From: a virus
DNA: 28,400 bases
Virus record (IMG/VR): IMGVR_UViG_3300024581_000703
Span: 1-28,400 of that record
Direction: 5' to 3' (one strand)
The position numbers were made by a program, and so were the translations under genes. Position 1 is the stretch's first letter. Each line of letters begins with the position of its first letter. Of the stretch, positions 1-28,400 are shown piece after piece. A model generated the notes under the pieces. That model searched no databases, was not told where the DNA came from, and saw nothing but the letters and a program-made list of their open reading frames with translations.

Positions 1-99
1 ACCCTACGGTTTGGATACGAGTACGCAGCCACTGTAAACGACCCACCCACGGAGACCTTGCTGGCCGCTACTGATACAGAGGTGGTGGTGGTCAATGGC
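1..99. repeat. Left copy of the 99-bp exact terminal direct repeat (assembly overlap / circularisation signature)
   Basis: accctacggtttggatacgag...ggtggtggtcaatggc is identical to 28302-28400. Confidence 0.95.
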
Positions 100-1065
100 T
101 ACTTTGCTGATGCCGCCGACAGCCTGCCGTTACCAAGTTCAGCAGCATCAGAATACCGCATTGATGGCAACGGTATGTTTCTATCTGACAGCAGAGCCGT
201 CGCATCGGATTATGTGTACCCAATTGCCGATCGCGACAGCATACGTAGCTATGCAGCGTTGGCCTTTTTGAACGGCGACGACGTAGGCAGCACAGGATCG
301 GACTACTTGCACGTAACTTATTACAACGGCACCACGCAGTTGGCATCGGGGTTCTTTCAAAACAACTCAACCAATGGCGGGTGGCCACCTGCTACGGGAG
401 GCAGCGATGAACAAAGCCTGTTGTACGTAGGCATTGGACCTGCAAACTTGCAATTGCAAAGCGTGAACAGCACGTTGAGACCGTCCGTGAATAGCAGTTA
501 TACACATTACTATGTGCAGATGGCGAGCGGTTCAACGTTAGCAGGCAACGAAACAAGCAAGCGATACAAGTTTGAACGTATCCCATGCAACAAGTTTTGG
601 ACCGTAGGTAGCGCGTACACCTTGCATTGGTGGAACAGTAAAGGTGGGGTGGACAGTTTGCCGTGTGCAGGAATGCACGAACAGTCGCAAAGCGTCGACC
701 GCAAAAGTTACCGTACCAGTGGAGGCAATAGTTTCAATGCCAACGGGACCAGCACAGAGTATAGCAAACACAGTTTTGAAGGCGGTAAACGCGGCACCAA
801 GGCACAAACGACAACGACCTTAAAGCTATCCATTCAGGGCGGTTCAGTTGATTTGTACACGCCATTCATTCGATCGCTCATGAACAGCGAGAGGGTGTAC
901 CTTTCAGGCAACAGCAAATTTGGATTTAACACGGACCGCAATGCTACGGGGGTGGTCCAGGTATACGTCACGGATGCACAAAAGGAATACCTGCAATCGG
1001 TAAACCAGCAGGTAGAAAGTTACACCGTGACCGTTGAACTGAGCCGACGCATTCCAAATCCATGA
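1..1065 (+). CDS. 3' part of the same junction-spanning structural protein (the ORF-track entry 58-1065 is an internal fragment)
   Basis: Codons starting at base 1 (TLRFGYEYAATVNDPP...) continue the 27984 ORF. The stop at 1063-1065 overlaps the next ATG (ATGA). Confidence 0.7.
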   Translation, partial: TLRFGYEYAATVNDPPTETLLAATDTEVVVVNGYFADAADSLPLPSSAASEYRIDGNGMFLSDSRAVASDYVYPIADRDSIRSYAALAFLNGDDVGSTGSDYLHVTYYNGTTQLASGFFQNNSTNGGWPPATGGSDEQSLLYVGIGPANLQLQSVNSTLRPSVNSSYTHYYVQMASGSTLAGNETSKRYKFERIPCNKFWTVGSAYTLHWWNSKGGVDSLPCAGMHEQSQSVDRKSYRTSGGNSFNANGTSTEYSKHSFEGGKRGTKAQTTTTLKLSIQGGSVDLYTPFIRSLMNSERVYLSGNSKFGFNTDRNATGVVQVYVTDAQKEYLQSVNQQVESYTVTVELSRRIPNP

Positions 1066-4000
1066 TACAGTTAGTCGCAACCATTCAGGGCGGTACCCAG
1101 CAATTTGAGTTGGATACCTCAGCCAGCCCAATCGAATTGAACTTTCAGTATTGGGACATCGAGAACCCAATGCAGTCGAGGTCGCCGTATACGTACAACT
1201 TTACGCTGCCGTACACGAAAACCAACGATGCGTTCTTTTCGTTTTACTTCAACGCGAACACATCAGACGGTACGTTTAAGGCCACGAACAAAACCGATGT
1301 GGCACTGTACGTTGACGGTCAGTTAGTTATGCAGGGTATTCTACAACTGCATGGTTGCGGCGAAAAGGAACAGGGGTATAGCGTGACAATCCTGGAACAG
1401 ATAGCTAAGGTATTCGACCTAATTAAAGGCATGACCTGGGACCAGTTGTTTACCACGGATGCGGGCACGGTCGATACGGACCTGGACCACGCGTTGACAT
1501 GGGACAACGTAACCGATAGTTGGACCACCTCAAATGACATTACAACTGGATCGGTTGGTGCGGGTACAATCGTGTACCCATTAGCCGATGGAGGGCAAGG
1601 TACTGCGATGAATGCACAGCAGGCAGGCACGGGGTCGGGGTTCTTCTATAACCAGTCAATAGGTATTGGCGGCAACGTCACAACATACGGCATGGACGAC
1701 CAGTATCTGAGCGTGGCCAACCTTAAGCCTGCTATACGTATTGCATACCTCATAGAGTATATTTTTAAACGTGTGGGGTACACCATTGAAAGTACGTTTG
1801 TCAACAGCACGGACTTTCAGAACATCTATATGTTCCTGGCCCTGCATACACTGCGTGCCACGAACCGTCCTACGTATGGGTTCAGCGTAGGCATACAGGG
1901 CGATATGCAGTTACCCACAGCGGGGGCCAGCGTGTTCTTTCCTTTGTCGTTTACAAATGAAAGTGTCCCATACTTTGACCCCGATGGGTTAATTACGGGC
2001 GGCAATTTTACCGCGCCATACGACGGGGTGTTTACGTTTACGGTCAACGTAGTATGCAGCACCTCGACAGGCAACGTGTTGCAGGGGTATGCTTTCTATA
2101 CGCGCATAACCGTGGGCGGGGAGACCGTCGTTTCTGACCAGTACCAAACCGTAAACTACCAAACCACGGCAGTTGTAAACCATACGTATGTGCTGAGTTT
2201 AGACGCAGGCGATACGGTGAACGTTTACGTGGCGCATTCCAGCACGACGGTACCCGTGACAGTAGAGGAGTCGGGCGCACAATCGGCGACGTTCTTTACG
2301 CTCAGTCAAATTAACAGTTCGGGCGGCCTAATTGACGTGTCGGCCAACTTCCCAAACGTCACGGTGGACAAGTGGTTGAAGGCAATAGTCGAAAGGTTTA
2401 ACCTCATCTTTGTTAGCACAGCCGACCAGCCAACCGTTATTCAGGTAGAACCGTGGTCGGATTGGTGGGCCAGCGGCACAGCGCAAAAGGATTGGACCGA
2501 GATTGTAGACCAGGACAGCATAGAGATAACGCCAACCACGAAGTACCAAAAGAAACTGTACACATTCACAGATGCGGAAGGTTCGAACTTTTCAAATCAA
2601 TGGTGGCAGCACCATTACGGGTACGTCAAGGGGCAATACGAATTCATAAACGAAAACGATTTCGTCACCAATACTGCGACGACAGAAAAAGTATTTCAGC
2701 CATACCGCAACCGCGCACTGTATTCAAACATTCAGGGCACGGGTTCCAGCGTGGTGCCCAACGTGTTGCTGCCTGCTTTTTGGAAGTGGCACGATGGATC
2801 GGATGGAAGCATCTATTTGAAAGAGTACGTACCGAACAAACCAGTGTTGGCATATTACAACGGTTTGCAGGACATAGGCAACAGCGGGCAATTTGAATTC
2901 GGCGGTACGACATACACGCAGTACCCCTATTTCTCAGAGTACAACGATGTTGGTGTAGACCTGGACACGAAGTGTTTACGATGGGGGTACGACTACCCCG
3001 ACAATTTCCTGTCACCCTTTGTCAGTGGTGGGACGACGGCAGGGGTCACCTTGAACTACGCATGGCGTACTTATTGGTCGCAGATGTTTTCAGAACTATA
3101 CGACCCTGACAGTAGGGTAATGAAATGCAAGGTCAACCTTTCGGTTGCCGATCTGTACAACCTGCGATTTAATGATACGCTGTACCTGGATGGGTGTTAT
3201 TGGAGGATATTGTCAATCAACAATTTCAGCCTAACAAGTAACGACCTGGCCAACGCGGTATTGGTCAAGGTCCTAAACCGTCCCGTAGGTAGAGCGAGTG
3301 AGGACTGCGATGCGCGACCAACCAGTGTAAACGTAGACGGCACGGTAAACTTTGTAGGTCCTGACAATCAGCCAGTTAGCCCAACAGAGGTGTGTTGCAC
3401 ATTGAACGGTTTTACCTGGGACAACACAGCCAGCGTATGCAGGGCACGCGATGCGTCGGGCGGGGGTGGCCATGGTGGAGGTAATGGTGGTGGCGGCACA
3501 GGGTCCGACGGTGCCAACCCGTCAACCAACATCGAGGGGTCGCTGCCTTCATCATACAACGACTTTGGCCACGGTGCCGATGTTCAACAATTCGCACAGC
3601 GGCAGACCATTGCAGGGAACATAACCGCCCAACTGTATGCCCGCACGACAGGGACGACAGCCGTAAACGCAGCATTGACCACGGGTATATCAGAATGGAG
3701 CGTGCCCCAGGACAACATTGTGCTGATTCAATTACGCGTCGTTTCGGTGCAAGTAGGTGGATCGGGTGCAACCATTGGTGACAGCAACACGCAGTTTATT
3801 CAGATGACCGTAGCCAACACGCGGGAGGCAGCAGGTAGACCAACCATTGCCCGCACCGTAGGCAGCGCAAATACCATAGCCGAAAACAAGGACACGGGGT
3901 TGTCGTCAAGGGTCAACATACCTGTGGCACAGTCCAGTGACGGCGACGTGGCGACGTTTAGTATCGCGTGCATAGGTGACAATAACGTTGACTATCAGTG

Positions 4001-4148
4001 GTTTATAGACATGGAGTTAACAACTATGCAGGTACAAGGCGACGCGTCCAGCATGGCGCAAGCAGTGTTCTTTAATCAAGACCCCTCAGTGCCTGTGACC
4101 CTGGACCTCAGCCCCGACGAATTCATGTACTTTAACCTGGAACCGTAA
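1062..4148 (+). CDS. Large tail hub / tail-tip protein, putative (1028 aa)
   Basis: Long ORF translationally coupled to the upstream gene (ATGA). Its size and position next to the tape-measure-like gene fit a tail hub. A Gly-rich hinge GGGGHGGGNGGGGTGSDG (about 3460-3510) is followed by a beta-rich C-terminal module of about 200 aa. Confidence 0.5.
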   Translation: MIQLVATIQGGTQQFELDTSASPIELNFQYWDIENPMQSRSPYTYNFTLPYTKTNDAFFSFYFNANTSDGTFKATNKTDVALYVDGQLVMQGILQLHGCGEKEQGYSVTILEQIAKVFDLIKGMTWDQLFTTDAGTVDTDLDHALTWDNVTDSWTTSNDITTGSVGAGTIVYPLADGGQGTAMNAQQAGTGSGFFYNQSIGIGGNVTTYGMDDQYLSVANLKPAIRIAYLIEYIFKRVGYTIESTFVNSTDFQNIYMFLALHTLRATNRPTYGFSVGIQGDMQLPTAGASVFFPLSFTNESVPYFDPDGLITGGNFTAPYDGVFTFTVNVVCSTSTGNVLQGYAFYTRITVGGETVVSDQYQTVNYQTTAVVNHTYVLSLDAGDTVNVYVAHSSTTVPVTVEESGAQSATFFTLSQINSSGGLIDVSANFPNVTVDKWLKAIVERFNLIFVSTADQPTVIQVEPWSDWWASGTAQKDWTEIVDQDSIEITPTTKYQKKLYTFTDAEGSNFSNQWWQHHYGYVKGQYEFINENDFVTNTATTEKVFQPYRNRALYSNIQGTGSSVVPNVLLPAFWKWHDGSDGSIYLKEYVPNKPVLAYYNGLQDIGNSGQFEFGGTTYTQYPYFSEYNDVGVDLDTKCLRWGYDYPDNFLSPFVSGGTTAGVTLNYAWRTYWSQMFSELYDPDSRVMKCKVNLSVADLYNLRFNDTLYLDGCYWRILSINNFSLTSNDLANAVLVKVLNRPVGRASEDCDARPTSVNVDGTVNFVGPDNQPVSPTEVCCTLNGFTWDNTASVCRARDASGGGGHGGGNGGGGTGSDGANPSTNIEGSLPSSYNDFGHGADVQQFAQRQTIAGNITAQLYARTTGTTAVNAALTTGISEWSVPQDNIVLIQLRVVSVQVGGSGATIGDSNTQFIQMTVANTREAAGRPTIARTVGSANTIAENKDTGLSSRVNIPVAQSSDGDVATFSIACIGDNNVDYQWFIDMELTTMQVQGDASSMAQAVFFNQDPSVPVTLDLSPDEFMYFNLEP

Positions 4149-4327
4149 TGAAGTATTGGATAAACGCAATAGGGTACGGAATACCCAGCAGCATACAGTT
4201 AACTAAAATCCATATATACAAGGGGGACCCACTGTACGCGCAATGGTATGGAAGGTACAGCCTAAGTAAATCCAGCATCAGCAAAATGCTTTTAATCCTA
4301 TGGAATGGCGAACGACGTAAACATTAA
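4148..4327 (+). CDS. Possible unannotated 59-aa ORF, just below the ORF-track cutoff
   Basis: ATG at 4148 overlaps the stop of the 1028-aa gene (TAATG, the coupling pattern used throughout this genome). It translates to MKYWINAIGYGIPSSIQLTKIHIYKGDPLYAQWYGRYSLSKSSISKMLLILWNGERRKH with a stop at 4325-4327. It would fill an otherwise unusual 156-nt gap, but it also contains a copy of the CCATATATA motif. Confidence 0.3.
   Translation: MKYWINAIGYGIPSSIQLTKIHIYKGDPLYAQWYGRYSLSKSSISKMLLILWNGERRKH
4210..4218 (+). promoter_or_regulatory. Copy of the CCATATATA motif (candidate late promoter/regulatory element), 87 nt upstream of the tape measure ATG
   Basis: aactaaaaTCCATATATAcaagg. Confidence 0.35.
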
Positions 4328-6170
4328 CATTGTATCCAAAGACAAGGCCAGCGGTCCAATTCGCAAGGCGGGGCGAGAGGTTAAGCGATTAGGCAAGACA
4401 GCAAGCAAGGCGGGACAGGACGCAAAAAAAGATTGGGGTGGCCTGGGTGACCTTTTCAGCGGGCTATTGCCGCGTGGTTTACAATCTACTTTGCGAGGTT
4501 TCAAGGGTGCCCAACGTCAGATCGGGCGGTTGTCCAAAAGTTTCAAGGTATTAAAGAGTTCCATTGCGGCCACTGGATTGGGTTTGTTGGTCATTGCATT
4601 GGGTGAGATAGTGGCCAACTGGGATTCAATTACGGAATCAATAACCAGTGCATCAGATGAAACAGAGAAGCAGGTCGAAATGGCCCAGGAGCAGGTCGAT
4701 TTGGCAAAGGAAAACCTGGACATAATTAGTGATACGGAGAACATTTTGAAGTTGCAGGGAGCAACGGAGGAGGACCTGTTAGAGATGCGCATGGCCGCCA
4801 CCGACGAAGCCATAGCCGCACAGAAAATTCAGATTGAAGCCTTAAAGCAACAGCAAGAAGAACAGACCAAAGCGGCAGAAACGGCACGCACCGTAGCCAA
4901 GGTTATCATTGGATTGTTAATGAGTCCAGTAACGGCGGCGTTGCTTGCGGTGGACCAACTAACGGCGGCAATGGCAGCGATCGGTTTGTTGGAAGAGGGC
5001 ACAGATTTCGCAAATGAGGCAGGTAATTGGGCTGCCGCTAAACTTGGATTGGACCCCGACAAGACAAATGAGGAGGGACAAAAGGCGGTCGATGCTGCAC
5101 AGGACCAACTGACGAAGTTGGAAAACACGCGGGCTGGATACATTCTAAGGAGGAACAAAGCGGAAGAACAAGCAGAACAAGAAGCCCAACGCGAAAGAGA
5201 TAAAGCAGCAGAAAAGGAACGTGCCGATGCAGAATTCCGCGCACAGCAGATGGAGAAACTGGAAAGGGATATGGAGTTGCGGGCCATTCAAGATGCAGAG
5301 GCGCGGGATCTACGCAAGCGGGAAATGCAATACGAGGATGACAAAGCGGCGTTGGAGGCACGCGGTGCTACGTTGGAGGAGTTGGCGGTATTGGAGGAAC
5401 AGTACGGCATGGACACCGCAGACATCAGAAAAAAGTACAGCGACCAACGACAGGCAGAAGAACAGAAAGAAGCAGAAGCACGGCAGGCATTAGAAGACGA
5501 ATTGTTCGAGGCAGGGCTGAGTGACTACGACAGGGAATTGATGCAACTACAACAGTTGTATGACCGCAGGGTAGCCATTGCAGGGGATGACGAGGGGTTG
5601 ATACTTGCGGCCCAGCAGGATTTCCTGAAAAGGAAAAAAGCATTGGATGACAAGGCAGCCCAGGACGAGGAGCAAAACCTTAAGGACCAGGCGGCTATGC
5701 GTGAGGATGTAACGCGTTCCAGCATTGAATTGATTGGTAACCTCAACGCCTTGTTTACATCTAAATCAGAAAAGGATAGCAAAAAATCCTTTGAACGTAC
5801 CAAGGCGTTAAGCATCAGCGAGACCCTGATTAGCACATACTTCGCTGCACAGAAAGCATACGCTTCACAATTTACGCCCGTACCCGATCCCACTTCACCC
5901 GTGCGTGGTACGTTAGCGGCGGCAGTTGCGGTGACCTCAGGACTGGCAAAGGTAAAAGCGATAAGCCAACAGCAATACAACGGTGGTAGTAACGCAGGCA
6001 GTGGTGGAAGCGGCGGTGCCCGTCGCAGTGGATTCGGACCAACACAGCAACAGTTGCCTATGCCCGCACGGTTGAGCAGCCCCGACGCGATGCAGGCATT
6101 TGTGGTTCAAACGCAGTTGCAGGGACAGATGAACAGCGCACAAAAGTTGCAGTCGCAAACAGTTTTGTAA
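4305..6170 (+). CDS. Tape measure protein, putative (621 aa)
   Basis: Two hydrophobic segments (ATGLGLLVIALGEIV; VAKVIIGLLMSPVTAALLAV). A long E/K/R/A/Q-rich coiled-coil core. The C-terminal ISETLISTYFAAQKAYAS...GTLAAAVAVTSGLAKV motif and the Gly/Ser-rich tail are typical of tape measure proteins. Confidence 0.65.
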   Translation: MANDVNINIVSKDKASGPIRKAGREVKRLGKTASKAGQDAKKDWGGLGDLFSGLLPRGLQSTLRGFKGAQRQIGRLSKSFKVLKSSIAATGLGLLVIALGEIVANWDSITESITSASDETEKQVEMAQEQVDLAKENLDIISDTENILKLQGATEEDLLEMRMAATDEAIAAQKIQIEALKQQQEEQTKAAETARTVAKVIIGLLMSPVTAALLAVDQLTAAMAAIGLLEEGTDFANEAGNWAAAKLGLDPDKTNEEGQKAVDAAQDQLTKLENTRAGYILRRNKAEEQAEQEAQRERDKAAEKERADAEFRAQQMEKLERDMELRAIQDAEARDLRKREMQYEDDKAALEARGATLEELAVLEEQYGMDTADIRKKYSDQRQAEEQKEAEARQALEDELFEAGLSDYDRELMQLQQLYDRRVAIAGDDEGLILAAQQDFLKRKKALDDKAAQDEEQNLKDQAAMREDVTRSSIELIGNLNALFTSKSEKDSKKSFERTKALSISETLISTYFAAQKAYASQFTPVPDPTSPVRGTLAAAVAVTSGLAKVKAISQQQYNGGSNAGSGGSGGARRSGFGPTQQQLPMPARLSSPDAMQAFVVQTQLQGQMNSAQKLQSQTVL

Positions 6171-6190
6171 ACACCCATATATAGTAAAGT
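6171..6190 (+). promoter_or_regulatory. ACACCCATATATAGTAAAGT motif copy in the gap before the 6195 gene (membrane protein / protease / acidic island operon)
   Basis: Exact CCATATATA at 6175-6183. The flank ACACCCAYATATA-RTA-MAGT is shared with 9731-9750. Confidence 0.4.
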
Positions 6191-6194
6191 AGGG

Positions 6195-6449
6195 ATGAAT
6201 AAGTACGCCGTCATATTCGCATCAGCGTTCGCATTAGAAATAGGCAGCACCATGTACATAAACGCAGTAGCCGATAAGGATATGTTGGCCACAATGTTTT
6301 GGGCGTGTGCAGGTCCGTTCATTGCGTTGCCGTTTGCAGGCTACGTAGCAGACGAAAAGACGTGGACAGGCAGGTTACAGTTGGCCTATGCAAGCGCGGC
6401 AGGGTATACCTTGGGTGCAATGATTTCAATGTATTTAATCCTGACATGA
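6195..6449 (+). CDS. Small integral membrane protein (84 aa, about 3 TM helices)
   Basis: Three hydrophobic stretches: YAVIFASAFALEIGSTMYINAV, MLATMFWACAGPFIALPFAGYV and LQLAYASAAGYTLGAMISMYLIL. Confidence 0.6.
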   Translation: MNKYAVIFASAFALEIGSTMYINAVADKDMLATMFWACAGPFIALPFAGYVADEKTWTGRLQLAYASAAGYTLGAMISMYLILT

Positions 6450-6456
6450 GATAACA

Positions 6457-7416
6457 ATGGCAAACCGAAAACTTATAGAGTTAGTCATCGGTGACGAATA
6501 TGAAGGGCTGCCCGTTGAGGCAATCAGCCTGGTTAAGTTCCCTGCGATTGAGGAAAATTTTGTGTTCTTCAATAAGGGTGGTCACCAAAAGGCGTTGAGC
6601 CTTGCGGCCATTGACGAGGATAAGCGAACGTTGGTTGGCCCTGCACTAATTCCTGACAAAGAGATCCCGCGATTTGATGACGCTACGGGTGAGGAGTACG
6701 ACGTGTATTTTTCCCAGGATACAGTTAAGCAGGCAAGCGAGTTGTACATGAAACACAACCGCACCAACGAACACACGTTTGAACACCAAACGCCCGTCGA
6801 CAATGTACACGTAGTAGAAAGTTGGTTGGTGGAGGACCCGAAGGTAGACAAAGCGAAAGCCTACGGAATGGATATGCCAAAGGGTACGTGGATGGTACGG
6901 GTGCAATGTGCGAACGAAGAGATGTGGCAGCAGGTCAAAGCAGGAGAAATCCGTGGGTTTAGCATCGAGGGGTATTTCATTGACCGCATCGAAAAGATGA
7001 GCAACCAGGCATTAGACATGACAAAGAACGAACGAACATTCGCCGATCGGTTATGGCGACAGGCAAAGGCTATGATGGGGCTACAAAAGTTTTACAGCGA
7101 GGTCACCACGGACAACGGTATGGTACTGTCAACCGAGGATGACACGTTTACCCCTGGGTCCAAAGTCCAAAAGATTGATGAGAAGGGACTACCTACGGAC
7201 GTAGACAACGGCAAATACCGCACGCAGGCGGGGGTAGAGTTCGAGGTTTACGATAATGTTCTAATCGAATGGGACGGTGAGGTGGCACAGGTAGAAGAGG
7301 CGGCAGACGCACAGCAAGAACAGCAGCCCGTGCAAATGAATGAGGCTAAAATGAAATTCTACAAAGCGTACATGAAGGCACGGATGAGAAATGAGTTTGG
7401 GTATTTTAAGCATTAA
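6457..7416 (+). CDS. Prohead protease, XkdF-like (Peptidase_S78_2 type), with a C-terminal extension
   Basis: The series AISLVKFPAIEENFVFF, LVGPALIPDKEIPRFD, YDVYFSQDTV, NEHTFEH, VVESWLVEDP, GTWMVRVQ and GEIRGFSIEGYF matches the XkdF family pattern as I recall it. Confidence 0.8.
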   Translation: MANRKLIELVIGDEYEGLPVEAISLVKFPAIEENFVFFNKGGHQKALSLAAIDEDKRTLVGPALIPDKEIPRFDDATGEEYDVYFSQDTVKQASELYMKHNRTNEHTFEHQTPVDNVHVVESWLVEDPKVDKAKAYGMDMPKGTWMVRVQCANEEMWQQVKAGEIRGFSIEGYFIDRIEKMSNQALDMTKNERTFADRLWRQAKAMMGLQKFYSEVTTDNGMVLSTEDDTFTPGSKVQKIDEKGLPTDVDNGKYRTQAGVEFEVYDNVLIEWDGEVAQVEEAADAQQEQQPVQMNEAKMKFYKAYMKARMRNEFGYFKH

Positions 7417-7431
7417 CAGTATATTCGCAGC

Positions 7432-7695
7432 ATGAGCAGAGAAAATAAACGCAGTTTGTCGTACAACGGATGGGCTAATTACCCAACATGGTTCTTGTCA
7501 TTAGACATCATTGATGTATTAGCTGAGGACGCAATGAGCCAGGGCATTACCGTTGACGAGTACGACGTTGAAAATTGGATTAACGAAGTGATCGAGAAAC
7601 CCCGTGACCCAATGGCACAGGAGGCCCTGGAATACTTTTTGGGGGAGGTTGATTACCGCGAACTGGCTGAAGCCATTAACGACATGATTGCATAA
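7432..7695 (+). CDS. Small acidic protein (87 aa), first gene of the acidic island
   Basis: NGWANYPTWFLSLDIID motif. This W-x-N-Y-x-T-W type N-terminus recalls a widespread small phage/plasmid family that I cannot name with confidence. Strong D/E excess. Confidence 0.6.
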   Translation: MSRENKRSLSYNGWANYPTWFLSLDIIDVLAEDAMSQGITVDEYDVENWINEVIEKPRDPMAQEALEYFLGEVDYRELAEAINDMIA

Positions 7696-7698
7696 AAC

Positions 7699-8424
7699 AT
7701 GAATAAGACAGACATCATTGTATGGTACCGTATCTACCTACCGACAGGGGGCGGTACTGATGTACAGTTTAGACCTTTGGAATACCGTAGTTACAGCGAC
7801 TTCGCGGACGACTGGACGGAGAAAGCAGAGAGTTTAAGTTTTGTAGATTACGAGGTCGTGGACTGGGATTACCTCAGCCAAAACGACGCGATGAATATCA
7901 ACCAGGACGAAGACACTTGGGATAAGTGGAACACGCTATTCGACGTATCCAAAGAGTACGGTGTACCTGCTGAGGTAATCGTTAAGGCCGCCGATGACAT
8001 GGGCGGGTACGATGACTACAACGAATTTATGGAGAATGCGTACGAGGGCGAAGAAGACAGTTTGGAAGATTACGCGTTTACCCTGTTAGACGACATTGGT
8101 ATTACTGACGACCTGGCCGAACGGTACTTTGATTACGACGGATTTGGTTTGGCGTTGAAGGCGGGCGGCGATTTGTACAGCCTGATTATGGACGATTGGG
8201 AGGACCGATACGATACGGAGGCAGAGGCTGAGGCAGTGTATGAGGATATGTACAGCCGCCGCAATTCAGACGTTGCTGATTGGTACATCTACGACTTGGT
8301 AGGAAATCTGAAAGATGCATTGGGTGACAGCGTATCGGACTACTTCGATTACAAGGCGTTCGCACGGGATCTTGGGTACGATGGTTACGATGTAATTGGG
8401 GGTTATGTATTCCGTAGCTACTAA
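7699..8424 (+). CDS. ardA: ArdA-like antirestriction protein (DNA mimic), 241 aa
   Basis: The C-terminus SDYFDYKAFARDLGYDGYDVIGGYVFRSY closely parallels the ArdA C-terminal signature (ColIb-P9 ArdA ...YFDYEAYARDLFLDSFTFIDGHVFRR; Tn916 Orf18 ...YIDYQAYGRDL...). ENAYEGEEDSLEDYAFTLLDDIGI resembles the ArdA central region. The protein is extremely acidic. Confidence 0.7.
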   Translation: MNKTDIIVWYRIYLPTGGGTDVQFRPLEYRSYSDFADDWTEKAESLSFVDYEVVDWDYLSQNDAMNINQDEDTWDKWNTLFDVSKEYGVPAEVIVKAADDMGGYDDYNEFMENAYEGEEDSLEDYAFTLLDDIGITDDLAERYFDYDGFGLALKAGGDLYSLIMDDWEDRYDTEAEAEAVYEDMYSRRNSDVADWYIYDLVGNLKDALGDSVSDYFDYKAFARDLGYDGYDVIGGYVFRSY

Positions 8425-8435
8425 ACAACAGAGCA

Positions 8436-8720
8436 ATGGCATATTACACAGGACAAGAAATTGAGCAGGACCTAAAGGCGACAGTAAAAGAGTTGGACCG
8501 TATGTATAATGGCGGCCCGTACATCTACGACTTTTACCTTGACCCACGGTCAAACCTTGCCGAAATCTATATTGAAAACGAAGGCATTGAACCCGCAGAC
8601 CCTGAAGATTTAAAGGATGTGATGTATGACAACATCGGTTCCATTCTTGACATTTTCGATACTGAGTTAGGGATGGGTGAATACAGTTTTCAAATCATCG
8701 TAGAATACAATCAACTTTAA
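8436..8720 (+). CDS. Small acidic hypothetical protein (94 aa)
   Basis: ATG-initiated ORF 11 nt after the previous stop. D/E/Y rich with few basic residues. Confidence 0.6.
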   Translation: MAYYTGQEIEQDLKATVKELDRMYNGGPYIYDFYLDPRSNLAEIYIENEGIEPADPEDLKDVMYDNIGSILDIFDTELGMGEYSFQIIVEYNQL

Positions 8721-8725
8721 GAAAC

Positions 8726-8941
8726 ATGGATTACGTAAGAGCATTTGAAATGGCCTACGATGCATGGGAAATCCAGGAGGACGCACTGTATCAGGACGTT
8801 TACCTGGGCCACATGGACGACTTCGCAAATGAGTTAGGAATTAGTCGGGACCAGGTTTACGCCGCATTTATGGCTATCGAAAAGGAGTGGCAAATTACAT
8901 TTGAACTGGACAATAGAAACGAGGTGATCGTTTCAGCATAG
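8726..8941 (+). CDS. Small acidic hypothetical protein (71 aa)
   Basis: ATG ORF 5 nt after the previous stop. Acidic and aromatic rich. Confidence 0.55.
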   Translation: MDYVRAFEMAYDAWEIQEDALYQDVYLGHMDDFANELGISRDQVYAAFMAIEKEWQITFELDNRNEVIVSA

Positions 8942-8952
8942 ACAACAGAGAT

Positions 8953-9195
8953 ATGAGAAGCACACCATTAGCAGAATTGGAATACTACGACGAGGGCGCA
9001 ACGATTCTAACCGATTGGGAGGCTGAGGAATTTGTCATGGACGAATTCAGTTACGAGATGAGCAACGACATTCAAATCGTTTTCATCAGCGGAATCAGCC
9101 GTGCAATCTACGTAGGAGAAAAAGCGTACGACCAAAACCAACCCATGTGGGACGCGTACGAATACGCAAAGCAATACGACGACAGCAAAGTATAG
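8953..9195 (+). CDS. Small acidic hypothetical protein (80 aa)
   Basis: ATG ORF 11 nt after the previous stop. Acidic and aromatic rich (EYYDEG, DWEAEEFVMDEFSYEM). Confidence 0.55.
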   Translation: MRSTPLAELEYYDEGATILTDWEAEEFVMDEFSYEMSNDIQIVFISGISRAIYVGEKAYDQNQPMWDAYEYAKQYDDSKV

Positions 9196-9198
9196 ACC

Positions 9199-9447
9199 AT
9201 GGTATTAGAAATTAAAGGTGCCCCTGAGGGCGATTTGTACGACATCTTTTTGGAGGTGATGTACGACGAGGTAGGACAAAAGAGTTTGGATTACGTAGAG
9301 GACGCGTACATCATTGATATGTTCGGTACGCACATCGAAGTACAAGCCGATCCCGACCACCCGAATTGGGATGAGAACGAAAGTGATTTGCAAACGGCAT
9401 ACGAGATTCTCGACGACTTTTACGATTTGGAAGTAACCACTTTCTAA
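9199..9447 (+). CDS. Small, very acidic hypothetical protein (82 aa)
   Basis: ATG ORF 3 nt after the previous stop. By my count about 23 D/E against 2 K/R. Confidence 0.6.
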   Translation: MVLEIKGAPEGDLYDIFLEVMYDEVGQKSLDYVEDAYIIDMFGTHIEVQADPDHPNWDENESDLQTAYEILDDFYDLEVTTF

Positions 9448-9720
9448 ATGCCTTTGAACCCTCTAATTAGCCGCATTTGGGATGGGTTCGTCAATCCAGC
9501 CCATGACGAATTGTTAGTCATGATTGAAGAGTTTCGGGTCGACTATGAGTTTGACCCGCGATTCATGGAGGGGCTGTACGTAGTCGAGGATGCAATCCTG
9601 GATTACGATTATCAGAAAGCCCTGGATACCATGGCCGAAATTGCGCCGTATGATTTCCGCGACATTGATTGGGAAATATTCCAGCGGTTAGCGGAGGAGG
9701 CGTATTTCGACATTAACTGA
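9448..9720 (+). CDS. Small acidic hypothetical protein (90 aa), last gene of the acidic island
   Basis: The ATG immediately follows the previous TAA. D/E/Y/F rich. Confidence 0.6.
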   Translation: MPLNPLISRIWDGFVNPAHDELLVMIEEFRVDYEFDPRFMEGLYVVEDAILDYDYQKALDTMAEIAPYDFRDIDWEIFQRLAEEAYFDIN

Positions 9721-9730
9721 GAGAAAATAA

Positions 9731-9750
9731 ACACCCACATATAATACAGT
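9731..9750 (+). promoter_or_regulatory. ACACCCACATATAATACAGT motif copy immediately before the scaffold-like/capsid operon
   Basis: The 20-nt block ends at the ATG (9751) and is near-identical to 6171-6190. Confidence 0.4.
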
Positions 9751-10326
9751 ATGGCACGACGTAAATTCGAGGAGGACGTGGTAGAGGAAACCACGACTAC
9801 CGAAACAACAGAAAACGTGGAGGACGCAAGCCCCGACCTGCACGACCAATTTGTACAACTTCTTGTTGACATGGGGCTGTCAGCAGAACAAGCCGAAGCA
9901 GTGCATAGTACGGCCATGGACCTTATTAATGCAGGCGAAGGCGAAACAGAAACCACTGAAACAGTGACTGAAGAAACCAAAGTAGAAGCCCGCCGCGCAC
10001 GTCGTGGAATGGGCAAGCGCGGTAAGTATTCGCGCCGTGGGTTCAACGCAGACCGCGATACGCGTCGGGAGCGTTCACGCCACATGGGAGAAGACCGAGG
10101 ACCACGTAATGGTCGCCGCACAGAACTTGCTGCCGATCGCCGTATGCGTCGGTTGGCACGACAGAATCGACAACTGCGTGAGCAGTTGCGGGAATTGGGC
10201 GCGTCACCTGCCGCCCGTCCCATTAGCAACCGACCAACTATGCAGGCACAGCCTGAGGTGAAGTCAAAAGGTTTGGCTAAGACGACAGCGCAGGCATTGG
10301 AAATGATTAATAACTACGGAAAATGA
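9751..10326 (+). CDS. Scaffolding-like protein, putative (191 aa) with bipolar charge
   Basis: Lies directly upstream of, and ATGA-coupled to, the major capsid gene. It has an acidic Thr/Glu-rich N-terminal half, an Arg-rich helical C-terminal half (RRARRGMGKRGKYSRRG...RRMRRLARQNRQLREQLRELG), and no hydrophobic core. Confidence 0.45.
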   Translation: MARRKFEEDVVEETTTTETTENVEDASPDLHDQFVQLLVDMGLSAEQAEAVHSTAMDLINAGEGETETTETVTEETKVEARRARRGMGKRGKYSRRGFNADRDTRRERSRHMGEDRGPRNGRRTELAADRRMRRLARQNRQLREQLRELGASPAARPISNRPTMQAQPEVKSKGLAKTTAQALEMINNYGK

Positions 10327-11372
10327 GTTACCCAGTAATGAGTAATCGGTCCCTGCGTCGCCGACAATTCGCGAACGACGGACCCACGGTCAGCCCGTCT
10401 ACCACCTACGCAGGTGAATCGGCGTTGCCATACGTTGCGCCAGCTTTGAAGTTGGCCGATACCGTTCAAAAAGGATTCGTACGTCAGATTGACGGGATCC
10501 AAAACAAGGCGGTAATTTCTTCATTGTCGAATTCAACGGGTGTAATCCAGGCGGCCAACTGTTCATGGAATGACAAGGACAGCATGGTGTTGGGTGAGCG
10601 CGTATTGACTTTGAGCGACTTGTCTGTTATGGAGGCATTGTGCCGTAAAACTTTGTTGCCAACATGGGTTGGTCAAGGTGGCGCACGTCAAACCATGAGC
10701 GCAGGCAACCCTGAATTCCAGGCGTTCGCAGTGGCAACCATTGCAGGCTACGCAGCACAGGGAGTTGAGAACGGCATTTGGACAGGCGGCATGAGTACAG
10801 GGCAAAAGGGTTTCCTTTCGAATGACGGCGTGTTCGATTCTGCTGGATATAACGCATCTATCTTGGGCACCGCATCTGTTAATGAGGTTGCCGTAGCAGC
10901 GGCAGGCTTTACAATCGGCACTGCGACGACAGGTATTTTGAGTTCAGCAGGCGCGTTCGCTAAGGCGTACGACGAAGCAGTGGCAGATTGTCCCGCTATT
11001 TTGAATCGTACCGACGTGGCGTTCTACGTTGGAACGGCAGTAGCAGGAACGTATATGCAGGCGTTGGCTACCTCAGGTTCACAACAAGGTGTGAATTTGC
11101 AGTCGACTAACCAGGCGTTTGACACGTTGCAATACTTGGGTGTTCCAATTCACGTATGCCCAGGTATGCCTACACAGGCAATCGTTTTGACTTACGAGGA
11201 AAACCTTGTTGTTGGTTCTAACCTGGCTACTGACTTTACAGAGGCACAGGTGATCGACGACTGGCAATACAGCGGGTCCGACCAAATCAAAGTTGTTATG
11301 CGATTTGGTTGCGGCGTTCAGGTAGCTATTCCTGGCGACTGTGTTGTAGGTGCATTGTCAACCGTACTTTAA
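10323..11372 (+). CDS. Major capsid protein (349 aa)
   Basis: Position after the protease and scaffold genes, typical size, and an Ala/Gly/Thr/Val-rich composition. The segment GESALPYVAPALK...NCSWNDKDSMVLGERVLTLSDLSVMEALCRKTL resembles capsid proteins of Bacteroidota phages as I recall them. Confidence 0.7.
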   Translation: MSYPVMSNRSLRRRQFANDGPTVSPSTTYAGESALPYVAPALKLADTVQKGFVRQIDGIQNKAVISSLSNSTGVIQAANCSWNDKDSMVLGERVLTLSDLSVMEALCRKTLLPTWVGQGGARQTMSAGNPEFQAFAVATIAGYAAQGVENGIWTGGMSTGQKGFLSNDGVFDSAGYNASILGTASVNEVAVAAAGFTIGTATTGILSSAGAFAKAYDEAVADCPAILNRTDVAFYVGTAVAGTYMQALATSGSQQGVNLQSTNQAFDTLQYLGVPIHVCPGMPTQAIVLTYEENLVVGSNLATDFTEAQVIDDWQYSGSDQIKVVMRFGCGVQVAIPGDCVVGALSTVL

Positions 11373-11382
11373 TTTTTAGGTC

Positions 11383-11940
11383 ATGGCTTGCGATATTTCA
11401 GGTGGACGAATCGTTGACTGTAAGGATTCAGTCGGAGGTATTAAGGCTGTGTACATTGGGAACTATATTGACATGGTATCCCAAACCGCATGGGCGGCGG
11501 CAACAAACGACACGGTGACGGTGATCGGGACGCAAACATTCTATGAGTTTGAATTGCGGCCTGAGTTGTCATCATTGACTGTTAACTACAACGCCGACCC
11601 TAACAGCGGTACAACGTTCTTTGAACAACAGTTATCGTTGACATTCCAAAAGTTGGACGCGACAGACATTGCAGACATTCGTTTGCTGTGCCAGGGTCGC
11701 CCGAACATTTGGGTGTTGGACAATAACGACAACGCATGGTTGATTGGAGCAGAACACGGTTGCAACGTCACGGGTGGAAGCATTCAGACGGGCACCGCAT
11801 TTGGAGACCTAACAGGTTTTACGTTGGATTTCACAGCTAAAGAAAGCAACCCAATTTGGATTGCATCAGCATCAGCGGGGGCGGGTACTACAAACTACCC
11901 ATTAGACAATGTAACAGGAGCAACTGTTACGGAAGCCTAA
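11383..11940 (+). CDS. Major tail tube protein, putative (185 aa)
   Basis: N-terminus MACDISGGRIVDCKDSVGGIKAVYIGNY and beta-rich composition. It is followed by a strong intrinsic terminator, as expected for a highly expressed structural gene. Function is assigned from recollection only. Confidence 0.45.
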   Translation: MACDISGGRIVDCKDSVGGIKAVYIGNYIDMVSQTAWAAATNDTVTVIGTQTFYEFELRPELSSLTVNYNADPNSGTTFFEQQLSLTFQKLDATDIADIRLLCQGRPNIWVLDNNDNAWLIGAEHGCNVTGGSIQTGTAFGDLTGFTLDFTAKESNPIWIASASAGAGTTNYPLDNVTGATVTEA

Positions 11941-11966
11941 ACTTGCTGGGTTTATGGTTAAGCAGG

Positions 11967-11996
11967 AAAGGGGGGCATTGGTCCCCCTTTTCATTT
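11967..11996 (+). terminator. Rho-independent terminator after the tube-like gene
   Basis: AAAGGGGGG (11967-11975) pairs with CCCCCTTTT (11983-11991) around a 7-nt loop CATTGGT, and is followed by a T-rich tail. Confidence 0.75.
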
Positions 11997-12016
11997 GAAA
12001 ACGATTTAGGCATTTG

Positions 12017-12025
12017 GCATATATT
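12017..12025 (+). promoter_or_regulatory. Degenerate motif copy GCATATATT between the terminator and the 12031 gene
   Basis: catttgGCATATATTagggtATG. Confidence 0.3.
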
Positions 12026-12030
12026 AGGGT

Positions 12031-12384
12031 ATGTTGCAGATTACCAATGCGAACACGGCACAGTCCGTATATTTGAAACTGGACAATTACGGCAGCGGTC
12101 CCGTGCGATTAACGTTCACGAATCAGTACAGCGGCCAAACGTTCGAATTCACAGGCACCGTAGTGGTAAATAACGACAGGTATCAGGAAATCCAAATAAC
12201 GCCCCCAGGAGGCACGAACGCCATGCAGGAGGGGTTGTACCTTGTCGTGGTCGAGAACTGGGCACAGACGGCCCTGTGTGCGTCCAGGCTGGCATTTGTG
12301 GCCAGTGTCCCCGCGTTCAGTGAGGCGACGTACACAACATACACCGAAGGAGACACAGACGCATACAAGGTATACACACCATGA
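12031..12384 (+). CDS. Hypothetical beta-rich protein (117 aa), possibly a virion decoration or accessory protein
   Basis: ATG ORF just after the terminator and a CATATAT-type motif. It is ATGA-coupled to the portal gene. Confidence 0.55.
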   Translation: MLQITNANTAQSVYLKLDNYGSGPVRLTFTNQYSGQTFEFTGTVVVNNDRYQEIQITPPGGTNAMQEGLYLVVVENWAQTALCASRLAFVASVPAFSEATYTTYTEGDTDAYKVYTP

Positions 12385-14393
12385 ACAGACAGCAGTTTAA
12401 CATTCTCAACTATCAATCCACGAACACACCCGTATTTGAGGAATCGCGTACGCATGAATGGATTGACGAGGGAAAGGATAATCTATACCCCCACTATTTA
12501 GAGGAACTGTACGTCAGTTCCAGCATTCACAGTGCCATTATCAATGGGGTGGCGCAAATGATTTATGGTGAGGGGTTGGATGCTGTATACAAGGACTTTA
12601 ATGTTGAGCAGTGGCTTAAGGTGCAACAGTTGTTCACCGACCAGGAATGCCTAAAACGATGTGCGTTAGACCTGAAACTGTACGGGCAATGTTTCTTTAA
12701 CATCATTTGGTCGCAGGACAGGTCAACCGTTTCAGAGGTTCACCACGTCCCCGCCGCTACTATTCGATGTGGTGTAGCAGATGACGAGGATAAGGTGACT
12801 GAGTTCTACCACAAAACGGATTGGTCCGATCAGAAAATACAGCCACAGGTTATCCCTGCGTTCAATACGTCCGATCGTACAGCAGCCAGTCAAATAGTAC
12901 ACTGCAAACTGTACAACCCATTATCGTTTTACTACGGGTTGCCCGACTACCTGGGCAGCACAAACTACATTGAGGTAGACGCAAACCTCAGCGAGTACCA
13001 CCTTAACAGTATTAACAACGGGTTTTTTCCTTCAACCATTCTTTCATTCAACGACGGTGTACCCACCGAAGAAGAGCGTGCAGAACTGGAACGGTTAGTG
13101 TATTCCAAATTTGGTAGTGCATCGAATGCAGGAAAAATCTTAATGACATTCAACGATACCAGCGAGAACGCACCCACCGTTGAATCGTTCAATGTAAGCG
13201 ATTCACACAAAGTGTTTGACTACTTGTCCAAGGAAGTAGTCGTAAAGATTCTCAGCGGGCACCGCGTAACATCGCCACTGTTGTTTGGTATTCGAAACGA
13301 AGGCGGTGGGTTTGGTTCAAATGCAGAGGAAATGAAGGATGCGTACGACCTGTTTTACAACACGGTTATTATTCCATTCCAACGGATCCTGTTAGACGGC
13401 TTGCGACCCGTATTTGCAGCGGCAGGTATTACACTGGATTTGTATTTCAAGCCGCTAAAACCTGCATCGTTCCTTACCGTTGACACCTTGTTTGGACAAG
13501 CAAGTGGAGCAGACACTGCCGACAAGGATGCGAGTTACAACGGCGCACAAATTGCATCGGCGGTTGAGGTATTGGTTAAGGTCCAGGAGGGTATTATTAC
13601 TGAGGAGCAGGCTAAGGTGTTCCTGGTTCAGATGTTGCAGTTTACGCCTGAGGTTGCAGACGCATTGTTTGTCCAGGGCATTGATGCAATTGCAGCCGTG
13701 GAGAAAGAAGAGGATACCGAGGAGGCCGTAGCCGAAACCCAGTTGTCAAAAAAAAAAAGTAGCGACGACAAGGAATGGTTAGAGATGTTGCGGGGCGTGG
13801 ACAGTAGGTTAGGCAACGATTGGTGGTTACTACGCAGCGACGAGGTAACAGATACCACCACTGACCATGCTTTGTACAACGCAAAAATGCAGTTGTTCTA
13901 CAAAGAGTACGGTGACAATTTCGAAGAGATAAGCCCTGAGCGCGACATCATTAGCAAGGACGGGTACCTGTTTGCTGTACGCTACTATTACGAGGAGACA
14001 GCACAAACGCCACCCGTAAACCCCAACTATGAGTCCCGCGAATTTTGCCAGGAAATGATGGAGTTGTCCCTGGACGGTGTGCAATACCGTTGGGAGGATT
14101 TGGTACGTATGGAGCGCGACGGGGTAAACGGGGACTTTGCACCCAGTGGCCAGTCAAAGTACAGTATTGTAGATTGGAAAGGAGGGGTGTACTGCCGTCA
14201 TGGTTTTGTAAGAAACATCTACGTGTACGCGCCAGGCGGTGAGTTGGCAGAGGATGTGCAGGAGAAAGAAATCGAAGGCGCGTGGGACGACGTGATGCGG
14301 AAGGTAGGTAACAACTTTGAAGTTGAACAACCAGGTTTTGAAATCGTGGCACCAATTGACACGCCGTCAAGGGGTTCACTTAAATACGGATAA
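12381..14393 (+). CDS. Portal protein fused to a C-terminal MuF / SPP1 gp7-like minor head protein domain (670 aa)
   Basis: The N-terminal ~450 aa look portal-like (YPHYLEELYVSSSIHSAIINGVAQMIYGEGL, NYIEVDANLSEYHLNSINNGFFPS, FGIRNEGGGFGSNAEEMKDAYDLFYNTVIIPFQ). An acidic linker and an A11 tract follow. The C-terminal ~200 aa carry SREFCQEMMEL...YRWEDL...YSIVDWKGGVYCRHGF, which resembles the Cys/His signature of MuF-like minor head proteins. Confidence 0.7.
   Translation: MNRQQFNILNYQSTNTPVFEESRTHEWIDEGKDNLYPHYLEELYVSSSIHSAIINGVAQMIYGEGLDAVYKDFNVEQWLKVQQLFTDQECLKRCALDLKLYGQCFFNIIWSQDRSTVSEVHHVPAATIRCGVADDEDKVTEFYHKTDWSDQKIQPQVIPAFNTSDRTAASQIVHCKLYNPLSFYYGLPDYLGSTNYIEVDANLSEYHLNSINNGFFPSTILSFNDGVPTEEERAELERLVYSKFGSASNAGKILMTFNDTSENAPTVESFNVSDSHKVFDYLSKEVVVKILSGHRVTSPLLFGIRNEGGGFGSNAEEMKDAYDLFYNTVIIPFQRILLDGLRPVFAAAGITLDLYFKPLKPASFLTVDTLFGQASGADTADKDASYNGAQIASAVEVLVKVQEGIITEEQAKVFLVQMLQFTPEVADALFVQGIDAIAAVEKEEDTEEAVAETQLSKKKSSDDKEWLEMLRGVDSRLGNDWWLLRSDEVTDTTTDHALYNAKMQLFYKEYGDNFEEISPERDIISKDGYLFAVRYYYEETAQTPPVNPNYESREFCQEMMELSLDGVQYRWEDLVRMERDGVNGDFAPSGQSKYSIVDWKGGVYCRHGFVRNIYVYAPGGELAEDVQEKEIEGAWDDVMRKVGNNFEVEQPGFEIVAPIDTPSRGSLKYG
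13748..13758 (+). other. A11 homopolymer inside the portal gene, at the portal / MuF-like domain boundary
   Basis: tcAAAAAAAAAAAgtagcg. The in-frame reading is SKKKSS. The -1 frame hits TAG at 13760-13762, and the +1 frame hits TAG eight codons past the tract. Confidence 0.9.
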
Positions 14394-14396
14394 TAC

Positions 14397-14966
14397 ATGG
14401 CTACGCTATACATCAGCCCCTCAATTTTAAAACGCGACACGGCATTGGGGTCGACCGTGGATGACAACCTTTTGCAGCCCTACATTCGGATCGCGCAAGA
14501 CAGGTGGATTCTGCCTGCCTTGGGTACCCAGTTAGACAACAAACTCAAAACAGACATTGGGGCAGGTACGGTAACGGGTGTATACCAAACTTTGTTGGAG
14601 GAGTACATACAACCTGCGTTGGTACAGTTGGCATTCAGCGAGGTTGCGTACGTGGTGCGGTTGCGATTCGCAAACAACACCGTCACGGTCGGTAGCAGTG
14701 AGCAGGGCAGCAGCGCGTCGATGCAAGATATTCGCAAGGTGGTGGAGCAGTCCAATGAGATCGGGATGTTCTACCGTGAACGCATGATTGAATACTTGAC
14801 CTTTAATAGCGGGTCATTCCCTGAGTATACCAGCAACACAGGCGCGGACTTAACACCAAGTAAACGAAACTATTTTGGAGGACTCAACGTGTACCCCACC
14901 CTCACCACAGACAACCAAGTTAAAGCCTTCGCAACGGCAATCGGCCTTAAGTATTTCGGCGCGTGA
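14397..14966 (+). CDS. Head-tail connector/adaptor protein, putative (189 aa)
   Basis: Lies immediately after the portal gene. The pattern LLQPYIRIAQDRWILPALGTQLDNKL resembles head-tail connector families as I recall them. Confidence 0.4.
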   Translation: MATLYISPSILKRDTALGSTVDDNLLQPYIRIAQDRWILPALGTQLDNKLKTDIGAGTVTGVYQTLLEEYIQPALVQLAFSEVAYVVRLRFANNTVTVGSSEQGSSASMQDIRKVVEQSNEIGMFYRERMIEYLTFNSGSFPEYTSNTGADLTPSKRNYFGGLNVYPTLTTDNQVKAFATAIGLKYFGA

Positions 14967-14999
14967 GAATGTGCGTAAGCTAAAAATATACCTGGACAA

Positions 15000-16916
15000 A
15001 TGGCAACGAAAGTAACGGACCTAACAGAACTAACCAGTACGCCCGCGAACGGTGACTATATACACATCATTGATGTAGACGACACCACAGGCGGGGCAGC
15101 AGGAACAAGCAAGAAAGTTACGATTTCGCGGCTGCCGTCAGGGGGTGGTGGTAGCGCAACTATTGCGGTCCGTAACGATACGGGGTCCACAATTACAGCA
15201 GGCACGGCTGTATACATTACGGGAGTTGTAAGTGGTACGCCAACCATTGCAGCAGCAGACAACAGCAGCGCGTCCACAATGAACGCGGCAGGCATCGTGC
15301 AATCCGACATCGCCAACAACACGAACGGTGACATGGTTACCTCAGGTGAAGTGCAGGCTTTGGATACGTCAGCGTTCACAGCAGGCGAAACTTTGTACGT
15401 AGGCACGTCGGGTGCCTTGACCGCTACACGCCCGACAGGTACAGCATTGGTGCAAAACATCGGTACTTGTTTGAAAGTATCAGCGAGTACGGGCAGCATC
15501 ATTGTTCAGGGTGCAGGACGTAGTAACGACGTACCCAACCTACCTAATGGCCAGGTGTTTGTCGGTAACGCATCGGGCGTAGCCGTGGCCCGCGATTTCG
15601 ATGTAGAGGATTTAGGTAACGCAATTACAGGGGGTGCATCGCAGGGGCAGAACCTTGCATACAATACCAGCGGCAACTGGACACTGGACTCACGTACTAA
15701 CCTACTGTATGCCAACTTAAAACAAGGGTCAAGTACAACCATTAACGACGGTGCAGGTACAACGTCAAAGATGGAACTGACATCTACGACCGCTGAATTA
15801 AAGACAGGTACAACGGGCCTAAGGATTACAGAAACCAGCCCAGGCGACATAGAGTTTGATGTAGCGACTGATGCAACAGGTAGCACTACGTTTACCGCGT
15901 TACACCTTGACGGCACTACAACAGCGAACATAGCTGATCTAATTGTCAAAGTTGGTTGCTACTTCAAATTCGAGGACGGTTTATATACCCAATGGATTCG
16001 TCCCAGCTCAGGAACGACAGGCAATACAACCCTTATTTTGCCTGACAAAACGGGAACACTTGTTGTAGAATCTGAGGTACCGACACTTGTAACCGACCTC
16101 ACAGATGTAACCAGTGCGGGAAGCGGTCAGATAATTACCAGCGCAGAGCGAAGTAAGTTGTCAGGCATTGCCGCAGGCGCAGAGGTAAACGCGGTTGATT
16201 CGGTCAACACACAAACGGGTGCGGTAGTGTTGGATGCAGACGACATCAGTGATGCGTCGACTACTAACAAGTTTACGACTGCCGCCGACATCAGCAAATT
16301 AGCAGGCATTGCCACGGCTGCAACCGCTAACCAAACAGATGCGTATTTGCTTGACCGTGCGAACCATACGGGTACACAGTTGGCCGCTACCATTAGCGAC
16401 TTTGCAACACAGGTAAATGCACGGATCGGGTTAGCAAGTATTACGGACTTGTCAGACACAATGAGTTCGTTGGTTGCTTCAAACATTCTAAGGGTGAATG
16501 CCGCAGGAACGGCAGTTGGATTAGAGGACAAACGAATTCCGTATGTAGACAGCGAAGTACAGGCCGACCAAAACAGAATCTTTGAAAAGTCAGTCACAAC
16601 AACCAGTAACAGAATAGTTGATTTCATGAATGACACACTGGCTGCACGCGACAACGCCAACGCAAAAAATTTGTTGGGTTTTTACGACGGCACAGACAAC
16701 ATCGTTTTGGAGGGTATGGTCGATGCGGGCAATTCAATTGCAGGAGCATCAGCAGGCGCACCATTATGGTTGGGTGCATCGGGTGCGTTTAGTGCGACAG
16801 CACCAACAACAGCGACAGAGTATTCGCGCGTAGTAGGGCATTACATTGGAGCAGGGCAGGGCAGCGAAATTTTTGTTTACTTCAATCCTTCACGGGATTG
16901 GGTCCAAATTGATTAA
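15000..16916 (+). CDS. Tail fibre protein (638 aa)
   Basis: N-terminus TDLTELTSTPANGDYIHIIDVDD...KKVTISRL. Repeated motifs SAERSKLSGIAAGAEVN and AADISKLAGIATAATAN, of the K-L-x-G-I type seen in fibres. Ala/Thr/Gly/Ser-rich composition. Confidence 0.75.
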   Translation: MATKVTDLTELTSTPANGDYIHIIDVDDTTGGAAGTSKKVTISRLPSGGGGSATIAVRNDTGSTITAGTAVYITGVVSGTPTIAAADNSSASTMNAAGIVQSDIANNTNGDMVTSGEVQALDTSAFTAGETLYVGTSGALTATRPTGTALVQNIGTCLKVSASTGSIIVQGAGRSNDVPNLPNGQVFVGNASGVAVARDFDVEDLGNAITGGASQGQNLAYNTSGNWTLDSRTNLLYANLKQGSSTTINDGAGTTSKMELTSTTAELKTGTTGLRITETSPGDIEFDVATDATGSTTFTALHLDGTTTANIADLIVKVGCYFKFEDGLYTQWIRPSSGTTGNTTLILPDKTGTLVVESEVPTLVTDLTDVTSAGSGQIITSAERSKLSGIAAGAEVNAVDSVNTQTGAVVLDADDISDASTTNKFTTAADISKLAGIATAATANQTDAYLLDRANHTGTQLAATISDFATQVNARIGLASITDLSDTMSSLVASNILRVNAAGTAVGLEDKRIPYVDSEVQADQNRIFEKSVTTTSNRIVDFMNDTLAARDNANAKNLLGFYDGTDNIVLEGMVDAGNSIAGASAGAPLWLGASGAFSATAPTTATEYSRVVGHYIGAGQGSEIFVYFNPSRDWVQID

Positions 16917-16918
16917 TC

Positions 16919-18103
16919 ATGGGAGAAATTAGCGGAGTACCAACGGCAGACATAAACAACGTAGACGGGTTTTTTACTACCCAAGGCGGTGGATCAGGGA
17001 TAACTCCCAAAGCAGTAACCAACACAGGAGTGCAGATGTACGGTTCTGCGACTGTTTGGGCGAACCCTGATGTAACAAAGCCATTCAACATCGGCCCTGC
17101 ATACACTGCAAACACGTTTATTAAGATCGTTGTGAGCCGCAGCTATTTGCAGTTTCACGCCTTGAAAAGCGACGGCACGTTGTGGTATTGGTCTACGAAT
17201 AGCACATACATGGGTAGCGGATTTACGACGGACGGCACATGGCGGCAGTACGGAAGTGATACAGATTGGACAGATATTTGTGGAGGTCAAAACACCTTTG
17301 GTGCAATTAAGGGCGGCAACATTATGTTCCTTGGTTATGGTTCATACAGGCAACGGGGAGACGGCAGCCTCAGTTCTACATCGTCCTGGACAACTGTAAA
17401 CACAGCAGGTAATTGGGTTAAGATACACCACGGGTACCGCCATGCCTGGGCCATTAACAGCAGCGGCGAAGCATATTCCTCAGGGTATGGTTACGACTAC
17501 ATGACAGGACAAGGAACCACTTCAACCATTGCAACATTTACGAGAGAACAAAACAGCCTGACTAACATCGTTGAAGCGGCAGGTGGGTACCGTTGTTCAT
17601 GGTTACGCAATAGCAGCGGCGACGTTTACTTTACAGGGAACAATGGTCAAGGTGTGGCAGGCCCACAAATTACGACTACATCGAGCCGTAACGGACCCCT
17701 ATTAGCTGTGGACAGCACAACGAATTACGTGTGTACCAAGATATGTAACCACAGTTACCACGGCGGTTGCCATATTGATTCGACAGGATACTTAAGATTT
17801 AGCGGTGAAGGCAGCAGCTACTTGCGACCTGACAACAGCACTGCCGACAGAAAATTAGGGTCGGGCGGCTTTCAATTGACAGGTGCAGGGTCAGGGTGGA
17901 CCTTCTACGACGCATCAGAATGGACGGGATCGACAAGTGAAATGTTGGGTGTTGGCATTAAGTCGGGTGCATTTTGGATTGGAGGTGAAGATTCTGAAGA
18001 ATTCAAAGAAGTATTTGGTCAGTCCGTTAGCAAGCTGTGGTATCAGGTAAGGACAGGAGTAACAACAGCAACGCAGAGAGCAGCCGTTTTAGTAGCAGGA
18101 TAA
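16919..18103 (+). CDS. RCC1-like beta-propeller repeat protein (394 aa), probably a fibre-associated or receptor-binding protein
   Basis: Six repeats spaced about 47-57 aa apart: ALKSDGTLWYWSTN, AIKGGNIMFLGYG, AINSSGEAYSSGYG, WLRNSSGDVYFTGNNGQG, HIDSTGYLRFSGEG and GIKSGAFWIGGED. The gene starts 2 nt after the fibre gene stop. Confidence 0.55.
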   Translation: MGEISGVPTADINNVDGFFTTQGGGSGITPKAVTNTGVQMYGSATVWANPDVTKPFNIGPAYTANTFIKIVVSRSYLQFHALKSDGTLWYWSTNSTYMGSGFTTDGTWRQYGSDTDWTDICGGQNTFGAIKGGNIMFLGYGSYRQRGDGSLSSTSSWTTVNTAGNWVKIHHGYRHAWAINSSGEAYSSGYGYDYMTGQGTTSTIATFTREQNSLTNIVEAAGGYRCSWLRNSSGDVYFTGNNGQGVAGPQITTTSSRNGPLLAVDSTTNYVCTKICNHSYHGGCHIDSTGYLRFSGEGSSYLRPDNSTADRKLGSGGFQLTGAGSGWTFYDASEWTGSTSEMLGVGIKSGAFWIGGEDSEEFKEVFGQSVSKLWYQVRTGVTTATQRAAVLVAG

Positions 18104-18366
18104 TGATAAAAGGAAATACATACAGGATAGTTGTATCTGAGGATACCGATTTCTTTGCAGGTTGGGTTGACAGCCGCGTACCCAACATGGTCTTTATGTA
18201 TGACCAGGAGGACCTTACACAATGCGAATTGGTAGACGGCATCTATTATGCAACGTACGAAACATGGGTGGTAGATGAAGCGCGGCAAATGACTTACCTA
18301 CAACCTGATGGAACACACGTTACGATTGACGTACCAGTAGGAGAATATGGAAAACAAGATGGATAG
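18103..18366 (+). CDS. Hypothetical protein (87 aa). I prefer the ATG at 18103 over the track start at 18037.
   Basis: The in-frame ATG at 18103 overlaps the upstream TAA (TAATG), the coupling pattern used genome-wide. The 18037 start would overlap the RCC1-like gene by 67 nt. Confidence 0.5.
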   Translation: MIKGNTYRIVVSEDTDFFAGWVDSRVPNMVFMYDQEDLTQCELVDGIYYATYETWVVDEARQMTYLQPDGTHVTIDVPVGEYGKQDG

Positions 18367-18574
18367 TACACAAATAGCCATGGTTGTTGAGGCCGTTACC
18401 CTACTGGGTGGTGGTGTTGCTGCATGGGTAAAGATTAATAATGAGGTCACGGTTTTAAAGTCCCGAATCATTCGATTGGAGAAACGGGAGGACGACGTGC
18501 AAAGAACATTGAACGTGTTGGTCGAGGGTATCAACGAAATCAAATTGTTGTTGGCACGCAAGGGTATCGAATGA
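18347..18574 (+). CDS. Lysis-cassette membrane protein (75 aa): N-terminal TM helix plus a coiled coil; holin or spanin-like candidate
   Basis: Hydrophobic IAMVVEAVTLLGGGVAAWV is followed by a charged helical tail. The gene is ATGA-coupled to the amidase gene. Confidence 0.4.
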   Translation: MENKMDSTQIAMVVEAVTLLGGGVAAWVKINNEVTVLKSRIIRLEKREDDVQRTLNVLVEGINEIKLLLARKGIE

Positions 18575-19014
18575 GGACGTACGAGAAAATCATATTGCAT
18601 TGTACGGCCACGGTAGAGGGTGCCCATTTTGACGTTGATACAATACGCAGGTGGCACACTTCACCCCCGCGAAATTGGCGGGATATTGGGTACCACTTTC
18701 TGATCTACCTCGACGGGTCCATACATACGGGTCGACCCATTACAGAAATCGGTGCCCATTGCAAGGGGCAAAACAGTTGCAGTGTAGGTATCGCATACGT
18801 GGGCGGCGTTGACTGGGACCACGAACCAAAGGATACCATGACAGCCGAACAAGAAATGGCTGTGTTACTTTTAGTCCGTAGCTTGCGGACGGTGTTTGGT
18901 CCGATGACATTACACGGACACAATGAATTCGCTAACAAAGCCTGCCCGTCATTCGATGTGCAGGACAAATACAAATTTTTAATCCTACAAAATGATGGAG
19001 TTTCTAACCACTAA
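18571..19014 (+). CDS. N-acetylmuramoyl-L-alanine amidase endolysin (Amidase_2 / PGRP, T7-lysozyme-like)
   Basis: KIILHCTAT, WRDIGYHFLI, GAHCKGQNSCSVGIAYVGG and LHGHNEFANKACPSFDV are the zinc-ligand and catalytic motifs of the family. Confidence 0.9.
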   Translation: MRTYEKIILHCTATVEGAHFDVDTIRRWHTSPPRNWRDIGYHFLIYLDGSIHTGRPITEIGAHCKGQNSCSVGIAYVGGVDWDHEPKDTMTAEQEMAVLLLVRSLRTVFGPMTLHGHNEFANKACPSFDVQDKYKFLILQNDGVSNH

Positions 19015-19174
19015 CTGGGCCGAACTTGCGTTGGCCGTCCTGACCCTTTTGGGTACATTGTCTGCCTTGACTGAAAGCACCAAGGACGACCGCATCGTAG
19101 ACGTGTTGTCACGGATCGTGAACGCGGTAGTTTTCGGGCGGTCAAAACGCAGCAAGAAGCAGCCCAAAAAATAA
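18992..19174 (+). CDS. Small membrane protein (60 aa), holin candidate
   Basis: A single TM helix (WAELALAVLTLLGTLSAL), then TESTKDDRIVD and a Lys/Arg-rich C-terminus. It is the last gene before the strong terminator. Confidence 0.45.
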   Translation: MMEFLTTNWAELALAVLTLLGTLSALTESTKDDRIVDVLSRIVNAVVFGRSKRSKKQPKK

Positions 19175-19219
19175 TCGTACGGGGGGGTTTTTCGTTTCCT
19201 TCTACCCCCTTTGCGGTAA

Positions 19220-19249
19220 CCCCTGCCTACACGGTGGGGGTTTTTTTTT
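19220..19249 (+). terminator. Strong rho-independent terminator closing the late/lysis operon
   Basis: CCCCTGCC (19220-19227) pairs with GGTGGGGG (19233-19240), giving 6 GC pairs and 2 GU pairs around the loop TACAC, followed by T9 (19241-19249). Confidence 0.8.
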
Positions 19250-19267
19250 GAGGTAGGTGTTGTATAT

Positions 19268-19552
19268 ATGGGGTATTTACCCTATACTTGCATCATGTTT
19301 AAAGAAGGAATACGTCGTTTGTTTCCCCACGACGACGCAAAAAAAAGGTGGGAAAAGAGAGGTGTTCAATTGTTCAGCCTGGTCGAAGACCTGAAAGAAC
19401 ACCCTGACAGCGAAGGTTTAATGGTATTGCTTTCATCGGCATTGGATTTGTGCGAACGCAGGTTGGCAGGAATTGAAAAGCTGGAAAGAGTGAACGACCA
19501 GGAATTGATGGACCACGTAAGGCAAGTGTTGAACGACGTAAAGAAATGGTGA
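19268..19552 (+). CDS. Hypothetical early protein (94 aa; start may instead be the in-frame ATG at 19295)
   Basis: First ORF after the terminator. No recognised motif. Confidence 0.5.
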   Translation: MGYLPYTCIMFKEGIRRLFPHDDAKKRWEKRGVQLFSLVEDLKEHPDSEGLMVLLSSALDLCERRLAGIEKLERVNDQELMDHVRQVLNDVKKW

Positions 19553-19806
19553 TGAACAACCCAGTGACATTAATATACCCCGACGGAATGACGGGAGTGA
19601 TGAACATTAAGTTGAACCTAAAGCAGATGCAGGAATTAGTGGGCGGCTACATAACCACTGCACCATGCAACGTAGAGGACCATTTGCTAATCGTAAATGA
19701 GGAGGGCCTGCTGCACGACCTGCCGTTAAATCCCTCAGCCAGTGATATAGCAGGTATGCCCATTGTAGGCGTTGCCTTAATGATCCACAAAGACGACTTT
19801 GAATAA
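19546..19806 (+). CDS. DUF3846-like protein (86 aa)
   Basis: LKQMQELVGGYI...LLIVNEEGLLHDLPLNPSAS...IVGVALMI follows the DUF3846 pattern (VGG-IE ... NEEG-l-gLP-N ... i-G). Confidence 0.65.
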   Translation: MVMNNPVTLIYPDGMTGVMNIKLNLKQMQELVGGYITTAPCNVEDHLLIVNEEGLLHDLPLNPSASDIAGMPIVGVALMIHKDDFE

Positions 19807-19825
19807 ACCTAAAAACCATAAAGAC

Positions 19826-19999
19826 ATGGAAGAAAAGAAGGACAACAAAATGACAAAGGCAGAGGTAGTAAACGCCACGCTGAAATCCGCGTTGAAAGAC
19901 GCAGAGTTTAAGGTCGAATACCACACGACAGAACTGCAAAAGGCAATGATGTTGGTGGAAGGACTAATGGAGTTGAAAGAAAAAAATGAAGGAAAATGA
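19826..19999 (+). CDS. Small coiled-coil protein (57 aa from the ATG at 19826; the track start at 19799 is TTG)
   Basis: In-frame ATG at 19826, helical charged sequence, ATGA-coupled to the next gene. Confidence 0.45.
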   Translation: MEEKKDNKMTKAEVVNATLKSALKDAEFKVEYHTTELQKAMMLVEGLMELKEKNEGK

Positions 20000-20271
20000 A
20001 AGGGACAACTTACATAGACATCAGCGAGGCACTACACCTGGAAATCGAATACAACTATACCCCCGAAATAAGTAGTGCAGATTATGATGTGCCGCCTGAC
20101 CCTGAGGAATTAGGGGTGGAGGAGGTATACCTCTGTGGTATCGTCGACTTAGGCGGGGGGAAGAACTCATGGGTAAGGATTAACATCTTCTCTGAGTGGG
20201 AAGATTTAGCCAGCGAATTGGACTGGGATAATATCAGAGACAAAGCATTAAAACACGCAAAGGAATCATGA
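19996..20271 (+). CDS. Hypothetical acidic early protein (91 aa)
   Basis: ORF with ATGA coupling at both ends. Confidence 0.55.
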   Translation: MKGTTYIDISEALHLEIEYNYTPEISSADYDVPPDPEELGVEEVYLCGIVDLGGGKNSWVRINIFSEWEDLASELDWDNIRDKALKHAKES

Positions 20272-20768
20272 ACGTAAAGGAAAGTAAAATCGTAAACGTG
20301 CAAGGCGCGGGGACGTTCCAGCCCGAAGGCGGGCAGTTGCTGTACAAATTTGAATATGAATTCGAGGACGGCAGCACGTTGAAGGCAAACCACAAAACAG
20401 ATAAGTGCCCATTTAACGTGGGCGATACTGTGGAATACGAGGTGCGAGGCAGTAATAGCTATGGCAGTTGGGGAGCAGTTCGAAAGAAGGGAAGCCAACA
20501 ACGCAGGGGATCGGGAGGCGGTGGCTATGATGCAGCGACCACCGAACGTATCGAACGGTCCTGGGCCTTGGAAGTAGCAGTGAAAGCATTGGGTCCTATT
20601 ACACGTCCTGCCACCCCTGACAGCATGAACGTATATATGCGGGAGGTATGCCGTTTGGCAGATGTGGTGTGGAAAACACGCGACACATTCCCAAGGTTTG
20701 AGCAGGAGGATTTAGTGCGGGCCTACTGGGATTCGCAAATGGCAAACGATGACGACCTGCCTTTCTGA
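20268..20768 (+). CDS. Putative ssDNA-binding or replisome-hub protein with a bacterial SSB-type C-terminal tip (166 aa)
   Basis: Ends in ...MANDDDLPF (E. coli SSB ends ...DDDIPF). It has a beta-rich N-terminal ~75 aa, a Gly-rich linker GSQQRRGSGGGGY, and a helical C-terminal half. It does not look like a canonical SSB OB-fold sequence to me. Confidence 0.45.
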   Translation: MNVKESKIVNVQGAGTFQPEGGQLLYKFEYEFEDGSTLKANHKTDKCPFNVGDTVEYEVRGSNSYGSWGAVRKKGSQQRRGSGGGGYDAATTERIERSWALEVAVKALGPITRPATPDSMNVYMREVCRLADVVWKTRDTFPRFEQEDLVRAYWDSQMANDDDLPF

Positions 20769-21004
20769 TGGGCAAGATGAAAGCAACGATACCCGACTAC
20801 CCTACGGTCGAGTACACCACGATCGGTGAACCTGGGCCGTGGGGTATCGAGGTATACCAGTGGGCCATGGACCATGCGTTGAGAGAGGTAAAGCCTGCCG
20901 ACGTGGAACCTTGGCCCACATATTTCAAACGCGTACAAGGGTATGCACGTTTTATTTTAGACACACTTAAAGATTTAGACAATGACACTGGGCACCTGGA
21001 TTAA
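20768..21004 (+). CDS. Hypothetical small protein (78 aa) immediately upstream of the HTH gene
   Basis: TGATG coupling to the upstream gene, and a 23-nt overlap with the downstream HTH gene. Confidence 0.55.
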   Translation: MGKMKATIPDYPTVEYTTIGEPGPWGIEVYQWAMDHALREVKPADVEPWPTYFKRVQGYARFILDTLKDLDNDTGHLD

Positions 21005-21230
21005 GGTAAAATTTGGAACGCACCAACGATTGAACGATGCGTTAGGGGTAGGCAAGAACACAGTAAACAGGTGGTACAACACCGACCCCAAAAGGTTCTT
21101 TATGTACTTACCGCAATTAGCGAAATGGTCAGACACAGACCCTGAGGACCTAATTAAAATGATTGAACAACGGTGCGATGACGTACGCGCTTTGCGACTT
21201 AACGATACAGGAGTTGAAAGACCTGCGTAA
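20982..21230 (+). CDS. Helix-turn-helix DNA-binding protein (Cro/XRE-like), 82 aa
   Basis: THQRLNDALGVGKNTVNRWY is a typical HTH with a Gly turn. Confidence 0.55.
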   Translation: MTLGTWIKVKFGTHQRLNDALGVGKNTVNRWYNTDPKRFFMYLPQLAKWSDTDPEDLIKMIEQRCDDVRALRLNDTGVERPA

Positions 21231-21357
21231 ATGGTTGCTGATTCGCTACGCCAACACCGAAGTACATTCCAGGATACACGTTGCCATAGGGGAAAAGGTA
21301 GACCTGGTTAGTTTGGAGTTGGTACGCAGGACAGGTGACCAAAAGTATAAGCCATGA
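21178..21357 (+). CDS. Hypothetical small protein (59 aa from the ATG at 21178; the track start at 21163 is TTG)
   Basis: The stop is ATGA-coupled to the replisome organizer gene. It overlaps the HTH gene 3' end by 53 nt, so it is uncertain. Confidence 0.35.
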   Translation: MTYALCDLTIQELKDLRKWLLIRYANTEVHSRIHVAIGEKVDLVSLELVRRTGDQKYKP

Positions 21358-22043
21358 AGAAGGCGAAACGTCAAGGGGTTTGGATCCCAGCAGAGATATA
21401 CAACGACAAGACGTTGACCTGGACGCAGAAACTAATGTTGGTTGAGATAGCAAGTTTCTGTAACAATGGCCGTGAATGCTACGTAAGCAACGAACACCTG
21501 GGAAAATTTTTGCAGGTGAGCAACAGCCAGGTGGTGAAGGTGCTGCGTTCATTGGTTGACCGTGGGTTAGTGCTACGTAAATTCATACCACACGATGAAG
21601 GTAACAGGCGCATCTTGTCGGTAGCTGATGGGTACGCACCGACGACTACCCCCGTAGTCATGGAGTCCACCCCCCACCCAGCACCTACGACTACCCCCCA
21701 TGAGCATGGAGGAGTAGGGGGGGGTAAGCGTGGAGGACTACATACTAATACAGGTACTACTAATACAGTGACTAAAACAGGTACTAAGGGCAAGCCCGCC
21801 GACATTCAAGAAGTGAGGGATTATTTCAAGGAATTGGGTATGGGGTTCTTAGAAGCCGAAAGGTTTTGGGATTGGTACACGCAAACAGGATGGAAGTTGA
21901 AAGGCGGCAACACCATTAAGGACTGGAAAGCTACCGCCCGCAATTGGAAAAGAAGATTAGATGAAAGAAGTAAAGACACGCGAGGGTTCAAGCAATCAAA
22001 TTTCAATGCTGAAGCCCTGCACAATTATGTTGTTGAAGGATAA
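21354..22043 (+). CDS. Replisome organizer / replication initiator-like protein (229 aa)
   Basis: N-terminal winged-HTH-like segment (LTWTQKLMLVEIASF...VSNEHLGKFLQVSNSQVVKVLRSLVDRGLV), a Thr/Pro/Gly low-complexity linker, and a C-terminal VRDYFKELG...AERFWDWYTQTGWKLKGGNTIKDWKATARNWKRR motif common in phage replication-organizer C-termini. Confidence 0.6.
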   Translation: MKKAKRQGVWIPAEIYNDKTLTWTQKLMLVEIASFCNNGRECYVSNEHLGKFLQVSNSQVVKVLRSLVDRGLVLRKFIPHDEGNRRILSVADGYAPTTTPVVMESTPHPAPTTTPHEHGGVGGGKRGGLHTNTGTTNTVTKTGTKGKPADIQEVRDYFKELGMGFLEAERFWDWYTQTGWKLKGGNTIKDWKATARNWKRRLDERSKDTRGFKQSNFNAEALHNYVVEG

Positions 22044-22605
22044 CCTCGTATCCGTCACACCCGAAGACGCATGGAAAAACGGAACGACCATGCAGGCAGC
22101 GGTAGCAGATAGCCCCGCCATGATCCGTGGTTGGCTTATGGCTGAGGTAGGCAGGCTATGCAAAGAGATGAGCATGAAGACCACAATTTCCAGCGACGAA
22201 GAATTAATCTTTTGCGTCAAATCAATCATTGATGAACACCCCAGCATTCGGATCGAGGAGGTGCGGGTTTGTTTCGACATGATTAGAAAAGGAAAGTTTG
22301 GCAAATTGTATGAGCGTTTGAAGACAGCAGAGATTCTGCAATTCTTGCGGGAGTACGAAGGCACGGTACGCTGTGACGTAATGGATAGATTGCGACAGCA
22401 GGAACAGCATTACTATCAGCAGGAGGCCCGCGAACGTATTGGTCAAAGCAGGGTCAGCGAAATTGTAAAGCAGTTACCCGACGCACCACGCGAAAAGGTA
22501 GACGGTCACGGCGTTGGGTCGAGGCTGCGAAAGAACCTGGACAAAATCGTGCCGCTAACCAAGGAACAGGAAATGGAGTTAATAGCGCAGCAACAGGGTA
22601 AATAA
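22027..22605 (+). CDS. Hypothetical replication-module protein (192 aa from the ATG at 22027)
   Basis: The in-frame ATG at 22027 gives a 17-nt overlap with the upstream gene, whereas the track start at 21961 overlaps by 83 nt. No confident motif. Confidence 0.5.
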   Translation: MLLKDNLVSVTPEDAWKNGTTMQAAVADSPAMIRGWLMAEVGRLCKEMSMKTTISSDEELIFCVKSIIDEHPSIRIEEVRVCFDMIRKGKFGKLYERLKTAEILQFLREYEGTVRCDVMDRLRQQEQHYYQQEARERIGQSRVSEIVKQLPDAPREKVDGHGVGSRLRKNLDKIVPLTKEQEMELIAQQQGK

Positions 22606-22630
22606 ACAACCTTCGCCTATCTTTGAGAGG

Positions 22631-23032
22631 ATGGGCAAGGTGCAAGAAACCCGCAAGTTAGACGCAGTATTAAGCCAGTACGTACGAAAGAGCAACGCAG
22701 ACCATGCAGGGTACGCGTCATGTTTTACGTGTGGCAAGGTCGCCAGGTGGCAGGAACTACAATGCGGTCACTTTCAATGCAGGTCGAAGAGGCGCACGCG
22801 CTGGCTTTACAAACCTGAGGAGGGCATGGTCAATGTATCGCCGCAATGCGCCCGATGTAACATGACCAATGGGGGCCAGCAATACATATTTGGCAAGCGG
22901 TTGGATGAGGTTTACGGTGAGGGTACAGCCGATCGTGTTATTAGGTTGTCGAATGAACCAGCTAACCACACGTTGCACGACCTTATCGAATGGCGCAAAG
23001 AGTTTGAAACGAAGTTCAAGGCATTGGTATGA
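22631..23032 (+). CDS. ninG: NinG-like recombination protein (133 aa)
   Basis: CFTCGK...LQCGHFQCRSKRRTRW...SPQCARCN...GGQQYIFGKRLDEVYGEG matches the lambda NinG family Cys/His pattern. Confidence 0.65.
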   Translation: MGKVQETRKLDAVLSQYVRKSNADHAGYASCFTCGKVARWQELQCGHFQCRSKRRTRWLYKPEEGMVNVSPQCARCNMTNGGQQYIFGKRLDEVYGEGTADRVIRLSNEPANHTLHDLIEWRKEFETKFKALV

Positions 23033-23583
23033 ATTGCGTCCGTGCCTTTTTCGTCACAAACTATAACAAGCTACTAAGGACAGCGAACTATTATGTGGGC
23101 GAAGATTTGGGCGGCGACCTTTTAAATGATTTGTGCCTGCGTTACCTGGAAAACGAACGTGTGGAAAAAATTTGTGCCCGTGGTGAGTTGCTGCAATACA
23201 CGACGCGTGCGATACAAATCTGTTCGTTTAGTACCAGCACCCCATTCTACTATAAATATCGCAAGGACCGCGCCCGTATCGTGCGAGAGTACCCATTGCA
23301 CCTATTGTCTGATACAGCAGAAATAGAGCAAAAGAACCACGAACAGATAGAAAACCAAATTGCGGAAGTGTTTTGTATATTGCAGGAAATCCGTTGGTTG
23401 GATGCAGAGATATTCAAGGCTTATCATTTGCACGACCACAGCATAAGAACATTATCAGATGCCACAGGAATCAGTAAAGCGACAATCTACAAAGCAATCA
23501 AAACCGCGCAAACCTACCTCAAAGAAAATGAGCAGAGGATTAGGGGATACGGTGGAGAAAGTAACCCAGGCCACGGGGATTGA
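23029..23583 (+). CDS. Sigma-70 / ECF-like sigma factor, putative (184 aa)
   Basis: A region-2-like N-terminus (AFFVTNYNKLLRTANYYVGEDLGGDLLNDLCLRYLEN) and a region-4-like HTH (LDAEIFKAYHLHDHSIRTLSDATGISKATIYKAIKTAQTYLKE). Confidence 0.55.
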   Translation: MNCVRAFFVTNYNKLLRTANYYVGEDLGGDLLNDLCLRYLENERVEKICARGELLQYTTRAIQICSFSTSTPFYYKYRKDRARIVREYPLHLLSDTAEIEQKNHEQIENQIAEVFCILQEIRWLDAEIFKAYHLHDHSIRTLSDATGISKATIYKAIKTAQTYLKENEQRIRGYGGESNPGHGD

Positions 23584-23881
23584 CAAAGTGGTAAAGGCCG
23601 TGGTCGGTGAGGACTGTGGGTGTAAGGAGAGAAAGGACCGACTAAACAAAAGGTTCCAGTATTTCAGCCTGTTCAACGATGCAGACAAAAAATTGTGGGA
23701 GGAGGTGTTAGCCCCACAAATGTACGAAGGGGCACATTGGGATGTGGGTACGCAGGGCATTGTACAGGATCTGTACGAACGCACGTTTAGGTTCAGGTTT
23801 AAGAAGACCAAATGCGGTACGTGCGTAATGGAACGAATGGAACATTTAAAGCAAGCATACGAGGCATCATGCGAATCTTAA
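23528..23881 (+). CDS. Hypothetical protein (117 aa from the ATG at 23528)
   Basis: LGDTVEKVTQATGIDKVVKAVVGEDCGCKERKDRLN is a motif I have seen recurrently in phage genomes, with unknown function. The track start at 23459 lies deep inside the sigma gene. Confidence 0.5.
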   Translation: MSRGLGDTVEKVTQATGIDKVVKAVVGEDCGCKERKDRLNKRFQYFSLFNDADKKLWEEVLAPQMYEGAHWDVGTQGIVQDLYERTFRFRFKKTKCGTCVMERMEHLKQAYEASCES

Positions 23882-24231
23882 CCGTCGCCCAATTGGACGG
23901 TTATCAAAGAAGGAAAGACCGTAGCATAAGCCTGCGATTTGTTACGCAGGAAAAGACAAGTAACGAAGTCATGCAAATAGACCAATTGCAGGACACGTAC
24001 GGCATCTTGTATTTTCGTGGTGAGGAGAAACTAAACGACGAAGAGATACAAGAACTGGACCAGGTAGACATTGATTTGTACGATCAGCCAAAGAGCCAAA
24101 GCCAAAGGTTGCGCAATGTGTTGTACAAGGTGTGGGAGCATGAGGGTAAGCAAGGCGATTGGAAGGAATACTATAAGCAACAGACGGAGCGAATCATACA
24201 GCACTACAAAGGCAAGTTGGACAATGAATGA
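23869..24231 (+). CDS. Hypothetical protein (120 aa from the ATG at 23869)
   Basis: In-frame ATG giving a 13-nt overlap with the upstream gene. Charged, helical C-terminus. Confidence 0.5.
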   Translation: MRILTVAQLDGYQRRKDRSISLRFVTQEKTSNEVMQIDQLQDTYGILYFRGEEKLNDEEIQELDQVDIDLYDQPKSQSQRLRNVLYKVWEHEGKQGDWKEYYKQQTERIIQHYKGKLDNE

Positions 24232-24427
24232 AGAACTGAAAAGCGAATGCTGTGGAGCAACCAAAGAGGGGGACAGCGAGTATTGCCCTGCGTGCTATGA
24301 GTGGGCAACATTCGTACCGTTCAATGAATGGCTACTAAACAGACCTGACCCAGCAGTTTACGCATACGCACCAACCCAAACGCAAATTACCCGATGGGTG
24401 GCACGCGTGGCATTGGGTCGCATCTGA
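24224..24427 (+). CDS. Small Cys-rich (zinc-ribbon-like) protein (67 aa from the ATG at 24224)
   Basis: The sequence begins MNEELKSECCGAT...EYCPACYEW. It overlaps the upstream stop by 8 nt. Confidence 0.45.
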   Translation: MNEELKSECCGATKEGDSEYCPACYEWATFVPFNEWLLNRPDPAVYAYAPTQTQITRWVARVALGRI

Positions 24428-24453
24428 CTGTAAACAACAGATAAAATACAGGC

Positions 24454-24750
24454 ATGAGTAAATACGTAAAAGGACAATCAGGGAATCCCAACGGCAGGCC
24501 CAAAGGAGCAGAGAACAAGGTCACCAAGGAGAGCCGCGAACTGTTCAAGGCGATCATGGATGGAGAGGTGCCAAACATCGAGGAGGCCCTGGGCCTGTTG
24601 CGAGAGAACAGCCCTGAGAAATACCTCAAAGCGTTGGCATCTTTGTTCCCGTATTTCATGCCGAAGAAGTTAGAAGCAGAGGTGCAGGTGAACGCAGCAC
24701 CCAAGGAACCGAGTTGGTTTAAAGACGTAGAAGAAAACGAAGATGAATGA
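24454..24750 (+). CDS. Terminase small subunit candidate (98 aa, DUF5681-like N-terminus)
   Basis: KGQSGNPNGRPKGAENKVTKESRELF is the signature often annotated as small terminase. It lies one gene upstream of TerL. Confidence 0.45.
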   Translation: MSKYVKGQSGNPNGRPKGAENKVTKESRELFKAIMDGEVPNIEEALGLLRENSPEKYLKALASLFPYFMPKKLEAEVQVNAAPKEPSWFKDVEENEDE

Positions 24751-25066
24751 TGAACTAAGGGCCTTTCTTGCTGATAACAATTGTTTGTTAGTAGATGGAT
24801 TCGACCACTGTGTAGCCTCACACACGTACTACCCCGTGAAAGCAGTGTACAGTGTGGTTTGCATCTTGGGTACATTGATGCACGAAGGCATGACTGAGGA
24901 ACAAGCGTGGGAGCATTTTACTTACAACATCGTGGGTGCCCGACCCAATGAGGACAACGCACCCGTATTTATGTACGACGTAGAAATGGCACGGGAGTAT
25001 TACCAACAGAAAATGGACGACCTCATTGAAACAACCGAAGACATATTACGACGTAATACAAAGTGA
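24743..25066 (+). CDS. Hypothetical protein (107 aa) between the small-terminase-like gene and TerL
   Basis: ATG ORF overlapping both neighbours. Confidence 0.55.
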   Translation: MNDELRAFLADNNCLLVDGFDHCVASHTYYPVKAVYSVVCILGTLMHEGMTEEQAWEHFTYNIVGARPNEDNAPVFMYDVEMAREYYQQKMDDLIETTEDILRRNTK

Positions 25067-26177
25067 TGCACGCATAGTTTGTTGTCAAGGGGGAACGCGT
25101 TCAGGCAAAACCATGAGCATCTTAACGGTGCTGATTGAATGGTGTTACACGTATCAAAACTGTAACTACACGATTGATGTAATCAGGGCATCATTCCCGT
25201 CTTTGCGTGCGTCGGTGTATAAGGATTTCCTGGGCATACTACACAGGGAGCAGTGGTACGACGAACGCAACCACAACAAGACGGAGAACACGTACAACCT
25301 ATTCGGCAATACGTGGCGATTCATGAGTGCTGACCAGCCACAGAAATTTCGTGGGGTTGCCCGCAATTTTGCGTTTCTCAATGAGGCGAACGAATTGGAT
25401 TTGGAGACGTTCAGGCAGGTCAGTTTTCGATGCACCGACAAGTTGTTCATTGACTTCAACCCTTCCATGGAATACCACTGGCTGTACGATGAGGTCATAC
25501 CCAGGGACGACTGCGATTTCTTTAAGAGTACATACAAGGACAACCCGTACCTGAATGCAGATACAATCGCAGAGATTGAACGACTCAAAGACACGGACGA
25601 AAACTATTGGAGGATATACGGTTTAGGTGAGCGTGGCAAATCCAGGGCTACAATCTTTGAGAGCCACATATACGAGGAGGTCCCCGATCGGGCAAAGGTG
25701 GTAGCGTATGGTTTGGATTGGGGGTTTAGTTCAGACCCAACTGCATTGGTCAAGGTGTATCAGGCAGGCACAGATTTGTATATCGAGGAGTTGATGTACA
25801 CAGGTGGCCTAACCAACCAGGACATAATCGACCGCCTCAGGGATTTAGGGATAGGTAGGCACGACGAAATAGTAGCAGACAACGCAGAGCCTAAGAGCAT
25901 AGAAGAAATACGCAGGGCAGGCTTTAATATTAAGCCGTCTAAGAAAGGTCCTGACAGCATACGCAAGGGTATCGACCTTATGCGGCGGCACAAACTGCAC
26001 ATAAAGGATGACAGCCTAAACGCGCAAAAGGAATTCAGGAACTACAAATGGAAGACGGATAAGGACAACCGCACGCTACCCGTACCCGAAAGTGGGTGGG
26101 ACCATGCCGTTGATGCGGTCCGTTACGTATGCCTCAACAAGCTATTACGCAGAACAGGAACCTATACAATCCAATGA
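25026..26177 (+). CDS. terL: Terminase large subunit (PBSX-type), 383 aa, with a TTG start
   Basis: Walker A CQGGTRSGKT, Walker B / catalytic Glu FAFLNEANEL, and nuclease motifs GLDWGFSSDPTALV, ADNAEPKSIEE and GWDHAVDAVRY. The only conventional (ATG/GTG/TTG) in-frame start upstream of Walker A is TTG at 25026, because the frame opens after the TAG at 24981; an in-frame ATT at 24999 is the only other, non-standard, possibility. Confidence 0.9.
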   Translation: MKQPKTYYDVIQSDARIVCCQGGTRSGKTMSILTVLIEWCYTYQNCNYTIDVIRASFPSLRASVYKDFLGILHREQWYDERNHNKTENTYNLFGNTWRFMSADQPQKFRGVARNFAFLNEANELDLETFRQVSFRCTDKLFIDFNPSMEYHWLYDEVIPRDDCDFFKSTYKDNPYLNADTIAEIERLKDTDENYWRIYGLGERGKSRATIFESHIYEEVPDRAKVVAYGLDWGFSSDPTALVKVYQAGTDLYIEELMYTGGLTNQDIIDRLRDLGIGRHDEIVADNAEPKSIEEIRRAGFNIKPSKKGPDSIRKGIDLMRRHKLHIKDDSLNAQKEFRNYKWKTDKDNRTLPVPESGWDHAVDAVRYVCLNKLLRRTGTYTIQ

Positions 26178-26839
26178 AGATACGACTACCCGAAAGTTGG
26201 AGCGAGATAACCGTGGGCCAGTACAAAAAAATGTGGGCTGCATTCGAGAGGGAGAGCGAAGGCATCGCCGCCGTGCGTAGGTGCATCGAGGTGTTAAGCA
26301 ATTTGAATGAGGGCACCCTGTTACAAGCAGACCACAACGACATCGAAAAGGCCACCACCAAAATTGCGTGGTTGCTAAATGAACCCGATCCCTTTGCTAT
26401 GAAAATGCCATTGAAACAGCGGGTAACCATTGAAGGTAGGACCTATGCATTCATACCTGACTGGACCAAACTAACAGTGGCAGAGTTCGCAGACATGGAA
26501 ACGTACTGCAACAAAGGGTTGTTTGACCACCTGGAAAAAATCATGGCGGTTATGTATCGACCAATTGCAGCAGAGGAATTCGATATGTACGACCTGGAAC
26601 CGTACACAGCCAGCAAGCAAAGGCAAACAGTTATGTTGCAATGCCCCATGGATGTATGCGTTTCGGCAGTGGTTTTTTTTTGCAACATTCAAAAGGCATT
26701 AGCTACCACTACGCAAGCCTATTCAAAGAACCAGGAGACGGGGAAAACGGTAAGGCCCAAACGGTGGCGAAAAAATGGGGGTGGTATCAAATCATTTATA
26801 GGTTGGCCGATGGGGATATTACAAAAATGGAAGCGGTAG
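26174..26839 (+). CDS. 0-frame product (221 aa) of the gene after TerL; tail-assembly-chaperone-like candidate
   Basis: The ATG at 26174 overlaps the TerL stop (ATGA); an alternative ATG is at 26129. Motifs: IRLPESWSEITVGQYKKM and KLTVAEFADMETY. After the T9 tract the 0-frame tail looks non-protein-like (basic, Gly/Trp/Lys-rich). Confidence 0.55.
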   Translation: MKIRLPESWSEITVGQYKKMWAAFERESEGIAAVRRCIEVLSNLNEGTLLQADHNDIEKATTKIAWLLNEPDPFAMKMPLKQRVTIEGRTYAFIPDWTKLTVAEFADMETYCNKGLFDHLEKIMAVMYRPIAAEEFDMYDLEPYTASKQRQTVMLQCPMDVCVSAVVFFCNIQKALATTTQAYSKNQETGKTVRPKRWRKNGGGIKSFIGWPMGILQKWKR

Positions 26840-26919
26840 AATCCATATATATAGATGTAGCCTTAACATTCCTGGCCTATGAAAAGGACGTTGAGATGCA
26901 GGACAAAGTAAAAATCTGA
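26174..26919 (+). CDS. Alternative 248-aa product if reading shifts -1 in the T9 tract (26174-26680 joined to 26680-26919), or the true single ORF if the tract is really T10
   Basis: The -1 frame is open from just upstream of the tract (26641) to TGA at 26917-26919, which overlaps the next gene's ATG (TGATG). The extension LQHSKGISYHYASLFKEPGDGENGKAQTVAKKWGWYQIIYRLADGDITKMEAVESIYIDVALTFLAYEKDVEMQDKVKI looks like a genuine folded sequence. Confidence 0.5.
26674..26680 (+). promoter_or_regulatory. Candidate -1 slippery heptamer T_TTT_TTT inside the T9 tract (26673-26681)
   Basis: The zero-frame codons are gtT TTT TTT tgc. Both tRNA-Phe can re-pair perfectly after a -1 slip. Confidence 0.4.
26843..26851 (+). 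promoter_or_regulatory. Exact CCATATATA copy 68 nt upstream of the 26919 gene, just after the 0-frame stop of the upstream gene
   Basis: ggtagaaTCCATATATAtagatgtag. Confidence 0.35.
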
Positions 26920-27380
26920 TGCACACAATAGTCGACATTAACAACACCTTCGAATCCATAGCGGAGGCACACGAACAACTGCGTAGTTTTCATACAACTG
27001 GACTGGACGAGTTAGACGTGGACAAATTGGACGTGGATAAATACCCTTTGCTGTATGCGCAGGTCACTAATGCGGAGTTGGCAGACGGGTATACAACGCT
27101 AACCTATGAGGTATTGGTGGGCGATTTGGTTATTGAAAAGCAGCACCCCAATCTGACAGAGGTATACAGCGAAACGTTCTTAATCATGCAGGACGTGGCG
27201 GCCCAATTTTGGTTTAACGTATCAACAGCAGGGGACCAGGTAGACAGCAATTTGTCCTTTGAGTTGCCGATCGTGTGCCAACCATTTACAGCACGGTTCA
27301 ACAACCTGCTAACAGGGTGGTCATGTTCGTTTGATGTGCGGCTGCCCAATGCATTAAACCTTTGTCATGCCCCTTACTGA
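26919..27380 (+). CDS. Hypothetical virion/neck-module protein (153 aa)
   Basis: ATG ORF coupled to the -1 frame stop of the upstream gene. It contains a tandem LDVDK-LDVDK. Confidence 0.55.
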   Translation: MHTIVDINNTFESIAEAHEQLRSFHTTGLDELDVDKLDVDKYPLLYAQVTNAELADGYTTLTYEVLVGDLVIEKQHPNLTEVYSETFLIMQDVAAQFWFNVSTAGDQVDSNLSFELPIVCQPFTARFNNLLTGWSCSFDVRLPNALNLCHAPY

Positions 27381-27984
27381 GCCGCTAACCATTCAGATTC
27401 GGTTGGATGGTGAGACGTTGCCGCTGAAGTTTAAACGCCTGGCTGCCGTCCTGCCCAAGATGGGCAACCTGGTTCTTAAGGATGCACGCAAAATTTTGAA
27501 AGAGCAGGACAAGGTGGTAAGCGGGGACCTATACAACAGCCTGAGGTACGACATTGCCACAAACAAAGAGACCATGCAACTGACCTTTGATGCGGGCGTG
27601 CCTTATTGGGACTTCGTAAACCAGGGGGTAAGGGGTGCCAAATCCTCAGCTAAGGCACCAAACAGTCCGTACCAATTCGGCACAGGCAGTTACACAGGCA
27701 CCCAAACTTTACGCGGCGGCATTGATAAGTGGGTAATACGTAAACCCGTGGCAGGTGTACGCGACCAAAAGACAGGCCGTTTCATTCCGCGTAAACAGTT
27801 GGTCCGTTGGATTTCCAGCATCGTATGGAACACGGGTATCAAACCTTCGAACTACTACACGCTGGCAATTGACAATGGGTGGAAGAGGTACAAGAAACGA
27901 ATAGGGGTAGCAATCGGAATGGACGTAAACGATTTCGTGTCTGAGAACTTTTCGGGCACCTTCACAATAGACATAACATTGTAA
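27367..27984 (+). CDS. HK97 gp10-like neck / tail-completion protein, putative (205 aa)
   Basis: VSGDLYNSLRYDI...GVPYWDFVNQGVRG resembles the gp10-family pattern (tG-L-r-SI ... Y-vE-G). This is a recollection-level match. Confidence 0.4.
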   Translation: MPLTEPLTIQIRLDGETLPLKFKRLAAVLPKMGNLVLKDARKILKEQDKVVSGDLYNSLRYDIATNKETMQLTFDAGVPYWDFVNQGVRGAKSSAKAPNSPYQFGTGSYTGTQTLRGGIDKWVIRKPVAGVRDQKTGRFIPRKQLVRWISSIVWNTGIKPSNYYTLAIDNGWKRYKKRIGVAIGMDVNDFVSENFSGTFTIDITL

Positions 27985-28400
27985 TGGCATACACAGTTAA
28001 CCAAAGTACAACAGGGGTTCAGGGAGTAGGGGACCAGTTAATATACGTGGTCCAGGATACGACGAACGTAACCGAACCAAAGTACCGTTACGTATGCCAG
28101 GTTACCATTGACGGAACGGCGGTTATCAAACTTAAGCAGTTGCCCAATAACAATAATGCAGCCGTGTTCGATGTGCAGAGCATAGCCCAGGCATACGTTA
28201 AGCAGGACGAGAACCCTTACCAATTAGGGTTCCTCAACCTGGACCAACAGTTATCCCTGACTACTATCTACGCACGCAACACCAACGCATTAAAGACGGT
28301 AACCCTACGGTTTGGATACGAGTACGCAGCCACTGTAAACGACCCACCCACGGAGACCTTGCTGGCCGCTACTGATACAGAGGTGGTGGTGGTCAATGGC
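27984..28400 (+). CDS. 5' part of a 460-aa virion (tail/baseplate-region) structural protein that wraps the junction (27984-28301 joined to 1-1065)
   Basis: ATG at 27984 overlaps the upstream stop (TAATG). The frame is open to the window end (MAYTVNQSTTGVQGVGDQLIYVVQD...) and in frame with base 1 after removing the 99-bp repeat. It was not in the ORF track because no stop falls inside the window end. Confidence 0.7.
   Translation, partial: MAYTVNQSTTGVQGVGDQLIYVVQDTTNVTEPKYRYVCQVTIDGTAVIKLKQLPNNNNAAVFDVQSIAQAYVKQDENPYQLGFLNLDQQLSLTTIYARNTNALKTVTLRFGYEYAATVNDPPTETLLAATDTEVVVVNG
28302..28400. repeat. Right copy of the 99-bp exact terminal direct repeat
   Basis: Identical to 1-99 on base-by-base reading. 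Confidence 0.95.

Follow-up and report, generated by a model that had tools for sequence, protein, structure and literature searches.

Two reading frames that meet at a conserved nine-T run in the gene that follows the large terminase gene of aquatic phages

In the IMG/VR record IMGVR_UViG_3300024581_000703, the gene located directly after that of the terminase large subunit (TerL), which we call gene X, is laid out in two reading frames that meet at a run of nine T's, and both this layout and the site are conserved among related phages and are under selection at the nucleotide level. Analyzing a stretch of 28,400 nt of this record (hereafter the window) together with its relatives, we concluded that the T9 run of gene X is very probably a site of programmed recoding. 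The best overall explanation, which we hold with evenly balanced confidence, is that gene X is decoded into two proteins via programmed slippage at this conserved run. The features discussed below are the following.

25026-26177, plus strand: terminase large subunit gene (TerL; Pfam Terminase_3 and Terminase_3C, phrog_2), whose stop codon runs into the start codon of gene X (ATGA)
26174-26839, plus strand: zero-frame ORF of gene X (short product, 221 aa), with the N-domain in residues 1-169 followed by a zero-frame tail of 52 residues
26673-26681, plus strand: T9 run, the putative slippage site, with the in-phase heptamer T_TTT_TTT at 26674-26680
26680-26919, plus strand: -1 frame continuation of gene X, 79 codons and then TGA, residues 170-248 of the long product
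26680-26730, plus strand: region apparently constrained in two frames, the first ~17 codons after the run (zero frame CNIQKALATTTQAYSK, -1 frame LQHSKGISYHYASLF)
26725-26748, plus strand: acidic, Gly-rich linker (long-form residues 185-192), variable in length and sequence in the family alignment
26749-26916, plus strand: C-terminal four-helix domain, present only in the long form, with the KWGWY motif at 26773-26787
26919-27380, plus strand: p153, the next gene, whose ATG overlaps the -1 frame stop and not the zero-frame stop
4305-6170, plus strand: tape-measure (TMP)-like gene, matching PHROG tape-measure families (1e-15 to 1e-8)

Across the run, the zero frame reads GCA GTG GTT TTT TTT TGC and the first codon after a -1 shift is TTG at 26680, so that the long product, a fusion of the N- and C-terminal parts, has 248 aa and the junction ...AVVFF-LQHSK.... 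A preliminary description of this DNA had located the T9 run with T_TTT_TTT in the zero frame, a -1 frame open for 79 codons up to a TGA which overlaps the next ATG, and a gap of 79 nt after the zero-frame stop, and our coordinates agree with all of these: the TGA at 26917-26919 overlaps the ATG of p153 at 26919 (TGATG), and the gap before this gene follows from the zero-frame stop, TAG at 26837-26839. The same description placed the opening of the -1 frame 32 nt upstream of the run, which is right for the first ATG (26641) but not for the stop-free stretch, which starts at 26527, past the TGA at 26524-26526 and 51 codons upstream of 26680. The +1 frame at the site shuts after 9 codons. An exact terminal repeat of 99 nt in the window indicates a circular genome of 28,301 bp, on which the TMP-like gene lies ~5.7 kb downstream of gene X in the same plus-strand gene string. 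Runs of nine T's or nine A's are scarce in the window, with 5 overlapping hits in 3 places against 0.81 expected, and the other T9 runs in related phage genomes are ordinary terminators.

The preliminary description had proposed aligning homologous genes to see whether they are single ORFs or keep the two-frame arrangement with a conserved slippery site. A T9 run (rarely T10) occupies the same site in all 82 related loci, which share 25-96% protein identity and comprise 57 distinct sequences, and relatives with a single ORF are few. Among the 57 distinct sequences, the run has nine T's in 54, ten in 3 and is never shorter. The C-terminal domain (FFL.Y.KGI...Y..LF, the linker, then KWGWY...LAY.KD) is found in the -1 frame in 82 of 82 loci, and in the family alignment conservation of this frame begins directly at the run; the start of the downstream ORF overlaps the end of the -1 ORF in nearly all relatives. 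The out-of-frame T9 layout recurs in ~57 distinct sequences of independent metagenomes and in two cultured phages. In one of the latter, Nonlabens phage P12024S, the site reads CTT TTT TTT TAT, the junction of the fusion would be ...ILFFLSFR, and gene X is annotated as two genes, gp38 and gp39, one for each half; a tblastn search of distant family members against cultured phages gave matches to Nonlabens phages only. Two more contigs, from MAGs, show the same layout and are probably mis-binned phage. The split form was found in 14 of the 14 closest homologues and in ~74 of 80 in a wider search, and a library of 1.84 billion proteins gave 5711 clusters, with only ~18 of the best 150 matching the profile through to the C-terminus; this prevalence of the split form suggests that each of the two forms is of use to the phage. 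This family, with its thousands of cluster representatives from environmental phages, is unannotated and appears split or truncated in the records inspected, where the long product is missed.

The run is conserved beyond the needs of the protein sequence. The Phe codons at the site are TTT in 114 of 114 cases, compared with 53% TTT elsewhere in the same genes, and T9 is the sole invariant nucleotide block in a DNA alignment of 27 sequences. The in-phase T_TTT_TTT is present in the window and in all relatives, whichever phase the run takes, and any T9 run indeed holds such a heptamer in every phase. Neither the synonymous T_TTT_TTC (the TTC/CTG alternative) nor a run shorter than nine occurs among the 57 DNA sequences; the absence of T_TTT_TTC, which would spare both proteins, we counted as a pointer to RNA polymerase. 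The two overlapping products via a programmed shift, first suggested in the preliminary description, are strongly supported.

A few relatives carry both parts of the protein in one frame. Five of them have a run of T10 or T11 (L082, L083, L084, L086 and L087) and may stem from faulty assembly, the contigs measuring 1-2 kb in four cases; three others lack any run and are single ORFs (P0080, P0158 and P0236), and the single-ORF relatives use the same frame as the -1 continuation of gene X. These rare in-frame relatives indicate that the fusion of the N- and C-terminal parts is a real protein. It is also a foldable one: AlphaFold2 models the long form with a pLDDT of 91.7 and a pTM of 0.86, a helix (159-179) spanning the shift site and the helices of residues 193-247 having a pLDDT of 89-96, with a dip to 64-74 in the linker. 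In the model of the short form, the N-domain is confident and a helix extends into the tail as far as about residue 189, with a pLDDT below 50 from residue 188; the distal zero-frame tail is strongly basic (pI 12). Within the C-terminal domain, W204 is invariant in the family alignment, and W202, G203 and Y205 are conserved at 90% or more. The in-frame variants retain the run, one base longer, which was counted as another pointer to RNA polymerase.

Comparing 17 independent close pairs, we found that substitutions at the three codon positions number 31/18/77 upstream of the dual region and 48/14/112 downstream of it, where they pile up at the third position of the -1 frame and so reveal purifying selection on the -1 part. 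In the ~17 codons that follow the run, substitutions are fewer and the codon positions are flat, with 21/15/27; this dual-coding signal amounts to 63 substitutions in 17 pairs, in overlapping frames that are not independent. In addition, the zero-frame 'EL' is retained while the -1 frame alternates between GI and RT from clade to clade. Judging from these substitution patterns, the first ~17 codons after the run appear to be under constraint in both frames. The earlier view of the zero-frame tail as out-of-frame sequence is therefore right for the distal stretch of the tail and probably wrong for the ~16 residues at its start, which bear signs of selection. The zero-frame product matches phrog_32199 (function unknown), and the fact that this match reaches the end of the profile had suggested the zero frame as the true one, an idea which was dropped; the match is presumably explained by zero-frame annotations having built the profile, together with the conservation of the first ~16 tail residues. 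Another family of unknown function, phrog_38404, we take to be the C-terminal half of gene X.

Single-sequence z-scores for a stimulatory fold were +0.3 to +1.4, RNAalifold over positions -48 to +60 in 27 sequences gave 0 pairs, Rfam gave no match, and a scan for a terminator-like hairpin upstream of T9 found none. Of the elements of a canonical stimulated -1 frameshift, the site thus has the zero-frame X_XXY_YYZ heptamer and not the conserved stimulatory RNA structure. Since the run stands without a conserved RNA structure, bare slippage on U9 would be the mechanism. A second candidate slip site, CGA AAA AAT (A_AAA_AAT, 26770-26776) just before KKWGWY, was rejected, since conservation of the -1 frame starts at the T-run, also in the run-less P0080.

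The scenario that we propose is the following. Standard decoding would give the short form, in which the N-domain is prolonged by a short helix read in the zero frame and ends in a basic tail of variable sequence, and this form would be the major species. A slip of one base at the U-run would lead into the -1 frame and give the 248-aa form, with the N-domain, its last helix, the acidic linker and the four-helix KWGWY domain; it would be the minor species, bearing an extra binding domain. The likelier slipping step would be the addition of one U by the host RNA polymerase on the nine-base rU:dA hybrid (U9 to U10), as in Shigella mxiE, where a U-run insertion fuses two ORFs (PMC1088944). Ribosomal -1 slippage of tRNA-Phe on U_UUU_UUU may contribute too, and both routes would yield an identical protein. 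As in lambda G/GT, with which we draw an analogy, tail morphogenesis probably requires the two forms in a fixed proportion. The slipping machine, the ratio of the forms, a functional short form and the role as a tail chaperone are what we infer.

Computation cannot separate slippage of the polymerase from that of the ribosome, and the choice between them is a matter of balance. In favor of the polymerase, an A/T homopolymer of about nine or more lies at the frame junction, and nine is given as the critical length, where selection against slippage becomes visible in the genomes of bacteria (PMC1088944). The -1 shift of the preliminary description stands as to the change of frame, but the shift need not be ribosomal, polymerase slippage fitting the data at least as well. 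A purely ribosomal event, in which two tRNA-Phe slip back on U_UUU_UUU at low efficiency, with no stimulator and an mRNA that is always U9, would agree with the in-phase heptamer of the window and all its relatives and with the established unstimulated, low-efficiency shifts of phage tail chaperones (lambda, PMC5009743); in an HK97-like cluster, a ribosomal shift of ~6-7% was measured (PMC3711429). In the common phase, moreover, the outer two T's are largely forced by the flanking residues, V/L/I before and L/F after, so that a length of nine is by itself no proof of a polymerase. Against this reading, 0 of 57 DNA sequences have T_TTT_TTC or a run below nine, though either would spare both proteins and the heptamer; slippage of a nine-base rU:dA hybrid within the polymerase is to be expected in any case (PMC1088944); the in-frame relatives hold the run at T10 or T11; and the same phages conserve a second long homopolymer, an in-frame A10-11 run in the portal gene. 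A purely ribosomal shift is therefore a serious but less probable possibility, and RNA polymerase is slightly favored as the main route, with about an even chance of being so.

Three further explanations were weighed. Heritable phase variation, with replication slippage toggling the genomes of the population between T9, which yields the short form alone, and T10, which yields the long form alone, would draw on the hypermutability of long homopolymers (PMC1088944) and on natural sequences showing both out-of-frame and in-frame run lengths; these are, however, 57 distinct sequences against 5, four of the latter on very short contigs, joint action of the two forms would oblige every virion to have both, and simultaneous expression agrees better with the dual-frame signs and with a -1 stop that overlaps the following start in a conserved manner, which makes this explanation quite improbable. 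Two separate genes, as annotated in P12024S, with a C-terminal ORF having its own start codon, might be read from the -1 frame ATGs of the window (26641 and 26656) and from the ORFs of 51-110 aa that gene callers give here, P12024S gp39 being annotated apart. Yet 52 of the 57 sequences have no -1 frame ATG upstream of the run, 52 of the 57 lack a Met from the run up to WGWY, the -1 frame becomes conserved exactly where the run lies, and the protein is continuous both in the homologues with a single ORF and in the AlphaFold model. A separate start for the -1 ORF was ruled out on the 52 of 57 sequences without a suitable ATG, and separate genes are scarcely credible. As for the homopolymer error considered in the preliminary description, T9 versus T10 is a classic miscall and some rare relatives do read in one frame through T10 or T11, but an error hiding a true T10 single ORF would have to repeat itself in unrelated samples at 82 loci, and in the genomes of two cultured phages as well; the recurrence of the layout in 82 of 82 loci, including cultured P12024S, refutes it. 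A decaying pseudogene with a dead C-terminal part fares no better, the -1 part being under clear purifying selection (48/14/112), and we give error and decay together a negligible probability.

Programmed slippage at T9 has several precedents which resemble gene X in part. In the lambda G/GT type (Xu, Hendrix and Duda 2004; PMC5009743), a conserved -1 shift in a morphogenesis gene likewise leads to two products, a short major one and another with a C-terminal extension; the G/GT-type shift, like that of gene X, has no RNA stimulator and is kept across relatives of little sequence identity. Unlike G/GT, gene X follows TerL instead of lying between the major tail and TMP genes, has no match to a tail assembly chaperone (TAC) family or fold, and slips on a homopolymer of nine bases. 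In the AlphaFold model, its shift site is located within a helix of a compact fold and not at a domain boundary. The zero-frame stop comes 52 codons later, dual coding seems to affect the ~17 codons that follow the site, and the mechanism may be transcriptional. The tail chaperone E/E' of P2, among contractile-tailed phages, shifts by -1 on T_TTT_TTG, hence on a T-rich slippery sequence as well, but one of six T's and a G instead of a conserved run of at least nine, in a gene at another position and without detectable homology to gene X. Closer in mechanism are mxiE and spa13 of Shigella flexneri and their relatives (Penno et al.; PMC1088944, PMC5009743), in which overlapping ORFs are joined by an untemplated U that RNA polymerase adds at a T-run and the longer product needs slippage and no further signal, as we propose for gene X. 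They are cellular, plasmid-borne genes of type III secretion with slippage shown experimentally, whereas gene X is a phage gene for which we infer it.

What gene X does was approached through its neighborhood and through similarity searches. It follows TerL in the window and in ~80 relatives, and heads a conserved string X-p153-p205-p335-p1028 (C1q)-TMP, four genes and ~5.7 kb before the TMP-like gene; in relative L002, TerL-X-p153-p205-p335-p1028 lie on one contiguous piece. The remark of the preliminary description that gene X is far from the tape-measure gene is thus true in that the two are not adjacent, but the distance is only ~5.7 kb downstream in the same string once the genome is taken as circular. 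In the distant relative L082, gene X is just upstream of the TMP-like ORF, with a single ORF of 55 aa between them, and only there is the position like that of lambda G/GT. In clade B, an intrinsic terminator parts TerL from gene X, and an ORF of 500-1000 aa, tail-fibre-like in several cases, comes directly after gene X. All 82 loci have the two frames joined by a conserved shift at a slippery sequence that characterize a TAC; the window and most relatives depart from the usual place between the major tail protein and tape-measure genes, and similarity in sequence or fold to a known TAC family was not found. In a G/GT-type chaperone, the shared part binds the tape-measure protein and the extension binds the tail tube protein, and the chaperone is needed to assemble the tail but does not occur in virions. 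The Pfam and PHROG TAC families gave no match for 30 family members, the profile search of the PDB with the gene X family gave none either, and Foldseek against the PDB had a best E-value of 3. Foldseek against BFVD returned weak matches to two annotated tail or tape-measure chaperones (E-values of 0.016 and 0.096, TM of 0.2-0.4), and the neighbors p153, p205 and p335 had no PDB sequence match. The identification as a tail chaperone made in the preliminary description is thus circumstantial: the position of gene X in L082 next to a TMP-like gene speaks for it, the missing TAC family and PDB matches against it. We take the product of gene X for a putative tail-module protein, with about an even chance of a chaperone-like role in the tail. 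P12024S gp47/gp48, in the slot before the putative TMP, were considered as paralogues of gene X and found unrelated (hhalign probability 0.2), and L082 p192 showed no significant similarity to P12024S gp46.

The A10-11 run of the portal gene raises the question of a wider habit. For this tract, and not for the T9 of gene X, the model is dnaX of Thermus thermophilus, where transcriptional slippage occurs on A9 (PMC1088944): the long product arises by standard decoding, and a slip, whichever its direction, leads to a truncated product. We tentatively suggest, as a possibility somewhat on the doubtful side, that this group of aquatic phages uses slippage of the host RNA polymerase on long homopolymers generally, to set the isoform ratios of virion-assembly proteins, T9 giving the long form of gene X and A10-11, at a domain junction, a truncated portal of about 460 aa next to the 670-aa form; gene X would then be an assembly chaperone of new fold, with its last helix encoded twice in overlapping frames so that both isoforms fold. 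If true, this would be, as far as could be found, the first case of programmed transcriptional slippage in DNA-phage morphogenesis genes; literature searches gave no description of the gene X site or family. Gene X may also exemplify a helix encoded in two overlapping frames. Because its large natural alignment has a bare U9 as the only conserved signal, it offers a clean system for the respective shares of polymerase and ribosome in a bacterial 'frameshift'. The phages concerned are widespread and aquatic, with genomes of ~28 kb, and their only cultured relatives infect a flavobacterium; gene X would mark the start of the tail module in this poorly known group, and the cultured Nonlabens phages are predicted to have an assembly factor with two isoforms.

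In the window, the gene that directly follows TerL (here gene X) carries a run of nine T's, whose T_TTT_TTT heptamer is in phase with the zero frame. The features concerned, together with the tape-measure protein (TMP)-like gene, are:

26174-26839 (+): zero-frame ORF of gene X, 221 aa, directly after TerL
26673-26681: T9 run in gene X, zero frame GCA GTG GTT TTT TTT TGC
TTG 26680 to TGA 26917-26919: -1 frame of gene X, 79 codons, the TGA overlapping the next ATG (TGATG)
4305-6170: TMP-like gene

The zero frame stops at TAG 26837-26839, leaving a 79-nt gap to the next gene, and fusing the N-terminal domain to the -1 frame gives a protein of 248 aa. The position of the run, the in-phase heptamer, the 79-codon -1 frame, the TGATG overlap and the gap are all as the preliminary description had them. 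It also placed the opening of the -1 frame 32 nt upstream of the run, but only an ATG (26641) lies there and the frame is free of stops already from 26527. The window carries an exact 99-nt direct repeat at its two ends (1-99 and 28302-28400); it is therefore a complete genome, assembled as a circle of 28,301 bp, on which the genes at the two ends adjoin. On this circle the TMP-like gene therefore lies ~5.7 kb downstream of X in the same gene string; this qualifies the earlier remark that the two, which are not adjacent, are far apart.

A scan of viral contigs provided 80 related loci (25-96% protein identity), which with the phage P12024S and the window made a set of 82 sequences, 57 of them distinct. 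A T9 run occupies the homologous place in all 82, save for T10 in three distinct sequences, and in 82 of 82 a -1 shift from the N-domain frame is needed to read the conserved C-terminal part; the same layout was found on two metagenome-assembled genome contigs. The homologues keep the two-frame arrangement and the slippery run, with the -1 frame conserved, and the same out-of-frame run in every sequence, cultured P12024S included, refutes the homopolymer error first offered as an alternative. The only cultured relatives are the Nonlabens (Persicivirga) phages P12024S and P12024L. In P12024S, gp38, the gene after TerL, reads CTT TTT TTT TAT, and gp39, annotated apart, is a homologue of the window's -1 tail and is read in the -1 frame. 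One relative with a single ORF, P0015, splits into two alignments, to gp38 and to gp39, that together take in 96% of its length. The 14 nearest homologues in the database are all zero-frame products, with no fused ORF among them. The halves of the recoded P12024S gene (L001 6001-6695; NC_018271 23136-23830) are annotated as separate hypothetical proteins, and gp40, small, on the opposite strand and overlapping the end of gp39, looks spurious.

In the family protein alignment (A3), conservation begins directly at the run with FFL.[YH].[KR]G[IT]...[YF]..LF, followed by a variable acidic, Gly-rich linker and then by KWGWY..LY.LA.GD.LK...V......LT.LAY.KD. Substitutions in the KWGWY region concentrate at the third position of the -1 frame (48/14/112 over 17 independent close pairs). 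In 52 of 57 sequences the -1 frame has no ATG upstream of the run, in 52 of 57 there is no Met from the run to WGWY, and nearly all loci have the start of the next gene overlapping the -1 stop. These patterns show the -1 part to be genuine, with no independent route of expression. The fusion of the N and C parts is a genuine protein, predicted by AlphaFold2 for the window with a pLDDT of 91.7 and a pTM of 0.86: the shift point (residues 168-170) falls within helix 159-179, a low-confidence linker covers 185-192 and four C-terminal helices occupy 193-247. A profile search found a few single-ORF homologues, and in their DNA the run is one base longer than in the out-of-frame form (T10 in L082 and L083; T11 in L084, L086 and L087); P0080 is a single ORF with no run at all (..AMHLYSEWSDGIKETYPEMY..). 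The representative library holds fused members without the run (P0158, P0236) and one, P0140 (GFFDYRK), whose run is probably two bases shorter. P0135 from this library, also a fused single ORF (..VFFWTLEK-RIIESYTQIF..), resembles the zero-frame tail over the five residues after FF and the -1 frame over the remainder, as if the slippage site had given way to a compensating indel some codons further downstream.

Phe codons elsewhere in these genes are 53% TTT and 47% TTC; at the site, TTT is used in 114 of 114. The string GTT TTT TTC TGC, which would preserve both proteins (TTC = Phe, CTG = Leu), never occurs, and the nine T's are the sole invariant block of a 27-sequence alignment from -48 to +60. 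Moreover, the run is kept in three codon phases (xTT TTT TTT Txx in the majority, xxT TTT TTT TTG in L035 and L036, TTT TTT TTT in L068). These comparisons indicate that selection acts on the nucleotides of the run.

Conserved RNA structure was found on neither side of the run (RNAalifold gave no pairs, Rfam nothing), and the signal is therefore the bare U-run; single-sequence folds around it are less stable than shuffles. Ribosome and polymerase slipping there would yield the same protein. Ribosomal -1 slippage, with two tRNA-Phe on U_UUU_UUU, is plausible, and it is how phage tail chaperones are known to shift frame (PMC5009743). Alternatively, RNA polymerase would add one U at the run, as in mxiE, where two ORFs are fused in this way (PMC1088944) and whose mechanics the probable ones of X match; selection against slippage shows in bacterial genomes at runs of nine (PMC1088944). 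We lean slightly towards polymerase slippage, or polymerase and ribosome both, because runs below nine and the synonymous T_TTT_TTC are both absent from the DNA sequences, which speaks against the ribosomal route, because in-frame variants retain the run, and because this phage family has another conserved long homopolymer (A10/A11), in the portal gene. Against run length as a pointer to polymerase, the outer T's are largely forced by flanking hydrophobic residues in the common phase. Of the programmed -1 frameshift originally proposed, the two-frame layout and slippery run are conserved, but the slipping machine may be either. The portal features are:

12381-14393: portal-like ORF, 670 aa, portal-family match at aa 9-360
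13748-13758: A11 in this ORF, in frame, TCA AAA AAA AAA AGT (S-KKK-S), ~residue 456

This A11 lies past the portal-family-matching part; after it the -1 frame closes immediately and the +1 frame 8 codons on. In 12 distinct sequences, including the window, the tract is A10 or A11, always in frame and with KKK always AAA AAA AAA, and its conservation reaches down to ~30% identity. The layout resembles that of Thermus dnaX, by analogy with which the tract is a possible slippage site, of which a truncated portal would be the product. The window also contains G7 at 19181-19187 and G8 at 21717-21724.

Across relatives, the zero-frame tail is 26 to 76 codons long, with scattered stops. The X family comprises 5711 clusters at E <= 1e-3 in a library of 1.84 billion proteins; only ~18 among the best 150 of these 5711 match the profile all the way to its C-terminus, and the out-of-frame state predominates. 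Over the first ~17 codons past the run, the substitution rate in 17 close pairs is ~58% of that upstream, the codon-position pattern is flat (21/15/27 versus 31/18/77 upstream), and pairs differ at 38 zero-frame and 29 -1 frame residues; in the zero frame 'EL' persists from clade to clade, where the -1 frame has either G-I or R-T. For the zero-frame product, AlphaFold retains the N-domain, with the helix now reaching ~residue 189 and confidence dropping from 67 to 51 to <50 in the tail, whose distal part is strongly basic, with a pI of 12. It is probable that the short form matters as well, and these counts, which are small and come from coupled overlapping frames, are suggestive of a short dual-coded stretch completing the last helix in both isoforms.

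The only families returned by searches with X were phrog_32199 and phrog_38404, neither with a known function; no Pfam family was found, nor any PDB match by sequence or by fold. A BFVD search gave 44 uncharacterised phage proteins, many of them single ORFs of 240-270 aa, and weak matches to two proteins whose annotation is tail or tape-measure chaperone. The string TerL-X-p153-p205-p335-p1028 (the last with a C1q domain) is conserved; next come the TMP-like gene, an XkdF-type protease, an MCP-like gene and the portal, in that order. In clade B, a more distant group of relatives, an intrinsic terminator separates TerL from X, and a variable ORF of 500-1000 aa, tail-fibre-like in several members, overlaps the end of X; in L082, X is flanked by a p1028-like gene with a 192-aa gene and by a TMP-like coiled-coil ORF preceding the protease. 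From context, X is a tail-module gene. It follows the same logic as lambda G/GT and P2 E/E', and a two-isoform, chaperone-like role would be the best analogy. The two-product shift had been read as a chaperone hallmark, and the G/GT-like logic stands, but on two tested features, gene position and homology, X does not fit the tail assembly chaperone families, and it was for this reason not filed among them. We found no earlier description of the site or family in the literature; it is a recoding site that is widespread and unannotated, its homopolymer signal is unusual, the shift falls inside a helix, and dual coding is possible.

The other T9 runs have the look of ordinary intrinsic terminators, each coming after a GC-rich hairpin:

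window 19241-19249
L044 365-373
L061 2841-2849
L080 2277-2285
L063 2894-2902
L059 2943-2951

In the clade-B loci among them, such a T9 sits between TerL and X, and downstream of it comes a conserved gccctaactttcggg motif; in these loci a new transcription unit therefore seems to begin with X. Directly upstream of the TMP-like gene, the window encodes a 1028-aa ORF (1062-4148) with a C1q domain (Pfam, 24.9 bits, aa 274-393); its product is probably a receptor-binding protein or tail fibre, for which this place beside the TMP gene is unusual.
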